A program made the position numbers and the translations under genes. 64,000 bases of DNA from IMG/VR virus record IMGVR_UViG_3300045988_118131. One strand, 5' to 3'. Below are positions 1 through 64,000 of this stretch, one piece after another. The DNA is from a virus. Each line of letters starts with the position of its first letter. The first letter of the stretch is position 1. The notes under the pieces are model-generated. The model did not search any database, had not been told where the DNA came from, and saw nothing but the letters and a program-made list of their open reading frames with translations.

Positions 1-23
1 TACAGATAAGCTTCCGTATAGTA

Positions 24-212
24 TTATAGCTTTTGAATGTTCAATAATATTTTTGAACTATAGTTATCTGGAATGTTTAATTTATCCCAAATTTTATCTT
101 CTGATAAATCTTCTTTTGATAATTGAATTATTTTGGATAGTTTCTTTGGATATACTTTCATTCCGTCAATAATTTCAAGCTGATATAGTATAAAATATAT
201 ATTTTCTTTCAT
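24..212 (-). CDS. hypothetical protein (62 aa)
   Basis: ATG-started minus-strand ORF in short leftward block; no motif recognised. Confidence 0.4.
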   Translation of the reverse strand: MKENIYFILYQLEIIDGMKVYPKKLSKIIQLSKEDLSEDKIWDKLNIPDNYSSKILLNIQKL

Positions 213-304
213 GTCTTAGTTGTATTGATTTAGATTACAAAATTACTACTTTATTTTCTGACTTCCAAATGAATTCGGATAATTTTTATTAAATTGCAAC
301 TGGA

Positions 305-360
305 ACCATTTAAAGGATGAATCCAACTTTAAATTGATTCGGAATTCTCTTTTAAATGGT
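305..360. repeat. ~50-nt imperfect long-hairpin repeat, copy 1 (ACCATTTAAAGGA...TCTCTTTTAAATGGT)
   Basis: Outer arms complementary; same architecture recurs at 5025, 8308, 10466. Confidence 0.7.
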
Positions 361-559
361 CTAAAACTAAATTCGCAAATACAAAATCTTCTAAAGTCGG
401 TTCTGAAAATGAAGGTGAAATATAATAACTTTTCTGAGAAAAATTTATATTAACAAAATAATTTTCAGTAAAGACTGCTGGAACTATAATATCTACTTGA
501 TCATATTTTAAATTGTCAATTAACTTATTCGCTAAATTTAGAGGTAGTATTAATTTCAT
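329..559 (-). CDS. hypothetical protein (76 aa)
   Basis: Minus-strand ORF, ATG start; no motif recognised. Confidence 0.4.
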   Translation of the reverse strand: MKLILPLNLANKLIDNLKYDQVDIIVPAVFTENYFVNINFSQKSYYISPSFSEPTLEDFVFANLVLDHLKENSESI

Positions 560-642
560 TTTGTAATTTCTTTTTGAGTTCTAATAACCGTTTTCTATAA
601 TCTAAATTATATTTATATATTTCCGACTTTAACTGCTTGAAC

Positions 643-968
643 TTATCCTCGATATTCTCTAGATGCCTCTGTTTTTTCATAAGAATTTCTAAGATCTAAA
701 TAAATATTATCTCTTCCATATATTATATAATTCCAATTGTTTTCTAAATAAGTTTTAGTTATTCTACTATTAAACTCTAAGAATAACTGCTCTGCAATAA
801 AGCCTTCTAAACTTTGGATTGTATGTCTTTGCATTTTAGACTATTTATAGTTACTGTTTTACATCTTCCATTTTTACATAATCTACATATATAATATCCG
901 GAATTAGATAACTGAATCTTTAACAGTCTTCCAGTTTTCTTATTTCTTATATTTCCTGAGTTGTCCAT
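643..968 (-). pseudogene. frameshifted HNH/NUMOD-type homing endonuclease remnant
   Basis: ORF 968..807 (MDNSGNIRNKKTGRLLKIQLSNSGYYICRLCKNGRCKTVT...) resembles the N-terminus of phage HNH_3-type endonucleases. It stops and continues in another frame as ORF 834..643 (..HTIQSLEGFIAEQLF..). Confidence 0.35.
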
Positions 969-1039
969 TTCATAATTTTCTCAGTTCTCTATAGTATTTC
1001 AATTATTGCCTATATCCATTTCTAATATCTTAGATACTG

Positions 1040-1047
1040 CAAAGGTA
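1040..1047 (-). promoter_or_regulatory. possible Bacteroidota -7 box (TAccTTTG on minus strand)
   Basis: Reverse complement of caaaggta; located upstream of the minus-strand remnant gene; -33 spacing not ideal. Confidence 0.3.
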
Positions 1048-1131
1048 ATGCAAATTTTTTGCCCAAACAAGTAAATTTTAAAAAATTTGATAAGTGACAC
1101 TAAATTTATATTTTAGGTACTTAAAATTAAT

Positions 1132-1141
1132 CCCCCCCCCC
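1132..1141. repeat. C10 homopolymer tract
   Basis: Ten consecutive C in an AT-rich genome; abuts the stop of the minus-strand HNH remnant. Confidence 0.9.
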
Positions 1142-1428
1142 TATTGTTCAGGGAAAGTGAAATTATTTGCAACTTTTTTACACATTTCTATAAAATCTTC
1201 TTTTGATAGATCGTTTTTAGCTATATTGATAGCTATTGTAGTAATACATATATTATCTTCTACATATCCTTTACTCGAATCTATTCTGTCTAAGGACATA
1301 TTATTAATATCTAATATAGGTTCTCCAGTATAATAATCTAAATGATTTTGTAAATCCCACACTCTTTCTATTACTTCCTCTGTTATAGAAAACTCTGCAA
1401 TATTAGGTCTTAGTATTTTGTAGAAAAT
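1141..1428 (-). pseudogene. N-terminally truncated, Cys-depleted HNH-like endonuclease remnant
   Basis: Open frame from the stop at 1429-1431 with no ATG. Contains SLDRIDSSKGYVEDNI..IN.AK, resembling the xDRIDxxKGYxxxN..CCxxCNxxK family, but conserved Cys residues are replaced. Confidence 0.4.
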
Positions 1429-1479
1429 TTAAAATTTGAGCTTTATGAATATTTTAGATAATTAAAATCTCGTTTATGA

Positions 1480-1528
1480 CCCCCCTTCGGGATTCGACAT
1501 ACTCTTAACTCCCCCCACAGGGATTGAG
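1480..1528 (+). repeat. two tandem C6-N4-GGGATT(C)GA motifs
   Basis: ccccccttcgggattcgac and ccccccacagggattgag; related to ttcggaatcgaac..cccccccc at 48144..48171. Confidence 0.6.
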
Positions 1529-1591
1529 AAAAAAGTAAAAACATTATTGATTTCTCAAACAGATTTACTAACAATTAAAACAAAAAAGATT

Positions 1592-2101
1592 ATGTTTACA
1601 ATTGAGGAAACAAAGAAAAGCAAAGGTTTCAAATCAGTAAAAGAAAACATTGCAGCTATCGAAGCGGTAAGAAAAGAACGCTTTGACCAAAATTTGGCTT
1701 TAGCCGGATTTAACGGGAAAAACATTGTATTGACCGGAAATTTTTCTGAAAGAAAATTTAAGCCGGCAGGCGGTTCGGAACGTTCTTACATTGTTTTGGA
1801 AGCGGTTTACTTTGATGATAAACCAGAGAACGGAAAAATTGGAACGCTCGCACTATCAGCACTGAAAGCAAGTGTAAAACCGTCAATTGACGAAAATTTA
1901 CAGTCCGTCGTATCTGATTTTTCGGAAATTTCCGAACGTGAAGCACTTAACAAACTTTTGGAAGATAAAACCTACCTAAAGTGTGAAAGTACATTGACCG
2001 TATTAAAGCCTGAATTTTATCAGGAAAACGGACAAAACAAAGTTCGGTATGATGCCGAAAAAACAAAGAAAGGATACAAGTATAGCGTTGCTACATTGTA
2101 A
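1592..2101 (+). CDS. hypothetical protein (169 aa)
   Basis: First in-frame ATG of track ORF 1547..2101; followed by a hairpin. Confidence 0.6.
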   Translation: MFTIEETKKSKGFKSVKENIAAIEAVRKERFDQNLALAGFNGKNIVLTGNFSERKFKPAGGSERSYIVLEAVYFDDKPENGKIGTLALSALKASVKPSIDENLQSVVSDFSEISEREALNKLLEDKTYLKCESTLTVLKPEFYQENGQNKVRYDAEKTKKGYKYSVATL

Positions 2102-2109
2102 ATCTTTCA

Positions 2110-2133
2110 ACGGGTGCAAACATTTGCACCCGT
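2110..2133 (+). terminator. stem-loop after CDS (acgggtgcaaa..tttgcacccgt)
   Basis: About 9-11 bp GC-containing inverted repeat directly after the stop; weak T tract. Confidence 0.5.
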
Positions 2134-2181
2134 TTACATTCAATTAAACAGATTAAAAACAACTAAAAAAGATTAAAAATC

Positions 2182-2268
2182 ATGAAAACAAACAGAAAGT
2201 ACGTTACAGTTAATGGAGTCGTTTACACATACGAAGAGTATTTGGAAATGTTAAAGAATAGAGATTAA
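2182..2268 (+). CDS. small hypothetical protein (28 aa)
   Basis: ATG ORF MKTNRKYVTVNGVVYTYEEYLEMLKNRD ending inside a terminator hairpin. Confidence 0.35.
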   Translation: MKTNRKYVTVNGVVYTYEEYLEMLKNRD

Positions 2269-2283
2269 TCTCTATTCTTTTTT
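2254..2283 (+). terminator. rho-independent terminator
   Basis: aagaatagaga-ttaa-tctctattctt followed by a T run. Confidence 0.7.
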
Positions 2284-2323
2284 GCTTACGTAGCATTTAC
2301 TAACTTCGTAGAATAATTATAAT

Positions 2324-2551
2324 ATGAAAATATTCGTAGTAAAAGGTGTAGCCAAGGGTGATAGAGTATATTACGAAGGACTTAATTTTAAGATCCATGC
2401 AGGAGATTGGCTTCCTAACTATGAATGTTATTTTCAGGTGAAGAAAGACGATCTTGGGAAATATACAATATTGAAGTGTATTCCTGTAGATGCCGAGAAT
2501 AGTTGGAATAATGCTATCTCTGTAGATAAGGATGATGAAGAGTGTTGTTGA
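2324..2551 (+). CDS. hypothetical protein (75 aa)
   Basis: ATG ORF from track. Confidence 0.55.
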   Translation: MKIFVVKGVAKGDRVYYEGLNFKIHAGDWLPNYECYFQVKKDDLGKYTILKCIPVDAENSWNNAISVDKDDEECC

Positions 2552-2800
2552 ATGGGATAAATGAGCGTGGTTCCACTATCATTCTCTCTCCACCTCCAGA
2601 AATTTTTTCCATTTCCCCAATTCTCCGAGAAAGAGCACTTTTAGCATTTCAATTTTGAAAACTCTACTCAACATATCTGAACTTGTTTTAGAGCTAAATT
2701 TGAGTTTTCACAAAAGTCTCTTTCCAAAATATATATTTTCTAAGCCCATACAATCTTAAATTTAAGTTTATATATAACAAACAAAAAGACAGCCTAGGAG

Positions 2801-2875
2801 TCTATAAAATATACACTGATGAGACTAGGACGAAACTATCCTCAATTGAGGGTAGTCTGTTTGAACTTTTTTTAC
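2801..2875 (+). ncRNA. hammerhead-ribozyme-like motif (type I topology), predicted cut after C2857
   Basis: CUGAUGA (2816-2822), then 9 nt, then GAA (2832-2834). A 7-bp stem III follows (2835-2841 with 2850-2856, opening A-U pair), then GUC. Stems I and II are weak. Confidence 0.3.
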
Positions 2876-2978
2876 TGTAAGACCATAATGGGTACGCTCT
2901 GAGACTATGTAGTTGTTGTGAAACAATTCAAAGTATAGTAGCACAGGAAGGGTCTAGATGTTTACAATTTTCATTTTT

Positions 2979-3032
2979 GGTAGCTTCGGCTACCACTTTC
3001 AAGACGAGAGCAACCGTTACGTGGTTTGAAAG
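2979..3032 (+). other. two adjacent stable hairpins in a noncoding region
   Basis: ggtagc-UUCG-gctacc (2979-2994) and ctttcaa...ttgaaag (2996-3032). Confidence 0.6.
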
Positions 3033-3077
3033 ATAAGTAAGTATATACTGAAACTAATAGCTCTTTTTCGTTTAACA

Positions 3078-3116
3078 AATTTAAAACCTCACACTGTAAA
3101 GGCAAAGTGTATAAAG
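3078..3116 (+). promoter_or_regulatory. conserved upstream motif copy A (AAAACCTCACACTGTAAAGGCAAAGTGTA)
   Basis: Near-identical about 30-nt motif also at 3581 and 4344, each ending about 5-15 nt before a start codon; contains CACACT/AGTGT inverted repeat. Confidence 0.65.
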
Positions 3117-3118
3117 TT

Positions 3119-3430
3119 ATGTCAAGATTCAACGTACAAAGAGAACAATTATCTGGATATATTCAGAATGCAATTATGTGTATTGAACTTGGAACTAATT
3201 TAAAGTTTACAAGAGCTGAAGATTGGACAAGTACAAATCAAGGTCATGCATTACACTTTGCAGGAAATTTATACAAAGGGGAGCAAACTTGGGATGATAT
3301 TATAAGGTTCATCAAAATGCAGTTCGCACATAATCCAGAAACTAAATGTATTGATGAAGACACTTCAGATTTTGAGGAATTGGCTCTCGGTAGCAATTTT
3401 GGTGAATGGATAGTTTACATTACTATTTAA
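3119..3430 (+). CDS. hypothetical protein (103 aa)
   Basis: First ATG in track ORF 3107..3430. Confidence 0.6.
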   Translation: MSRFNVQREQLSGYIQNAIMCIELGTNLKFTRAEDWTSTNQGHALHFAGNLYKGEQTWDDIIRFIKMQFAHNPETKCIDEDTSDFEELALGSNFGEWIVYITI

Positions 3431-3580
3431 ATATGGTGACTAAAAAACTCAATAACTTTCCAAGACATTGAGGACACCAGTTTCTTATCTGAATATTGCA
3501 ACGCATAGTTTGGTAATACTTTATGTGAGTAAAGCCCATTAATGTAATATTTGCAGATAAGTTTTAGGTGTAAAATGCAA

Positions 3581-3618
3581 AAATTTAAAGCCTCACACTA
3601 TATAGGTAAAGTGTAGAT
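3581..3618 (+). promoter_or_regulatory. conserved upstream motif copy B
   Basis: aaagcctcacactatataggtaaagtgtaga immediately upstream of ATG 3622. Confidence 0.65.
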
Positions 3619-3621
3619 AAA

Positions 3622-4209
3622 ATGGAACAGAATTATTCAAACGCTCCTGCAAAACGTTTTACTCAAAACAGAATGTTTAAAAACTTGTCTGAAGAAGAGT
3701 TAACACTTCTAGGATTAGGTGGTCCTGAACCAGAAGAGTATATAAAAACGTTACCAGAGAGTGTCAATAAAACAATATTAGTTGATACAAATCCTTCTAG
3801 AGATTGGGTTGAACACACTACGTTGGTTGAAGGATATGCAAAACACAGAACAGAAGTTAATTTTGTAGACTGTGATTTTTGTAGTACTATCTGGTCTAAC
3901 ATTGAAGATTTCAAGCACATCTATACTGAGATGAAGAAGCAAGATAGAACTCAATATCTTGCCATCACAGTAAGTCTAAGACAAGTAGGGATGCGCAGAA
4001 CTTTGGAATATCTAGCTCAGTTTGAAGAGTTTGGAATAACTGAAGAAGATTGCAAAGAGATTCAATCTCATAGAGTGGCTTCATCAAAAGATCTCAAACA
4101 TGAACGTAGTCATGTTCACAGATTGTGTAAAGGAGATAAAGCACTAAACATATATTCTTACAGTGACACAGGAACTCCAATGTTAGCAGGAATCATAAAA
4201 ATCAATTAA
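3622..4209 (+). CDS. hypothetical protein (195 aa)
   Basis: ATG ORF from track. Confidence 0.65.
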   Translation: MEQNYSNAPAKRFTQNRMFKNLSEEELTLLGLGGPEPEEYIKTLPESVNKTILVDTNPSRDWVEHTTLVEGYAKHRTEVNFVDCDFCSTIWSNIEDFKHIYTEMKKQDRTQYLAITVSLRQVGMRRTLEYLAQFEEFGITEEDCKEIQSHRVASSKDLKHERSHVHRLCKGDKALNIYSYSDTGTPMLAGIIKIN

Positions 4210-4210
4210 T

Positions 4211-4345
4211 ATGACACATACAATCTACAAAAACATCAAGTTAACAGTAAGTGCTCCAGATCTTCCTATGTTAGCAATAGGGATGGATTCCACTCAGTTT
4301 GGAATTGCATTAATATGGATTTCATTTATTATTAGTTGGAAATAA
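4211..4345 (+). CDS. small membrane protein (44 aa)
   Basis: ATG ORF MTHTIYKNIKLTVSAPDLPMLAIGMDSTQFGIALIWISFIISWK; hydrophobic C-terminus; fills the gap between genes. Confidence 0.4.
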   Translation: MTHTIYKNIKLTVSAPDLPMLAIGMDSTQFGIALIWISFIISWK

Positions 4346-4375
4346 AAACCTCACACTGTATAGGTAAGTGTATAA
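4344..4375 (+). promoter_or_regulatory. conserved upstream motif copy C
   Basis: aaaacctcacactgtataggtaagtgtata upstream of ATG 4380. Confidence 0.65.
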
Positions 4376-4379
4376 CATC

Positions 4380-4622
4380 ATGAGACAATATTTCTATTTA
4401 GTAGCTCACACGGTAGTAGGAGATGATTTACATATTGATAAAATCTTTTTCCAGGAACATGATGCCATTCGTTGGGGTAAAGTCTTAGCAACAAAAAATC
4501 CAGACTATTCTGTAGGTTTGTATAGACAGGAGATTGCAAGGACAGCAACGGTGAGGTTTGTAAAGACCTTAACCGCTTACAAGTCATCTGGGTCGGATAA
4601 TGATATTGATCAATGTAGATAA
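4380..4622 (+). CDS. hypothetical protein (80 aa)
   Basis: First ATG of track ORF 4368..4622. Confidence 0.6.
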   Translation: MRQYFYLVAHTVVGDDLHIDKIFFQEHDAIRWGKVLATKNPDYSVGLYRQEIARTATVRFVKTLTAYKSSGSDNDIDQCR

Positions 4623-4625
4623 GAT

Positions 4626-4817
4626 ATGGCAGAAGAAACTATAGTAAGAGAGAACTTGATGACAAGAGAAGGGTATTCTCCCTATTGTCTCCAATGTTCG
4701 GTGATGCCTAGAACATTTTTCAATGGAGAGCAATTTCAATGTCCGCATTGTGGATGGATTTCACAATTTCCAGAAGATTTCATAGAGAGGTACAAAAACA
4801 AGTGGAAGATAAAATAA
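4626..4817 (+). CDS. zinc-ribbon protein (63 aa)
   Basis: CLQC...CPHC four-Cys arrangement. Confidence 0.55.
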   Translation: MAEETIVRENLMTREGYSPYCLQCSVMPRTFFNGEQFQCPHCGWISQFPEDFIERYKNKWKIK

Positions 4818-4823
4818 CGAAAT

Positions 4824-5018
4824 ATGGCAACGGTAATTCAAAAGAGATTGAGAAAATTAATAGAAGATTCTATGGTTTCAAATGCAACACATACTATGTA
4901 TGCTAATGGAACTAAGTATGTAGTGTATCATGGAAGAATTGAAGCGAAAATAACTCCAGAAGGAATGATTACCTCTAGAGATATATTGTTTCAAGAATCT
5001 CTAGCAGTCTTTAAATAA
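4824..5018 (+). CDS. hypothetical protein (64 aa)
   Basis: ATG ORF from track. Confidence 0.5.
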   Translation: MATVIQKRLRKLIEDSMVSNATHTMYANGTKYVVYHGRIEAKITPEGMITSRDILFQESLAVFK

Positions 5019-5024
5019 ATTTAG

Positions 5025-5076
5025 ACCATCTAAAGGATAACTCCGAATTAAATTGGAGATTCTTCTTTTAGATGGT
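5025..5076. repeat. long-hairpin repeat, copy 2
   Basis: accatctaaagga...ttcttttagatggt; 13-bp outer stem with one G-U, inner imperfect hairpin. Confidence 0.7.
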
Positions 5077-5097
5077 TAACTTTTAAAATTACACAAA

Positions 5098-5532
5098 ATG
5101 TCAAAGAAAGAGATTTTTACTAAAAATTTAGTTACCCCTAAGGAAGCTCTATCAAAGTGTTTTCGAATTGGAGCATTAGTTTATTTCAAAGATGGATCAT
5201 ATGTTGTGAAGAAGTCAGACCAGTCTGATTTTGCAATGACTGTTGGATGCTTGCTCTCGAAGGAAGCAGATGATTTGTTTCAAATAATTGATGTTAACAA
5301 GCCTTATCCTACAGCCCACTTAAGCATAGAATATGCTGTTCCAATTAATAATATAAAAGTTAGGAATATTAACACTGGTACAGTTTATTATTGTAGCAAC
5401 ATAAACATTGTAAACTGTAGCGGATATGCAGTTGAAGACTTCAATGACAATGAGGTTATGTATAACAATACGTTAACTACATTGAAAACTATCCTCAAAG
5501 CATCTAAATTCGGAAATTGTCAACTATTATAA
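5098..5532 (+). CDS. hypothetical protein (144 aa)
   Basis: ATG ORF from track. Confidence 0.65.
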   Translation: MSKKEIFTKNLVTPKEALSKCFRIGALVYFKDGSYVVKKSDQSDFAMTVGCLLSKEADDLFQIIDVNKPYPTAHLSIEYAVPINNIKVRNINTGTVYYCSNINIVNCSGYAVEDFNDNEVMYNNTLTTLKTILKASKFGNCQLL

Positions 5533-5545
5533 AAATTTAAATTGT

Positions 5546-6238
5546 ATGGAAGAGAAAGTAGATTACAGCAAAGACATTCAAGTAACAATTGACCATAATC
5601 AAACGTTTCCAGCTAAATTGCTAGCAAATGACCCAGAATTTGGAGTAATTGTTGGGTACACAAATGAGAATGGAGAAAAGTGGATTCACAGTGAGCTTTA
5701 TCATGATTATGAGTCGATGAATCGAAATTGTTTTGTGGAGATTTCTAATGTTCCAGAAATTGAAGAGGGACCAATTGTAAATGTAGGCAACGTAGTTAGT
5801 ACCAAAGAGAAAACGCTTCTGATTATTGAAATAAATCCAGATTATATTACTGGAATAGATATTCAAGGGAAGGGTTGGGCATTGCTGAGAAAAGACATTT
5901 TAAAGCTGTTAACTGGTGACGAGGCTGCTCAGTTTTGCATATATGTAGCTGCTAACACTGGAACAGTATTACTTGCAAATGGTTCTCTTTTTGATCTAAT
6001 TGGAGTATGGTGGTATAAATGTGTCATTGAAGGACTTACTTGGGTATTTCAATTTGAGGAAATTAAGACAACTGGTGATGTAATAGCTTCTCTAGTTATA
6101 AATGTAGAATCAGGAATTTGCGTTCCCGAATCTATATTACAGGAATGTCCATTTGCTAACTTGCACCATATATCCAATGCAGAAAATCTTGAGGTTATCA
6201 CGAGTGATGAAGTTCTTAAAATTATGTTAAGAAAATGA
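5546..6238 (+). CDS. hypothetical protein (230 aa)
   Basis: ATG ORF; ATGA overlap with the next gene. Confidence 0.7.
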   Translation: MEEKVDYSKDIQVTIDHNQTFPAKLLANDPEFGVIVGYTNENGEKWIHSELYHDYESMNRNCFVEISNVPEIEEGPIVNVGNVVSTKEKTLLIIEINPDYITGIDIQGKGWALLRKDILKLLTGDEAAQFCIYVAANTGTVLLANGSLFDLIGVWWYKCVIEGLTWVFQFEEIKTTGDVIASLVINVESGICVPESILQECPFANLHHISNAENLEVITSDEVLKIMLRK

Positions 6239-7137
6239 TTACTGCTGAACAAATCCATAATGAACTTTGGGATCTGGGTCTTAACAGACTTGCAGATCTC
6301 AAAAGTACAGTTGTTGACAACAAGGCTATAGAAACTAAAAGAAATTTAGAAAGTCTAGGATTTACACAGTCTGAAACTTACAAAAATCTAAGTAAGAAAG
6401 TCAAGAAGATGGAGGAAAAGGTAGTATATGACTTTTTCAATCAAAGATTTGACGGAGTTGTGTTTGTTCCTACAAATGATTTTGTAAATCTTCTTTTAAA
6501 GTATGACTTGTATTGCTCCACGTTTGAAGATTTCTTAGGAGAAATTCCTGAGGAAAACATAGACGAAATACTTGACGCTAAGAACACTCTGACGGAAATT
6601 AAGGATATAAATGTATATTCTAATAGGTATAAAAATCTAGTTTCTGAAATTAGCGATAGTTATATAGGAGAGTGGTGTAATGAAGCCCTATTGTCTTCAA
6701 TAGATGAAGAACCCTATCAAGAATGGAAATGGAACGGTCGTCCAGACTACTACGAAGCCTTAGAAATTATCGAAAGTGGATGGAATATTATCCTATCCTA
6801 TAGTTTCGAACTTAGTCGCAATACTCCAAAATCCTTTTATGATAGCTGCGATACGATAAGAATCAGATGGGGATTTAAAGATAGTATCAATAAATTTACT
6901 CATTTTCCTATTACTGAATTAGGTATTAATCCTAGGGCAGGACTATCAGGTAAAGCATTGAGTTCTGATACTTTACTCATAGCAGCTCCTAGAGATGAAA
7001 TAAAACACATTGTTGAACTAGAGGAAGTTCCTAAGGTATTAATTAAAGACCCTTTTGTATTTCAAGTTCTTGGAAACGATGTAGTTATATTCTCTAAATG
7101 GGGAGTAGAAAGTAAAGACGAATTGTTTGAAAAATAA
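6235..7137 (+). CDS. hypothetical protein (300 aa)
   Basis: ATG ORF from track. Confidence 0.7.
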   Translation: MITAEQIHNELWDLGLNRLADLKSTVVDNKAIETKRNLESLGFTQSETYKNLSKKVKKMEEKVVYDFFNQRFDGVVFVPTNDFVNLLLKYDLYCSTFEDFLGEIPEENIDEILDAKNTLTEIKDINVYSNRYKNLVSEISDSYIGEWCNEALLSSIDEEPYQEWKWNGRPDYYEALEIIESGWNIILSYSFELSRNTPKSFYDSCDTIRIRWGFKDSINKFTHFPITELGINPRAGLSGKALSSDTLLIAAPRDEIKHIVELEEVPKVLIKDPFVFQVLGNDVVIFSKWGVESKDELFEK

Positions 7138-7155
7138 TAAAACTAGTAAATTGAC

Positions 7156-7317
7156 ATGCGTAGCACAAAAACAACAAAAGAGAAATTAATTGAAAGAATT
7201 AATGCATTAAAAGAACTTCCTAGAACTGATAATGTTCAATCTATATTAAATAGATTAGAACAAGAACTGTCAGATCTAGGAGACCATTCTTTTGAAAGAG
7301 AATGTTACTCCTTTTAG
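7156..7317 (+). CDS. small hypothetical protein (53 aa)
   Basis: ATG ORF MRSTKTTKEKLIERINALKELPRTDN...; fills a gap; below the track length cutoff. Confidence 0.4.
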   Translation: MRSTKTTKEKLIERINALKELPRTDNVQSILNRLEQELSDLGDHSFERECYSF

Positions 7318-7318
7318 T

Positions 7319-7549
7319 ATGGAAGAAGCATTTTTCAATTTTGTGTACTCCCTTATTGAGACTGCTATGAAGTATAACTGCAGTCTCTGTATTGAGGAGT
7401 TTGTGGGATATATAACCATATATACAGATTGTGATGTAATCACATTAACTATGAATGATGGCTATGTGTCTGAGATACGTTATGATGGTACTCATTTAAT
7501 ATTAGATGAGGATATGCAACGTAAAATAACTAAACTTATGAAAGAATGA
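7319..7549 (+). CDS. hypothetical protein (76 aa)
   Basis: First ATG of track ORF; ends at TGA overlapping the next ATG. Confidence 0.55.
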   Translation: MEEAFFNFVYSLIETAMKYNCSLCIEEFVGYITIYTDCDVITLTMNDGYVSEIRYDGTHLILDEDMQRKITKLMKE

Positions 7550-7953
7550 AAATTATAGAAATAAATAATAGGAAAGATACTTACGTTTACGACGAAGAGT
7601 ACTGCGAGTTTTTTAATGATGACGGGGACTGGGAACATCTAGATCCCAACGATATAAGTCAGGAATTTGAAATACCTAAAGAGAGAGAAACTTTGGTTCT
7701 TAAGCAAGGACTACAAAACAAAGTGTCTTCTGAACACTTAAATAGGTTAGAGAGAAATAGCAAGGGAGAATACACAGCTGAATTTAGTGGACTAGATGCA
7801 GAGGGAGATTTTCCATTTAAAGGAATGTATTACAGCATAACGTGGTTTAAACTAAGACCTAAACACAATGCGCCTGCTCAAAGTACTTCTGAAGAAAGTT
7901 CTTCTATTTCTCTTTCTAGAAAAAAATTATTATTAACTAAATATTTTAAATAA
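7546..7953 (+). CDS. hypothetical protein (135 aa)
   Basis: ATG ORF from track. Confidence 0.65.
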   Translation: MKIIEINNRKDTYVYDEEYCEFFNDDGDWEHLDPNDISQEFEIPKERETLVLKQGLQNKVSSEHLNRLERNSKGEYTAEFSGLDAEGDFPFKGMYYSITWFKLRPKHNAPAQSTSEESSSISLSRKKLLLTKYFK

Positions 7954-7954
7954 A

Positions 7955-8308
7955 ATGAAAAAGACTGGAATATTTTTCAAATACCTCGGAAATAATCTCG
8001 ATGAACTTTACCAAGAAAGAATATCATCTCTAAGTGGAGATATTCAGGCAGCTAGTGAAGATAAAGTTAGAGCTTTGGAGAAAAGAGTCAGACAGCTCAA
8101 GAGAGAGAAGGAAAAACTTCTTGACTTGGGACTAAAGAATCGGCAGGACTTAACTCCTACATTTGAGAATATCGATGCAGAGGGGTGGGTAAAGCAATAT
8201 CATGAGTTGAACTATGATCTGGAGATTACTGAAACAGAACTTAAAGTAGCTAGAGCAACTCATAAAGAACTCTTTGGAGGCGAAGAGGAGGAAGAGGCAG
8301 AAGATTAA
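7955..8308 (+). CDS. coiled-coil protein with acidic tail (117 aa)
   Basis: ATG ORF; heptad-like charged sequence, EEEEEAED C-terminus. Confidence 0.6.
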   Translation: MKKTGIFFKYLGNNLDELYQERISSLSGDIQAASEDKVRALEKRVRQLKREKEKLLDLGLKNRQDLTPTFENIDAEGWVKQYHELNYDLEITETELKVARATHKELFGGEEEEEAED

Positions 8309-8356
8309 CCATCTAAAGGAAAAATCCAGTTAATTTGGAAGATTCTTTTAAATGGT
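8308..8356. repeat. long-hairpin repeat, copy 3
   Basis: accatctaaagga...attcttttaaatggt. Confidence 0.7.
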
Positions 8357-8378
8357 CTAATTTTTAAACTTGTTTAAA

Positions 8379-8732
8379 ATGAGAACAATAATTATTTCTA
8401 TCCTATTGATGCTGCCCATTCTCAGTAATGCGGCATCATATAAATATTTATATGCAACTAAAGACAAGGCTAAGAATGCAGTATTAGTAAGTGACAAATG
8501 GGCAAATATAGAGTTCGACGGTGAGGAAGAAATAATTATTCTCTCATTTGAAGATAAGTTTGCCTATTTTAACATTCTGGAGCTACTAGAAAAGACTAAA
8601 GAGGAAATTACATTCAAAGTTTTGACAGACAATAGAAAGGTAACAACTTTTACAGTTTCTGAAGACTTTGTGGTTTTCTTTTACAAGGATTATAAATTTA
8701 TTCTTACTAACATTCCAAAGAAATATTGGTAA
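8379..8732 (+). CDS. secreted hypothetical protein (117 aa)
   Basis: N-terminal signal-like MRTIIISILLMLPILSNAAS. Confidence 0.6.
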   Translation: MRTIIISILLMLPILSNAASYKYLYATKDKAKNAVLVSDKWANIEFDGEEEIIILSFEDKFAYFNILELLEKTKEEITFKVLTDNRKVTTFTVSEDFVVFFYKDYKFILTNIPKKYW

Positions 8733-8869
8733 AGTAATCATAAATTATAGTTTTTGTGGCAGTGCAAAAATACTACAATAATTTGAATATTATGAGCATA
8801 GCTTTAATACTAAAATGTTGAGTAGAAAATTTTTTGTAATGTTTGCTTGGTAGGTCAAAAAAATTGTAG

Positions 8870-8877
8870 TACCTTTG
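8870..8877 (+). promoter_or_regulatory. Bacteroidota-type -7 box TAccTTTG upstream of tRNA cluster 1
   Basis: gtagtacctttgcac matches boxes at 14496, 47452, 47546; nearest TTTG lies 24 nt upstream (non-ideal). Confidence 0.45.
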
Positions 8878-8914
8878 CACTGTTAATGTTCCAAACTACT
8901 AAAGTAGTCATAAT

Positions 8915-8985
8915 TGTCCTATGGTGTAATGGTAGCACAACAGATTTTGGTTCTGTCGGTCTAGGTTCGAATCCTAGTAGGACAA
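8915..8985 (+). tRNA. tRNA-Gln (anticodon TTG)
   Basis: 7-bp acceptor tgtccta/taggaca, T arm ctagg-ttcgaat-cctag, anticodon stem acaga/tctgt, loop ttTTGgt. Confidence 0.8.
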
Positions 8986-9159
8986 CTCATGTAAAGCAGT
9001 AGTACGACATTTAGGCATCGTACCTTATAATCCAAGAGTCGGTAAAGTCAGCTGAATAAATCCGATGAGGTATATCTATAGAATAAATGCCATAGCTAGC
9101 AACAAGATAACTATAGGAACTGAAATCTTCAGTGTAGAAATACTGCTTTACAACCTTAT

Positions 9160-9236
9160 AGGGACATATCCCCTCTGCCTTATACGCTGTTGAAAGGGTA
9201 ATTGGTCACATGTGGGTTCAAGCCCCACTGTCCCTA
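9160..9236 (+). ncRNA. tRNA-like element (acceptor + T arm, no foldable D/anticodon arms)
   Basis: agggaca/tgtccct acceptor, gtggg-ttcaagc-cccac T arm, tRNA-sized at 77 nt; the internal 43 nt do not form a cloverleaf by eye. Confidence 0.4.
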
Positions 9237-9255
9237 CTATAAGCAGGATTATAAA

Positions 9256-9340
9256 GCCTGGATGGTGGAATTGGTAGACACTTCAGATTTAAGCTCTGAT
9301 GCCCATTGCGGGCGTGTGGGTTCGAGTCCCACTCCAGGTA
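9256..9340 (+). tRNA. tRNA-Leu (anticodon TAA)
   Basis: Type II tRNA; anticodon stem tcaga/tctga, loop ttTAAgc; long variable arm; T arm gtggg-ttcgagt-cccac. Confidence 0.85.
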
Positions 9341-9379
9341 CATACTTAATCAATTAATTATTAATTAAATTAAATTAAA

Positions 9380-10459
9380 ATGAAGAAAGTATTATTGATG
9401 TTTATTGCTCTTATGAGTGTTGTGTGTTTGAGTGCACAAGAGTTGAGAATGCCAAAGTACAAGTTTACTGACAACTGGTCAATCAGTGTGGGTGGAGGAA
9501 TTATGTCCTCGTTTGGAGATAAACAAAGTTCTTTTGAACATAAAGATTTCTCCAATCCGTCTGTACATTTAGGATTAAACAAGTATTTTACTCCAGTAGC
9601 AGGAGCTAGATTTCAAGGAGAGTGGAAGAAGTTTAATACTGAATTAGAAGATGTCCATACAGCAGGAGTGTATAGTGATTTGTTAATCAACCCAATTAAC
9701 ATTTTCAATTCAAATTACGATAGAAAATTTAATGTAGTAATTCCAATTGGCGTAGGTTATTTACATTCATTTAAAAATGATCAAAGTGCAAAACAAGACT
9801 TCCTGATTCCCAGAGTTGGACTTCAACTTAATTATGATATTACAGACGCAGTACAATTAAATCTAGAGGGAATAGCTTCATTGTCGCATGACAAACTAGA
9901 CTTCATTGTAAATAAAGCACAGTATGACGGGTTTATTACTACCTCTTTAGGAATTACCTATAAATTTAAGAACCATAATGGAAGTCGAGGATTTAAGTAT
10001 ATTCCATCTTATGACCAGGAAGATATTGACTTTTTAAATGAGGAAATTAACAGAATTAAGGCAGAATGTGAGAAAACTCCGAAAACAATTACTGTAGTTG
10101 ATACTATTCACGTAAAAGATACTGTATTTGTTAGAGAAGTTTCTCCAACTACTATTAGATTCCATATTAATTCTGCTGAAATAGCTCCTGAACAAATGGC
10201 TAATGTTAGAAACATAGCTGATCATGTTAAGGACAATGCTATTAAAAAGTTAGTAGTTACTGGTTATGCTGATGCCAAAACTGGAACTCCAGAATATAAT
10301 CAGAAACTCAGTGAGAAGAGAGCAGAATCTGTTAAAAGAGCATTAATTAGTTTTGGAGTGCCTGAAGATAGACTGATTGTAGGAGCTGAGGGAGATAAAG
10401 TTCAGCAGTATGAGAACAATGATTGGAATCGAGCTACAATTATAGTCTCTCAAAACTAA
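9380..10459 (+). CDS. OmpA-family outer-membrane protein (signal peptide, beta-rich N domain, C-terminal OmpA/peptidoglycan-binding domain)
   Basis: MKKVLLMFIALMSVVCLSAQ signal; C-terminal VTGYADAKTGTPEYNQKLSEKRAESVKRAL..GVPEDRL matches the OmpA-like domain consensus. Confidence 0.75.
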   Translation: MKKVLLMFIALMSVVCLSAQELRMPKYKFTDNWSISVGGGIMSSFGDKQSSFEHKDFSNPSVHLGLNKYFTPVAGARFQGEWKKFNTELEDVHTAGVYSDLLINPINIFNSNYDRKFNVVIPIGVGYLHSFKNDQSAKQDFLIPRVGLQLNYDITDAVQLNLEGIASLSHDKLDFIVNKAQYDGFITTSLGITYKFKNHNGSRGFKYIPSYDQEDIDFLNEEINRIKAECEKTPKTITVVDTIHVKDTVFVREVSPTTIRFHINSAEIAPEQMANVRNIADHVKDNAIKKLVVTGYADAKTGTPEYNQKLSEKRAESVKRALISFGVPEDRLIVGAEGDKVQQYENNDWNRATIIVSQN

Positions 10460-10465
10460 ATCCAG

Positions 10466-10515
10466 ACCATTTAAAAGGAATATCCAAATTGATTCGAAGT
10501 TCTCTTTTAAATGGT
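10466..10515. repeat. long-hairpin repeat, copy 4
   Basis: accatttaaaagga...tctcttttaaatggt. Confidence 0.7.
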
Positions 10516-10535
10516 TAAACTCAAAAATCTCTATT

Positions 10536-10823
10536 ATGTCCAAAAGTAAAAAACTTCCTATCTACAAGGATAGAGGAATTGCACAACATAGCACTTTCAG
10601 AAGAAAAATAAAAAGAAGAATAAGACAAAAAGTCAAAGAGTTATTAACTCTACTGGATATAGAATCTTATGAACTTCCCTCTCCGAAAGTTTTGGTAAAT
10701 GACTATGATTGGTGTGATTATATCTTTGATTTTAGATTTAAGAGCCAAAGTAGATATATAAGAGATACAGAAGAGTATGATAAATATATGGAAGAATCGC
10801 AAATTAGATATTCTAGAAAATAG
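10536..10823 (+). CDS. small basic protein (95 aa)
   Basis: ATG ORF; RRKIKRRIRQKVK tract. Confidence 0.6.
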   Translation: MSKSKKLPIYKDRGIAQHSTFRRKIKRRIRQKVKELLTLLDIESYELPSPKVLVNDYDWCDYIFDFRFKSQSRYIRDTEEYDKYMEESQIRYSRK

Positions 10824-10844
10824 AATCTAATCTTTTTAGATTCT
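10822..10844 (+). terminator. hairpin agaatctaa-tcttt-ttagattct
   Basis: Perfect 9-bp stem overlapping the stop codon, T-rich tail. Confidence 0.6.
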
Positions 10845-11004
10845 TTATATTTAAAGAGTGACTAAATAAAAGAACTCCTTTATATAAGGACAACTTTTGC
10901 CAACCTAGTGAGGTTTTATCCTAGTGTCACCACTCTTGATGAGTAGAGGATAGATCTTTATGGCAACATAAAGTTAACAACCTCCTCCAAATAGAGGAGG
11001 ATTT

Positions 11005-11077
11005 CGAGTAATGATGTTCAATGGTAGCATGATAGCTTTGGGAGCTATTCGAGCCAGTTCGAGTCTGGCTTACTCGA
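11005..11077 (+). tRNA. tRNA-Pro (anticodon TGG), copy 1
   Basis: Acceptor cgagtaa/ttactcg, anticodon stem atagc/gctat, loop ttTGGga, T arm gccag-ttcgagt-ctggc. Confidence 0.8.
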
Positions 11078-11330
11078 CGAGCAGAAGTAACAGTATAGTG
11101 TAGAGTTGCATAATTGCCTTAAACAAGTAATAGGTGGGAGCGTAACGAACTTCTACTGTAGAACTTCATCCTGTTTCGACATTTTCAGTCTAAATGCTGG
11201 GTGGTTACTTCCCAATTAAATAGTAGACCGTGTCTAGCTACGTTATCAACTAGTCGTGTTGTACGGTTAGAACAGCTCCTTCTAGGGTAATCAGACGTTC
11301 CGCATGGTGTTCGATAAAATCATGCAATAT

Positions 11331-11413
11331 CGCGAGGTAGTGTAAAGGTAACATCCTAGGCTCATAACCTAGAGAAGCGAAGAGTGTTGCAGGTTCGAGT
11401 CCTGCCCTCGCAA
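11331..11413 (+). tRNA. initiator-type tRNA-fMet (anticodon CAT) with 16-nt variable region
   Basis: 5' CGCGAGG and 3' CCTCGCAA give a C1-A72 mismatch as in bacterial tRNAfMet; loop CTCATAA; variable region agaagcgaagagtgtt instead of about 5 nt. Confidence 0.6.
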
Positions 11414-11476
11414 CAAGGGTCAATCGGAAGATTGATTCTACAAGTTGTAAATAAACCGGTCAATGTTTATGACTTG

Positions 11477-11552
11477 TGCGGAATGGAGAAGTGGTCTATC
11501 TCGCTGGGGCACATATGCTCAGAGGCCAGAGGTTCGAATCCTCTTTCCGCAA
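11477..11552 (+). tRNA. tRNA with CAU centred in a 9-nt anticodon loop (Met/Ile2-like)
   Basis: Good acceptor tgcggaa/ttccgca, D arm gaga/tctc, T arm agagg-ttcgaat-cctct; anticodon stem ctggg/ctcag encloses gcaCATatg. Confidence 0.5.
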
Positions 11553-11610
11553 CAAACTCCTTTTGTGGCTCCCAATAAATTAATTATTAACAATTTAAAA
11601 TTTTTTAAGT

Positions 11611-11730
11611 ATGAAAAAAGTAATTAATGTTGTAAAGAAAGCTGCTGAGTGGTATTTTGAACAGAGTTCCAAAAGCTATGTATGGTTAGTTTCAGGAACT
11701 ATTCCTCCGCCTAACAAAGGTTTGGAGTGA
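11611..11730 (+). CDS. small hypothetical protein (39 aa)
   Basis: ATG ORF MKKVINVVKKAAEWYFEQ...; between tRNAs. Confidence 0.3.
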   Translation: MKKVINVVKKAAEWYFEQSSKSYVWLVSGTIPPPNKGLE

Positions 11731-11767
11731 ATATACTACTAATGTTAGAAATGTAAACACTAAAAAT

Positions 11768-11845
11768 ATGAAAGATAACAGATTTAAATTAATTTCCATA
11801 ATATTTGGAATTATTTTATTTATTGTGTTGATGATTCAATGGTAA
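11768..11845 (+). CDS. small hydrophobic peptide (25 aa)
   Basis: MKDNRFKLISIIFGIILFIVLMIQW; single TM-like segment. Confidence 0.3.
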   Translation: MKDNRFKLISIIFGIILFIVLMIQW

Positions 11846-11904
11846 TTTCCTCAATGGGGGAAATAGGTAGACCCACTGGTAAGAATTTTACATGATAATT
11901 AAAT

Positions 11905-11992
11905 ACCCTCTTGTTGGAACTGGTAGACATCCATGATTTAGGCTCATGGGCGAAGTAACAGTAGCGTGAGAGTTCGAATCTCTCAGAGGGTA
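11905..11992 (+). tRNA. tRNA-Leu (anticodon TAG)
   Basis: Acceptor accctct/agagggt; anticodon stem catga/tcatg, loop ttTAGgc; long variable arm; T arm gagag-ttcgaat-ctctc. Confidence 0.85.
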
Positions 11993-11994
11993 CT

Positions 11995-12180
11995 ATGCGT
12001 AGAACAGACATTTTAGAACGTAAAGAAGACATCCTTAAATGGATAGGAGAAGATTTACCAAATGCAGAGATTGCTAGAAGACTAGCCTGTAAAGTAGATA
12101 CTTTAAAGTCTTATTACACTAAGATGGGAATAACATACTCAGGTAATCAAATTATTTGTTTAATTCTAAAAATAAATTAA
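11995..12180 (+). pseudogene. N-terminal fragment of an HTH-HNH homing endonuclease (61 aa)
   Basis: ILKWIGEDLPNAEIARRLACKVDTLKSYYTKMGITYSGNQ resembles the HTH...GNQG N-terminal module of phage HNH endonucleases; the nuclease domain is absent. Confidence 0.4.
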
Positions 12181-12181
12181 G

Positions 12182-12451
12182 ATGAAAGTAGTACTAAGTA
12201 CAGTATTAGATTTCGAATCCTTAGAGGACATAGTAGCTGCTTGTGCAGATTGTATTGAAAATAGTGATTTAACATCTCTTGACGATGGAGTTCCAGAGGA
12301 TTGGGATCTGCCCGAAGTTTGGAATGAAGAAGTGGTTAAAGACTTCTTAAAATTCAATGGTTCTATATTTGCTAGATGTCAAGGAATTGATTTGGAGACA
12401 GATCTTTTTGACGATAATTTTAGTGAAACAAGAGTAGAAATAGAAGAGTAA
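12182..12451 (+). CDS. acidic hypothetical protein (89 aa)
   Basis: ATG ORF from track. Confidence 0.6.
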   Translation: MKVVLSTVLDFESLEDIVAACADCIENSDLTSLDDGVPEDWDLPEVWNEEVVKDFLKFNGSIFARCQGIDLETDLFDDNFSETRVEIEE

Positions 12452-12645
12452 TGATAGGACTTATTTTGTTTGTAGTATGGGTAGTTTCCGTGGTAGGTGC
12501 AGTATCATATTATGCACGGGAAACCATGGATCCCACCGCACCTAGAGTAGTAATAGCTTTTTTCCCTATAGTAAATACTTTATTCTGTTTAAGAAAAAGG
12601 TTGTTTAGTAATGTATTCAATGACATAGTTAAAGAATTTAAATAA
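12451..12645 (+). CDS. small membrane protein (64 aa)
   Basis: Hydrophobic N-terminus LILFVVWVVSVVGAV; start/stop overlaps on both sides. Confidence 0.55.
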   Translation: MIGLILFVVWVVSVVGAVSYYARETMDPTAPRVVIAFFPIVNTLFCLRKRLFSNVFNDIVKEFK

Positions 12646-13202
12646 TGCCGAGTTATCAAATTACGATTAATGCTCCAGAGGGTAAAATTCCAGTTTACAA
12701 CGAAAGTACTCAAAGTATTGATTTTGTAGACTCTGACATTAGAGAAAAAGTTAAAACCTACGAGGATGCACTTAAAGTCTTGGGAGAAGAAAGACCATCC
12801 TATGTTGATGACATGCCCAAACATCTAGCTGCAAGAATCAAATGTGAGACTATATTGAGAGCATTGAATGGGGATCACAAATTCCATCTTACGGAGGGTG
12901 CTTGGTATTATCCTTGGTTAAAAATATATCTAGAATCTAGTACTCCTAAAGAGTATAAGATAGAAAGTAATCCTCTATTTCTTTATGAAGGTAAAAAATA
13001 CTGGCTGCGCTCTGGTAATTTTGCCTATGTTCCTGGCGGCGTCGCTTATTTCGATGCTGTTAATGGTTCTGGCGATTCTTCTACCTATGTCGGCTTCGCT
13101 TGCCGGAGTAGAGAGATAGCGGACTATTTTAGTGAGCAATTCAAAAAGCTCTATTTCGATGCTATCTACGGAGGCATATTAGAGTATAAATGGTGTAATT
13201 AA
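12645..13202 (+). CDS. hypothetical protein (185 aa)
   Basis: ATG ORF from track. Confidence 0.65.
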   Translation: MPSYQITINAPEGKIPVYNESTQSIDFVDSDIREKVKTYEDALKVLGEERPSYVDDMPKHLAARIKCETILRALNGDHKFHLTEGAWYYPWLKIYLESSTPKEYKIESNPLFLYEGKKYWLRSGNFAYVPGGVAYFDAVNGSGDSSTYVGFACRSREIADYFSEQFKKLYFDAIYGGILEYKWCN

Positions 13203-13218
13203 ACAAAAAAAACAAAAT

Positions 13219-14118
13219 ATGAAAAAGTGTAATGAAGTATTTTTCAGTGATAAAGGTATGACTAGTACAAGTGCGAATCATTTAGCTAACATTGCCGCTG
13301 AAGTGGTTCAAGCTCGTAAACTGGAGTTAGAAAACGTTACGTTTATTAGCGAATATATTTCTGTACTAGGCACTAACAGAGAAAAGGTTCTTGTTGTAGA
13401 AGGTAATAGTGCAGAGGATATAACTAGGATAAAAGAATCTCTTAAATTTATTTCCGAAGCCAATTCATTTATCGCTTGGGTTAGAGAAGCTATAAAGGCT
13501 AAAGAAGAAGAGCTTAATGAAATATCAAACATCTCTTTAGAAGATTATTGCAACCTAATGAAAGTTGAAGTTCCTCTATTGCCTAGCAGGATGCAAGAAG
13601 TCACCGAAGAAGACATTTTGGGAACTTGGAATATTAAAGAGAGAAATGAGTATTACTCGTTGGAAGCCTACTCAGCTGCTATCGGTAAATTTATTCACCC
13701 AAATGGAGCTTTTTCTAAAGCTCGTAAGCAGTTACAGGCTAAGCTAACTAGACCTCATAGTGTAGATAAGAGTTCTTCTTCCAACATAGTAATCTATGAC
13801 TATATTCCCTCAGTAGAGCTATCTACAGTTGAAGATTCGTTTCTTGAGATGCAGAATACGCATAGAGCTTTGACTGCTAGGCTAAATCAGTTGAAATTTA
13901 GATTGAAGACTGAGGCGGCAGAGTTAACTAGGAAAAGACATGATGAATGGCACATGCTTGCAGATGAAATGAATTCTAGAAGACAAAAACTATATTCAGA
14001 CTTAATTACTTATAAAAATTCTGAAACTCAGAAAATAAGTCAACTGAAAATAGTTATTCCAGAGGCACTTAAAGAAGTGTTTGATTTTCTTCAGAATATC
14101 CAAAATGCAAAGAAATAA
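13219..14118 (+). CDS. hypothetical protein (299 aa)
   Basis: ATG ORF from track. Confidence 0.7.
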   Translation: MKKCNEVFFSDKGMTSTSANHLANIAAEVVQARKLELENVTFISEYISVLGTNREKVLVVEGNSAEDITRIKESLKFISEANSFIAWVREAIKAKEEELNEISNISLEDYCNLMKVEVPLLPSRMQEVTEEDILGTWNIKERNEYYSLEAYSAAIGKFIHPNGAFSKARKQLQAKLTRPHSVDKSSSSNIVIYDYIPSVELSTVEDSFLEMQNTHRALTARLNQLKFRLKTEAAELTRKRHDEWHMLADEMNSRRQKLYSDLITYKNSETQKISQLKIVIPEALKEVFDFLQNIQNAKK

Positions 14119-14163
14119 AGGTGAATAGGACTTAATCCTCATTGGGATTTAACCATTCTTTGT

Positions 14164-14353
14164 GTGAGTAAAGAAATATACCAATAATTTATTAAATAAA
14201 GAATATAATCTTAATTTGTCAATCTGACAAATGTTTAAATTACTGACAGTTCGCAGAAATATATTAAATTTCTGTCTTGGTTTTTGGCTTCGCTTTGCGA
14301 ACTGGTCTTTGCTTTCGATTTAGTTCTTGGCATAATTATATTTCTTTACTCAC
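14164..14353. repeat. 190-nt element bounded by a perfect 17-bp inverted repeat (structured RNA or MITE-like)
   Basis: gtgagtaaagaaatata (14164-14180) is the exact reverse complement of tatatttctttactcac (14337-14353); internal hairpins ttgtca/tgacaa and cagttcgca/tgcgaactg. Confidence 0.7.
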
Positions 14354-14362
14354 GACTTAAAT

Positions 14363-14435
14363 GTCCCTATCGTCTAGTGGTTTAGGACAAAGCACTTTCG
14401 ATGCTTAAACACGAGTTCGAGTCTCGTTGGGGATA
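14363..14435 (+). tRNA. tRNA-Glu (anticodon TTC)
   Basis: Body similar to bacterial tRNA-Glu (GTCCC..TCGTCTAG..GGAC); anticodon stem aagca/tgctt, loop ctTTCga. Confidence 0.8.
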
Positions 14436-14471
14436 CTAAAAATAAAATTTTTGTAAAAATTTTATCAGATA

Positions 14472-14503
14472 TTTGGCTAGTAAAAATAAAAGTAGTATCT
14501 TTG
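14472..14503 (+). promoter_or_regulatory. Bacteroidota-type promoter TTTG-N20-TAtcTTTG
   Basis: TTTG 14472-14475, TAtcTTTG 14496-14503; precedes a tRNA cluster. Confidence 0.65.
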
Positions 14504-14514
14504 TATCACTATTT

Positions 14515-14568
14515 CGAAGGTATAGTGTAAAGGTAGCATAACTCACTGTCTATGAGCCATACTTTCGG
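14515..14568 (+). ncRNA. T-arm-less tRNA-Asp-like element (anticodon GTC), 54 nt
   Basis: Acceptor cgaaggt/actttcg (7 bp); D arm near-identical to the fMet tRNA (tagtgtaaaggtagcat); anticodon stem-loop actca-ctGTCta-tgagc; only 3 nt where the variable and T arms should be. Confidence 0.4.
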
Positions 14569-14576
14569 CAAAATAT

Positions 14577-14650
14577 TGGGTAATGGGAAAGTTGATTAAT
14601 CCGCTGCATTTGGGATGCAGAGATCGCCAGTTTGAGTCTGACTTACCCAA
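14577..14650 (+). tRNA. tRNA-Pro (anticodon TGG), copy 2
   Basis: Acceptor tgggtaa/ttaccca; anticodon stem ctgca/tgcag, loop ttTGGga; T arm gccag-tttgagt-ctgac with one mismatch. Confidence 0.65.
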
Positions 14651-14656
14651 CTATTT

Positions 14657-14731
14657 AGAGGATTAGCTCAGTTGGTTCAGAGCACTTGATTTACATTCAA
14701 GGGGTCATGAGTTCGAATCTCATATCCTCTA
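14657..14731 (+). tRNA. tRNA-Val (anticodon TAC)
   Basis: Canonical cloverleaf: agaggat/atcctct, gctc..gagc, cttga-ttTACat-tcaag, atgag-ttcgaat-ctcat. Confidence 0.9.
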
Positions 14732-14751
14732 CTCAAATTAATTAAAAATAG

Positions 14752-15051
14752 ATGATTATGGATTATTTAATTTTAGGTATTTGTATTTTAATTTGTATTT
14801 TAGTGGTGTTCCTTCTAGTAGCATTGATGTTTTGTAACTACATGATAGATAGGAACGATCTAGTTTATAATTTTCGTATGACAGTGTTTACAGAAAATCC
14901 TGACATGTACGAAAAGTTACCATCCTATGATACTATGATGTCCTATTTCTGGATTTCGTTGTGTGATTTAGATAACTGGATAGACTTTAAATACCCAGAA
15001 TGTGGAGGAATCTTTCAAGCTATTAGAAATTATATCAACTATAAAAACTAA
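14752..15051 (+). CDS. membrane protein (99 aa)
   Basis: N-terminal TM segment LILGICILICILVVFLLVALMF. Confidence 0.55.
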   Translation: MIMDYLILGICILICILVVFLLVALMFCNYMIDRNDLVYNFRMTVFTENPDMYEKLPSYDTMMSYFWISLCDLDNWIDFKYPECGGIFQAIRNYINYKN

Positions 15052-15055
15052 TAAA

Positions 15056-15283
15056 ATGACAATATTAACTTTCTATAGTATTGGAGTATTAATCTCAATA
15101 ATATTCCTTGCGATTTTATCCTATATTGCTATCTACAAAGGTAGAGATTTAACCTTAAGAGTATTGATCTCAATAATATTGTATAGTTTAGCATCTTGGT
15201 TTTGCATATTTTCTATTATTGTTATTTTAGTTATAAATTGCTTATCGAAGTTTGATACAATATTAATAAAAGGTAGAAAATAA
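15056..15283 (+). CDS. membrane protein (75 aa)
   Basis: In-frame ATG after the preceding stop; two hydrophobic segments. Confidence 0.5.
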   Translation: MTILTFYSIGVLISIIFLAILSYIAIYKGRDLTLRVLISIILYSLASWFCIFSIIVILVINCLSKFDTILIKGRK

Positions 15284-15290
15284 TAAAGTT

Positions 15291-15368
15291 GGCTCGCTAG
15301 CTCAATAGGATTAGAGCAACAGCCTTCTAAGCTGTAGGTTCTGCGTTCGAATCGCAGGCGAGTCACCA
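15291..15368 (+). tRNA. tRNA-Arg (anticodon TCT), CCA encoded
   Basis: ggctcgc/gcgagtc, gctc..gagc, acagc-ctTCTaa-gctgt, ctgcg-ttcgaat-cgcag, then ACCA. Confidence 0.9.
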
Positions 15369-15385
15369 TTTAAAAGGAATATTAT

Positions 15386-15724
15386 ATGAGAATTACTTCA
15401 GAAGAATATACTCAACTAATTAATAAGTTGAAAAATTTAAAATCTTCATATTTAGATTCTCCGCTCCAATTTGGAAAATATAAAGGGAGAACTTTAAGAT
15501 GGATAAAATCTTATGATTTGCAATACATATATTGGTTAGCTGATAATACAGATTTCCCTATAGATTTAAATCTTCTTGATTTGCCAGAAAATAATACTTT
15601 TAAGCAAAATATTAGTAAAGAAATTTCTGCTGATATAGAAGATACCTTTATAAGGGACTGTCGCATAGAAAGAGAGCAATCTCAAATTGAAGCCTACAGA
15701 AGAGAACACGGTCATGGCTGGTAA
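15386..15724 (+). CDS. hypothetical protein, DUF3820-like motif (112 aa)
   Basis: FGKYKGRTLRWIKSYDLQYIYWL resembles the FGKYKG...YLxWL motif. Confidence 0.45.
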   Translation: MRITSEEYTQLINKLKNLKSSYLDSPLQFGKYKGRTLRWIKSYDLQYIYWLADNTDFPIDLNLLDLPENNTFKQNISKEISADIEDTFIRDCRIEREQSQIEAYRREHGHGW

Positions 15725-15861
15725 AATATTTCCTTCTACGCCTCTCTAAATTTGGATATTGATGCGCACCGAGAGGAGGAGTTCTTTCCTATCAACGACC
15801 AAAGTAGGAGATAGGTTGAGATACTGCTAATATAGTCGGCTATTAGTATGGATCTCGTAAT

Positions 15862-15933
15862 GGAGGAGTAGCTCAATGGTAGAGCGCAGGTTTGAAGAAC
15901 CTGGCGTTGGGGGTTCAATTCCCTCCTTCTCCA
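15862..15933 (+). tRNA. tRNA-Phe (anticodon GAA)
   Basis: ggaggag/cttctcc, gctc..gagc, caggt-ttGAAga-acctg, ggggg-ttcaatt-ccctc. Confidence 0.85.
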
Positions 15934-15940
15934 CAATTTA

Positions 15941-16013
15941 GCGGGATTGGTGTTAATGGTTAGCATACGACTCTTCCAAAGTCAAGGAGACAGTTCGAGT
16001 CTGTTATCCCGCA
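15941..16013 (+). tRNA. tRNA-Gly (anticodon TCC)
   Basis: gcgggat/atcccgc; anticodon loop ctTCCaa; T arm gacag-ttcgagt-ctgtt. Confidence 0.8.
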
Positions 16014-16037
16014 CAAGTCTATAAAACTACTTGAAGT

Positions 16038-16385
16038 ATGAGAAATCTAGAGGAATTAGTAAAAGATAATATAGAATTTATAAATTCTATGAGTTGTGAA
16101 AAGTGGATTGAATTATTAAAGTCTATAGCTATATCAATATTACCTTTTTATGGTAGTGATAAAAATATAGAAGCAATAAAAAACATCAAATGTATTTCTA
16201 TTCACTATAATGAGCATGGACTAAGTGAGATTCAATTGACAACTAGTAAGCTAGATTATGAGGATTTTGAAATAAAATTAAATAATGTAGGAATAAAAAT
16301 ATCTCAACAAAGAGGACATTCTAATTTTGAAGAATATTGCTTCATTCCAATTGAAGCATTTAGAATAGTAAATAAGGAAGTATAA
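16038..16385 (+). CDS. hypothetical protein (115 aa)
   Basis: ATG ORF; the last 10 nt overlap the next tRNA. Confidence 0.6.
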   Translation: MRNLEELVKDNIEFINSMSCEKWIELLKSIAISILPFYGSDKNIEAIKNIKCISIHYNEHGLSEIQLTTSKLDYEDFEIKLNNVGIKISQQRGHSNFEEYCFIPIEAFRIVNKEV

Positions 16386-16467
16386 GCCTAATTGGTAAGG
16401 CAGTAGTCTTGAAAACTACTAGTAATCGTGTAAAAGCGGTGTGCCAGTTCGAGTCTGGCTGCTTCCT
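16376..16467 (+). tRNA. tRNA-Ser (anticodon TGA, reads UCA)
   Basis: Type II; ggaagta/tgcttcc, gtagt-ctTGAaa-actac, long variable arm, gccag-ttcgagt-ctggc. Confidence 0.8.
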
Positions 16468-16483
16468 CTATAAATTTTATATC

Positions 16484-16750
16484 ATGAGTAGAAGTTTTCA
16501 TCAAAGACATCGAGATTCTCACCATAATAAAAGTCCTAGAGAGATTTTGGCTATAGAAAAAAGAAATGGAGTGAATCGTATCATTTGGAGAAATAGGAAA
16601 ATTAAACCCTATGGTAGAAAAGATTTCATTGGATATGGGGAAGAAACATATCTTAAAAAATATGGGGAGTATTTTGCTCCTGTAATTGACAAGAAACGAG
16701 AAAGAAGAAGGGCAAAACAACAAATTCTTATAGAATTAAGTTTTGACTAA
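16484..16750 (+). CDS. small basic protein (88 aa)
   Basis: First ATG downstream of the tRNA within track ORF 16409..16750; Arg/Lys/His-rich. Confidence 0.55.
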   Translation: MSRSFHQRHRDSHHNKSPREILAIEKRNGVNRIIWRNRKIKPYGRKDFIGYGEETYLKKYGEYFAPVIDKKRERRRAKQQILIELSFD

Positions 16751-16754
16751 ACTT

Positions 16755-16826
16755 GTCGGGTTGACCGAGTGGCTTAGGTACTGGTCTGCAAAACCAGGTA
16801 CAGCGGTTCGAATCCGCTACCCGATT
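16755..16826 (+). tRNA. tRNA-Cys (anticodon GCA)
   Basis: gtcgggt/acccgat, ctggt-ctGCAaa-accag, agcgg-ttcgaat-ccgct. Confidence 0.8.
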
Positions 16827-16839
16827 CTAATAAAAACAT

Positions 16840-16911
16840 ACGTCGGTGGCATGATTGGGAAGCAACGGTCTCCAAAACCGTGATATGAAGGTTCGAATCC
16901 TTCACGGCGTG
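16840..16911 (+). tRNA. tRNA-Trp (anticodon CCA)
   Basis: acggt-ctCCAaa-accgt, gaagg-ttcgaat-ccttc; acceptor has one mismatch, weak D stem. Confidence 0.65.
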
Positions 16912-16927
16912 CTACAATTATAAATAA

Positions 16928-16999
16928 GGGCCGGTAGCATAATTGGGAATGCGCTAGTTTTGCACACTGGAAGATCGGGTTCGAGTCCCGCCGTGTCCA
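16928..16999 (+). tRNA. tRNA-Ala (anticodon TGC)
   Basis: G3-U70 pair, D arm gcat..atgc, ctagt-ttTGCac-actgg; two acceptor mismatches and one T-stem mismatch. Confidence 0.55.
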
Positions 17000-17008
17000 C
17001 AACTTTTT

Positions 17009-17093
17009 GGAGAGATGGCTGAGTGGTCTAAAGCACTGCACTGCTAACGCAGCGAGGGTAACACCTCCGTTGGTTCGAATCCAACTCTCTCCG
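17009..17093 (+). tRNA. tRNA-Ser (anticodon GCT)
   Basis: Type II; ggagaga/tctctcc, loop ctGCTaa, long variable arm, gttgg-ttcgaat-ccaac. Confidence 0.8.
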
Positions 17094-17114
17094 CAATCTA
17101 ATTTACTATATTAT

Positions 17115-17444
17115 ATGAATAGAGCAGAGAGAAGAAAACTTAAAGAGTTAAAGTTTAAGAAACGTCTTAAATTTTGGGCAAATTTAAAGTATCCAGTAAA
17201 AGAAAATAGTGAATGGAGGGCAGCAAAGTCTTGGACAGAGCTTAAAGATCATCATGAATTTAGAGACCAGTCTACTGGATATAAACGCAATGATAAAGAA
17301 TACAATCAGAAGCGTGTAAGAAAGATGGCATTTAAACTAGCTCAAAATGAATTGGAAGACATTAACTATTTCTTAGAAGATGATTTTTATTCATATTATA
17401 AAGTAAATATGAAAGCAAGAACTAATAAGAAGACTTGGAGATAG
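17115..17444 (+). CDS. small basic protein (109 aa)
   Basis: First ATG after the tRNA in track ORF 17007..17444; RAERRKLKELKFKKRLK. Confidence 0.55.
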   Translation: MNRAERRKLKELKFKKRLKFWANLKYPVKENSEWRAAKSWTELKDHHEFRDQSTGYKRNDKEYNQKRVRKMAFKLAQNELEDINYFLEDDFYSYYKVNMKARTNKKTWR

Positions 17445-17486
17445 TCTTCTTTTAAATGGTTAAACTTGAAAATTAATAGAATTAAA

Positions 17487-17580
17487 GGAAGGGTAACGGC
17501 AGCAGACTGTAAATCTGCCCTGCTTTAACAAATTGTCGTATCGGAATCGCAGTAGGTGGGTTCGAGTCCCACCCCTTCCA
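17487..17580 (+). tRNA. tRNA-Tyr-like (anticodon GTA) lacking a D arm, with about 37-nt variable region
   Basis: ggaaggg/cccttcc, gcaga-ctGTAaa-tctgc, gtggg-ttcgagt-cccac. Only 8 nt lie between the acceptor and anticodon stems, and 37 nt between the anticodon stem and the T arm. Confidence 0.45.
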
Positions 17581-17622
17581 CATAATACAGAAATATTCAT
17601 CTCAACACACATTTGGTTTATT

Positions 17623-17799
17623 ATGGAAGAGAAATTAGACTTAATTATTCAAAAATTGGATGAGTTACTTGTATTAACCAAACGTATTCACCGAGATACA
17701 GAACCATCTATTGAAAATAATACATCTGAATATTTATTAAATGTGTTAGGTGATGTTACTGGTGACGTTATAATGCAAGGTTTAACTGGAAGTAGATAG
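17623..17799 (+). CDS. small hypothetical protein (58 aa)
   Basis: First ATG after the tRNA in track ORF 17533..17799. Confidence 0.45.
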   Translation: MEEKLDLIIQKLDELLVLTKRIHRDTEPSIENNTSEYLLNVLGDVTGDVIMQGLTGSR

Positions 17800-17805
17800 T
17801 AGAAC

Positions 17806-18342
17806 GGGCTTGCCTGGTTTTGACAGGTAATTACAAATTATAAGGACGTGTAGAGTTTGTACCAACTCTTTAAAAATGATACACAATTTTAAGTGGCAAC
17901 ACTGAAGTAAGAATGGCAGCGTAAGCTGTGGCTTGTCAATAAGTATATTGATTAAAGTCGGGTTAACGGAGAAGACCTAGAAACAGAAGAGGTGTGGGAA
18001 GAAGCGTATAAAGCAGCCCACTTAACTTGAACGCCAAAGGTTAGTAGAGCTGAGATTCTCCACAATGTGTATGGTAGAGACGCAAGGGCTATGCCTAAAA
18101 GTACTACTCGTTCTCCAACGTAAATGGAGTGGTGGAAAGCTGACTTCGGTCAGCCCATAGTTTGATAGTTTGTTGTATAGTTAAGCGGAAAGGTGCTAGA
18201 TGAGTCCGCTTGCAAAGAATCTAGCTCTTCTATGAAAACTATCTAAATGCTAGAACTCACTAGCTGATGTAATAAAAATGAGACACACGTTATCCTTGTA
18301 ATAAGGATTGTCTGGACGGCGGTTCGATTCCGCCCAAGTCCA
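17806..18342 (+). ncRNA. ssrA: tmRNA (SsrA), about 537 nt; predicted tag (A)GNTEVRMAA
   Basis: 5' GGGCTTGCCTGGTTTTGACAGG; 3' GGCGG-TTCGATT-CCGCC then CAAGTCCA. These form a 7-bp acceptor with a G3-U70 pair. Internal frame GGC AAC ACT GAA GTA AGA ATG GCA GCG TAA at 17895..17924. Confidence 0.75.
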
Positions 18343-18380
18343 CTTAACATCAGATTAAAAATAAGATAAACAAATAAGTT

Positions 18381-18914
18381 ATGGAATCTAGATTATTGCC
18401 CAATTACAAGACTGTAGGAAATGAAGAAATAAGTTATCCTACTTATTCTAAATTAAGTGCTTTTATGATAGAACGTGAGACTAACTATATTTCATCTATT
18501 GTAGATGTGTTAATAAAGAAAGTCCCTCAAAATAAACCAATAAAATTTCTAGTTAGAGGAATGTCTATGGCTATCCTAACTGGAAGTGTGGCATATCATT
18601 TAAGATGTAAAGGTAGGGCATGTAAAATTGATATTTTAAGAAAAAAGGGAGATGATTCTCATATGGGTGTACACTTTGAGGACAATGAGTCGTATATAGT
18701 CGATCCTGACTATGTTTATGTTGTAGTTGACGACCTAGTAGCTTCTGGAGACACCGTCCGAAAACTTGGAAGTCTGGTAAAGTTCAATTATCGCAAAAGA
18801 AAATTGGATTTTCTCTTTGTTTCTTCTATTTATTGTAGGGGAGAGTCTGAAGTAAAGTATTGGTCTAAGTATTATAAATATGTGTATAGTAATCGTATAA
18901 TAGAAACTAAATAG
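18381..18914 (+). CDS. phosphoribosyltransferase-like protein (177 aa)
   Basis: VYVVVDDLVASGDTVRKL matches the PRPP-binding motif of type I PRTases. Confidence 0.45.
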   Translation: MESRLLPNYKTVGNEEISYPTYSKLSAFMIERETNYISSIVDVLIKKVPQNKPIKFLVRGMSMAILTGSVAYHLRCKGRACKIDILRKKGDDSHMGVHFEDNESYIVDPDYVYVVVDDLVASGDTVRKLGSLVKFNYRKRKLDFLFVSSIYCRGESEVKYWSKYYKYVYSNRIIETK

Positions 18915-18925
18915 TTTCCAGTGTG

Positions 18926-18999
18926 GATCTTGTAGCTCAGTTGGTTAGAGCTCGATACTTTTAATATCGGGGTCGACAGTTCGAATCTGTCCGAGATCA
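18926..18999 (+). tRNA. tRNA-Lys (anticodon TTT)
   Basis: gatcttg/cgagatc, gctc..gagc, cgata-ctTTTaa-tatcg, gacag-ttcgaat-ctgtc. Confidence 0.9.
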
Positions 19000-19051
19000 C
19001 ATAATCAAGATAAACATTGGGTATCATCCCAATATCATATGTGTGTTAGTG

Positions 19052-19089
19052 ATGCCAGTCGTTCGCGAGAATAATTGGCATTTTTTTTA
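19052..19089 (+). terminator. rho-independent terminator closing the tRNA region
   Basis: atgcca...tggcat stem followed by T8. Confidence 0.7.
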
Positions 19090-19115
19090 TGTGAAATTTT
19101 AAAGATAAACAAAAT

Positions 19116-19841
19116 ATGGCAAGATTAAGTGATTTACAAAAGTTCTTAGTTTCAAAAAATCCTAACAAAATTCAAGAATCAAAAACTTCAAGTAGTGTTT
19201 ATTATTACTTTGAAAGTTGCATTATTAGAGTTTCTGATCATTTGGATAATAAGTTGCAACTGAATCCTAATTATATGAACATTGTTTGTTCTAACAATAA
19301 GGAATTTGTAGTTTCTGTTCAGGGAAGGGTATTAGCAATACCATATAAAGAGATTAAAGAGCTTATATTAGGGTATATAACTTTTAGTTATATTAGGAAT
19401 TTAGAACGTTCTGACTTAAAACTTACCCATACTTATAAAGATGAATATTTTGAACTTTTGAAAAGATTTGATGAATTGTCTGTTTCTTTAGAGAAAGTGA
19501 ATAAAGAATATGTTATATTGAAGAATAAGCAAATTGATGATATTCATTCTCATCAGAAAATAATTAAGGAGCTTACTGAAAGCTACAAAAATATTTCTAA
19601 TCACTTTATAAAGAAATCAGAAACATTGGAATCAAAAACTAATGAATGCAAAAATCTTACTAAGAAATTAAAGGATGCTAATATGGCTTTGACAAGTGCA
19701 GAACATATAGCAAAAATAAATTTAGAGAAAGTTGATAAATTAACGAAGGAAAAGAATGAGCTAATGAAGGAAAATGAAGAACTTAGTGAGAGAATAAAAG
19801 CTATAAGTAACAAAGTGTCGGATTTAATTTCGGATTTATAA
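19116..19841 (+). CDS. coiled-coil protein (241 aa)
   Basis: C-terminal half is K/E/L-rich and heptad-like. Confidence 0.65.
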   Translation: MARLSDLQKFLVSKNPNKIQESKTSSSVYYYFESCIIRVSDHLDNKLQLNPNYMNIVCSNNKEFVVSVQGRVLAIPYKEIKELILGYITFSYIRNLERSDLKLTHTYKDEYFELLKRFDELSVSLEKVNKEYVILKNKQIDDIHSHQKIIKELTESYKNISNHFIKKSETLESKTNECKNLTKKLKDANMALTSAEHIAKINLEKVDKLTKEKNELMKENEELSERIKAISNKVSDLISDL

Positions 19842-19843
19842 AG

Positions 19844-20149
19844 ATGGGATTAATTGATAAAGTCACAGCCGTTTCTAAAAAGATTAAAAACAATAGAGAT
19901 ATTAAAGATGTTTCTATAAAATTAGGCGAGGAATGCGGTGAAGTACAGGGAGTAGTAAGTATAATGACTGGATTATCTTCCTACAAAGAGGTTAAGAATA
20001 ATGACTTAGTTGATGAACTCGTGGATGTGTTTATCAATATAGTGGATATTGGTTTTATTTTTTATGGAAAAAGATTTAGAAATCTGTTTCATAGAAGATT
20101 GAGATTGAAACTTAAAAAATGGGAAGAAAAATACCAACTACAACAGTAA
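19844..20149 (+). CDS. mazG: MazG-like nucleotide pyrophosphohydrolase
   Basis: LGEECGEV ... DELVDVFINIVDI (EExxE/D motif pattern). Confidence 0.6.
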   Translation: MGLIDKVTAVSKKIKNNRDIKDVSIKLGEECGEVQGVVSIMTGLSSYKEVKNNDLVDELVDVFINIVDIGFIFYGKRFRNLFHRRLRLKLKKWEEKYQLQQ

Positions 20150-20559
20150 TGAATGAGTGGGTTTATAATAAATTAAATGAACTGTGTAGGGTACTCCACG
20201 ATAAATATACTATAAATTGGGGAGGGTGTGCCTTTGTAGCATATTGTATAGCTAGAAACTTATCGGAACGTAATATTCCATATAAAGTAGTGTTATTTGG
20301 AAGAATGACAGCAGAATATATGGTTAAAACTAGCTATGCTTGTAATCATGCTTCTATTATGGCAGAAGAGAAGTCTCTTATAAATCCCTATAGTATTTGT
20401 GGGATGAAAATTCCGGATGAAAGTATTGTAGACTTAACTCCAAAGGAGCTATTAGCATATTACAAAAATGCTAAAGGTTCTTGGAATAATGACTACGATG
20501 TAAAACTGAATTCAACCGTAAGTAGACAGATTAATAACTTTTTTAAAACTATATTTTAA
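20149..20559 (+). CDS. hypothetical protein (136 aa)
   Basis: ATG overlapping the preceding TAA (taATG). Confidence 0.55.
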   Translation: MNEWVYNKLNELCRVLHDKYTINWGGCAFVAYCIARNLSERNIPYKVVLFGRMTAEYMVKTSYACNHASIMAEEKSLINPYSICGMKIPDESIVDLTPKELLAYYKNAKGSWNNDYDVKLNSTVSRQINNFFKTIF

Positions 20560-20560
20560 T

Positions 20561-21877
20561 ATGAAGAAATTTTTATTGACATTTTTTATTGCATTCGTAT
20601 CTTTAATGACTTATGCTCAAGTAGACACATTGAAATTGATTCCTGGAAAGGAAATTATGTATGAATTGCAAATTGATACTGTAAAGTATGACTATCTAAA
20701 GAAAGTAGCTTGGTTTGCAGGATTTCCTGAAGTAGAAGCAACTTTTCAAGAGGGAAAGAAAACAGTATGTGCGACTCTAATCAAGGAAGACGATATTATA
20801 ACTTTAAATGGCAAGAGTTATTTATATCTAAAGAGTATTCCTAAAGACTGGTTTGAAGTAGCTACCTGGGAGGGAGCTCCACATCCAAGAACTATTACTT
20901 TATTTTATGGACATAGACTTTCGACTAAGTCTCCTGTAACTGATGAATTTGGAACGTGGTATAGTAGAAAGGATTTTGAAGGAATGACCCTTGATACCGT
21001 TACTGTAGCTCATATTCTTAAACCTTTAGATGGTATTAAGGATTTCTATATTAATGGAGAGCAGTCCAAAGCTAGTTATGATATTCAAATTGGAGACACT
21101 CTTGAAATTAAATTTGATGTAGAAGAACCAATGGATATTGATAACTATATGTTAGTTAAAGACGAAGATGCCATTAAAGTTTCGGAGCAAGATTCGTTTA
21201 TTTTAATTCCAACAGAATCAATAGAAGAAGTTGCGCCAGTAATTAGCAATGTTTTAGGGGATTATACAATAGAATCAAGAAAATTTAATATCAATGTATT
21301 TCCCAAATTTGCCATTGAAGAATTGTCTTATACAACCTTTAGAAAAGGGAATACAGAAAAGAAAGACTATACTAACACTCTGGAAATTAGTCCTGTTGTT
21401 TTAAATGGAGATTCAGTTGTTTTGGAAATCTTGACCAATGAAGATAAACTTGGACCATTTAAAAAGGAATCTTCCAAATTTTCTTGGAATAAAGATGGAA
21501 AAGATTTGAATGATTCTCTTTATATGGTAGAGGACTGTAAACTTATTATTCCTAAATACAATAAGGGGACTATGGATGGTAAGTATAATTGCATTGTTAC
21601 TAATGGTAAAATTACATTTACTGTAACATTTGATGTAACATCAAATTACCCAACCTCTAATGAGACTATAGATACTAACGATTTTAGAGTACTATGTCAA
21701 GATGGGCATGTGCTAATCAGCAATGCTGTTTCTAAACATTTAGTTATATCTGATACTTCTGGAAAAATGTTGGTAAATAAAGTAATTACATCTGATATGG
21801 AGCAAATTTCTGTTCCTAAAAATACTGTTCTATTTGTTACGATAGAAGGGAAAACTATTAAGACAGTTTCCAAGTAA
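20561..21877 (+). CDS. secreted protein with Ig-like region and T9SS-type C-terminal sorting domain
   Basis: Signal MKKFLLTFFIAFVSLMTYAQ; C-terminus HLVISDTSGKMLVNKVITSDMEQISVPKNTVLFVTIEGKTIKTVSK resembles the Por/T9SS CTD. Confidence 0.5.
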   Translation: MKKFLLTFFIAFVSLMTYAQVDTLKLIPGKEIMYELQIDTVKYDYLKKVAWFAGFPEVEATFQEGKKTVCATLIKEDDIITLNGKSYLYLKSIPKDWFEVATWEGAPHPRTITLFYGHRLSTKSPVTDEFGTWYSRKDFEGMTLDTVTVAHILKPLDGIKDFYINGEQSKASYDIQIGDTLEIKFDVEEPMDIDNYMLVKDEDAIKVSEQDSFILIPTESIEEVAPVISNVLGDYTIESRKFNINVFPKFAIEELSYTTFRKGNTEKKDYTNTLEISPVVLNGDSVVLEILTNEDKLGPFKKESSKFSWNKDGKDLNDSLYMVEDCKLIIPKYNKGTMDGKYNCIVTNGKITFTVTFDVTSNYPTSNETIDTNDFRVLCQDGHVLISNAVSKHLVISDTSGKMLVNKVITSDMEQISVPKNTVLFVTIEGKTIKTVSK

Positions 21878-21905
21878 TCTAATAATTATTCCTTAACTTT
21901 CTAAA

Positions 21906-22055
21906 ATGTACGAAATGATAATACCAATATTGTTACTAATATTAGGTGTTGTGTTCCTAAGAATTGATCCATATCTTGATATTAGTGACGATGGTATAAT
22001 CCTTTGGTACTCAACACTACTGGCAAATAAACGTAAATATATAAAACTTAAATAA
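21906..22055 (+). CDS. small membrane protein (49 aa)
   Basis: MYEMIIPILLLILGVVFLRI...; fills a gap. Confidence 0.4.
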   Translation: MYEMIIPILLLILGVVFLRIDPYLDISDDGIILWYSTLLANKRKYIKLK

Positions 22056-22056
22056 G

Positions 22057-22308
22057 ATGGCTAATATTTTATCAAAATCAGTAACTGCAAGTTCTTTAAA
22101 AGCAAAATCTTCTGGAATCCTGTCAGTTTTTTATAAGACTATTGATTCTTTGCAGGAAGTAGTCAAATCTGCTAAACAGGAAGCTGATATTAAGCAGCAA
22201 AATATTGATAGACTGGCTTTAGAGAAGGAAGAGCTTATGCAAGTTGCTCAAGAAAACGAAGCTATTGTTAGTAAACTTTCAAAACTATTAACTAATGAGT
22301 TGGAGTAA
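22057..22308 (+). CDS. coiled-coil protein (83 aa)
   Basis: ATG ORF from track. Confidence 0.55.
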   Translation: MANILSKSVTASSLKAKSSGILSVFYKTIDSLQEVVKSAKQEADIKQQNIDRLALEKEELMQVAQENEAIVSKLSKLLTNELE

Positions 22309-22936
22309 AATAGAAAAATACCTAAAGCCTGGAAACCTAGTTAAGTTTGATACAGATGAGTTGGGAATAATCCTTCCAGATGAAGAAACAGGCACTATAC
22401 GAGTATGTGGTGATGGAAACTCTTCTAGAGCATGGTATACCGAAGAAGGTTTAAGAGATAGATGTAATTCAATAGAAAAAATATGGGGACCTGCACCTAA
22501 TAGGTATGGAGTAAGTTTTGATACCGAACACAGAAGTCTTTTATATTCTATTTCAACTTTTGAAGTAGATGTATGCGAGAGAAAGAAAGTATTTGTAGGA
22601 GTTAGTAATAATGCCAGCGAAAAGGATATAGCTAGAGTTTTACAAATTATTGAGAAGGAAGGAAAAGAAGCTGTTTTTTGGAGTACAAGTAAATCTCCTA
22701 TAGTTAACTATGATATTTTATCCAAATGTCATGAGTTAATAATAGTTACTCCAGAAGGCTTTTGTAATGGCGGTTATGTGGGCAAAGGCTTAGACGAAAT
22801 GATCAGAACGGCTCTAGATAATTGCATTAAAATTAGAGTACTTGTTGAAAATAAACTTAGGAAGTTTAAGCGTTTAGTGAGCAACTACAAAGAAACAGGA
22901 AGTTACGTAAATTATTCTTTATTATTTGTTTTATGA
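22295..22936 (+). CDS. hypothetical protein (213 aa)
   Basis: ATG ORF; ends at TGA overlapping the next ATG. Confidence 0.65.
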   Translation: MSWSKIEKYLKPGNLVKFDTDELGIILPDEETGTIRVCGDGNSSRAWYTEEGLRDRCNSIEKIWGPAPNRYGVSFDTEHRSLLYSISTFEVDVCERKKVFVGVSNNASEKDIARVLQIIEKEGKEAVFWSTSKSPIVNYDILSKCHELIIVTPEGFCNGGYVGKGLDEMIRTALDNCIKIRVLVENKLRKFKRLVSNYKETGSYVNYSLLFVL

Positions 22937-23343
22937 CCGATTATACAATATTTACTGATGGGGCATATTCATTTGCTAGAAAGCAAGGTGGATGTGCCTT
23001 TATCATTTTAAATAGTAAAGGTAAAGAAGTTACGGAATATTCTAAATGCTTCGTCAATTGCACTAACAATCAAATGGAAATGATGGCTTGTATAATAGCT
23101 CTAGAGTCTATAAAAACTCCTTCTGAAATTCTAATTATGAGCGATTCTATGTATGTGATAGGAACATATACAAAGAACTGGAGAAGAAAAAAGAACCAAA
23201 AACTATGGGAAAGGTTTGATAAAGCTATAGCTTTTCACAAAAAGGTTGATTTTCAACACGTTAAGGGTCATGAAGACAATTTCTATAATAATAGGTGTGA
23301 CCAATTAGCGGTGGAGGCAACTAAGATTTGTTTAACTAAATAA
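22933..23343 (+). CDS. rnhA: ribonuclease HI
   Basis: TDGAY..GGCAF, NNQMEMMA, SDSMYV, KGHEDNFYNNRCDQLA place the DEDD catalytic residues as in RNase H. Confidence 0.75.
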   Translation: MTDYTIFTDGAYSFARKQGGCAFIILNSKGKEVTEYSKCFVNCTNNQMEMMACIIALESIKTPSEILIMSDSMYVIGTYTKNWRRKKNQKLWERFDKAIAFHKKVDFQHVKGHEDNFYNNRCDQLAVEATKICLTK

Positions 23344-23353
23344 ATAATTACAA

Positions 23354-23467
23354 ATGAAGTACAAGAAGAAATTAGCTTATTTGCAATCTCGCCAAGCATG
23401 GTGGGATAAACAGCCGAAGGATTATCAAGCAGCAACAACTAGACCAGGCTCTGTAAAAGTAAAATAA
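23354..23467 (+). CDS. small hypothetical protein (37 aa)
   Basis: ATG ORF MKYKKKLAYLQSRQAWWDKQ... Confidence 0.3.
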   Translation: MKYKKKLAYLQSRQAWWDKQPKDYQAATTRPGSVKVK

Positions 23468-23485
23468 AATAATAAATAGAAAAAC

Positions 23486-24583
23486 ATGGAAGGAATTAAA
23501 GAGTTAATTTGGTTAAACGATGGGAGAACTTATAGACAAATTGAGGAAAGTGTACAGCTGATTCCTACTTTGCCTAAAAAGGTTTATAATATGTGCTTAG
23601 ATCCATACGAACGTATATATTTGGAAGAGTACTGTGAGAACTTTAACTTTGAATTCAAAGTATATGGCTTGGAAACTAAGTTTATTGACCACGTCATGAC
23701 CACTTTTGAAAATACGTCTGGTAATTTAGGCATTCTCCTAAATGGTACTAAAGGAACCGGTAAAACAGTATGTGCTAAGATTTTGGCCAATAAAATGAAT
23801 CTTCCAGTTATTATTGTCCCCAGAAATATGAAGGGTCTTCAAGAATTTGTTTCCAAAATTAGTTCGGACGTTATTCTATTCTTTGACGAATTTGAAAAGT
23901 CTTTTGATAGAAATGATTCTACTATCTTAACTATTATGGATGGGGTGTATAATAGTGGACACCGTAAAATCTTCTTGCTGACCACTAATCAATTATATAT
24001 CAATGATAATTTGATTGGTAGACCTTCCCGTATTCGTTACAAGAAAACATTTGGAAATTTGTCTGTAGAAACTATTAAGGAATATCTTGAGGACAATCTT
24101 ATAGATAAAAGTAGATCTAATCAAATTTTAGAATTTGTAGATTCTTTGTCTATATCTACTATTGATATTCTTAAATCAACTGTAGAAGAAATTAACATAC
24201 ATAATTGTAATATTTCCGACTTTAAGAAATGGATTAATGTTGAGCAGGCTAAGTTCTCTTGGAAATTCTGGTATAAGAGAATAGATCGTGATGATGATAT
24301 TTATGGGGTTTATACTCTTGAAGACTTTAAGAAAGAATTAAAAGAAACTCCAAAGGATAAATTAGACGACAACTGCATTTGGCAGTCTAGTACTAATACA
24401 AACTCTTCAGTAGAGTATATGCACGAAGGTGAGAATTTCTACTACGGGCAAATTACCCAAACTCTCACTAGTGACAATTATCTTGTTTTAGAAGACGAGG
24501 ATAACTCTATTTATTATTGTTATATCATTAATATTGACAAGAAACCGTCTCTATATAGAGGAGCGCTAGGTTACGCATTTTAA
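23486..24583 (+). CDS. AAA+ ATPase
   Basis: Walker A GTKGTGKT, Walker B ILFFDEFE. Confidence 0.7.
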   Translation: MEGIKELIWLNDGRTYRQIEESVQLIPTLPKKVYNMCLDPYERIYLEEYCENFNFEFKVYGLETKFIDHVMTTFENTSGNLGILLNGTKGTGKTVCAKILANKMNLPVIIVPRNMKGLQEFVSKISSDVILFFDEFEKSFDRNDSTILTIMDGVYNSGHRKIFLLTTNQLYINDNLIGRPSRIRYKKTFGNLSVETIKEYLEDNLIDKSRSNQILEFVDSLSISTIDILKSTVEEINIHNCNISDFKKWINVEQAKFSWKFWYKRIDRDDDIYGVYTLEDFKKELKETPKDKLDDNCIWQSSTNTNSSVEYMHEGENFYYGQITQTLTSDNYLVLEDEDNSIYYCYIINIDKKPSLYRGALGYAF

Positions 24584-24602
24584 AAAAAAAATAAAAATAA
24601 TT

Positions 24603-26609
24603 ATGCTATTCAAAGAATTTAAAGATAAAGTAGACAACAGTTTTCAACAAATGTGTAAAGGTCAATCTAATCTATTCAGAGCAAAAGTTGATAAAGACTT
24701 GCTTTGGAATACTTATTTGGAATCATTTCCAGAAGAGGAGAGACAAGAACATAATTGTAATTGTTGTAGACAATTTATTAAGAATTGGGGCAATGTAGTA
24801 GCTATTAAAAACAATAAAGTTATAACTTTTTGGGATATAGAGTGCGAAGAACCCTATAATACTGTAGCTGCTAATCTCAAAAAATTAATTCTAGCTCATC
24901 CAGTTACCGACTTGTTAGTTCAAACTTTCCCTAAATTGGGAACAGACAAGAATACTTTTTTACGTGCTGATGGTACTGTTGGAGTCTGGAATCATCTTTT
25001 TACAGTGCTACCTGAGAAATTCATATATAGAGGAAGCTCTAGCGAGGATACTGTAATGTCAGATTTTAGATCAACTTATGAAGTATTTACACGTTCATTG
25101 AATACGATAACTCCTGATGCAGTAGCTGTTGTTCTAGAGTTGATTGAACAAAACTCGCTATACAGAGGTTTAGAATTTAAGAAAGTAGTTGAAGAGTTTC
25201 AAACTTTGCAAAATAAATACAATAAACTTCCTCAAAATGAGAAAAATGCTTACATTATTTCTCACGTTAAAAATTCTGGAGTCGTAGCTAGAATCCGAAA
25301 TTCTGCAATTGGAACTCTTCTTGTTGACCTATCTGAGGGAGTTGACTTAGATACAGCTGTAACTAAATTTGAGAAAGTAGTTGCCCCTACTAATTATAAG
25401 AGACCTACATCAGTTGTAACTAAATCAATGATTGAAGCTGCTCAGAAAAAAGTTAAGGAATTAGGTATTGAGAAATCTCTTAGCAGAGATTATGCAAAAC
25501 TTGATGATATTACCGTAAATAACGTTCTGTTTGTAAACAGAGACTTATCTGAACAAGTAGGAATCTTTGACAAACTTAAAGAAAACATAGTGATTAATCC
25601 TAAGAAGTTTTCTAAAGTTGAAGAAATTGGAATTGAAGATTTCATTAGCAAAGTTCTTCCTACTGCAAAAAGTGTTCAAGTATTAGTAGAACAGAAGCAT
25701 GAGCCTAATTTAGTTACCTTAACTAAGTCCAAATATGAGGACGCTCCCAATATCTTTAAATGGAATAATAACTTTGCTTGGGCATATAACGGAAACTTAG
25801 CTGATTCAATAAAAGAAAAGGTTAAGAAGGCAGGAGGTAACGTTAACGGAGTATTGAGATGTTCGTTGCATTGGTTTAATTATGATGATTTAGACATTCA
25901 TGTTGTAGAGCCGCATGGAGCTCATATATACTATAGTGACAAATATTCCAATTCGTCAGGAATGCTGGATGTAGATATGAATGCCGGAAGTAAAAGAGAG
26001 TCTAGGGATGCTGTAGAGAATATTGTTTGGACTGATTCAAACAAGATGGCTGAAGGAGTTTATACACTGTACATTAATAACTTCTATAAGAAAGAGTGGA
26101 CTGACGAAGGATTTGAATGTGAAATAGAATGTAATGGAGAGTTGCATAAATTTTCATATGAAAGACCTGTTAGAGATAAAGAAAACGTTAAAGTATGCAC
26201 TTTTAAATGGAGTAGAAAGCTAGGAATTACAGAAATAGCTGCATCCATTCCAGAAGCAAGCACTAATATTTCTAAAGAAATCTGGGGAATTAATACTAAT
26301 AAATTCCAGAAAGTCTCCATGATAATGTTATCGCCTAACTATTGGGATGATCAGTCAATTGGTAACAAGCACTATTTCTTCATGTTGGAAGGATGTAGAA
26401 GTTCCGAAAAAACTAGAGGGTTCTTTAATGAATATTTAAAGGAATCTCTAAATGAGCATAGAAAAGTGTTTGAAATTTTAGGAAACAATTTATTGCTTCC
26501 AACCTCACTAGAGCAACTGAGCGGATTAGGGTTTTCTTCAACAGTAAGAAATGAACTAATTTGTAAGGTAGAAGGCTCATTTGAAAGAATTATTAAAGTT
26601 AAATTTTAA
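24603..26609 (+). CDS. large conserved protein (668 aa); Cys-cluster N-terminus, DUF2135-like C-terminal domain
   Basis: HNCNCCRQF cluster; LHWFNYDDLDIHVVEPHGAHIYY...LDVDMN resembles the DLDLHV..P.G motif of YfaP/DUF2135-type domains. Confidence 0.5.
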   Translation: MLFKEFKDKVDNSFQQMCKGQSNLFRAKVDKDLLWNTYLESFPEEERQEHNCNCCRQFIKNWGNVVAIKNNKVITFWDIECEEPYNTVAANLKKLILAHPVTDLLVQTFPKLGTDKNTFLRADGTVGVWNHLFTVLPEKFIYRGSSSEDTVMSDFRSTYEVFTRSLNTITPDAVAVVLELIEQNSLYRGLEFKKVVEEFQTLQNKYNKLPQNEKNAYIISHVKNSGVVARIRNSAIGTLLVDLSEGVDLDTAVTKFEKVVAPTNYKRPTSVVTKSMIEAAQKKVKELGIEKSLSRDYAKLDDITVNNVLFVNRDLSEQVGIFDKLKENIVINPKKFSKVEEIGIEDFISKVLPTAKSVQVLVEQKHEPNLVTLTKSKYEDAPNIFKWNNNFAWAYNGNLADSIKEKVKKAGGNVNGVLRCSLHWFNYDDLDIHVVEPHGAHIYYSDKYSNSSGMLDVDMNAGSKRESRDAVENIVWTDSNKMAEGVYTLYINNFYKKEWTDEGFECEIECNGELHKFSYERPVRDKENVKVCTFKWSRKLGITEIAASIPEASTNISKEIWGINTNKFQKVSMIMLSPNYWDDQSIGNKHYFFMLEGCRSSEKTRGFFNEYLKESLNEHRKVFEILGNNLLLPTSLEQLSGLGFSSTVRNELICKVEGSFERIIKVKF

Positions 26610-26621
26610 AACAGTAAGAAT

Positions 26622-27005
26622 ATGAATAATTTTGAAAAGGCAACAAGACTTAGACTTCGTTTTGAAACATCTCGTGGAAATCTTAATGTAGAGGATCTTT
26701 GGAGACTTCCACTTGCTGAACTAGATAAACTAGCTATTGCTCTTAACAAGCAATTGAAGGAATCTAGTGAAGAGAGTTTCATTAAAGCCAAATCGAAAGA
26801 TAATAAACTTCTGGAGTTACGTTTTGATATTGTTAAACATATCATTGAAACTCTTCTTTCCGAAGATGAAGAAAAGAAGAAAGCTGCGGATAAAAGGGCT
26901 AAGCGTGAACAGCTTCTAGAACTGATTGCTAAGAAGAAGAACCAGGAACTTGAGGGAAAGAGCTTGGAAGAGTTAGAAGCTGAGTTAACTAAACTGGAAG
27001 ATTAA
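26622..27005 (+). CDS. coiled-coil protein (127 aa)
   Basis: ATG ORF; K/E-rich. Confidence 0.6.
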   Translation: MNNFEKATRLRLRFETSRGNLNVEDLWRLPLAELDKLAIALNKQLKESSEESFIKAKSKDNKLLELRFDIVKHIIETLLSEDEEKKKAADKRAKREQLLELIAKKKNQELEGKSLEELEAELTKLED

Positions 27006-27016
27006 CAATGCTCAAA

Positions 27017-27056
27017 GGTGGTAAAACTAAAGAGGGTTCGAATCCCTCTACCACTT
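27017..27056 (+). ncRNA. tRNA minihelix (acceptor stem + T arm only), 40 nt
   Basis: ggtggta-aaactaaa-gaggg-ttcgaat-ccctc-taccact. Confidence 0.45.
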
Positions 27057-27071
27057 CAAAATTTAGACAAT

Positions 27072-27362
27072 ATGGCGGAGATTAGTATTTCAATTGGAAT
27101 AGTTATAGCAGTTTTTATTCCTGTAATTATTGCAATATTGGTGGAAAAAAAGAAGATAAATAGTATAAGGGTAGGACAAGTATGGTTTACAGAAAAGCAT
27201 TTTAATCCATTTCTTAGACATAAAAGAAGAGTAAGGGTGAAGGGTATATTAGATGGTTGGGTAAAACTAGACGATCTAAGTTGCTTCGATGCTAATGGGC
27301 GTCCAGTTCGGATGTATTTAACTTGTTCTGATTTAATCACATTATATAGATTAGAAGAATGA
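27072..27362 (+). CDS. membrane-anchored protein (96 aa)
   Basis: First ATG after the minihelix; TM segment ISISIGIVIAVFIPVIIAILV. Confidence 0.55.
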   Translation: MAEISISIGIVIAVFIPVIIAILVEKKKINSIRVGQVWFTEKHFNPFLRHKRRVRVKGILDGWVKLDDLSCFDANGRPVRMYLTCSDLITLYRLEE

Positions 27363-27559
27363 AAAAATATTTATTAATTTTAGGGTTAGCAGTGGGACTA
27401 AGCTCGTGTACTAAAGTAAATGACTCAAAACATGAAATAAATTATAAAGGTCACAACTATATAGTATTTGAACATGGGTGTGGACTGAGTCAAAATTATA
27501 GTATGAGTGTAGTACACGATCCAGACTGCCCTTGTCATAAAAGAGTTTTGAAAGAATGA
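27359..27559 (+). CDS. putative lipoprotein (66 aa)
   Basis: MKKYLLILGLAVGLSSC lipobox-like. Confidence 0.55.
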   Translation: MKKYLLILGLAVGLSSCTKVNDSKHEINYKGHNYIVFEHGCGLSQNYSMSVVHDPDCPCHKRVLKE

Positions 27560-27987
27560 AAAAATTTGTATTTATATTGATTTTTTGTTTATCTACTTTA
27601 TCGTTTTCACATGTAGAACCATCTAAAGAGATCTCTCCATTTATTGAGTCTTCTCCAACTTATGAAAGTGTCTATATGGTATGTAAGATGTATAATCTAG
27701 AGTGTCCAGAAATAGTGGTAGCTCAATCTGTATTAGAAACTGGTCATTATAAGTCTCAGCAGTGTTTGCAACATAATAACTTGTTTGGATTATATGATTC
27801 CAAGAATAAAAGATATTATAGATTTGACCACTGGACTCATTCGGTTTTAGCATATAAACAAAAAGTACAATATAGATACAAAGGAGGAGATTATTACGAA
27901 TTTTTAAGAAAAATTGGTTATGCAGAGGATTCGTTATATGTAGAAAAGGTTAAGTTAATTCAAAAAAGGTTAGAGAATGATATTTAA
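27556..27987 (+). CDS. secreted peptidoglycan hydrolase (glucosaminidase/FlgJ-LytD family)
   Basis: Signal peptide; VVAQSVLETGHYKSQQCLQHNNLFGL matches the glucosaminidase domain core. Confidence 0.55.
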   Translation: MKKFVFILIFCLSTLSFSHVEPSKEISPFIESSPTYESVYMVCKMYNLECPEIVVAQSVLETGHYKSQQCLQHNNLFGLYDSKNKRYYRFDHWTHSVLAYKQKVQYRYKGGDYYEFLRKIGYAEDSLYVEKVKLIQKRLENDI

Positions 27988-28135
27988 GTTTTTATTACCA
28001 TTTTTAATGGTCATACTGTTTATTTATTATGTATGGCTGTTTCTTTCTATTACTGGAGTAGTGCCAAGAATTTCCAGTAGAGAATTTAAATTATACCGGA
28101 TTTTTATTCCGTTTTACTATTTAATCTTCGAATAA
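27977..28135 (+). CDS. small membrane protein (52 aa)
   Basis: MIFKFLLPFLMVILFIYYVWLFLSITGVV...; overlaps the previous stop. Confidence 0.4.
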   Translation: MIFKFLLPFLMVILFIYYVWLFLSITGVVPRISSREFKLYRIFIPFYYLIFE

Positions 28136-28165
28136 CTATTTACAAAATTTTAAATTATTTTATTT

Positions 28166-29371
28166 ATGAGAAAAGGTTTAATGGCAATTATTGCAGTGTT
28201 AGTAGTAGCATTCTTGTGTATGATTCCTAAATTGGGAGAAGACATGGATAAGAAGCAAATTGGTGTAAATCAAATTCCTTTTACTGGAACCTTGGAATAC
28301 TGGACAAATGGAGGATTTCAGTTTCAGAAAATGGGAACTGTAACCATTTATGACAAGACTTCCCAAATTTGGTTTAATGAATTGATTCGGAAGGATGATG
28401 GCAATGTTACAGTTTCTCCGGAATTGGAAAATCCAGCTATGCCAATTACTTATAATGATAAGGGAAAAGGATTTGTATTAGGCTCAGTTCGAGTAGAAAT
28501 GCCATTGGAAGGTAAATATTTGGAACGTATTCAAACCCACTATGGCTCTCAAGAAAAACTTATTAGAGACTTAATTAAGCCTACCTTGAATAAAGTTATT
28601 ATTGCTTGCGGTCCTTTGATGTCGTCACTTGAATCTGTTAGCGAAAAGAGAACTGATTTGATTGCATTAATTACTGATCAGCTCAATGCAGGTGTATATA
28701 AAACACAAGTAAGAACTGTAGAAGTTTTGAATCCAATTACTAATGAAAAGCAGATTACTAAAATTGCAGAAGCTATTCCTGACAGTCTGTCTCCTAACGG
28801 AATCAAAAGACAGGAAGCCTCTCCGTTTGCTTTCTATGGTTTAAAAGTATCACAATTATCTATTAGTGATCTTGAATATGAAAATGCTACTTTAGCTCAA
28901 ATTTCAAAGCAAAGAGAAGCTGATATGTCTATTATTACAGCCAAATCTAAAGCCTTGGAAGCTATTCAGAGAACTATTCAAATTGAAGAAGAAGGTAAGG
29001 CTTCTGCAGCTCAAGCTAAATGGGAACAGGAAAAGATTAAGGCTGTAGAGGTAACGAAGGCACAGCAAGCATATGAAGTAGCCCAATTGCAAGCAAAAGA
29101 AGCTGCTGAAAAAGCTAAGAAAATTATCGAAGAAGGTAAAGCAGAAGCAGAAGCTAATCGCCTTAAAGTACAGGCTGGTTTGACTCCTCAAGAAGCAGCT
29201 GAATGGCAGTATAAGACTACTGTAGGTGTAGCAGAAGCTCTTAGTAAATCTAATGTACGTTGGGTTCCTGAAATCATGATGAATGGTAATAATTCTGGAA
29301 GCGGTAGTGCAATGGATGCAGTAGGCTTGAATATGTTGATGGATGTTGCTAAGAAAATGAAAAAAGAGTAA
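28166..29371 (+). CDS. SPFH/band-7-like membrane protein with long A/E/K coiled-coil
   Basis: N-terminal TM, central SPFH-like region, AQAKWEQEKIKAVE..AEAEANRLK repeats. Confidence 0.45.
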   Translation: MRKGLMAIIAVLVVAFLCMIPKLGEDMDKKQIGVNQIPFTGTLEYWTNGGFQFQKMGTVTIYDKTSQIWFNELIRKDDGNVTVSPELENPAMPITYNDKGKGFVLGSVRVEMPLEGKYLERIQTHYGSQEKLIRDLIKPTLNKVIIACGPLMSSLESVSEKRTDLIALITDQLNAGVYKTQVRTVEVLNPITNEKQITKIAEAIPDSLSPNGIKRQEASPFAFYGLKVSQLSISDLEYENATLAQISKQREADMSIITAKSKALEAIQRTIQIEEEGKASAAQAKWEQEKIKAVEVTKAQQAYEVAQLQAKEAAEKAKKIIEEGKAEAEANRLKVQAGLTPQEAAEWQYKTTVGVAEALSKSNVRWVPEIMMNGNNSGSGSAMDAVGLNMLMDVAKKMKKE

Positions 29372-29484
29372 CAAGGGGCTAAATTAAACTCTCCAAACCA
29401 GAGCCCTTGAACCTAAATGTTAAGTATTACAAGGTAACAGACCACGAGGTAATTCTCTAGGAGTGCTGTTAGGGAGAGTGGATT

Positions 29485-29557
29485 TCTTAGGTAGCTTCAA
29501 TTGGTTAAAGCCCTGGATTTTACTAGGAGATTGTGGGTTCGAATCCCACCCTAAGAA
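29485..29557 (+). tRNA. tRNA with non-standard anticodon loop (AUUUUA; 6-nt loop, or 8-nt if the closing pair opens)
   Basis: tcttagg/cctaaga, gctt..aagc, gtggg-ttcgaat-cccac are all good; the only consistent anticodon stem cctgg/ctagg leaves loop atttta and no nt 26. Confidence 0.5.
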
Positions 29558-29578
29558 CAAATAATTAAAAACAAAAAA

Positions 29579-29959
29579 ATGATTAATATTAATGTAGCAA
29601 AGGAGTTAGTTAAAATGTATGATAACTTAACTCTTGAAGATTTTGAACGAGAATGGTGTGATGGAATGTGTGGATCCAACATTCTTCAAACTTTTACAGG
29701 TTTCGGAAGTCCTAGAAAATGTCTATTGTGTAAAGAGGCTGAGGCATTAAGAGACAGGTTTGAAGAAGATATGTGTAATTATTGTATTTATGGCGAACAT
29801 TTTGGATGCGTAATAGCTCCATATTATTTAGCTATATGTGACTCTTGTTCTCCGGAAGAACTTTTAAAAGCTGTACGTAATAGAAGTAATTATATAAAAA
29901 CTCTTATAAAGGAGATAGAAGAAAATTCAAACAATGTAGCTAATGAATCAGAAAAGTAA
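29579..29959 (+). CDS. Cys-rich hypothetical protein (126 aa)
   Basis: ATG ORF; multiple CxxC-like pairs. Confidence 0.6.
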   Translation: MININVAKELVKMYDNLTLEDFEREWCDGMCGSNILQTFTGFGSPRKCLLCKEAEALRDRFEEDMCNYCIYGEHFGCVIAPYYLAICDSCSPEELLKAVRNRSNYIKTLIKEIEENSNNVANESEK

Positions 29960-30071
29960 GATCTCTTCTAATAAGAAGAATTTAAAAAAGAAGTCAAAAA
30001 CAATTATCCCTCTTTACCAAGATCTTTTTGGAGAGGTTGACAGACAAATGATTCAAAACATATTGAGATAA
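29943..30071 (+). CDS. small basic protein (42 aa)
   Basis: ATG ORF MNQKSKISSNKKNLKKKSKT... Confidence 0.3.
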   Translation: MNQKSKISSNKKNLKKKSKTIIPLYQDLFGEVDRQMIQNILR

Positions 30072-30154
30072 CACTAAAGTTAAATTTTTAAAACTTAACA
30101 AAGATGAAATTGCTAACATAGATGAAGAAATAGAAATTAAAAAAATAGCAAATT

Positions 30155-30451
30155 ATGACTATTGAGGGAGAGGATTTTATTCTAACTCCAATTAACGAAC
30201 ACTCTTTAGGATTTGATTTGGAGTTGTTACAGACTATTAATAAAGGGAAGGAAAACGAGAGAAAAGAATTTAAAAATGTGGCTTATGCTCTCCCTTTAGA
30301 TGTAGCTGTTAAGAAAATTATAGCATATCGAATCTCAAAGAAATCTGGAAATTCAGTTTTAAAACTGAAAGATTATATTAATCTATTTATAGAGGAAAGT
30401 GAAAAGTTAAGACATTTGTGTAATGGCAAAGAAACAAAGTCAGAAGATTAA
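30155..30451 (+). CDS. hypothetical protein (98 aa)
   Basis: ATG ORF from track. Confidence 0.6.
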   Translation: MTIEGEDFILTPINEHSLGFDLELLQTINKGKENERKEFKNVAYALPLDVAVKKIIAYRISKKSGNSVLKLKDYINLFIEESEKLRHLCNGKETKSED

Positions 30452-30578
30452 AAAGGTTTACGAACCCAGAAAGGTGTTAATGTGTCCTAAGTGTAGAACT
30501 AAGACTATACACATGTTGTTTGATTACGACAAAGGTATCTACAAGTGTTTAATTTGTAACGCTGTACATTCGGTATGA
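30423..30578 (+). CDS. zinc-ribbon protein (51 aa)
   Basis: CPKC...CLIC; ATGA overlap with the next gene. Confidence 0.45.
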   Translation: MAKKQSQKIKKVYEPRKVLMCPKCRTKTIHMLFDYDKGIYKCLICNAVHSV

Positions 30579-30844
30579 TTTATACAATGATTTTTCTCTA
30601 TATCATTTCGAGCTTGTTTGTATTAGACTTAGGAATTGTTGTTTTAAAACAAATTAGACTAGAAAGTGAAGATCATAAAGCTTCTTTAGGAGTATTAATT
30701 GGTTTGATACTTACAACTATCATTCCAGTAGTTAATGCACTTTCTGCAACTATGGGAATAATGGTTATTTTAGTAGACTTAGAAGCTAGAGACGTTTATA
30801 TTAAACATAGCAAAATTGTACAATTTTTTAATATAAGAGTATGA
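30575..30844 (+). CDS. membrane protein (89 aa)
   Basis: Two to three hydrophobic segments. Confidence 0.55.
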   Translation: MIYTMIFLYIISSLFVLDLGIVVLKQIRLESEDHKASLGVLIGLILTTIIPVVNALSATMGIMVILVDLEARDVYIKHSKIVQFFNIRV

Positions 30845-31050
30845 AAAAAGAACAAACAAAAAAGACAGAAAACAAGAGAAAAGAACTATCTCCAGTAAAT
30901 GTACATAACCAAGAAGAAATGATAGCTTTGGGCATACATCCTAAATATAAAGTTCCTAGAGATCCAAGTGTATGGACAAAAACACCCCATGAAAAAGAAC
31001 TTGTCAAAGAATGCAGACATAGATACGGAAGAAGTATCAAAAAGTACTAA
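30841..31050 (+). CDS. basic hypothetical protein (69 aa)
   Basis: ATG ORF from track. Confidence 0.5.
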   Translation: MKKEQTKKTENKRKELSPVNVHNQEEMIALGIHPKYKVPRDPSVWTKTPHEKELVKECRHRYGRSIKKY

Positions 31051-31219
31051 CGAGTTTTTTTACGAGGTAGCCTTATATAGAATATTTCCAGATAGGGTAG
31101 AATCTATGGGTGGAAAATTCTTTAAGACTACTTCACCATATAAAGGTGAAACTTGTATAGTTAGAAAACTTAACAAGGAAGTTAAGGTTATGAAAACAAT
31201 TAGTCAAATTTATATGTAA
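30989..31219 (+). CDS. hypothetical protein (76 aa), overlaps the previous ORF in another frame
   Basis: First ATG in track ORF 30968..31219; start uncertain. Confidence 0.35.
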   Translation: MKKNLSKNADIDTEEVSKSTNEFFYEVALYRIFPDRVESMGGKFFKTTSPYKGETCIVRKLNKEVKVMKTISQIYM

Positions 31220-31221
31220 TT

Positions 31222-31896
31222 ATGGAAGTATTGAAAAATGAGCAGGCAGCTCAAAATGAAATAAAATCTGGAGCAGAGAAAGTAGAATCTGTTATTGAAA
31301 GTTCTCCAACCAATAAAGCAGTTATATTTCCTCCTGAAAAGAAAGCTAGGAGAAAGTGTACATTAAGTGATGAAATGGTAAAGATGCTTATTTACCAAAT
31401 GGCTCATGAGCTTGAAAATCACAATATGTACAAAACATTTGCAGCTTATTTTTATCGTAACGATTTGTCTAAATTAGGTATTTATTATGATGAACGTGCT
31501 GCAGAAGAAAATGTACATCATCAGTGGATTTATAACTATCTAACCGAATGTGATGCTGAGTTCACGTATCCTCAAGTGCCGGCTATCAACTTGGATATTA
31601 CTGACCATGTAATGCCTTTCCGACTTACTGTGGATAAGGAAATTGAAACTACTTTGGGAATTAATCAAATAGTTAACAGGGCTGCAGAAGAAGGTGATTG
31701 GGCAACTTTTACATTCCTATTGGGAGACGATCCTAAAACTGGCAAACTGGTGCTAGAGCAGAGGGAGGAGGAATCTGTTTCAAGAACTATTCTTGGTATG
31801 GCAGAAATGGAAGGAAGCTGGCTAAGAAAACAAAACTCTATTTTGGAATTTTACAGAAATCCAGAATCTATTCAACCAGATAAAGACGAAGATTAA
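31222..31896 (+). CDS. ferritin-like protein
   Basis: QMAHELENHNMYKTFAAYF ... AAEENVHHQWIYNYL resemble ferritin di-iron helices. Confidence 0.5.
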   Translation: MEVLKNEQAAQNEIKSGAEKVESVIESSPTNKAVIFPPEKKARRKCTLSDEMVKMLIYQMAHELENHNMYKTFAAYFYRNDLSKLGIYYDERAAEENVHHQWIYNYLTECDAEFTYPQVPAINLDITDHVMPFRLTVDKEIETTLGINQIVNRAAEEGDWATFTFLLGDDPKTGKLVLEQREEESVSRTILGMAEMEGSWLRKQNSILEFYRNPESIQPDKDED

Positions 31897-31919
31897 CAAT
31901 TAAAAAAAAATAATTTATT

Positions 31920-32417
31920 ATGAAAGTTCAATTTTTAACTCAGAAATTTACAGACTTTGCAGGTGTAGAACGTTCTTTTACTGTAGCAGCGGTTCCAGAA
32001 GATTATGTATCTCTTCCAATGACCCCAGAAGAAACTGCAGACCTTGTTGATACAGTTGCTAACGCTGTTGACAATGGAGAGTGTGAATACTGCAGTGCTC
32101 TGGACTGTGTAGATAAAGTAAACTCTTTGGAACAGAGTAAGCGAGTAGTGTTTGGAGTATCTATATGTCACCCAAGTGATGTTAAGAATGAAAACGAGGA
32201 GTTAGGTAAGAAAATTGCAGAAGGAAAGGCTAAGAGTTCTAGAACTAGAATAGGAGAAATTACCATGACCTCTGGAATGTTTGTGTCTTACGAATACATT
32301 GAAATGTGTCTAAAGAGACTAGCAGAGCTTATTGCTAGAAATCCTGAAAACTATAGTATTTCGTATGCAAAAGCAAAAGAAAAATTCAAGACAGTTCAAA
32401 ACTCTAAAAAAGAATAA
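31920..32417 (+). CDS. hypothetical protein (165 aa)
   Basis: ATG ORF from track. Confidence 0.65.
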   Translation: MKVQFLTQKFTDFAGVERSFTVAAVPEDYVSLPMTPEETADLVDTVANAVDNGECEYCSALDCVDKVNSLEQSKRVVFGVSICHPSDVKNENEELGKKIAEGKAKSSRTRIGEITMTSGMFVSYEYIEMCLKRLAELIARNPENYSISYAKAKEKFKTVQNSKKE

Positions 32418-32816
32418 ATGAATATAAAGAACCAGAATATACTTGTTGCAATCTTCTGTGTTCTTCTACTACTGACTAATATAGCTCTATGGACATATAA
32501 TTGGAGATGTATGAAATCGGATAACTACAAAGAAGAGATATCTCGTTTAAATGGTTTAAAAGATTCCTTGACTAGTGTAAACGATTCCTTAATCCTAGTG
32601 TCCAAAGAGCTTGCTACTTCTGTAGACAGCTTAAAGAATGAGGTAGGTAAAGTAGACTCAGTTATTGTAAAAACAGAAAAAGCTTATGAAAAAGATTTTA
32701 TTGATATTACTAATCAGTCTATCGCTGCCGATGCTAGGTTTTTCTCAGAATACCTTTCCAAAGATAGTGCAAGATTCAATGATAGTAATAACTCCTCAAC
32801 AACTGAAGCACACTAA
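32418..32816 (+). CDS. N-terminal TM + coiled-coil protein (132 aa)
   Basis: ILVAIFCVLLLLTNIALW TM followed by coiled coil. Confidence 0.5.
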   Translation: MNIKNQNILVAIFCVLLLLTNIALWTYNWRCMKSDNYKEEISRLNGLKDSLTSVNDSLILVSKELATSVDSLKNEVGKVDSVIVKTEKAYEKDFIDITNQSIAADARFFSEYLSKDSARFNDSNNSSTTEAH

Positions 32817-33090
32817 TCTCATCTTTCTAGAGCATAAGAAACTCAAGTCGGAGATATTAGAGCTGAATAAAAAGCTGTCTCTACAAAAACAGATAAATGA
32901 TAAGCTAGAAGAATCTCTTGTAGTACAGACTAATACTATAGAAAATTATAAATCTATGGAATCCATAAATAAGGATATGCTATACAGAAAAGACCAAGAG
33001 ATTAAAAAATATAAGCTATCTGCAAAAGGGTGGATGATAGGAGGAATTTCTGTCACTGTAGTAGGAGTGTTACTATTAATAGCAAAGTAA
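32686..33090 (+). CDS. signal peptide + coiled-coil + C-terminal TM protein (134 aa), overlaps the previous gene by 131 nt
   Basis: MKKILLILLISLSLPMLGFSQ; C-terminal GWMIGGISVTVVGVLLLIAK. Confidence 0.5.
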   Translation: MKKILLILLISLSLPMLGFSQNTFPKIVQDSMIVITPQQLKHTNLIFLEHKKLKSEILELNKKLSLQKQINDKLEESLVVQTNTIENYKSMESINKDMLYRKDQEIKKYKLSAKGWMIGGISVTVVGVLLLIAK

Positions 33091-33091
33091 A

Positions 33092-33349
33092 ATGACTGAA
33101 ATAGAAGAATGGGCAAAAAAGAACATGTTTATATCTATTTTTACTGTTATACATAACAATAGAATAGAGTGGTCTGCAGGAGTTAGGGTGGGAATGGATA
33201 ATAAAAACACCTGGTTACCATCTAAAGATGAAGGATGCCAGTTTAGTTCATTTTTAACTCCAGAATCTGCGTTAAGACATGCCGTTGAATTTTGTGAAAA
33301 TTATAAACCTAAAGTCACTAGGGTTGTAGTTAGCAAGAAGAAAAAATGA
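33092..33349 (+). CDS. hypothetical protein (85 aa)
   Basis: ATG ORF; ATGA overlap downstream. Confidence 0.6.
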   Translation: MTEIEEWAKKNMFISIFTVIHNNRIEWSAGVRVGMDNKNTWLPSKDEGCQFSSFLTPESALRHAVEFCENYKPKVTRVVVSKKKK

Positions 33350-33519
33350 ATTCAATAATTAAGGACAAAAAACAACAGGAAATTGAAGCTGAACATAAAA
33401 AATACTGGAAGTTTCCTGAAAGAAGCTGTCAAAAATGCAAGAAATACCCTTGTTTTATAGGACAAGAGAATGCTAAAGCTGATTTTGCCAAGTACGGGTG
33501 TGTAAAATTTGTAGAGTAA
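33346..33519 (+). CDS. small Cys-containing protein (57 aa)
   Basis: MNSIIKDKKQQEIEAEHKKYWKFPERSCQKCKKYPCF... Confidence 0.4.
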   Translation: MNSIIKDKKQQEIEAEHKKYWKFPERSCQKCKKYPCFIGQENAKADFAKYGCVKFVE

Positions 33520-33797
33520 TGGTAAGTATTTTGATTATTGTATCGCTCATAACTACTTTGGCATTTATATTCATGAATCACAAATTTGGATATAAAAAAT
33601 ATAGTTATGGTCGAGAGATTAAGATTAAAGTTAGAAATGCTTTTAAAATAGTTCTAATATTAGTATGCCTTATTCCCATAGTTAATCTAATAGTATCATT
33701 TATATATGTTTTATATAGTCTAGATTCATATAGATACTATATTGACTTGGAATTAGAAAATGAAAGTAATAAAATAATTAAATGGTTGTTTAGATAA
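33519..33797 (+). CDS. membrane protein (92 aa)
   Basis: ATG overlapping the preceding TAA; two TM segments. Confidence 0.5.
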   Translation: MVSILIIVSLITTLAFIFMNHKFGYKKYSYGREIKIKVRNAFKIVLILVCLIPIVNLIVSFIYVLYSLDSYRYYIDLELENESNKIIKWLFR

Positions 33798-34117
33798 TGG
33801 ATTATAACATTTATGCCGGACTCGGAGGTTCTTTTGGGGGAGCCCAATATGTCGGAACTATTAAAAATGCTACGGCTGAAGAAGCCTTAGAATATGCATA
33901 TGATATAGCAGTAGAGAAGTATGAAGATTATACTTTCTATGACGGAGTACATAGTTATAGTGAAGTAGAAGAAAAAATGTTAAAGGAAGATCCTGAGTGT
34001 TCTGCTGAAGATATAGACATTGCTTATGAAGAAGAGATGAAAAATTGGATCGACTATTATGCCGAACCTACAGAAGAAGATGATATAGAAGACTTTATGT
34101 TAGAATATCTTGATTAA
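33797..34117 (+). CDS. acidic hypothetical protein (106 aa)
   Basis: ATG ORF from track. Confidence 0.6.
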   Translation: MDYNIYAGLGGSFGGAQYVGTIKNATAEEALEYAYDIAVEKYEDYTFYDGVHSYSEVEEKMLKEDPECSAEDIDIAYEEEMKNWIDYYAEPTEEDDIEDFMLEYLD

Positions 34118-34437
34118 TGATAAAGATACTCCATTGCAAGTTACTAACATATCAAATAGACCCAGGAGACTATGTAATTTATGTCTTTAGGAACTTGGAT
34201 TCCTTAAGTACTTGCGATAAGTACATAATGTGTACTAAACATCCTAACTGGCAGTCGAAACCTGTTAAGATAGGACAAAAGGGGTATCTAAAAATTAAAG
34301 AGATAGAAGCTGGTAAGGATACATGGTACGACTGTGATTCCAAAGAATCTATTCCCTACAAATATGATGGGGTTCAGTTTTTTGAATTTATAGAGGAAAA
34401 GAAAGAAGAGTTACAACAAGAATGTATCATGGTTTAA
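34117..34437 (+). CDS. hypothetical protein (106 aa)
   Basis: ATG ORF from track. Confidence 0.6.
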   Translation: MIKILHCKLLTYQIDPGDYVIYVFRNLDSLSTCDKYIMCTKHPNWQSKPVKIGQKGYLKIKEIEAGKDTWYDCDSKESIPYKYDGVQFFEFIEEKKEELQQECIMV

Positions 34438-34506
34438 TTACTTACAATAGATGATTTAACTAATAACAGATAAGCTGATGATAAAAACGTAAGTGATTAA
34501 TTTTAT

Positions 34507-35367
34507 ATGAGTATTTTACAAGAAAGATTGAGTCAAGCAATTGCATCTAAGAAAAACGACATTAATTCTTTTATTTGGAAGGGAGAAAAAAGAGAAGTAG
34601 ACGGTAAATTTGTGCAGGATGAAAAACGATTAGTAGACTGTACTTTGGAAGAACTACAAAGAAATTACGATTATTGCAAGCAAATGCTTTACAATGAAAA
34701 CAAACAAAAACCTGGACGTTATGTTTTAATCTCTATTATTGACGACCAGATTCAAAGGTGTAATTGTGAACTATTTTTGAGATGGCTTAAAACTGAAAAC
34801 AATAAGGATAGATTCTCATTTGTATCAGAAATTAAAAGGGTACTTGATACCGCTGATAAGAATATATTGGAGAATTTGAATCAGATTCCAATCAAAGCAA
34901 TGGTGTCAGACCTACCCGATGAATATTCATCTCTACCTGTTAACTTGATTTTAGATGGTGGACTTGATAAATTGGGTAAGTTCAACAAGCAACATATTAC
35001 CTTAACTTTTATTTTGAAACAGGGAGTATGGTTTACTCCTGAGGAAATGAAGGATCTAACTATCAAGGATGAAGAAACTGGAGAAGTTAGAGATAGACTA
35101 GAAGTAGTTAAAGAGAATCTGGCTTTAGGGAATAATATTCCACTGAAGGTTACTCCAAAAGGTCTGACATATTCTCAGTTAAGAGCTATGACGACTTTAA
35201 AGAGTAAGAAATACTCAGAATTGACTACAGAGCAGTTAAAAACTTTAAGAAACAGAATTTTGTTTGCTCTTAGAGACGACTGTAAATTCCATATTAAGCA
35301 ATGGGAAACTAGAATGAAGCAGTTGGAGATGGTCGCTGAATCAAAAGGATTTATGTTAGAACCTTAA
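34507..35367 (+). CDS. hypothetical protein (286 aa)
   Basis: ATG ORF from track. Confidence 0.7.
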   Translation: MSILQERLSQAIASKKNDINSFIWKGEKREVDGKFVQDEKRLVDCTLEELQRNYDYCKQMLYNENKQKPGRYVLISIIDDQIQRCNCELFLRWLKTENNKDRFSFVSEIKRVLDTADKNILENLNQIPIKAMVSDLPDEYSSLPVNLILDGGLDKLGKFNKQHITLTFILKQGVWFTPEEMKDLTIKDEETGEVRDRLEVVKENLALGNNIPLKVTPKGLTYSQLRAMTTLKSKKYSELTTEQLKTLRNRILFALRDDCKFHIKQWETRMKQLEMVAESKGFMLEP

Positions 35368-35368
35368 T

Positions 35369-35482
35369 ATGAGCCAAACACTAATAATTAAGTTGTACGA
35401 ACTCTCAGAGTATCTATTAACCTTTCAAGAATTAATAGACCTCTATGGTCCAGCAGCATTATATTGTTTGATGTATGGATGA
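35369..35482 (+). CDS. small hypothetical protein (37 aa)
   Basis: ATG ORF MSQTLIIKLYELSEYLLTFQELIDLYG... Confidence 0.3.
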   Translation: MSQTLIIKLYELSEYLLTFQELIDLYGPAALYCLMYG

Positions 35483-36737
35483 GAAAACTAGTCGAGATAT
35501 AAGACAAGAAAAATGTGTAGAAAAATGGGTAAAAGCTAAATGCAAGGGCACATTAATTGCAGCTACAGGTTTCGGGAAAACAAGAGTTGCATTAATGTGC
35601 ATAAAAAAATTCTTAGACAAAAATCCTCAAGCCTCCATTATGGTTGTAGTTCCAACTCAGACTTTAAAAGATCAGTGGATAGGCTTATTGTTAACTAATG
35701 GGATTGCTTTTGTTAATGTAGAAATCATAAATACGGTAGTAAAGGATGACCATGTAAAGTTTCAATGTGATTTACTAGTAATTGATGAAATTCATACTTG
35801 TGGAGCTAATCAATTCTTCAAGGTTTTTGAACAAGTTAAGTATAAAATTATTTTGGGACTTACAGCTACTCTAGAAAGGTTGGATGGAAGACATATTTTG
35901 TTGGAAAAGAAAGCTCCAGTATTTGATGAAATTACTATAGAGGAATGTCTAAAGAACCAATGGGTATCTACCTATAAAAAGTATAAGGTTCTTTTAGATG
36001 TTGATCTTACAGAATATACCCAGGCTAATACCGAGTTTTACAACCATTTTGCATTTTTCAATTTTGACTTTGATAAAGCTATGAAGTGTTTGGGTCCAAC
36101 TGGATATTTGGGAAGAGAGTCTCTTCTAAAACAAATATGTTCCGATTCGTCTAAGTATAAAGACGTCAGAAAAGAGATTACTGCTCACGCGTTTGGGTTT
36201 ATGAAAACTCTACAAGCTAGAAAGTCTTTCATAGCTAACCATCCAAAGAAGATTGAAATAACTAATAAAATTCTAGAAAATCGTCTGAATAGTAAAGCCA
36301 TTACTTTTAGCCCAACCATTAAGATTGCTGAAAAAATCAAATATGGAGGAGTTTTACATTCTAAACAGACTAAAAAGAAACGTGACTTATCTATAGAAGA
36401 GTTCATAGGAATGACTAGCGGTTGTATCAATACTAGCAAGGCGTTAGATGTTGGAAATGATATACCTGGAGTAAACTTAGGAATAATATTAGGTATAGAT
36501 AGTAGTAAAACTAGACTAATTCAAAGAACTGGAAGAATTATTAGATATTCTCCTGGGAAGGAAGCTGAAATCTTTATACTGGTAATTAAGGGTACTGTAG
36601 AAGAAGAATGGCTAAGAAGATCATCTGGGGTTAGTAGTTATATAACAATAGACGAAGAAGGACTTGAGAAAGTATTAGCAAACCAGCCCTATACACCGAA
36701 AAAGGAAAAAGAGGTTGGGATGCTATTTAGGTTTTAA
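35475..36737 (+). CDS. superfamily 2 DNA helicase (DEAD/DEAH box, UvsW/ERCC3-like)
   Basis: Motif I ATGFGKT, II DEIH, III TAT, VI QRTGRIIR. Confidence 0.8.
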   Translation: MDEKTSRDIRQEKCVEKWVKAKCKGTLIAATGFGKTRVALMCIKKFLDKNPQASIMVVVPTQTLKDQWIGLLLTNGIAFVNVEIINTVVKDDHVKFQCDLLVIDEIHTCGANQFFKVFEQVKYKIILGLTATLERLDGRHILLEKKAPVFDEITIEECLKNQWVSTYKKYKVLLDVDLTEYTQANTEFYNHFAFFNFDFDKAMKCLGPTGYLGRESLLKQICSDSSKYKDVRKEITAHAFGFMKTLQARKSFIANHPKKIEITNKILENRLNSKAITFSPTIKIAEKIKYGGVLHSKQTKKKRDLSIEEFIGMTSGCINTSKALDVGNDIPGVNLGIILGIDSSKTRLIQRTGRIIRYSPGKEAEIFILVIKGTVEEEWLRRSSGVSSYITIDEEGLEKVLANQPYTPKKEKEVGMLFRF

Positions 36738-36771
36738 CATTTTTTACATTTTTTAATTAGAAAATTTTTAT

Positions 36772-36779
36772 TAATTTTG
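36772..36779 (+). promoter_or_regulatory. -7 box TAatTTTG in AAAATTTTTATTAATTTTGTA
   Basis: Same extended sequence as at 52121-52142; no clear -33 TTTG. Confidence 0.4.
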
Positions 36780-36784
36780 TACTC

Positions 36785-37012
36785 GTGATTATACAAAATG
36801 ATTGTATAGAAAATATTGTTAACTTTACTGTCGGAGAATGGTACTTAGAATTATGGCTTGTAGATGATCCAGAAACAGAGGAATTTATGTGGAATGTAGA
36901 TACTACAGTTGATGGGTATCATAGTATAAATTTTGAGAGTCATTCTATGATAGAGGTTTTGAACAATGCAATAGAATTTTGTAAGCACAAAAAATGGACT
37001 GAGATATGGTAG
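36785..37012 (+). CDS. hypothetical protein (75 aa), non-ATG (GTG) start in track
   Basis: Track ORF; start codon uncertain. Confidence 0.45.
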   Translation: MIIQNDCIENIVNFTVGEWYLELWLVDDPETEEFMWNVDTTVDGYHSINFESHSMIEVLNNAIEFCKHKKWTEIW

Positions 37013-37176
37013 AAGTAATTTTTTATCACAGAGATAAAACATCTCTTGACAATGTTGCTGTAGATAAGTTCTTAGAGCTATTAGATAACCATCGTTTAGG
37101 AGTCATAAATATAACAAAAGCAAGAATTGGCAATAAGGACTTAAACATAGAAAAATTAATAGAAGTATTAAAATAA
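37006..37176 (+). CDS. small hypothetical protein (56 aa)
   Basis: ATG ORF MVEVIFYHRDKTSLDNVAVDKFLELL... Confidence 0.4.
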   Translation: MVEVIFYHRDKTSLDNVAVDKFLELLDNHRLGVINITKARIGNKDLNIEKLIEVLK

Positions 37177-37182
37177 GAGAAT

Positions 37183-37341
37183 ATGACTACTGAAGAACTA
37201 TTAGAGCTCGACATTTTGCTTAGCCTTGCAACAGGAAGGTGGATAGCCTCTAAAGAGGATTATGATGTTCGAGCTATTTCTAAAAAAGCTAACGATTTAT
37301 TAGAAAAATTTTTACAACCGTACAAGGTTAAACCAAGTTGA
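37183..37341 (+). CDS. small hypothetical protein (52 aa)
   Basis: ATG ORF MTTEELLELDILLSLATGRW... Confidence 0.4.
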   Translation: MTTEELLELDILLSLATGRWIASKEDYDVRAISKKANDLLEKFLQPYKVKPS

Positions 37342-37418
37342 TGATTCCACTACGAAAGTAGACTAAAACATTATACAATTAATAGATTGACAAGTTGATA
37401 ACTTATTGATTCTATTAA

Positions 37419-38024
37419 TTGACTGATATTGAGAATGAATTGCTGATGTTGGAACGATATAATCTAACTCCTGAAGAGTGGTTAGTTACTAGACTTCTAA
37501 TATTGGCTAGCGTTGATGAAGGACATAAACAGTATTTTATTCGGTACTTGAACATTCCTCGAAAGAATACTTTGAGAGATGTATTAGTTAGCCTACAAGA
37601 TAAATCTATTATTTTAAAGTCTTACAAAATTCCAAATCCTGGAGAAAGATTTAATCCAGAAGATGTTGATTTAAATAAGAACTTTCTTAAAACTTTTTAT
37701 AAATGTTCCGGCATTTTAGGACAGGAACTATTTAATAATTATCCATATTGTATCGAAAGTGGAGGAAGAACTTATGTATTAAACAACATTACCAAAGGAT
37801 ATAAGGATATGGAGGAACTATATTATGATTATGGAAGAATTATTAAATTTAACCCAGACACTCATAAAGAGGTTATGGAGTTACTAAAATTTGGCAAGGA
37901 ACATAATCTTATATCTTATGGTATTTGTGAATTTATTAAATCTTATAAATGGTTAAATATAAAGAAAATGAAAGAAGATGGATCGTATGTAGGAAAAACT
38001 TTTGATAATATTACTGCTCTATAA
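37419..38024 (+). CDS. hypothetical protein upstream of helicase (possible replication organiser/loader)
   Basis: Track ORF with TTG start (first ATG is codon 10); the role is inferred from position only. Confidence 0.45.
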   Translation: MTDIENELLMLERYNLTPEEWLVTRLLILASVDEGHKQYFIRYLNIPRKNTLRDVLVSLQDKSIILKSYKIPNPGERFNPEDVDLNKNFLKTFYKCSGILGQELFNNYPYCIESGGRTYVLNNITKGYKDMEELYYDYGRIIKFNPDTHKEVMELLKFGKEHNLISYGICEFIKSYKWLNIKKMKEDGSYVGKTFDNITAL

Positions 38025-39136
38025 TGGTTCTGGATAATTTATTATCTCAAATAGATAAGGGACGAGAGGGAAAGAACTGGGGCTTGTCTATGGGATTACC
38101 CAAATTGGAACAGTATGTAGATGGAGTATCACAAGGTACTTATACTCTTCTATTTTCTGGATCTGGTGTTGGTAAAACCTCATTGGCATTATATGCTTAT
38201 ATTTATAGACCAATTATGGATAATTTGAATGATCCAGATCATTTTCATATTTTCTATATTAGTTTAGAAATGAAGGCTGAGGTTCTTTTAGCTAAATTAC
38301 TCTCTACTTATATATTTGAAACATATAACAGAGAAATTTCCTATAAAGAGATGCTTTCCAAGACTAGAAACACTATATTATCCGACGAGGATTATGAACT
38401 TATAAAAAAGTCTATTCCTTGGATGGAGAAAGTTATGTCTATGTTAACTATATGGGACAAATCTCTTAACTCAGTTAGCTTTTTCAAACTGATGAAAGAT
38501 TTGGCTGATAAAAATGGGAAATTTTATGAGGAGCAAAATAGAAAATTCTATACTCCTGACAATCCAGATAAAGTTGTGTTAGTAGTAATAGACCATTTAG
38601 CGTTATCGCAACCCCAAACAGGAAATAGTCTTAAGAACGAAATGGATGCTATATCTAAGGTAGCTGTACAGTTTAGAAATAGATGTAACTTTAGTTTTTT
38701 AATGATTATGCAAGCTAATAGAGAAGCAGCAAATGTTGAAAGAAGAAAGTTAGAACTGGTAGAGCCTCAACGTCAAGACGTAAAAGACTCAAGTTGTATG
38801 GAAGCTGATAGTGATATTATGATAGCTGTATTTAACCCGTTTCGAGAAAAACTTACCTCTTATAGAGGTTACAATATAAAAGCCTTAAAAGCTAAATTTA
38901 GAAGTATTATTTTACTAAAGAATAGATACGGAGATGGAGATATTTCTATAGGCTGTAACTTCTTTGGAAAATGTAATCTATGGAAAGAACTTCCTAAAGC
39001 TGACCAAATCCAAGACTACGAAAAATTTACTGATATAAATACATATAAACAAACTAAAGATGAGGAGGAAATAGAAGATGTAAAAGAATTTAAATCAGAT
39101 ATGCCGTCAATAAAAAATATTGAAATTATATTATAA
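38024..39136 (+). CDS. DnaB-like replicative helicase (RecA-fold C-terminal domain)
   Basis: Walker A GSGVGKTS, Walker B VVIDHL, QANRE-type motif. Confidence 0.7.
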   Translation: MVLDNLLSQIDKGREGKNWGLSMGLPKLEQYVDGVSQGTYTLLFSGSGVGKTSLALYAYIYRPIMDNLNDPDHFHIFYISLEMKAEVLLAKLLSTYIFETYNREISYKEMLSKTRNTILSDEDYELIKKSIPWMEKVMSMLTIWDKSLNSVSFFKLMKDLADKNGKFYEEQNRKFYTPDNPDKVVLVVIDHLALSQPQTGNSLKNEMDAISKVAVQFRNRCNFSFLMIMQANREAANVERRKLELVEPQRQDVKDSSCMEADSDIMIAVFNPFREKLTSYRGYNIKALKAKFRSIILLKNRYGDGDISIGCNFFGKCNLWKELPKADQIQDYEKFTDINTYKQTKDEEEIEDVKEFKSDMPSIKNIEIIL

Positions 39137-39411
39137 TGGCAGAATTAATAGGAATAGCAGGAAATTCAGGTTCAGGAAAAACAACTTCAGTAAAGGATTT
39201 AAATCCAAAAGAAACTTTTATAATTAGTGTATTGGGTAAACCTCTTCCTTTTAGAGGATTTAAGAAAAACTATCCTCCTCTAAAAATTGTTGACAAAAGC
39301 TATGTTGGTAATTTTTTCACTTCCAACAAAGTAGACAATATCATTAAAATCTTTGGAATTATTAATAAGTCTCGTCCAGAGATTAAACAAATTGTTATAG
39401 ACGATAAATAA
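39136..39411 (+). CDS. Sak4/AAA_24-like ATPase, N-terminal part (Walker A and B)
   Basis: GNSGSGKTT; ends ..QIVIDDK* right after Walker B. Confidence 0.6.
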   Translation: MAELIGIAGNSGSGKTTSVKDLNPKETFIISVLGKPLPFRGFKKNYPPLKIVDKSYVGNFFTSNKVDNIIKIFGIINKSRPEIKQIVIDDK

Positions 39412-39436
39412 AATTTTTCATTAAGTCACAAAATAT

Positions 39437-39467
39437 TTTGTAGAGTAATTATTTTTTAGTAATTTTG
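39437..39467 (+). promoter_or_regulatory. Bacteroidota-type promoter TTTG-N19-TAatTTTG for the endonuclease
   Basis: TTTG 39437-39440; TAatTTTG 39460-39467. Confidence 0.6.
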
Positions 39468-39490
39468 TATCAAATTTAAAATGATACATT

Positions 39491-40393
39491 ATGAATAGAA
39501 TTAATTATGACCAAGAAAAAATTATAGAGCTTTATAATAAGGGCTATACAGATAGACAAATTGCAGAAACTTTAAACTATCCAGTTAATAATTTTGCTTC
39601 TTATAGGAGGAAAAATTTAAAGCTTCCTCCTAATAAACCAAGGGAAACAGATATATTAACAGCTGACGAATTAGCTGTATTAATAGGAACTCTTTTAGGA
39701 GATTCGTGTGTGCAGTATGTACATTCTAAATGTAAATATCCTTCACTGTCATTTACTCATTGCATTAAACAAAAAGAATACTTTTTAGTAAAATGCAAAA
39801 AACTAGAAAAATTAATTTCATCATATAAAGAGTATAATTACGGAGAAAGAGCTACCTCTAAAGATAAGACGTTTCTCCATTGTACTGGTAAGAATATGAA
39901 ATGCTTAGTGGATATTAGAAATGTCTTTTATCCTGATGGTATAAAAATTATACCAATAGAATTTCTAGAGAAACACATGACTAAAGAAAGTATTTACTAC
40001 TTAATGATGGATGATGGTAGTTATGATATACATACGAATAGCTACATATTAAATACACAATGTTTTACTAGAGAGAACTTAGAAAACTTTACTGAGTTTT
40101 TAAAAGTTAAGTTTGGTCTAGACTTTTCTGTAAAAAGTGATAATAGTCTTTATTTAAAACACTCATCTAATGAAAAGATGGTTGAAATACTACAAAAATA
40201 TAACATTTGTGATTCCATGAATTATAAGTGTTGTCTCAAAACTCCGTTAAACGGGGAAGTTCCAGATAATCTGGGTAATCCCGTGCTAAACCCTCAAGAA
40301 ATTGAGGAAAATGCCGAACGACTAGAAGTGATGCCTAACACAAAAGGTGAGGCTATAAAATCTTCCACGAAAGCGGGGCACTACTTAAAGTAG
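39491..40393 (+). CDS. LAGLIDADG homing endonuclease with N-terminal HTH
   Basis: Two LAGLIDADG motifs (LIGTLLGDSC and YYLMMDDGSY); N-terminal GYTDRQIAETLNY HTH. Confidence 0.8.
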   Translation: MNRINYDQEKIIELYNKGYTDRQIAETLNYPVNNFASYRRKNLKLPPNKPRETDILTADELAVLIGTLLGDSCVQYVHSKCKYPSLSFTHCIKQKEYFLVKCKKLEKLISSYKEYNYGERATSKDKTFLHCTGKNMKCLVDIRNVFYPDGIKIIPIEFLEKHMTKESIYYLMMDDGSYDIHTNSYILNTQCFTRENLENFTEFLKVKFGLDFSVKSDNSLYLKHSSNEKMVEILQKYNICDSMNYKCCLKTPLNGEVPDNLGNPVLNPQEIEENAERLEVMPNTKGEAIKSSTKAGHYLK

Positions 40394-40485
40394 AATTTGT
40401 GAAAATACGAAATAAGCTAAAGAGATAGTCTGATCTATATAGTAATATATAGAACTATAGGATAAAGAGCCTATAGGGTAACATA

Positions 40486-40968
40486 ATGGCTAATTATCTA
40501 ATGTCTTGTGAGACTATGGATAGAGCGGAGGAAAAGGGATACGAAAAGTTTACCCAGATAGCTAAGCACTATTATGATATGTTGAAAACAGCCTTGAATT
40601 TGAGAGATGATTTAAAGGTTATTGTTATCTCCCACATTGAAAATGCAGGAGATACTATGAATCCTCAATACAAACTCAAAACTACTGGAAAAATGTTGGA
40701 TAACACTATCAATGTTGATGGTTTATTTACTTATTTGCTGTACACTGAGTTAGTAGAGAGTGAGAATGGGGATATAGAACATGTATTTAGAACCAACACT
40801 ATTAAAGGTGAAGATACTTGTAAAACTCCACTGGGTTGTTTTAAAGAATTGTACATTCCTAATAATCTTCAACTAGTAGTCGAGACTATTGATCGCTATA
40901 ATAATGGCGATGAAGAGACGGAAGATGATACTGAAAACAAAACATCAAATACTGTTAATAACGAGTAA
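40486..40968 (+). CDS. Sak4/AAA_24-like ATPase, C-terminal part
   Basis: Resumes ..ANYLMS.. as expected after Walker B in AAA_24 proteins; acidic tail. Confidence 0.55.
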   Translation: MANYLMSCETMDRAEEKGYEKFTQIAKHYYDMLKTALNLRDDLKVIVISHIENAGDTMNPQYKLKTTGKMLDNTINVDGLFTYLLYTELVESENGDIEHVFRTNTIKGEDTCKTPLGCFKELYIPNNLQLVVETIDRYNNGDEETEDDTENKTSNTVNNE

Positions 40969-41552
40969 TGGGAAAAATTAAAGTTAAAATGGAGTTGGAA
41001 TTCTGGTATGATCCAGAAACCAACACTTATGAACCAATTTCTAACAAAGTGATTGAAGATAACTCTAAGTCAAAACCATCTAAAAGCAAAGTCAAGGATG
41101 ATGGTAGCACCTGTCCAATAATTACTTTGGAGGACAATAAATATACACTAAACAGCCGAGCTGTAGAGGTTCTTGGAGTAAAACATGAAGACAGACTAAC
41201 AATTCAGTATCACAAAGTAAGTGGAAAACTTGTTCCAGTCATTGCTAAGGATGAAGTTCTTGGAGTAAAGGGAGGAAACAAGTTGACTAAAAGTAATACT
41301 GTTGCCTGCCGAGGAAAGGCTAATGAGAAGTTATCTGAATATGGTTCAGAATTTGAGTTAGTAGAAAAGGGCGAAGGCATTTATATAATGAAAGGCGATA
41401 AAGAGCCTACCCCATATAAGGAAGTCGATAAGAACATTGAAATCAGTGAATCGGAAGATGACAATGATCTAGAAGATCTAGATTCTGTAGATTTAACTGC
41501 AGACTTAGATTCCGAAGACGCTGTGGAAATCACGTTCAATGACATTCTTTAA
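40968..41552 (+). CDS. hypothetical protein with acidic C-terminus (194 aa)
   Basis: ATG ORF from track. Confidence 0.65.
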   Translation: MGKIKVKMELEFWYDPETNTYEPISNKVIEDNSKSKPSKSKVKDDGSTCPIITLEDNKYTLNSRAVEVLGVKHEDRLTIQYHKVSGKLVPVIAKDEVLGVKGGNKLTKSNTVACRGKANEKLSEYGSEFELVEKGEGIYIMKGDKEPTPYKEVDKNIEISESEDDNDLEDLDSVDLTADLDSEDAVEITFNDIL

Positions 41553-41611
41553 ATGGTCAAGAGATAAATTTATATTTTTAGATAATTACAATAGAAATAG
41601 ATGCTTAAAAA

Positions 41612-42349
41612 ATGAAAGTATTAAAAATATTTGTAATTATGAGTATGAATTTGAACATTGGTTTTAACAAAGACGAGAAGTTTGTATCTAACAGTTTACC
41701 TTTATTGAAGGCTTGGGGAATTTATGAAGTGCAGTTTGATGGTTGTGAATACACAACTTTTGCAGGTAAAAAGGATCCAAATGCCAATTATGAAGTTTTG
41801 AAGTTCAAATTTAAAGGAGAAGCTGGCCAGTATGTTGAAACCTTGTTTGCACCGAAACCGGGGGATGAAGAAAGAAAGACTAGAACTAATGCCAATGGTC
41901 ACGAAGTTCCGACTCCCTCTAATATAGACAATTTTAAATATGAACTTGGTCAATTGTTGACCTATATTAGCCCAGAAGCTCTAACTAAGCTGGCGGGAAA
42001 ATCAGTATCGTTCTCTGATATTGCTAAATTTGTAGTTAAACAAACTGAAGCTTCTATCGGTAAGACGGTGTATATCAAGTTGATAGGTAATAAGAGCAAC
42101 AAACCAAGATTTCCTTATTTCTTGAGTTTCTTTGAAGGGCAGAGCGAGCCAGTGATTACTAATAACTTCATTAGTGATAATATTAATAAGTTAGGATTCA
42201 CAGAGTATGAACTGTCTCAGAAGGAGAAAATTGAGAATGCAAAACCTACTAATATGGCGAGTGTGTCCGGAGGTAGTTCTGAAAGTATCGACAACCCAGA
42301 TACCCCTGACGAAACTGCATCCTCTGATTTAGATTTGGATTTGCTTTAA
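41612..42349 (+). CDS. putative ssDNA-binding protein
   Basis: Position in the replication module; acidic tail ending SSDLDLDLL as in phage SSBs; no direct motif. Confidence 0.4.
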   Translation: MKVLKIFVIMSMNLNIGFNKDEKFVSNSLPLLKAWGIYEVQFDGCEYTTFAGKKDPNANYEVLKFKFKGEAGQYVETLFAPKPGDEERKTRTNANGHEVPTPSNIDNFKYELGQLLTYISPEALTKLAGKSVSFSDIAKFVVKQTEASIGKTVYIKLIGNKSNKPRFPYFLSFFEGQSEPVITNNFISDNINKLGFTEYELSQKEKIENAKPTNMASVSGGSSESIDNPDTPDETASSDLDLDLL

Positions 42350-42371
42350 TCAAAAATTCTTAGTATATTTG
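42340..42371 (+). promoter_or_regulatory. Bacteroidota-type promoter TTTG-N20-TAtaTTTG
   Basis: TTTG 42340-42343; TAtaTTTG 42364-42371; upstream of primase. Confidence 0.6.
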
Positions 42372-42393
42372 TAGTCTAAATTTAGATGCTAGT

Positions 42394-43398
42394 ATGCAAA
42401 TAAAAATTCAGCCTACGAAAATTACTAAAGAATTAATCCTAAGCCATATATCAGAAGAGACTCTAATGGAGCATTATCTAGGAATACCTGTCAAAAAGGG
42501 GATCTTTAGGTCCCCTTTGAGAACAGATAATAATCCTACTTGCAGCTTCGATAGAGATAAATATGGAAGACTAGTATTTAAAGATTTTAATGGGAGTTTT
42601 TATGGCGATGCTTTTGAAGTAGTTAAAAGACTATACAATGTTCCCTATTATGAGGCTTTAAATATTATTGCTAACGATTTTGGGATTATTGAGATTCCCC
42701 GACTAGTAAAACACCCCAAGATAATTGAGTATTCAAACACTCAATTCGAAGAATCAGGACCAAGTAACATCCAAATAGAAGTACAACCGTTTTCTGAACA
42801 AGAACTAAAGTGGTGGGAATCATTTGGAATTACTCAAGAACTATTGAAAAAATATAATGTTTATTCATGCAAGAATGTTTTTTTAAATGGTTCGTACTTG
42901 ACCTCTTCGTCAGAAACAGATTTCATCTTTGCTTACTACAGGGGTAGTATAGACGGAATAGATTATTTCAGAATATACTTTCCCATGAGAAAACACTTTA
43001 GATTTTTATCTAATTGGACAGCAAAAATGATTCAAGGAGCCAAACAGCTTCCAAAAACTGGAGATTTTTTAGTAATCACCAAGAGTATGAAAGATGTAAT
43101 GACTCTGGCGAGTTTTGGTATAACGGCAATAGCCCCAAATTCAGAAACACTATTCCTTTCGGAAGAGCAATATGAGAAAGTTAAAAAACGGTTTAAACGT
43201 ATAATTCTTTTATATGACAATGATTTAGCTGGAATTAGTAATATGAACAAAATTCGTAAAAGTTTTAAAGATATTAGCTGTGTTTGGATTCCCAGAAAAT
43301 ATGCAAAAGATATAAGTGATTTTCGCAAAAAATACGGAGAAGAAAACACTAGAAAATTAATCAATAAAGCTAAACGAATTTTAAACATAAATGGCTAA
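42394..43398 (+). CDS. DNA primase (zinc-binding N-terminus + TOPRIM)
   Basis: SPLRTDNNPTCSF zinc-finger-like; TOPRIM-like LLYDNDLAG. Confidence 0.65.
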   Translation: MQIKIQPTKITKELILSHISEETLMEHYLGIPVKKGIFRSPLRTDNNPTCSFDRDKYGRLVFKDFNGSFYGDAFEVVKRLYNVPYYEALNIIANDFGIIEIPRLVKHPKIIEYSNTQFEESGPSNIQIEVQPFSEQELKWWESFGITQELLKKYNVYSCKNVFLNGSYLTSSSETDFIFAYYRGSIDGIDYFRIYFPMRKHFRFLSNWTAKMIQGAKQLPKTGDFLVITKSMKDVMTLASFGITAIAPNSETLFLSEEQYEKVKKRFKRIILLYDNDLAGISNMNKIRKSFKDISCVWIPRKYAKDISDFRKKYGEENTRKLINKAKRILNING

Positions 43399-43942
43399 AA
43401 ATAAAGAATTAAATACATCTTGTAGAGCAACTTTCAAAGATAGTAGTGTACAAGAATTTGAATCAATAGAAGAGGCTGCAGAAGCCACAGGATTAACTGT
43501 AGCAGCTATTAAGATACGATGTAATAGACCTGGATGTGTGGGAAAGGATAAAACAGCTTTTGAGTGGTTAGACGAGCACACAAAAAGAAGTTACCAGGCT
43601 AAAAAATCTAAATCTAAAGGCAGTGCTTTGGAGTATCAAGTAGTAAAAGACTTAAAAGAATTAGGGTTTACAGGATGTGTAACAGCTAGGGGAGAGTCCA
43701 AAAGAGTTGATAACAACAAAATAGACATTATTGACACTGAAGGTAGGCTTCCAGTTAATATACAATGTAAACATTATAAAAATACTCCTAACTATTTTAA
43801 AATTAGAGAAGAGTGTGGTGATAAGTCTAAACCATTTACGATTGTGTGGAAAAAGTCTGCAGAAGGAGGAAACAACAGTCCTGGCACAGTTGCGATTATT
43901 CCAATAGAGTTATTTTATGAATTTTTAAAGGCTTACCTATAA
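43391..43942 (+). CDS. nuclease with NUMOD-like HTH and Hjc/PD-(D/E)XK-like C-terminal domain
   Basis: FESIEEAAEATGLTVAAIKIRC; E..(n)..IDIIDTEG..VNIQCK pattern. Confidence 0.4.
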   Translation: MAKNKELNTSCRATFKDSSVQEFESIEEAAEATGLTVAAIKIRCNRPGCVGKDKTAFEWLDEHTKRSYQAKKSKSKGSALEYQVVKDLKELGFTGCVTARGESKRVDNNKIDIIDTEGRLPVNIQCKHYKNTPNYFKIREECGDKSKPFTIVWKKSAEGGNNSPGTVAIIPIELFYEFLKAYL

Positions 43943-43958
43943 AATAGGTGAGCCATTT

Positions 43959-44228
43959 TTGTATATGGAAGTAATAGTTAGACCATTTAAAGAAGATTTC
44001 CAAAAGTTATCCAAAATGGGATTTACGTTTCTCACGTTTGAGGAAAGATACGCCAAATGGCTGTCTTCTTCCAATAAAAAGAAATTAGGTTTATGTACTC
44101 CTGAGGTATTTTCTTTAGGATATGATTCTCTTTTATCGGAATTGAAGGAATCTATATTTGTTATAGTTAATACTGAGGAGGAATTAAATTTAGTCGATTC
44201 AAATTTTAATATTATAGAGTACAATTAA
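43959..44228 (+). CDS. hypothetical protein (89 aa)
   Basis: ATG ORF from track. Confidence 0.55.
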   Translation: MYMEVIVRPFKEDFQKLSKMGFTFLTFEERYAKWLSSSNKKKLGLCTPEVFSLGYDSLLSELKESIFVIVNTEEELNLVDSNFNIIEYN

Positions 44229-45047
44229 ATGAAAGACATTTTATTCGGAGCTATCATTGGAGATATGTGTGGCTCATCTTATGAAAGAAGTTTCAATAAA
44301 GATATGGAACTTGACAAAATTGAGTTAATAACTCCAGAAATGCATTTTACTGACGACACAGTTTGTAGTATAGCCATTGCTGATGCAATTATTAAAGATG
44401 TCGATAATCCAAACTTTGAAGAATCTCTTATTAAATGGTGTAGGAAATATCCAAAAGCAGGATACGGTAAAATATTCTACGAATGGTTTATGTCTGTTGA
44501 TAGTGAAAGACCTAACATCGAAAGTTATGGTAATGGGTCTGCAATGAGAGTAAGCTCTTGTGGATGGCTTCCTACTAAAGACGAGGCTCTGGAATTAGCT
44601 AGACTTTCAGCTCTTCCTACTCATAGTCATCCGGCAGGAATTAGAGGAGCACAAGCAATTGCTGAATGTATATGGACAGCTTATAATAGTTGTAATGCAA
44701 AAGCATTAGTACTTGATATAGCTAAAAAGTATTATCCAGAATTTGATTTTGATGTTCCTATTTCAGAACTAAGAAAGGAATACACACTCGACTGTACTTG
44801 CCAAGGGTCTGTACCTCAAGCTATAAAATGTTATTGGGAATCTAATAGTTTTGAAGACTGTCTGAAGAGGGCTATTTGGCTTGGAGGGGATACTGATACA
44901 ATAGCAGCTATGGCTGGTAGTATTGCCTATGCTGACTATTGGTATGTTCCAGCTTATTTGATTGAAGCAGCAAAGAATAATCTTCCGGATGAAATGTTGG
45001 AGGTAGTGGATGCGTTTGATGATTTTGTAACTTACGAAGAATGGTAA
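44229..45047 (+). CDS. ADP-ribosylglycohydrolase (DraG/ARH family)
   Basis: GAIIGDMCGSSYE, FTDDT, GNGSAMRV, GGDTDTIAAMAGSIA. Confidence 0.75.
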   Translation: MKDILFGAIIGDMCGSSYERSFNKDMELDKIELITPEMHFTDDTVCSIAIADAIIKDVDNPNFEESLIKWCRKYPKAGYGKIFYEWFMSVDSERPNIESYGNGSAMRVSSCGWLPTKDEALELARLSALPTHSHPAGIRGAQAIAECIWTAYNSCNAKALVLDIAKKYYPEFDFDVPISELRKEYTLDCTCQGSVPQAIKCYWESNSFEDCLKRAIWLGGDTDTIAAMAGSIAYADYWYVPAYLIEAAKNNLPDEMLEVVDAFDDFVTYEEW

Positions 45048-45253
45048 ATACATATCTTTATCCAATATACGACACTGAAAGCGATGAATGCCTTATTAAG
45101 GCAATCAAGGCTCGTAGTTTAGAAGACGCTTATGAAAAGTTGTCGGAATATTATGATCTTGATACTATTTGTGAAAATCACTTTGAGTTTCAGGAAGCCA
45201 TGAAGGAGTATGGCTATATAGTTGGATTACTAACTGATATTGACGAAATATAA
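45041..45253 (+). CDS. hypothetical protein (70 aa)
   Basis: ATG ORF from track. Confidence 0.55.
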   Translation: MVNTYLYPIYDTESDECLIKAIKARSLEDAYEKLSEYYDLDTICENHFEFQEAMKEYGYIVGLLTDIDEI

Positions 45254-45778
45254 ATGAATAAATTAAGAATAGGGTTAGATATTGACGACACTTTAGGAGA
45301 TTTTTATGGACATTACAAATCCTTTTTTAATGCCGAAAAGAATCCAAGAGTAATGGAAGATAAGAACATTACTAAAAATGTGTGTAAATTAAGAACTAAT
45401 AAAGACTTTTGGCTAAGTTTGCCCAAAATAGACAGTATAAATTTTGAACCAGAATTGTACTGTACTAAGAGAATTAATCCAAAGGCTTGGAGTAGAGAAT
45501 GGCTTGTAAATAATGGATTCCCAAATAAGCCTATATATCAAATGGTATACCAGGGTGGAAATAAAGCTGTTATGATTAAGGGAAGATGTGATGTCCTAAT
45601 TGATGATTCAGTGTCTAACGTACTCAAGTGCATAGATTCTGGTATGCCAGCTTTACTTATAGATAGACCACACAATAGGTGGTTTGGACCGCAATATCGA
45701 ATCTTTAGTTTAGACATAGACGAGATTATTGATGCTTACAACATTTTATTAGAATTTAATGGAGAAAACTTTATTTGA
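45254..45778 (+). CDS. 5'(3')-deoxyribonucleotidase (HAD family)
   Basis: DIDDTLGDF (DxDxT) and overall NT5C-like layout. Confidence 0.6.
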   Translation: MNKLRIGLDIDDTLGDFYGHYKSFFNAEKNPRVMEDKNITKNVCKLRTNKDFWLSLPKIDSINFEPELYCTKRINPKAWSREWLVNNGFPNKPIYQMVYQGGNKAVMIKGRCDVLIDDSVSNVLKCIDSGMPALLIDRPHNRWFGPQYRIFSLDIDEIIDAYNILLEFNGENFI

Positions 45779-45986
45779 CTGGAGGGGATATGATGCACTC
45801 GATATGACAGCTTTAATATTTTACGAGTGCGTTTTGAAAGTACCTATTGGATCGTTTCCTATAGGGTACTGTGCTAACAGCATATTTATAGATTACGAAC
45901 AAGGCATTTTGTCTATTTTTGATAATGAAGATAAGGAGTATAAATTTTCTCTAAATCTTCAAGTAGGTGAACCATTGTCAGCATAA
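45759..45986 (+). CDS. hypothetical protein (75 aa)
   Basis: ATG ORF from track. Confidence 0.5.
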   Translation: MEKTLFDWRGYDALDMTALIFYECVLKVPIGSFPIGYCANSIFIDYEQGILSIFDNEDKEYKFSLNLQVGEPLSA

Positions 45987-46995
45987 TGAAATTCAAATAG
46001 TTCCACTTTTAGATACTCTGCAAATATTAGATATTAGTGACGAAGAGTATTTTGGAGAGAAATATAGAGAATATATAAGTAACTCAAGACTTAAACTTAT
46101 TGATCCTGAAGAAGGAGGTAGTCCAGAATTATTTAAAGCTGGCTTATCTCCAGCTTTTAGTGATGCTTTCTATTATGGATCAGCCATTCACTGTTTAACC
46201 TTACAACCTGATGATTTTGAATTAGTAGAATCTGTAGATAGACCTACTTCAAAAGCTGGATTTATGGCTGATGAATTATTCAAAAGTTTTTCTAAGAATA
46301 GACCATTTAAAACAGAAGAGATAATTAAGGCTTCTGATAAAATTGGATACTATAAGGGTAAAATGAATGAAAATCGGATTGCTGATTTAATAAGTAAATG
46401 TTCTAATTATTGGCATGATAGATACGATTTTGAGAAGTCTTATGTAGGAGGGAAGGAATTAATTTATTTAGACCAAAGAAGCCGGGGAAAAGTCCATACA
46501 AGCCTTAAAAACATAAAATCTAATACAGAAATACAAAAACTATTAAATCCAGAAGGATTACTTGAAACACCAAAATCTTACAATGAGGCTACAATACTAT
46601 TAGAAGTCAAGGCTGTTTCCCCATCTAAAGATGAAACTATACTTAAACTTAAGGGAAAATTAGATAATTTTACAGTAGATGAAGAATCTAAAATTATTAC
46701 ATTAAATGACCTTAAAACCACAGGTCATTATATTGAGGATTTTCCCGAAGGAAGTTTTGTTAATTTTAAGTATGCCCGGCAAATGGCAATGTATGGATGG
46801 ATGTTATCTCTAGCTAATAAAACCACATTTAACATCTCCAATCCAACATTTAAATCTAATATGTTACTTGTATCTTCCATTCCTCCGTGTAATTGCGGAG
46901 TATTCTCTTTAAATGGTTCACACATAAATTTAGGTATGAAAATGTTTACAGATTTATTAAAAAGAGTAGCATATTTAGAATTGTATGGAAACTAA
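45967..46995 (+). CDS. PD-(D/E)XK (RecB/YqaJ-like) exonuclease, GTG start
   Basis: KLDNFTVDE...ITLNDLKTT fits a D..(D/E)xK core; start codon uncertain. Confidence 0.4.
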   Translation: MNHCQHNEIQIVPLLDTLQILDISDEEYFGEKYREYISNSRLKLIDPEEGGSPELFKAGLSPAFSDAFYYGSAIHCLTLQPDDFELVESVDRPTSKAGFMADELFKSFSKNRPFKTEEIIKASDKIGYYKGKMNENRIADLISKCSNYWHDRYDFEKSYVGGKELIYLDQRSRGKVHTSLKNIKSNTEIQKLLNPEGLLETPKSYNEATILLEVKAVSPSKDETILKLKGKLDNFTVDEESKIITLNDLKTTGHYIEDFPEGSFVNFKYARQMAMYGWMLSLANKTTFNISNPTFKSNMLLVSSIPPCNCGVFSLNGSHINLGMKMFTDLLKRVAYLELYGN

Positions 46996-47362
46996 AACAG
47001 ATGTAGGATTCCTATTGGCTGGCACTCCATCATATAAAGATTTACAAAATGTATATCTAAAATGGTTCAGTCTAGGTGGAATTGCTGGAGAAATTGATAA
47101 TAAATTTGCACTAATTTCTTTAATATGTGCGCTTACTGCGGCACAAAAAAATAAGAATCCAGATATTACCTGCTATGAGGTAATAAAGAAAATTATTGCT
47201 AAAGGAGGTCCACAACTAACAGATGATTACCTATTTGGTTTATCTATAGTTTGTGAAGATTTTCTTAAAGGAAGCACCAAATTTAATACCTGTGGATTGA
47301 AAACGGCAAAAGACATGGTTGAGAAAATCAACGAGATACTTGAAAAATGGCTCCCGTTTTAA
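46985..47362 (+). CDS. hypothetical protein (125 aa)
   Basis: ATG ORF from track. Confidence 0.6.
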   Translation: METKTDVGFLLAGTPSYKDLQNVYLKWFSLGGIAGEIDNKFALISLICALTAAQKNKNPDITCYEVIKKIIAKGGPQLTDDYLFGLSIVCEDFLKGSTKFNTCGLKTAKDMVEKINEILEKWLPF

Positions 47363-47427
47363 ATACACATTAGATGAGAATATCAAGAAAATAGATAAGA
47401 AATTTTAAAAAGATTTTTTCACAAGTG

Positions 47428-47459
47428 TTTGGAGGATACAAAAAATTGTACTACCTTTG
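47428..47459 (+). promoter_or_regulatory. Bacteroidota-type promoter TTTG-N20-TAccTTTG (tandem 1)
   Basis: TTTG 47428-47431; TAccTTTG 47452-47459. Confidence 0.65.
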
Positions 47460-47521
47460 TATCACTTTCTCGGTGAGAGAAGGGAGTACAAAAAGTGTTC
47501 ACAAAAATTAACACTTATATG

Positions 47522-47553
47522 TTTGGATGATTACGAAAAAAGTAGTACCTTTG
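47522..47553 (+). promoter_or_regulatory. Bacteroidota-type promoter TTTG-N20-TAccTTTG (tandem 2)
   Basis: TTTG 47522-47525; TAccTTTG 47546-47553. Confidence 0.65.
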
Positions 47554-47608
47554 TAGCATCAAACATTGAGATAATGAATATGAATTAATGACTTAAAATT
47601 TTTTATTT

Positions 47609-48163
47609 ATGGAAATCAATTTGAACTTTAAACGTGTCGATGTAAACGCTTTCACTTTAAAAGAAGCAGAAGAAATTTTAGCTGAAAAAGCAAACTTTGA
47701 AAAATTTGCAAACGCAACTCAAGCATGGAAAAACGCTGGTAGTCCAATGCAGAATACAAAAGAATTTAAAGAATTTTGTGCAAATTACTTGGCTGAAAAG
47801 ACTAAGAACAAACAAGGTTTAGGATGTGTTATTGTTTACGAAGCTGGAAAGGCTGATACCAGAGAACGTCCCTGGGAAATGAACGATGTTGTAAACGAAC
47901 TCGGAAAACGTAAATATAAAACGACTTATCTAATTATTGATGAAGAAACTGGCAAGATTCTTGCTAAGACACAGGAAAACAAGGCTAAAGCTAAGGAATT
48001 GGCTAAGGAATTGTACACTAAGGGTGGTTACAGAGGAAAACTTACTTGTATTTATACTAAGGAAGTAGTTGAAGGTGAAAAAAGAGCATTTACAATGAAG
48101 TATCAGGCATCTAAGAGTGCAAAAGAAGGATACTTTATCTTCTTCGGAATCGAACGTAACTAA
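47609..48163 (+). CDS. hypothetical protein (184 aa), probably highly expressed
   Basis: Two tandem consensus promoters upstream, strong terminator downstream. Confidence 0.7.
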   Translation: MEINLNFKRVDVNAFTLKEAEEILAEKANFEKFANATQAWKNAGSPMQNTKEFKEFCANYLAEKTKNKQGLGCVIVYEAGKADTRERPWEMNDVVNELGKRKYKTTYLIIDEETGKILAKTQENKAKAKELAKELYTKGGYRGKLTCIYTKEVVEGEKRAFTMKYQASKSAKEGYFIFFGIERN

Positions 48164-48171
48164 CCCCCCCC
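48164..48171. repeat. C8 homopolymer tract
   Basis: Directly after the TAA of the preceding gene. Confidence 0.9.
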
Positions 48172-48202
48172 GAAGACTAAAAGTCGAGTATTAAACTTTA
48201 AT

Positions 48203-48238
48203 AAAGTCTCCTTATTATATTATGAGGAGACTTTTTTT
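48203..48238 (+). terminator. rho-independent terminator
   Basis: aaagtctcct...aggagacttt (10 bp) followed by T7. Confidence 0.8.
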
Positions 48239-48254
48239 ATTTTGTAAAATTTCT

Positions 48255-49175
48255 ATGGATAGGTATGAATTTATATGAAAATCTGTACAAAAATTTGGAT
48301 ACAAATTTGATTATAGAGAGGTAGGAAAAATTAAAAATTCTAAATCAAAGGTAGTTTTAATATGCCCTATACATGGAGTGTTTATGCAAGAGGTCGGGAA
48401 TCATCTTCGTAGTGCTCATGGATGTACTGAATGTGGTAAGGAGGCAAGAGGGAAATCTAACAGGGATACTAAAGATTCCTGAATAATTAAAGCTATAAAA
48501 AGACATGGAGACTTTTATAATTATAGTAAGGTTAGATATATAGACTGCTATACTCCAGTTACTATAATTTGTCCCATCCACGGAGAATTTCAACAAGTTC
48601 CTTATTATCATACAAGTGAAAATGGTTGCCCTAAATGTGGAAATATTAAGAAAAATGCTAATAAAATATTAACAACTGAAGAATTTGTTGAAAAAGCTAA
48701 AAGTATTCACGGAACTACTTACAGTTATGATGCAGTAGAATATGAAACTACTGATAGTAAAGTTTGTATAATTTGTCCTATTCATGGTGAATTTTGACAA
48801 ACTCCACATTCTCATTTGCAAGGACATGGATGTCCTTATTGTAATCATCTTTCTAAAGGTGAAGAGTACGTTAAAAATGTCCTAAACGAACTTGGAATAA
48901 ATTATATATGACAATATTGTATTAAAACTGATAAAAGACATTATAATATTGACTTTTACCTACCTGAATACAATTTAGCAATAGAGTATAATGGAGAGCA
49001 ACATTACAAGTTTTCTCCATATTTTCACAAAACAGAAGAAAACTTTATTAAACAAAAACAAAGGGATTCTGAAGTAAAAGATTTATTATATGCTAAGAAT
49101 ATTAAATTACATATTATAAGTTATAGAACTCCTTTTGAAAAAGTTAAAATAGATTTAGAAAAACTGTTAAAATAG
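48255..49175 (+). CDS. free-standing homing endonuclease (3 Zn-ribbon repeats + Vsr/DUF559-like PD-(D/E)XK domain), readable only if TGA is sense (Trp)
   Basis: A 306-codon frame with no TAA or TAG, but 4 in-frame TGA (48276, 48480, 48795, 48909). Repeats (I/V)(I/L)CPIHG.F.Q....H..G.GC..C. TGA sits in HGEF*QTP, where this protein family has W. C-terminal DFYLPEYNLAIEYNGEQHY. Confidence 0.7.
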
Positions 49176-49212
49176 GGGAATTATCTGAACAAGGTAGTTC
49201 CCCTTATTTTTT
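49175..49212 (+). terminator. rho-independent terminator
   Basis: ggggaatta...tagttcccc then ttatttttt. Confidence 0.75.
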
Positions 49213-49285
49213 ATATATAGATAAAAAAGTAACATAACTAAATCGGAGAAATAACCTCCGAGTTCTAAATAAAATAAAACATTAT

Positions 49286-50890
49286 ATGAAATTATCAACT
49301 GTTGTTAAGTTCAGAAAAGAACTGGAATGTGTTAAAGAGTCAGGATTAACAATCGCGGAGTATTGTCAACAGAATAAAAAGAACAGATCGTGGTTTACTG
49401 AGCGTATCAAGAGAGTGCTAGATACTAAAGACTTGTATGTTGAAGAAACTGCACAAATTCTTGAGTTGTATTCTGAGCTTGTAGATAACAGAGGACGGGG
49501 AAGAGGCAAGGAATTTTACAAAAATCTGGCAGATTCTCTTTTAAATGGTAAGCCAGAGAAAATTATTTCGAAAGAAGAGAATGATGAAGAAGATAAAACT
49601 CACGTAACTTATGTTAGAAATACATCTACTAATAAGATTGAGTCCTATGATGTTATAGTTTATGTTAGAGACTCTAAGCCCTTTAGAACAATCTTATCCA
49701 GAGAAGACGCTGAAGTATTGTTTGGTTTATATACCTATTATGGTGGTAATGTAACTGCTAGGAATGTAGCTAACGAGTTTCCTAAATTTACTCTTCCAGA
49801 GGTTAAAAAGCTATTTAGAGCATTCAAATTAACTAAGGATTCAGCTTGGTTCCCTCCACACTTAGGAGAAGAGTTAACAGAAGAGGAGCTTAGTCAGTAT
49901 CGAATGAATCTTAAGGAAAGAGCTGCATTTAAGTATGCTGATGCTAGACAAGAAAGAGACTTCAAGAATACCATTAACAAAATGGCTTCGGAAATCAATA
50001 AATTGAAGAATTTTAATGGACAGTTTGAAGAAGTTCTTGCTAAGTTTGTAAATGAAAATAATATAGTTACAAAACAGTTTCCTAGAGTTGTTTCTAGTGA
50101 TAAGACTGTTATGATATTTCTGGCGGATATGCACATTGGAGCTAAAGTGAATGATCAAGCTTTGTTTGACAACCACTATGATATGGAGGTAGTATATAAA
50201 AGAATGGATCAAATTATTTCTTATTTCTCTAAGCTTGACCCATTTAAAAGGATTGTGGTAGTTAATGTCGGAGATGCTTTGGATGGAATGGATAACCAAA
50301 CTGCAAGGCGAGATCATTTCATTCCTCAGAACATGAATAATTTTGAGCAACTTAACAATTATGTAGCTGCAATAAAGTATTTGTTCCATAATATGATTGT
50401 AAATAAGATGGCTTCTGAATATTCTTATATTTCTGTTCCTTGCGGAAATCATGATGGAGCATTTGGATACGCTGCGGCACAATTGGCAGCTAGTGTTCTT
50501 AAACTTAACTATCCCCAAATTGAAACTTGTGTAGAAAGCAAATTTTATTTACGGTATGATGTAGGGGAATTCTCATATCTAGTTTGTCATGGTAAAGACG
50601 AACAGTTTATGAAAAATGGATTTAAGATCAATTTGGATGATAATACTGAATTAAAGATTAATCAGTATATAGACTCTTTAGATGGTTTGAAACCTAACAT
50701 AAATGTAGTTAGTGGGGACTTACACAACGAATCTATGAGTAGAGGAAAGAAATTTAAATATTGGAAAGTGGGATCTTTCTTTGGCTCTTCCGAATATTGT
50801 ATGTATGGTTGGGGTAATACTCCAGCTCATGTAAATTATCACATAATTTCAGATGATATTTTAATGAACGGAACTGTAGAACTAAAATGA
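49286..50890 (+). CDS. calcineurin-like metallophosphoesterase (SbcD/Mre11-like) with N-terminal HTH-like region
   Basis: IFLADMHIG, VGDALDG, GNHDG, CHGKD. Confidence 0.6.
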   Translation: MKLSTVVKFRKELECVKESGLTIAEYCQQNKKNRSWFTERIKRVLDTKDLYVEETAQILELYSELVDNRGRGRGKEFYKNLADSLLNGKPEKIISKEENDEEDKTHVTYVRNTSTNKIESYDVIVYVRDSKPFRTILSREDAEVLFGLYTYYGGNVTARNVANEFPKFTLPEVKKLFRAFKLTKDSAWFPPHLGEELTEEELSQYRMNLKERAAFKYADARQERDFKNTINKMASEINKLKNFNGQFEEVLAKFVNENNIVTKQFPRVVSSDKTVMIFLADMHIGAKVNDQALFDNHYDMEVVYKRMDQIISYFSKLDPFKRIVVVNVGDALDGMDNQTARRDHFIPQNMNNFEQLNNYVAAIKYLFHNMIVNKMASEYSYISVPCGNHDGAFGYAAAQLAASVLKLNYPQIETCVESKFYLRYDVGEFSYLVCHGKDEQFMKNGFKINLDDNTELKINQYIDSLDGLKPNINVVSGDLHNESMSRGKKFKYWKVGSFFGSSEYCMYGWGNTPAHVNYHIISDDILMNGTVELK

Positions 50891-50891
50891 T

Positions 50892-51314
50892 ATGACGGTA
50901 TTAGTAAATGGTCAAGACCTTGACGCGTTTGGAGACTTGGAATCCTTCGAGGATTCCATTCAAGATATAGAGACAGTTACTATAGATAACTATACCTTTG
51001 AACCCTATTGTTCGCACAAAGAGATATGGGACTTTTATATTTGCTGGAACACCTATGAAGAGTATGAACAAAAAATATTGTGGCATTATGCAGAAGCTAG
51101 TGGACTACCTATTTTAGAAGTAGACAGTATAGCTGAAGACGCCTTTGATAACTTTTTTGGAATTTATAGTACTAATGCAGAAGCAGGTGAGGAATTGCTA
51201 AAGTTGTCTATTAAGGATTATTGTTTTGTAGAACATCTCTTCGACGATGAAATATTAAACTTAATCGCAGTTAACAATTTAATAGAAGATGAGGATTACT
51301 ACTTTTATATTTAA
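50892..51314 (+). CDS. acidic hypothetical protein (140 aa)
   Basis: ATG ORF from track. Confidence 0.6.
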   Translation: MTVLVNGQDLDAFGDLESFEDSIQDIETVTIDNYTFEPYCSHKEIWDFYICWNTYEEYEQKILWHYAEASGLPILEVDSIAEDAFDNFFGIYSTNAEAGEELLKLSIKDYCFVEHLFDDEILNLIAVNNLIEDEDYYFYI

Positions 51315-51322
51315 CAATTAAT

Positions 51323-52099
51323 ATGGAACTGACACTAGAAGAAGCCTTGAAGGGGAAAGCAACAAGAATTAAAAATAAAGATTATTTTGAAACTAAGGCA
51401 TATTTAGAACCATTTATAGAACGTATGTCCAAGTTTACTAATGATTTTAGAATCAATGCAGTACTTCCTGATCAGATTACCAAGACTAAGACTGGTGAAA
51501 TTGATATGGATGATATTACATTTAATAGAATGTGGATTCAAGCAGTATTGCCTGGAGAGTTTGCGTTCAATAACCATCAAGAAGTGGTCGGAATGGTATA
51601 TGGATTGGATGTAAGAAAACCTATTGTAAAAATATATAGAGGTGGACTTAATATGGCTTGTACTAATTTATGTATATTTCAGCCAGAGGAGTTAAATGTT
51701 CAAGAACTAGAACCAGAGCGTCCCATTGATTTCTCTCCCATTAAACGGATTATGGAACATACTTGTGAAATGAAAGCTTATCTAGAAAGGTTGGACAATA
51801 CTGAATTTGTTCGAGATAAGCAATCTATTGAAAGAGAACTAGGAAGATGGGTAAACAATTCTATTGTAAAGTCCTATGATAATGGATTTGGGAAAGTAAA
51901 ATTAGCTACCTCTCTAATTATTGACGCTTATAAGAATTTATTCATAAACGAGGAGTCTGATTACTTTATTGAAGAAAATACTCCAGTTTCTATGTTCACT
52001 GTATATAACTCATTCACTGATCAAATTTGTAACAAGGATAAGGATATAATGAATAAAGCTGAGAAGACTTTACTATTAAAGGAAGTTCTAGAATTTTAA
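51323..52099 (+). CDS. hypothetical protein (258 aa), possibly DUF932-like
   Basis: ATG ORF; GGLNMACTNLC resembles the DUF932 core; weak. Confidence 0.55.
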   Translation: MELTLEEALKGKATRIKNKDYFETKAYLEPFIERMSKFTNDFRINAVLPDQITKTKTGEIDMDDITFNRMWIQAVLPGEFAFNNHQEVVGMVYGLDVRKPIVKIYRGGLNMACTNLCIFQPEELNVQELEPERPIDFSPIKRIMEHTCEMKAYLERLDNTEFVRDKQSIERELGRWVNNSIVKSYDNGFGKVKLATSLIIDAYKNLFINEESDYFIEENTPVSMFTVYNSFTDQICNKDKDIMNKAEKTLLLKEVLEF

Positions 52100-52108
52100 T
52101 GAAAATAC

Positions 52109-52139
52109 TTTGTAGAATCTAAAATTTTTATTAACTTTG
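52109..52139 (+). promoter_or_regulatory. Bacteroidota-type promoter TTTG-N19-TAacTTTG
   Basis: TTTG 52109-52112; TAacTTTG 52132-52139; upstream of RNR. Confidence 0.6.
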
Positions 52140-52170
52140 TATTTTATTAACTTTATAAACTGTAAAAATT

Positions 52171-54597
52171 ATGAATAATGCGTTAAATGAATTTATTTTT
52201 CAGTCAAAGTATTCTAGATATAACCCTTCTTTAGGTAGAAAGGAAACTTGGGAAGAGTCTGTGGATAGAATTTCTAATATGCATATCCAGCATTTAACTG
52301 AAAATTATCCACAAGCCTTAAATAATGCTGAATTTGCTAGTGATTACCTTGAAGCAATAGAAGCATATAAAGAAAAGAAGGTATTTGGTTCTCAGCGTGG
52401 TCTTCAATTTGGAGGTACTCCTATTTTAAGAAAGCATTGCAGATTATTTAATTGTAGTGCTACTTATGCTGATAGACTAGAAGTATTCAAACAGGCTGAA
52501 TGGGTTATGCTATGTGGTTGTGGAGTAGGTATATCTGTAGAAAAACAACATGTTGACAAGCTGCCATCCATGAATAATGTTCTTCGTTCTGATACTGAAG
52601 ATTGGATAATTCCAGATACAATAGAAGGTTGGGCATTAGCAATTCAACAAATTATTAATTATTACTTCGTTGCAGGCACTAAATATCCAAAATTTGACTA
52701 TTCTCAAATTAGACCTAAGGGCGCGTTAATTACTGGAGGATTTGTAGCTCCTGGACCTAAAGGGCTAAGGAAAACTATTCAGAAAATAGATGAATTGTTA
52801 AAGCAAGTCCATAAAACTACAAAGAAATTGTCCCCTCTTAATGTAGCTGATATTCTATGTTTTGAAGCTGATTCTGTACTATCTGGAGGTTTAAGACGAA
52901 GTGCTATGATTATTTTATTTGATCCAGATGATCAAGAAATGACTCAGGCTAAGACTGGAAACTGGTTTATTGAAAATCCTCAAAGGGGAAGGTTTAATGC
53001 GTCGGCTGTTTTGCAAAGAGGCGAGACTAATAAAGATGTCTTTATGTCTTTGTTTAATTCTACCAGACAGTTTGGAGAACCAGGATTTCTCTGGAGATCT
53101 AACAAAGGATTGGTAGTTAATCCATGTTGTGAAATAGGGATGTACCCTGTAGACCCTACTACAGGACAAACTGGATGGCAGTTCTGTAATCTAATTTCAA
53201 TATCTGGAAAGGATGTCCATACAGAGGAAGAGTTTTATAATATATGCAAACATGCGGCAACTATTGGGACTATACAAGCATCATATATGAGTTTCCCATT
53301 TCTGGGAGAAGCAACTGAAAACATTATTAAAAATGATCCTTTAATCGGAGTCTCTATTGCCGGAGTTATGTGCTCTCCTAATATTCTTTTAAATGGTAAT
53401 GTTCTAGAAAAAGGGGCTGAAATAGTTAAACAGCAAAATGCTAAAATAGCTGAAGTACTGAATATAAAACCTTCATCCAGATGTACATGTATAAAGCCAG
53501 ACGGAAATACAAGTGCTATGTCTGGTAATACTCCAGGGTGTCATGGGGACCATGCTAGACATTATATAAGAAGAGTACAAGTTAATAAAGACGAGGAAGC
53601 TGGACAAATTTATCAAAAAGCAAATCCTAAAGCTGTACTGGAATCTGTCTGGTCTAACAATAGAACCGACAACTGTATTATGTTTGCTATTAGTGCAGAA
53701 CCTAATGCTTTAACCAAAAAGGATTTACTTGGAATAAAACAACTTGCAGTTGTTAAAGAACTCCAAAATCATTGGGTAAGGGCTGGTAAAGTAAATCCAA
53801 ATGATACTATTGAAAACAATGTGTCTAATACTGTCAATGTTCCGGAAGATCAGTGGGAAGAAGTGTCGGAATATGTATGGGAAAACCAGAATGATTTAGC
53901 AGGAGTTTCTTTCATTGCCGAAACTGGAGATCTAGATTATGTTCAGCCTGCATATTCAGAAGTATTAATGCCTCAGGAACTTTTGGATAGATACGGAGAA
54001 GGCGTTATATTTGCAAGCGGACTTATTGTAGATTCTATTGATATATTTGGAGACTTATGGAATGCCTGCGAAACATTTAGAGGTAGAGGAGAGTCTATTT
54101 TCACTTCATTAAAGGATGCAGAGGAGTTTATAGAGGAGTTTACCATTGCCAAGATAGAGGACTATCTAGACAAGCCATTAAAAGAGTGGAACGAGGTTAA
54201 AGCTAAACAATATAGCAGATGGATTGATTTGCTTGTCCAAATTGGATATTCAGAAGAATTTGCAGAACAATTAGTTGATAATGATGTTCCAATTCCAACT
54301 ACTGAAATTCAAAAATATTTGGATAAACAATTGTTTGGAAGAGTGCCTAATTTGGCAGCCAAGAGAGACTTAATCAGACGAATGAAGAAGTACTCTGATA
54401 AATATTATGAAGGAAATGATACTCTTATGATTAATGCCTTGAAACACGTCCAGTTGTATCATGATTGGTGTGATATTACTAAATCATATAAGCCAATTGA
54501 CTGGAAAGAAGTTAAATGGAAAAATGTATTAATTGAAGCTGATACTACAGGGGCAGTAGCCTGCAATGGTGGAGCTTGTGAAGTAACTAGAATTTAA
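52171..54597 (+). CDS. nrdJ: class II (adenosylcobalamin-dependent) ribonucleotide reductase, monomeric RTPR-like
   Basis: N-terminal FIFQSKYSRY..RKETWEESVDR, active-site NPCCEI, C-terminal Cys pair CNGGACE; 808 aa. Confidence 0.65.
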   Translation: MNNALNEFIFQSKYSRYNPSLGRKETWEESVDRISNMHIQHLTENYPQALNNAEFASDYLEAIEAYKEKKVFGSQRGLQFGGTPILRKHCRLFNCSATYADRLEVFKQAEWVMLCGCGVGISVEKQHVDKLPSMNNVLRSDTEDWIIPDTIEGWALAIQQIINYYFVAGTKYPKFDYSQIRPKGALITGGFVAPGPKGLRKTIQKIDELLKQVHKTTKKLSPLNVADILCFEADSVLSGGLRRSAMIILFDPDDQEMTQAKTGNWFIENPQRGRFNASAVLQRGETNKDVFMSLFNSTRQFGEPGFLWRSNKGLVVNPCCEIGMYPVDPTTGQTGWQFCNLISISGKDVHTEEEFYNICKHAATIGTIQASYMSFPFLGEATENIIKNDPLIGVSIAGVMCSPNILLNGNVLEKGAEIVKQQNAKIAEVLNIKPSSRCTCIKPDGNTSAMSGNTPGCHGDHARHYIRRVQVNKDEEAGQIYQKANPKAVLESVWSNNRTDNCIMFAISAEPNALTKKDLLGIKQLAVVKELQNHWVRAGKVNPNDTIENNVSNTVNVPEDQWEEVSEYVWENQNDLAGVSFIAETGDLDYVQPAYSEVLMPQELLDRYGEGVIFASGLIVDSIDIFGDLWNACETFRGRGESIFTSLKDAEEFIEEFTIAKIEDYLDKPLKEWNEVKAKQYSRWIDLLVQIGYSEEFAEQLVDNDVPIPTTEIQKYLDKQLFGRVPNLAAKRDLIRRMKKYSDKYYEGNDTLMINALKHVQLYHDWCDITKSYKPIDWKEVKWKNVLIEADTTGAVACNGGACEVTRI

Positions 54598-54598
54598 C

Positions 54599-56002
54599 AT
54601 GTTTGATTTCAACCTGAAGCCAAAAGTTCAGAAAGTAAATTTCGGAGAGGAACAGCTACGAGCGCTGTCCCTCTTAGAAGAATTTACAAAAAGTGACCAG
54701 ACCACTACCACACTATCTGGTAGTGCTGGCACTGGAAAAACTTCTTTGGTAATAGAGTATTTAGATTATTTAGATGATAAAGGAATACCGTATATTCTTG
54801 CAGCTCCAACACATAAAGCTAAGCTAGTGCTAGAGGCACTTACTGGTCAAGGAGCATTTACAGTACATCAATTATTATCTCTACAACCTAATCTTGATAT
54901 ATTTGAGTTAGATTTTAGAGAATTGGATTTCTTTTCTAATTCTGACGCATACAATCACCCAAATCAAATCCCATATAAAGGAGTTATTATTATAGACGAA
55001 GCATCCATGATAAACGACGATTTGTTTGAGTTTATTATAGATTGTGCTAGAAAGAGTGAGTCTAAAGTTGTGTGGGTAGGAGATGAAAAGCAGCTTCAGC
55101 CTGTAAAGAGCGATAAATTATCCAAGGTGTTTTCTTTAGATAATAAGATACTATTAACCAAAATATATCGACAGAAAGAAGACTCTCCTGTGCTTGATGT
55201 ATTATCAGAGTTACGAGAACATTCTCTTAATAACTTTGAACCATGTAAAGGGACAGAGGATTCTATATATACATTTAATAATGCTATGGATTTTATGAGG
55301 TCTTCCAAAGACATTTTAAGAGAAACTGTAGCAACTGGAAACGTATTAAATGCAAAAATATTAGCTTTTACTAATGCGAGGGTTAAAGCTCTTAACCAGG
55401 CTTCAAGGAAACTTATATTTGGAGAAAACTTTAAAAATGAGTTTAATCTAGGAGAAATAATAACTGGATATGACAATTTTCAATATGATTCAGTCCAGTT
55501 TTATAATTCTTTGGATTATATTATTAGAAATAATCCCATTAAAGAGAAAAAAATACTCCCATATCTAACTAAGCCTTTAAATGGCTTCACTTTAAGTTTA
55601 TATGATACTGTATATAAAAATGTAAATAAAGTATTTGTATTATCTAGGGATAATGATCCAAACGATATTATTAATCTAGCCAAATTGTTAGAGCAAACTC
55701 GACAACATGCAGTATTATTGAAAAAATCTGGTAAATCATCTAACTTAATGTGGGGCAAATATTACACTCTAATGGGAAGTTTTGCTACTACCTTTGATTT
55801 GTTCTGTGATAACAGAGTTATTAAAAAGAAGACCTTTGATTATGGGTACGCCTTGACGGTACATAAGAGTCAGGGTTCATCATTCAACACTGTATTTGTA
55901 GATATTGCTAATATTAACGCGTGTTCAGATGAAGAAGTATTGCGACAATTGCAATATGTAGCTATTTCCAGAACTAAAGGCGATGTTTATTTACTAGTAT
56001 GA
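54599..56002 (+). CDS. SF1 helicase (Dda/RecD-like)
   Basis: GSAGTGKT, IIIDEASMI, TVHKSQGSSF. Confidence 0.8.
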   Translation: MFDFNLKPKVQKVNFGEEQLRALSLLEEFTKSDQTTTTLSGSAGTGKTSLVIEYLDYLDDKGIPYILAAPTHKAKLVLEALTGQGAFTVHQLLSLQPNLDIFELDFRELDFFSNSDAYNHPNQIPYKGVIIIDEASMINDDLFEFIIDCARKSESKVVWVGDEKQLQPVKSDKLSKVFSLDNKILLTKIYRQKEDSPVLDVLSELREHSLNNFEPCKGTEDSIYTFNNAMDFMRSSKDILRETVATGNVLNAKILAFTNARVKALNQASRKLIFGENFKNEFNLGEIITGYDNFQYDSVQFYNSLDYIIRNNPIKEKKILPYLTKPLNGFTLSLYDTVYKNVNKVFVLSRDNDPNDIINLAKLLEQTRQHAVLLKKSGKSSNLMWGKYYTLMGSFATTFDLFCDNRVIKKKTFDYGYALTVHKSQGSSFNTVFVDIANINACSDEEVLRQLQYVAISRTKGDVYLLV

Positions 56003-56292
56003 TACTTAAATTTATATACTCCGACCCCACTCAAAAAGATGTTTTTGAGCAACTTAAAAACCTACATAAGGATATAACCTGTGTAGGATACGATTATAAC
56101 CATTTTAAAGAGAAGAAAGATGCTTTTAAGGTAATGAATTTCTGCGGTACTAAACTAGTTCCATTTTGTGCCATCTATAATGACAAAAAGGAAGTAGTTA
56201 AAGCATTTTATTCAGAAGTTTCTGAATGTACGTTTAACAACATTAATAATTATTTAAATGATAAATTCTATTATAATTCAGCCAGTAATTAA
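55999..56292 (+). CDS. hypothetical protein (97 aa)
   Basis: ATG ORF from track. Confidence 0.55.
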   Translation: MILKFIYSDPTQKDVFEQLKNLHKDITCVGYDYNHFKEKKDAFKVMNFCGTKLVPFCAIYNDKKEVVKAFYSEVSECTFNNINNYLNDKFYYNSASN

Positions 56293-56473
56293 ATTGGATA
56301 CCTATCCTTGTTTAAAATCGTATAATAAAATTATAGTACTATTCACAGATAACAATACAGGAACTTGCGTACATAGCGATGATCCAGATGTATGTGTTGG
56401 AGCATATTCAGACGACTGGAGAGAATCTGAATTTATATCGTTTAATGGAAAAATTATATTAAAAAATGAATAA
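56258..56473 (+). CDS. hypothetical protein (71 aa)
   Basis: ATG ORF from track. Confidence 0.45.
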   Translation: MINSIIIQPVIKLDTYPCLKSYNKIIVLFTDNNTGTCVHSDDPDVCVGAYSDDWRESEFISFNGKIILKNE

Positions 56474-57182
56474 AGTACTTATACTTCCCGATATTCATGG
56501 GAGAACATTTTGGAAATACGCTTTAGAGCATATTGATGAATTTGATAAAGTAATCTTTCTTGGAGATTATCTTGATCCTTATCCACATGAGGAAATTACT
56601 TTTGATGAATCTGTAGAAAATTTTAAAGAAATTCTAGAATTTAAAAAGAATAATATAGACAAAGTTGAATTACTTATAGGTAATCACGATTGTCATTATA
56701 TCTGGTTAGATTTTATGGATTGTAGTCGCCTAAATAGGTCTAGGAGAAAGGAAATGAATAAACTCTATAATGATAATTATGAGTTATTCAGGATAGCTTA
56801 TCTACTTAATGATAAATATTTATTCTCTCATGCTGGAGTATATAAAGAATGGCTAGCAGCAAACTCTATAGAATTAAATGATTTTCTTGATAAGCCTATT
56901 TCATTTTGGAATGGGACTTACAATACATTTCTAGAGGACCTCAGCTATTACCGAGGAGGAAATAATCTAGCAGGAAGTATAGTGTGGGCTGATATAAGGG
57001 AGTCTCTAACTCAATCTCTTTTAGATGGTTATTATCAAATAGTTGGGCATACCCAAATGGAAGAGTTTCCATATCTTACTAATTCTATAGCCTGTCTGGA
57101 TGTTAGGAGACCTTTTGTGTTAGATTTAGATAAAGAAATTATTACAAATATTAACGGAATAGAATATAAGATATATGATTAA
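56466..57182 (+). CDS. metallophosphatase (lambda-phosphatase/calcineurin fold)
   Basis: LPDIHGR, GDYLDPY, GNHD, SHAG, VGHT. Confidence 0.75.
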   Translation: MNKVLILPDIHGRTFWKYALEHIDEFDKVIFLGDYLDPYPHEEITFDESVENFKEILEFKKNNIDKVELLIGNHDCHYIWLDFMDCSRLNRSRRKEMNKLYNDNYELFRIAYLLNDKYLFSHAGVYKEWLAANSIELNDFLDKPISFWNGTYNTFLEDLSYYRGGNNLAGSIVWADIRESLTQSLLDGYYQIVGHTQMEEFPYLTNSIACLDVRRPFVLDLDKEIITNINGIEYKIYD

Positions 57183-57426
57183 ATGTACACCCAAGCCAGT
57201 AAAAAGAGGAGCTATTCAGTTTGGACCTCACAGTCTTGCAGAAATAATTGACATTATAGGACCTAATAATATAGACGATCATATGGGTCAATCCTTAGTA
57301 AATACTAGAAGACATGGATGGCAAAACGTTAATTATGGAGACTACTTGGTATTCGATGAAAATAATAGATTGTTAAAAGTACTAAGAGCAGATGATTTTA
57401 AAAATAATTACTTAATACAAGAATAA
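57175..57426 (+). CDS. hypothetical protein (83 aa)
   Basis: ATG ORF from track. Confidence 0.55.
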   Translation: MIKCTPKPVKRGAIQFGPHSLAEIIDIIGPNNIDDHMGQSLVNTRRHGWQNVNYGDYLVFDENNRLLKVLRADDFKNNYLIQE

Positions 57427-57427
57427 T

Positions 57428-57970
57428 ATGAAAAAGGTTCCAGTTTACGTTTACAATCAATCTAGTAATAAACTTCCGGCTTACGAAACAACATTAGCAG
57501 CAGGAATGGATGTAAGAGCAGATTTTTCTAGAATTACAGAAACTAATTTATTGAAAACAAAAGGTGAATGTGAGTTCATCTTTGAAGCAGGTGTAGAAGA
57601 TATGGAACACGATCATCCAGCTATGCTAAAATTAGGAGCTGGGTCTAGAGCTCTAATTCCCACTGGTTTGTTTGTAGCTATACCTGAGGGTTTTGAAATT
57701 CAGGTAAGACCTAGAAGTGGCTGGGCGATTAAACATGGTATTACTGTATTAAATACTCCAGGCACAGTTGATGCTGATTACAGAAATGAGATTGGAGTTA
57801 TTTTGATTAATAACGGTCTTGAACCTGTGTGGATAGAAGACGGAGAACGTATTGCTCAGTTAGTATTAAATGTAGTTCCTCAGATTGAATGGGTTCCAGT
57901 AGATGATAAAGACAAATTAGGAAAAACAGACCGTACTGGAGGTTTTGGCTCCACAAATACTAGAAAATAA
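57428..57970 (+). CDS. dut: dUTP diphosphatase (trimeric dUTPase)
   Basis: AAGMDVRA, IPTGL, VRPRSG, GTVDADYRNEIGVIL, GERIAQL, RTGGFGSTN. Confidence 0.85.
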   Translation: MKKVPVYVYNQSSNKLPAYETTLAAGMDVRADFSRITETNLLKTKGECEFIFEAGVEDMEHDHPAMLKLGAGSRALIPTGLFVAIPEGFEIQVRPRSGWAIKHGITVLNTPGTVDADYRNEIGVILINNGLEPVWIEDGERIAQLVLNVVPQIEWVPVDDKDKLGKTDRTGGFGSTNTRK

Positions 57971-58389
57971 TGAACACAGTTGTATTCTCAGAAGTTAAGG
58001 CAGCTTGTTTAGCAGTATCTACATTAAGCACTCAATTAGAAGAGATAATAAAAAATAAGTTAAAAGAAGTATTAGGTAAATACTATAAAGATTCAGAACG
58101 AAGTTACTTCGTTAGAGGAGTAAATACAAAACAATACACATTGTTATTGGAATGTGTATATAACAATCACTTTAGAGGAAGGATTGTATATAATGAGCAC
58201 TACGAGGAAATGTCCCTAGAAAGTTTCTTCACTAATGCTAATCTTACTGAGTCTACAGCAATGGAGCATATAATAGCTAAAAAAGCCTCTTTTAAAAATA
58301 TTGGAACGTATTATAATATGGAACTTATCGACCTTAACATAGAGGACTTTTTTAATAAACATAATATCTCAGACTACATTTTGGTATGA
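57970..58389 (+). CDS. hypothetical protein (139 aa)
   Basis: ATG ORF from track. Confidence 0.6.
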   Translation: MNTVVFSEVKAACLAVSTLSTQLEEIIKNKLKEVLGKYYKDSERSYFVRGVNTKQYTLLLECVYNNHFRGRIVYNEHYEEMSLESFFTNANLTESTAMEHIIAKKASFKNIGTYYNMELIDLNIEDFFNKHNISDYILV

Positions 58390-58619
58390 TTAGGAAAAAC
58401 CCGAAAGAAACAAGCCCAAAGGAGCCTATCAAAACTGTACCTGTTTTAGAAATAGAAGATATAGAGTATGTAGAAATAGAAAGCAATTTATATGCTTATG
58501 TTGCGTATAACGCAAATGGACCACTATATATTTCTACTAATATTGAGTCTATAAAAGAATACTCTAAGAGAACTAAAGCTAAAGATGTTAAGTATAAGAA
58601 AATTAAATTTAAACTATGA
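58386..58619 (+). CDS. hypothetical protein (77 aa)
   Basis: ATG ORF from track. Confidence 0.5.
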   Translation: MIRKNPKETSPKEPIKTVPVLEIEDIEYVEIESNLYAYVAYNANGPLYISTNIESIKEYSKRTKAKDVKYKKIKFKL

Positions 58620-59821
58620 ACCAAGACTATTTAATATCTAAGGATAGTAAAGGAAAAATAAGAGTAGTAAACATATCTTATGATTGGGATAAAGACTTAA
58701 ATGGATATGTTATTAGAAGATTTACAAGTCAGTATGGAGGAAAGATTACTACTCAACCTATAATTCTTGTAGATAAAGGTAAAGGAATTGGAAAAGCCAG
58801 AAGAACAGTATCAGAACAAGCTAAATTAGAGTACGATTCTAGGGTAAATAAATATATGGATAAGGGATATAAAAAACTCCCTAAATCCATAGATTTGTAT
58901 ACAAAGGAGGAGTTAGACGCTTTGTTACCGGAAGAAACTACTGACTCTGAGGGAAACTTAAAACCTATGCTAGCAAAGGACTTTCACGATGTAGCTACAT
59001 CTGTCTTAGAAAAACAATGGTGGTATGCTAGTAGAAAAATTGACGGAGTTAGGTGTTTAATGTTTGTAAAAGACGGAGAAATACATACTTCTTCAAGAGG
59101 AGGTAAAAATTATGATGCCTCAACATATCATATTACTTGTAATCCTGAACTTAAGAGATTTATGTTGGATAATCCGACACTCATTTTAGATGGTGAATTA
59201 TATATTCACGGATATTCTTTACAGACATTAAGTGGATTAGCTAGACTAAAGAAGGAAACAGACAAATGTGACGAGCTTCAATATTATATATATGATATAG
59301 TAGATACTAGTAAAACATTTGAAGAGCGTCTTGAGGTTCTTGACCATATAAAGGATGAACTCCAACTTGATTTTGATCCTAATAAAACATTTGAAAATGG
59401 AGATTTACAAATTCAAATGGTTCCTCATATTAAAGTAGAAGGCTGGGTTCAAATAAAGAAAATTCATGATTCCTATGTAAAAGAAGGATTTGAAGGAGCA
59501 GTTATAAGACGTCCGGACAAAAAGTATGGAGTCAATAAACGAACCAATGATATGGTTAAGGTAAAAGAGTATCAAGATGGAGAATTTAAAATTATTGGAT
59601 TCTCTGAAGGGCTCAGACCAGAAGATATGGTATTCGTCTGTGTAACTGAAGATGGAAAAGAGTTTGAAGCAAAGCCTATTGGTCCTAGAGAGTTGAAGCA
59701 TGAATATTTAGAAAGAATGAGTGAGATTGTTGGTAAAATGGCAACTGTAAAATACTTCAGTTTTTCTGACGGAGGAACTCCGACACAACCAGTACTAAAA
59801 TGTATAAGGGATTATGAGTAA
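58616..59821 (+). CDS. ATP-dependent DNA ligase
   Basis: Motif I SRKIDGVR, LDGEL, EGAVIRRPD, VKVK. Confidence 0.8.
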   Translation: MNQDYLISKDSKGKIRVVNISYDWDKDLNGYVIRRFTSQYGGKITTQPIILVDKGKGIGKARRTVSEQAKLEYDSRVNKYMDKGYKKLPKSIDLYTKEELDALLPEETTDSEGNLKPMLAKDFHDVATSVLEKQWWYASRKIDGVRCLMFVKDGEIHTSSRGGKNYDASTYHITCNPELKRFMLDNPTLILDGELYIHGYSLQTLSGLARLKKETDKCDELQYYIYDIVDTSKTFEERLEVLDHIKDELQLDFDPNKTFENGDLQIQMVPHIKVEGWVQIKKIHDSYVKEGFEGAVIRRPDKKYGVNKRTNDMVKVKEYQDGEFKIIGFSEGLRPEDMVFVCVTEDGKEFEAKPIGPRELKHEYLERMSEIVGKMATVKYFSFSDGGTPTQPVLKCIRDYE

Positions 59822-59999
59822 AATAAAATGTGCTATTGATGTATCAAACAAGTTAGCTGAATATGTAGTCACAGCTACTGATAAATGCCTTAAGCTTGAT
59901 GAACAAGAGTACATGCATGACAGTTTGTTTGAAAAGTTATTTGAAATATTCAGGAATTACGATAGTAAGACTTTAGAAACACTTAATAAAAATTTATAA
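59814..59999 (+). CDS. hypothetical protein (61 aa)
   Basis: ATG ORF from track. Confidence 0.45.
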   Translation: MSKIKCAIDVSNKLAEYVVTATDKCLKLDEQEYMHDSLFEKLFEIFRNYDSKTLETLNKNL

Positions 60000-60259
60000 T
60001 GGACAGTTTAGTTGGAAAATATTTTGACTTCGGTCAAGCTCTGGAATTTCTCAAGCAAGGTATTTCAGTGACCAATGAGTTATACAATGACAAATTTAGG
60101 TTCGAACTAATAGATGGAATTGTATATCTCACGAATTATGTTAGTGAATTTGGAAATGAATTTTTTGATGTTGATGGAGAACATGCTTATTTAGAAGAAT
60201 TAGATTCAATAAGTATGGAGGACATCATGAATGAACGTTGGTATATTTATGAATCTTAA
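59999..60259 (+). CDS. hypothetical protein (86 aa)
   Basis: ATG ORF from track. Confidence 0.55.
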   Translation: MDSLVGKYFDFGQALEFLKQGISVTNELYNDKFRFELIDGIVYLTNYVSEFGNEFFDVDGEHAYLEELDSISMEDIMNERWYIYES

Positions 60260-60920
60260 GTTTAGAAAGTATAGTCATGGAGGAAGCTACTCTGAAGAGG
60301 AGTTGCTCCTTCCAGACAATACTACCTTGTCTACTATTAATATTATTTACGGTAGCTATAGAGTATATAAAGAGGGCGATATAGAAGAGTGGACTAAAGA
60401 TTATATTATAACGTGTGAGTTTTCTAAGGAAGTAAAAGCTCGTCTAGAGGAATCCTATGCAGAAATATTATTTTATACTGATAATACTATAGTTGCAATA
60501 TTGTCAGAAGTTCACATTACAAGTAATTTCGAAACAATTCCTTTAAGTAATTTGAATAATATTTTAGATGGGCTATTCTTCGAACTTCAAGAAGACAATG
60601 ACATAGAATTATCAAAGTTATACAGGGAGTGTGATATAGAAACATACGTTAAGGAAGCTAACACATACCTGAATATAGTTATGGAAATTCTTAGACCTAT
60701 GAAGTTTACTGAAAACGGTATATTAATGTCCAGAGTATGTTTCTATACATCATTCTATTTTGAGGACTTTCCTAGAATAGAAATAGATACCCTTCCATAT
60801 AAAGCTCTTAGAAGGCTTAAAATATCTAAAAAGGAAAACATAAAAGAAATTTATCAAAAGAGAGTAAACAAAATATATGACGAAGTTTCTCTAATTGATA
60901 GTTATACTCAAACAAATTAA
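60231..60920 (+). CDS. hypothetical protein (229 aa; alternative ATG at 60249)
   Basis: ATG ORF from track. Confidence 0.6.
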   Translation: MNVGIFMNLKFRKYSHGGSYSEEELLLPDNTTLSTINIIYGSYRVYKEGDIEEWTKDYIITCEFSKEVKARLEESYAEILFYTDNTIVAILSEVHITSNFETIPLSNLNNILDGLFFELQEDNDIELSKLYRECDIETYVKEANTYLNIVMEILRPMKFTENGILMSRVCFYTSFYFEDFPRIEIDTLPYKALRRLKISKKENIKEIYQKRVNKIYDEVSLIDSYTQTN

Positions 60921-60934
60921 AAATAATATAGAAA

Positions 60935-62296
60935 ATGAATATTTCAAGAAGCGACAAATTCAATCAAAATTATGCTTGTAAAATTGTTGAATTAAATGAG
61001 TTCAGACCCCATTGTAATCCAGAAGTGACTAGGTTAAAAGTCGCCAGAGTAGATGGATTTGACATTATAGTCGGAATTGATACGGAGAAAGGGCTATATA
61101 TTTATTTTCCTGTAGGATGCGCAATAGATCCAGAGTTTTTAAAATTAAATAATTTGTTTAGAGACAAAGATAAGAACTCTGACCCAGAAGCAAAACCTGG
61201 ATTCTTTGAAGATAATGGACGAGTAAAAGCAATTATGCTTAGAAAGGAGAAAAGTCAAGGATTTATTATTCCTATATCATCTTTAAATGGTTACATATCA
61301 AGCAGTTTAGAAATACAGAAAAGTGATATTGGAGTAGACTTCGACGTTATTGATGGTAAGCAAATTTGTAAGAAGTATATCGTTAAAATAGCAAGAACTC
61401 CTGGAGCTCCTGGAAGTGCTAAATCTAGAAAAGGTAAAACTCCAACTATTGACTTAGTGGAAGATCAGTTTAGATTCCATGTTGATACAATTCTCTTAAG
61501 AAAAGTTCCAAATGTAATTAAACCAGACTCTTTAATTAGTATTACTTCTAAATGGCATGGAACTAGTGGTATTTCAGCTAATTTGTTACAGAAAATTCCT
61601 ATTAAAGAAAATTTCTTTAAAAAGATTAGTAGAAAGTGGTTTACTAACAATCCTGAACCATATAAAGAAGAATATCGAGACTTATGTTCTTCTAGAACTG
61701 TAATTAAATGTCCTGGAGTGGGAGGCGGATATTATGGGGTAGATATTTGGAATATTGCTCATGAAGTTATTAAACCTCATCTATCAAAGGGTTTAACAGT
61801 ATATTACGAAATTGTAGGGTTTCTTCCAACTGGAGGATATATTCAGAAAGGGTATGATTATGGATATGTTCCTCCAAAATCAGGAGAATCTTTCGAGTAT
61901 GGAAAGCACTTCGGTATTAGAGTGTATCGCGTAACCTATACCAACGTGTCTGGCTCAGTCTTTGAATTTTCAGCTAGACAAGTACAACAATGGTGTGAGA
62001 GAAATTCATTAGATCCAGTGATTCAGTTATACTATGGATATGCTAAAGATTTATATCCTAGTCTAGATCCTGCTAATCATTGGAATGAGAACTTTATTGA
62101 GGCTCTAGCTAATGATAAAAGGTTCTATATGGAATTAGACAGCCCTGATTGTATTAACAATGTGCCACACGAAGGAATTGTAGTGCGAAACGAAACTTTA
62201 AACATTGATGTCTATAAACTCAAATGCTTTAGATTCTTGAAAAAGGAAGATGAAGCTATGGACAGGGGTGAGGTAGACATAGAAACTGAATCATAA
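60935..62296 (+). CDS. RNA ligase (Rnl2-like nucleotidyltransferase)
   Basis: Motif I TSKWHGTSG (KxHGT), YYEIVG, EGIVVR, YKLK; a distinct DNA ligase is already present at 58616. Confidence 0.6.
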   Translation: MNISRSDKFNQNYACKIVELNEFRPHCNPEVTRLKVARVDGFDIIVGIDTEKGLYIYFPVGCAIDPEFLKLNNLFRDKDKNSDPEAKPGFFEDNGRVKAIMLRKEKSQGFIIPISSLNGYISSSLEIQKSDIGVDFDVIDGKQICKKYIVKIARTPGAPGSAKSRKGKTPTIDLVEDQFRFHVDTILLRKVPNVIKPDSLISITSKWHGTSGISANLLQKIPIKENFFKKISRKWFTNNPEPYKEEYRDLCSSRTVIKCPGVGGGYYGVDIWNIAHEVIKPHLSKGLTVYYEIVGFLPTGGYIQKGYDYGYVPPKSGESFEYGKHFGIRVYRVTYTNVSGSVFEFSARQVQQWCERNSLDPVIQLYYGYAKDLYPSLDPANHWNENFIEALANDKRFYMELDSPDCINNVPHEGIVVRNETLNIDVYKLKCFRFLKKEDEAMDRGEVDIETES

Positions 62297-62297
62297 A

Positions 62298-62546
62298 GTG
62301 AAATTTAAGCTTGAGTATATAATGGAAGTGGATGATTTCGAACTGTTGGAATTAGTTAATGACTATCAAGAGCGTTGCGAGGTATCCACTTTCAATACAT
62401 TAGACGACATTCCAGAGGCTTTAATGATAGAAGCCTTATATGAAGCTAATTACATAGAAGATGAGATTAATGATTATATGATGGTAGAAGACATTAGTAT
62501 TTCTAAACTCGCTATTGAAGAGTTCAAAGGCGACGACAAAGAGTAG
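62298..62546 (+). CDS. acidic hypothetical protein (GTG start in track; first ATG at 62322)
   Basis: Track ORF. Confidence 0.45.
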   Translation: MKFKLEYIMEVDDFELLELVNDYQERCEVSTFNTLDDIPEALMIEALYEANYIEDEINDYMMVEDISISKLAIEEFKGDDKE

Positions 62547-62568
62547 GAAGAGTATAGAGGAGAAATTT

Positions 62569-62961
62569 ATGGAAAAGACAACTAAAAATTTGAATGATTT
62601 ATTATCGCAATTTCTATCACTCAGAAACGAAGTTTCCGAAATTGCAGATAAAACTGCTGATGCTGTATTTGATTCTGTTGAGTCTGGAGACATAACTAAA
62701 GAGGAAGCGCTAACCATACTGACAGATAATAAGCTATTACCTGTAGCAAATTGGATATGTCTTCCTGATTTTATGGATGACTATGATTATTTTAGTAGAT
62801 ATTCAACTATCTATTATATGGATTATATGTATCCACAGAATTTTGGGAATCATGAATATGCTAGTTGGTCTGAAATGTCTTACGAAGAAGGTATTAATGA
62901 ATTATATGACTTCGTTGAAGGGAATAGAGTAATTGGTTGTATATATGATTGGCGATTTTAA
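62569..62961 (+). CDS. hypothetical protein (130 aa)
   Basis: First ATG of track ORF 62515..62961. Confidence 0.55.
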   Translation: MEKTTKNLNDLLSQFLSLRNEVSEIADKTADAVFDSVESGDITKEEALTILTDNKLLPVANWICLPDFMDDYDYFSRYSTIYYMDYMYPQNFGNHEYASWSEMSYEEGINELYDFVEGNRVIGCIYDWRF

Positions 62962-63079
62962 GTTTTATGAAGTAGGTGGTAAGATACGTGATGAACTCCT
63001 AGGTCTTACTAATAAGAGCCAAACTAATGAAAATATTGTAAACTTATTAAATAATTTACTACTAAATGGAAAAATATAA
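62945..63079 (+). pseudogene. 44-aa ORF carrying only the N-terminal motif of a tRNA nucleotidyltransferase (CCA-adding enzyme)
   Basis: MIGDFKFYEVGGKIRDELLG resembles the (Y/F)xVGGxVRDxLLG head-domain signature; the ORF stops about 25 aa later. Confidence 0.3.
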
Positions 63080-63416
63080 AGTTCCAACTGATTATGAACT
63101 TGATGGGTTAGCAGAAGATTTTGTGTGCTCTACAAATGATGATGAACTCCCTATAAAAGAGGAGATCTTAACTGAAGAATGTTTAAGGGAATTCCTTAAA
63201 GACAGAGGTTATGCGTTTGTAAAAGAGCAAATGAGTGACTTTATAGGTTATATACTGCTTAGCTCTGATGCCGCTTATAAACAGATAAGGGATAATGCAA
63301 TTAGTGAGTTTAGAGAATCATTAAACCGAGCTATTTCAGATGCGAGTTGGGTGTTATGTGATGAGGACAAATTGAAGATTATGATTGAAGTAGCTAGTGA
63401 GTTTTGTTATACATAA
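63066..63416 (+). CDS. hypothetical protein (116 aa)
   Basis: ATG ORF from track. Confidence 0.6.
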   Translation: MEKYKVPTDYELDGLAEDFVCSTNDDELPIKEEILTEECLREFLKDRGYAFVKEQMSDFIGYILLSSDAAYKQIRDNAISEFRESLNRAISDASWVLCDEDKLKIMIEVASEFCYT

Positions 63417-63655
63417 TGGAGAACGACATTGATACTAACGAATATTATGCTTCTTATCATGTAAAAGGATGGTTTGATTGTTGCTGGGTAATTCCAAAAA
63501 TAAGGCTTCCGAAGCATATAGGCAGAGGGTATCTCAGTGGAATGATAGATAATAACGAAATTAAGGGCATAATAAAAGAAAGCAACTGGGCTAAATATAG
63601 CTCAGTAGATATTGACGATATAGAAATATTAAATGTATATAAAAGGAAAATATGA
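63416..63655 (+). CDS. hypothetical protein (79 aa)
   Basis: First ATG of track ORF 63404..63655. Confidence 0.5.
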   Translation: MENDIDTNEYYASYHVKGWFDCCWVIPKIRLPKHIGRGYLSGMIDNNEIKGIIKESNWAKYSSVDIDDIEILNVYKRKI

Positions 63656-64000
63656 AATTAGAAAATCTTGATGATAATATTAAAAAGTTATTTTTCTCTC
63701 TCATATATGAAACTCCAGCTGTTATAACGAACCATTGTAGTCTAATTTATAATGTAGGTGGAGAATTGGTTAAGATATGGTGGACAATAAAGAGAGAAAG
63801 TCATTTAAAATCCCAGTCATGTGACTTATATGGCAAACATCCTTTTAATAGAACAAAAGTGGTTCCTATGGGATGGCTTGGTAATACATGGAGTATTGAC
63901 AATAGCCCAGAATTGGATGGATATACATTCTATATAGATACCCCTATATGCCAATTCAGAGTTCCAGAACTATCAAGGCAAGAGTTAGTTGATATTCAGG
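63652..64000 (+). CDS. hypothetical protein, 3' end beyond window
   Basis: ATGA overlap; frame open to the window end. Confidence 0.5.
   Translation, partial: MKLENLDDNIKKLFFSLIYETPAVITNHCSLIYNVGGELVKIWWTIKRESHLKSQSCDLYGKHPFNRTKVVPMGWLGNTWSIDNSPELDGYTFYIDTPICQFRVPELSRQELVDIQ

Follow-up and report, generated by a model that had tools for sequence, protein, structure and literature searches.

The Locus and Its Genomic Setting

The DNA analysed here, hereafter called the window, is a stretch of 64,000 nucleotides from the IMG/VR virus record IMGVR_UViG_3300045988_118131. It belongs to a human-gut phage with an AT-rich genome of about 185 kb (the window itself has 32.6% G + C). The genes of the window lie nearly all on the plus strand, and the phage-type matches among them are a Dda-like helicase, a ribonucleotide reductase, an ATP-dependent DNA ligase, an RNA ligase, an exonuclease, an RNase H, a dUTPase and a glucosaminidase. 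Positions 17806–18342 of the plus strand hold a complete one-piece tmRNA gene in the standard order, which is 537 nt long to the discriminator A. The gene is enclosed by a tRNA array (8915–19000), as the initial annotation had pointed out: a tRNA-Ser gene (17009–17094) lies on its 5' side, a weak and odd tRNA-Tyr-like gene (17487–17580) directly precedes it and a tRNA-Lys gene (18926–19000) follows it.

Several features hint at a Bacteroidota host. The window encodes a DUF6383 C-terminal domain and an OmpA-family protein, its tRNAs are similar to those of IAS virus and phage cr126_1, which we take to be crAss-like phages, and one homolog lies on a contig assigned to the bin of a Muribaculaceae MAG. 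A second homolog falls in the bin of a Clostridium MAG, which makes the host assignment tentative. The initial annotation had considered a phage tmRNA especially relevant if the phage recodes a stop codon, but this link found no support in the window: reading TAG or TGA as sense leaves the longest open reading frame (ORF) unchanged and barely changes the ORF cover, the long plus-strand ORFs stop at TAA (35), TGA (5) or TAG (3), and ARAGORN called no suppressor tRNA in the window. The anticodon loop of one tRNA-like gene (29485–29558) departs from the length of 7 nt.

Homologs and Alignment

Relatives were collected by four pattern scans of IMG/VR, two with patterns from an insert described below, one with a pattern from the pseudoknot PK4 and one with a pattern from the tag and helix H5. 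The scans returned about 120 loci, nearly all of which are whole-gene homologs as judged by BLAST and inspection; they derive mostly from human-gut samples and lie on contigs of 93–270 kb, many of them 180–190 kb. From these, an alignment (A3) of 54 distinct full-length homologs, 515–596 nt in length, was made, and the pairing figures given below refer to these 54 sequences. When the pairs of the proposed structure are counted on A3, 91.2% of the cells are paired, compared with 33–47% when the 3' partners are slid by 1–3 columns. Moreover, 33 pairs are changed on both sides, and the observed covariation was reached by no shuffle. An automatic helix search on the alignment was too noisy because of G·U-rich matches, and RNAalifold on the global alignment was unreliable in indel-rich regions.

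In addition, a 19-mer from hairpin a1 of the insert (see below) was scanned against 185,579 species genomes (596 Gb), which gave eight matches, about the number calculated for chance. Just two of the eight, L040 and L041, are tmRNA homologs; both are MAG contigs, one of them with a tRNA array. In the GenBank phage collection the sole relatives are two unannotated human faecal contigs.

Gene Identity and the tRNA-Like Domain

The Rfam tmRNA model RF00023 matches positions 17806–18345 with 82.1 bits (gathering score, 47; E, 2.6e-30), and the alignment covers model positions 1–374 of 374, that is, the full model; the homolog L040 scores 69.9 bits against the same model. About 237 nt on the 3' side of the tag fall outside the covariance-model alignment, which accounts for the length of 537 nt. 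The permuted two-piece order (RF04321) is not seen at the locus, as the partial match of 23.8 bits is below the cut-off of 47 and the gene order is standard.

The 5' strand of the acceptor stem, GGGCUUG (17806–17812), pairs with CAAGUCC (18335–18341) to form 7 bp including G3·U70, and the T arm GGCGG-UUCGAUU-CCGCC occupies 18318–18334. The T loop is contiguous, and therefore the gene has no T-loop intron. The discriminator A is position 18342 and CCA is not encoded. Both the acceptor stem and the T stem are paired in 100% of the homologs, with compensatory changes in two pairs of the former and three of the latter, and the alanine identity pair G3·U70 is invariant in 54 of 54. Thus, the tRNA-like domain and the phage-encoded tmRNA that the initial annotation had read from the letters alone were both borne out, the former at the same positions and the latter by the score over the full model and the phage gene context; the covariance model, one of the checks that it had proposed, scores the region well above the cut-off. 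On its sequence and predicted structure, 17806–18342 is a real, complete, phage-encoded one-piece tmRNA gene.

The Tag Reading Frame

The internal frame at 17895–17924 of the plus strand (GGC AAC ACU GAA GUA AGA AUG GCA GCG UAA) encodes GNTEVRMAA, with the resume codon GGC at 17895 and the stop codon UAA at 17922. Over about 100 related loci there are 16 distinct in-frame tags, each of 9–11 amino acids. The first residue is always Ala or Gly, directly 3' of UA(A/G)NU, and the tags differ in length by multiples of 3 (3-nt indels) and in codons by synonymous changes (GGA/GGC, GAC/GAU and GCG/GCC/GCU). The tag of the window is found at 26 loci, the window included, AEIAPVRMAA at 20, ATYSEVRMAA at 15, AERSDYRMAA and AERSDVRMAA at 8 each, GNTTYRMAA at 7 and GETEGYLRMAA at 5, and nine other variants are found at 1–3 loci each. 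Fifteen of the 16 variants end in RMAA, the exception being RMVA.

The open frame, the length class of 9–11 amino acids, the RMAA end and the synonymous changes are the pattern of a translated frame, and therefore the tag frame is apparently translated. Strong purifying selection on the RMAA end is directly visible when the tag variants are compared, and this end is a family trait rather than the oddity of a single sequence. The non-canonical tag proposed in the initial annotation is consequently upheld, by the in-frame variants as well as by ARAGORN run on a construct from which the insert had been deleted; ARAGORN reported "Tag not identified" for GNTEVRMAA against its list. Arg at position -4 of the tag is unusual, and recognition of such an end by proteases is assumed. 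By its RMAA ending, phage-driven tagging could be sought directly in gut samples by proteomics, and whether host ClpXP, Lon and Tsp read phage and host tags alike could be tested. A long-range pairing of AGAAUG in the tag codons with CGUUCU (18109–18114) was considered and rejected, as it is broken in L090 (CGUUAU).

Prophages often bear ssrA fragments owing to integration there (PMC9004378), and a few relatives of the present gene (L112, L116 and L123) have internal deletions. The region could accordingly be viewed as a decaying or captured non-functional copy of a host ssrA, for example an integration remnant. However, the gene is full length rather than a mere 3' piece, more than 100 contigs conserve it with compensatory changes and with its tag frame protected, and the only tmRNA homologs in the species genomes are the two MAG contigs mentioned above, which makes such an origin highly improbable.

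Conserved Helices and Pseudoknots

All the elements described in this and the next section lie on the plus strand. The 5' strand of helix H2 (17824–17851) pairs with 18285–18314 in three helix segments, which are 98–100% paired and contain seven pairs changed on both sides. The pseudoknot PK1 (17852–17883), consisting of AGAGU/ACUCU and UGUA/UACA, corresponds to the model's PK1 hairpin in the covariance-model alignment, and in the homolog alignment GUA/UAC of its stem 2 is replaced by GCA/UGC in L093 and L048. Helix H5 (17916–17929), GCAGC-GUAA-GCUGU, carries the stop codon in its loop and is 100% paired with one compensatory change. It is followed by hairpin Ha (17930–17959), in which GGCUU..AAGUC surrounds UCAAUA/UAUUGA; the outer stem is 94% paired, and the inner stem is complementary throughout although its sequence varies by clade.

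Further downstream, a PK3-like unit (18164–18243) has a closing helix, GAUAGUUU/AAACUAUC, which encloses an H-type pseudoknot. The closing helix is 98% paired, and one of its pairs is seen as A-U, G·U and G-C. The inner stems, as read from the sequence, are AAGCGGA (18183–18189)/UCCGCUU (18205–18211) and GCUAGAU (18195–18201)/AUCUAGC (18219–18225), and the interior of the unit is hypervariable across clades. PK4 (18249–18282) consists of GCUAG/CUAGC (stem 1, 91.6% paired with two compensatory pairs) and CUCA/UGAG (stem 2, 88% paired). PK1, the PK3-like unit and PK4 can all be drawn and covary in part. PK2 of RF00023 does not align; its position holds a larger pseudoknot, one stem of which is well supported and the other by wobble changes alone.

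The Expansion at the PK2 Position

Between hairpin Ha and the PK3-like unit there is a conserved insert of about 200 nt (17960–18158). The initial annotation had remarked on the unusual length of about 537 nt, which is real and is shared by the homologs, and the extra length arises because this insert sits at the usual PK2 site. It is present in every relative found, including those fetched with patterns outside the insert. Nothing else about the gene is as unusual as this insert, which was not mentioned in the initial annotation.

The first part of the expansion (17960–18061), at the PK2 position, is built on two stems. Stem a, GGGUUAA (17960–17966)/UUAACUU (18022–18028), is 95.5% paired and its changes are solely from G-C to G·U. 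Stem x, GGAGA (17968–17972)/UCUCC (18057–18061), covaries, being GGAAGG/CCUUCC in L118 and GGAAGG/CCUUUC in L124. The two stems interleave in the order a5'-x5'-a3'-x3' and together form a proposed H-type pseudoknot at the normal place of PK2, with hairpins nested in its loops. These hairpins are a1 (17975–17993), a nearly invariant element with the putative pairing ACCU-AGAAACAGAAG-AGGU; V1 (17994–18021), which varies in length and sequence while its complementarity is constant; and P(c) (18033–18041), which is GCC-AAA-GGU in the window and CUC-UAA-GAG or CUC-AGU-GAG in other clades. The second part (18062–18158), which adds three more hairpins, comprises the variable region V2 (18062–18108), hairpin C, the block GUGGUGG and hairpin V3. 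Hairpin C (18113–18129), CUCCA-ACGUAAA-UGGAG, covaries to CUUCA/UGAAG and CCUAU/GUAGG. Hairpin V3 is formed by UGG (18133–18135)/CCA (18155–18157) and GCUGAC (18139–18144)/GUCAGC (18149–18154) with a UUCG loop, and it covaries to UAGAG..GACC/GGUC..CUCUA in L031.

The insert also contains near-invariant unpaired blocks, namely AGAAACAGAAG, GUUAGUARAGCUGA, ACGUAAA and GUGGUGG, whereas the PK3 interior and V2 are about 50–55% conserved; the use of conserved patterns to collect the homologs inflates these figures and explains part of the contrast. Thermodynamic folding gives the insert no significant advantage over shuffled sequence (z = -0.43). A small ORF at 18065–18160 was rejected as a coding region, since it is not conserved and the V2 length differences between clades are not multiples of 3. 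There may be a likeness of the a1 loop UAGAAACAG to the H43 loop of 23S rRNA and of some blocks to conserved regions of RNase P RNA; Rfam gives no support to either, and both are taken as leads.

Most likely, the insert is an integral, lineage-specific elaboration of PK2 and not an intron. The unpaired stretches that hardly vary point to a tertiary fold or to a bound partner, and our best guess for the role of the insert is a scaffold which stabilises the phage tmRNA or marks it off from that of the host. A bolder and rather speculative proposal, to which we give a minor chance, is that the insert goes beyond a bulky pseudoknot and amounts to a new functional module of RNA built into the tmRNA, adding a function that bacterial tmRNAs lack. 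It might, for example, be a platform binding a protein of the ribosome or the phage, imitate some other RNA, or be a ribozyme or intervening sequence that has gone unrecognised at a new tmRNA site. If that were true, the module together with the family-specific RMAA tag would constitute a private phage channel for ribosome rescue and degradation. The expansion is a well-sampled and covariation-rich new RNA domain, suited to structural and biochemical work.

Detection by ARAGORN

ARAGORN, another check proposed in the initial annotation, did not call the intact tmRNA gene: the scan of the window gave 19 tRNA genes and no tmRNA. When 17960–18158 was deleted in silico, the program called a tmRNA with a tag of exactly GNTEVRMAA. 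The same blindness extends to the homologs, 51 of the 54 being missed, and the other three, which are the shortest (515 nt), are called with a spurious tag inside the insert. Phage tmRNA surveys and standard phage annotation pipelines depend on ARAGORN, and therefore the expanded family is very likely absent from the phage tmRNA counts. Counts of this kind can thus overlook whole lineages; here, ARAGORN leaves uncalled or tags wrongly the tmRNA found on more than 100 contigs from large phages of the human gut.

The Possibility of an Intron or Ribozyme in the Insert

Every tmRNA intron known so far is a group I intron of the TψC loop (PMC11915505). In the same 2025 tmRNA database paper a 500-bp size limit and a bit-score cut-off removed every tmRNA sequence without an intron, and its authors state that tmRNA introns located elsewhere may have escaped notice (PMC11915505). 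The present gene resembles these intron-form genes in being longer than 500 nt and in having about 200 or more extra bases over the standard tmRNA, but nothing interrupts its T loop, its extra bases are placed between H5 and the final two pseudoknots, and the insert has neither a match to the group I model nor the core pairings.

An intervening sequence at a new tmRNA site outside the T loop, either a group I-like intron that has diverged or an element that cleaves itself, would leave a mature tmRNA of about 340 nt or one in two pieces. The length of 537 nt, above the 500-bp limit, raises the prior for this explanation, which the concession of the database authors that other sites were possibly overlooked also favours. 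Furthermore, ARAGORN accepts the RNA without 17960–18158 as an ordinary tmRNA, the insert sets conserved single-stranded blocks amid variable hairpins and a pseudoknot in a ribozyme-like layout, and GCCAAAGGUUAGUAGAGCUGA loosely resembles the group I P6-J6/7-P7 region when compared by eye with an intron alignment. Against these points, a search of the 751 nt at 17700–18450 gave no match at E ≤ 10 to the group I intron family RF00028 or to any ribozyme family, the hammerhead, twister, pistol, hatchet, HDV-like and hairpin ribozymes among them, and the insert matches no Rfam family at all at this threshold, whereas real introns in related loci score 41–76 bits with the same library. There is no conserved P7 partner, since the sole candidate, UCAGC in V3, is missing from the clades of L031 and L102; the supported helices run in an order unlike the group I order P3-P4/5/6-P7-P3'-P8-P7'; and a conserved U·G pair for the 5' splice site is lacking, hairpin Ha having a wobble of the wrong orientation. 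In addition, no relative without the insert was found among the homologs, and the insert was never found outside tmRNA genes. An intervening sequence is therefore quite improbable. A group I intron in particular was rejected, as RF00028 does not match and the covariation-supported helices cannot be threaded onto the P3–P9 scheme. If no intron is present, these genes of 515–596 nt widen the known size range of intron-less tmRNA.

The Rfam library that gave no ribozyme match in the tmRNA region found a RAGATH-1 hammerhead elsewhere in the window. A block of 19–21 nt from hairpin a1, GACCUAGAAACAGAAGAGG(UG), recurs in a group I intron (L075, L082, L086 and L099), within its P2 loop; this intron interrupts a major-head-protein gene in four other gut phage contigs. 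This sharing between the tmRNA and a group I intron was dropped as evidence, because a control with the reversed 19-mer, which has an identical composition, gave three matches in the collection scanned with the real pattern, versus two independent non-tmRNA contexts for the latter, and chance was thus not excluded.

Comparison with Known tmRNAs

The phage tmRNA shares with the standard bacterial tmRNA (SsrA, RF00023) the tRNA-like domain with G3·U70, the T arm, the long H2, PK1, the resume codon after UA(A/G)NU, a 9-aa tag ending in Ala-Ala, the stop codon in the H5 loop and the downstream pseudoknots. It differs in its length of 515–596 nt, as compared with the usual 350–400 nt, in the conserved expansion of about 200 nt which replaces PK2, in a tag which ends in RMAA and not in the usual ALAA type and which is outside the list of ARAGORN, in being encoded by a phage and in not encoding CCA. 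Pseudoknots of tmRNA are altered in other lineages as well: cyanobacterial tmRNAs have tandem small pseudoknots in place of PK4, and other lineages have hairpins in place of pseudoknots. PK2–PK4 are plastic and replaceable in these RNAs as in the phage, which keeps an H-type pseudoknot at PK2, but the scale in the phage is larger (about 200 nt with six extra hairpins) and its unpaired blocks are near-invariant across clades beside a hypervariable PK3.

Huge phages are known to encode tmRNAs (PMC7162821). A tmRNA occurs in about 2.3% of cultured phage genomes, and phage Melnitz has a two-piece tmRNA (PMC9004378). The role proposed for phage tmRNAs is to keep the hijacked translation machinery running (PMC7162821, PMC9004378). 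The present phage likewise carries its own ssrA alongside tRNAs and other translation-related genes. The phage tmRNAs of those reports, however, were all found by ARAGORN, which misses or mis-tags all 54 members of the present family, and this family is distinguished by a one-piece RNA, a large extra domain and the family-wide RMAA tag. Consequently, the phage tmRNA is of a kind already known, and what is new is the RMAA tag family, the 200-nt PK2 expansion and the near-invisibility to ARAGORN.

Proposed Function in the Phage

We consider it probable (about 0.75) that 17806–18342 encodes a tmRNA which functions and has the standard order, in a lineage of AT-rich human-gut phages with large genomes (about 185 kb), with 17960–18158 as an integral elaboration of PK2. 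Its action can be outlined in steps which are all inferred from established tmRNA biology and the conserved anatomy. The RNA would be transcribed together with the phage tRNA array and then trimmed in the manner of a tRNA, and CCA would be added after transcription because the gene does not encode it. The host alanyl-tRNA synthetase (AlaRS) would charge it with alanine through G3·U70, and SmpB, presumably derived from the host, would accompany its delivery to stalled ribosomes. After the switch of template, translation would resume at GGC (17895), append (A)GNTEVRMAA and terminate at UAA (17922). The ribosome would thereby be freed, and the protein would carry a C-terminal hydrophobic-Ala-Ala end of the kind read by ClpXP-type proteases.

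Alternatively, the phage tmRNA may act chiefly as a decoy or inhibitor which competes for host SmpB, AlaRS or stalled ribosomes and blunts host trans-translation or the protease load, the expansion being a sponge for a host or phage protein. According to a report cited in PMC11915505, a tmRNA-like RNA of mycobacteriophage DS6A without a coding sequence inhibits the endogenous tmRNA. A Pfam scan of 29 ORFs of the window gave no match to the SmpB family, a result that is in line with such a role and weighs against the main reading, and the highly conserved unpaired blocks of the insert would suit a binding platform. A decoy, however, is at odds with a tag frame which is open at 9–11 amino acids, keeps RMAA and shows synonymous changes over 16 variants, and with the full set of tmRNA elements that is retained; we regard it as unlikely.

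Mosaic Structure and Deviating Forms of the tmRNA Genes

The tmRNA genes of this phage and its relatives are mosaics, as seen in the alignments A2 and A3, the latter of which comprises 54 distinct full-length homologs of 515–596 nt. The homolog at locus L022, for example, carries a 5' part and a tag like those of the L018 clade and a middle part like that of the L016 clade, and in the same alignments the types of PK3, the PK3-like pseudoknot unit 3' of the insert, are shuffled between the clades. These mosaic genes and shuffled PK3 types suggest that co-infecting relatives frequently recombine their tmRNA genes.

In addition, several homologs deviate from the common form. Those at L031, L024 and L081, which are the shortest versions (515 nt), end the tag with UGA instead of UAA (GCG UGA). 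Three others (L112, L116 and L123) have internal deletions within the insert, that is, the conserved expansion at the PK2 position, such as the loss of the GACCUAG that separates the repeated AGAAAC; L123 is also without its 3' half. Either decay of the genes or errors in assembly may account for these three copies.

A Group I Intron Sharing a Short Sequence with the Insert

The 3' end of the major head protein gene (phrog_11589) is split by a group I intron in other gut phage contigs, namely those of L086 (2354–2702, 76 bits), L082, L099 and L075, and in the last three the intron contains extra inserted sequence which reads like a coding region. The P2 loop of this intron and the tmRNA insert hold an identical 19–21-mer, a coincidence that may be due to chance, judging from a composition-matched control.

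Neighboring Genes and Other RNAs in the Window

Immediately 3' of the tmRNA gene lies an ORF of 177 aa (18381–18914, + strand), which includes VVVDDLVASGDT, a stretch resembling the PRPP-binding motif of phosphoribosyltransferases, and has no match in Pfam or PHROG. The window with its large tRNA array and tmRNA also encodes an ATP-dependent DNA ligase (58616–59821, +) and an RNA ligase (phrog_968, 60935–62296, +), and we infer that the latter could have a role in repairing cleaved tRNAs.

Two tRNA-like genes on the + strand are unusual. The one at 29485–29558, which reaches 42.9 bits against Rfam's tRNA model, is labeled “tRNA-???” with the anticodon “tt” by ARAGORN; two anticodon stems, CCUG/UAGG or CCUGG/CUAGG, are possible and, depending on the choice, the anticodon loop has 8 nt (GAUUUUAC) or 6 nt instead of 7. 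The gene may encode a defective tRNA or one of the frameshift type. The other, at 17487–17580, is a tRNA-Tyr(GUA)-like gene whose variable arm is long and whose D-arm region is strongly shortened. A local Rfam search gave it 33.8 bits; neither ARAGORN nor the Rfam pass over the whole window called it. It overlaps the mechanical ORF at 17533–17799, the 5' end of which is probably spurious.

Furthermore, the tRNA array is positioned downstream of a RAGATH-1 hammerhead ribozyme (2786–2862, +), which the Rfam search matched over the whole model with 88.4 bits against a cut-off of 56.3.
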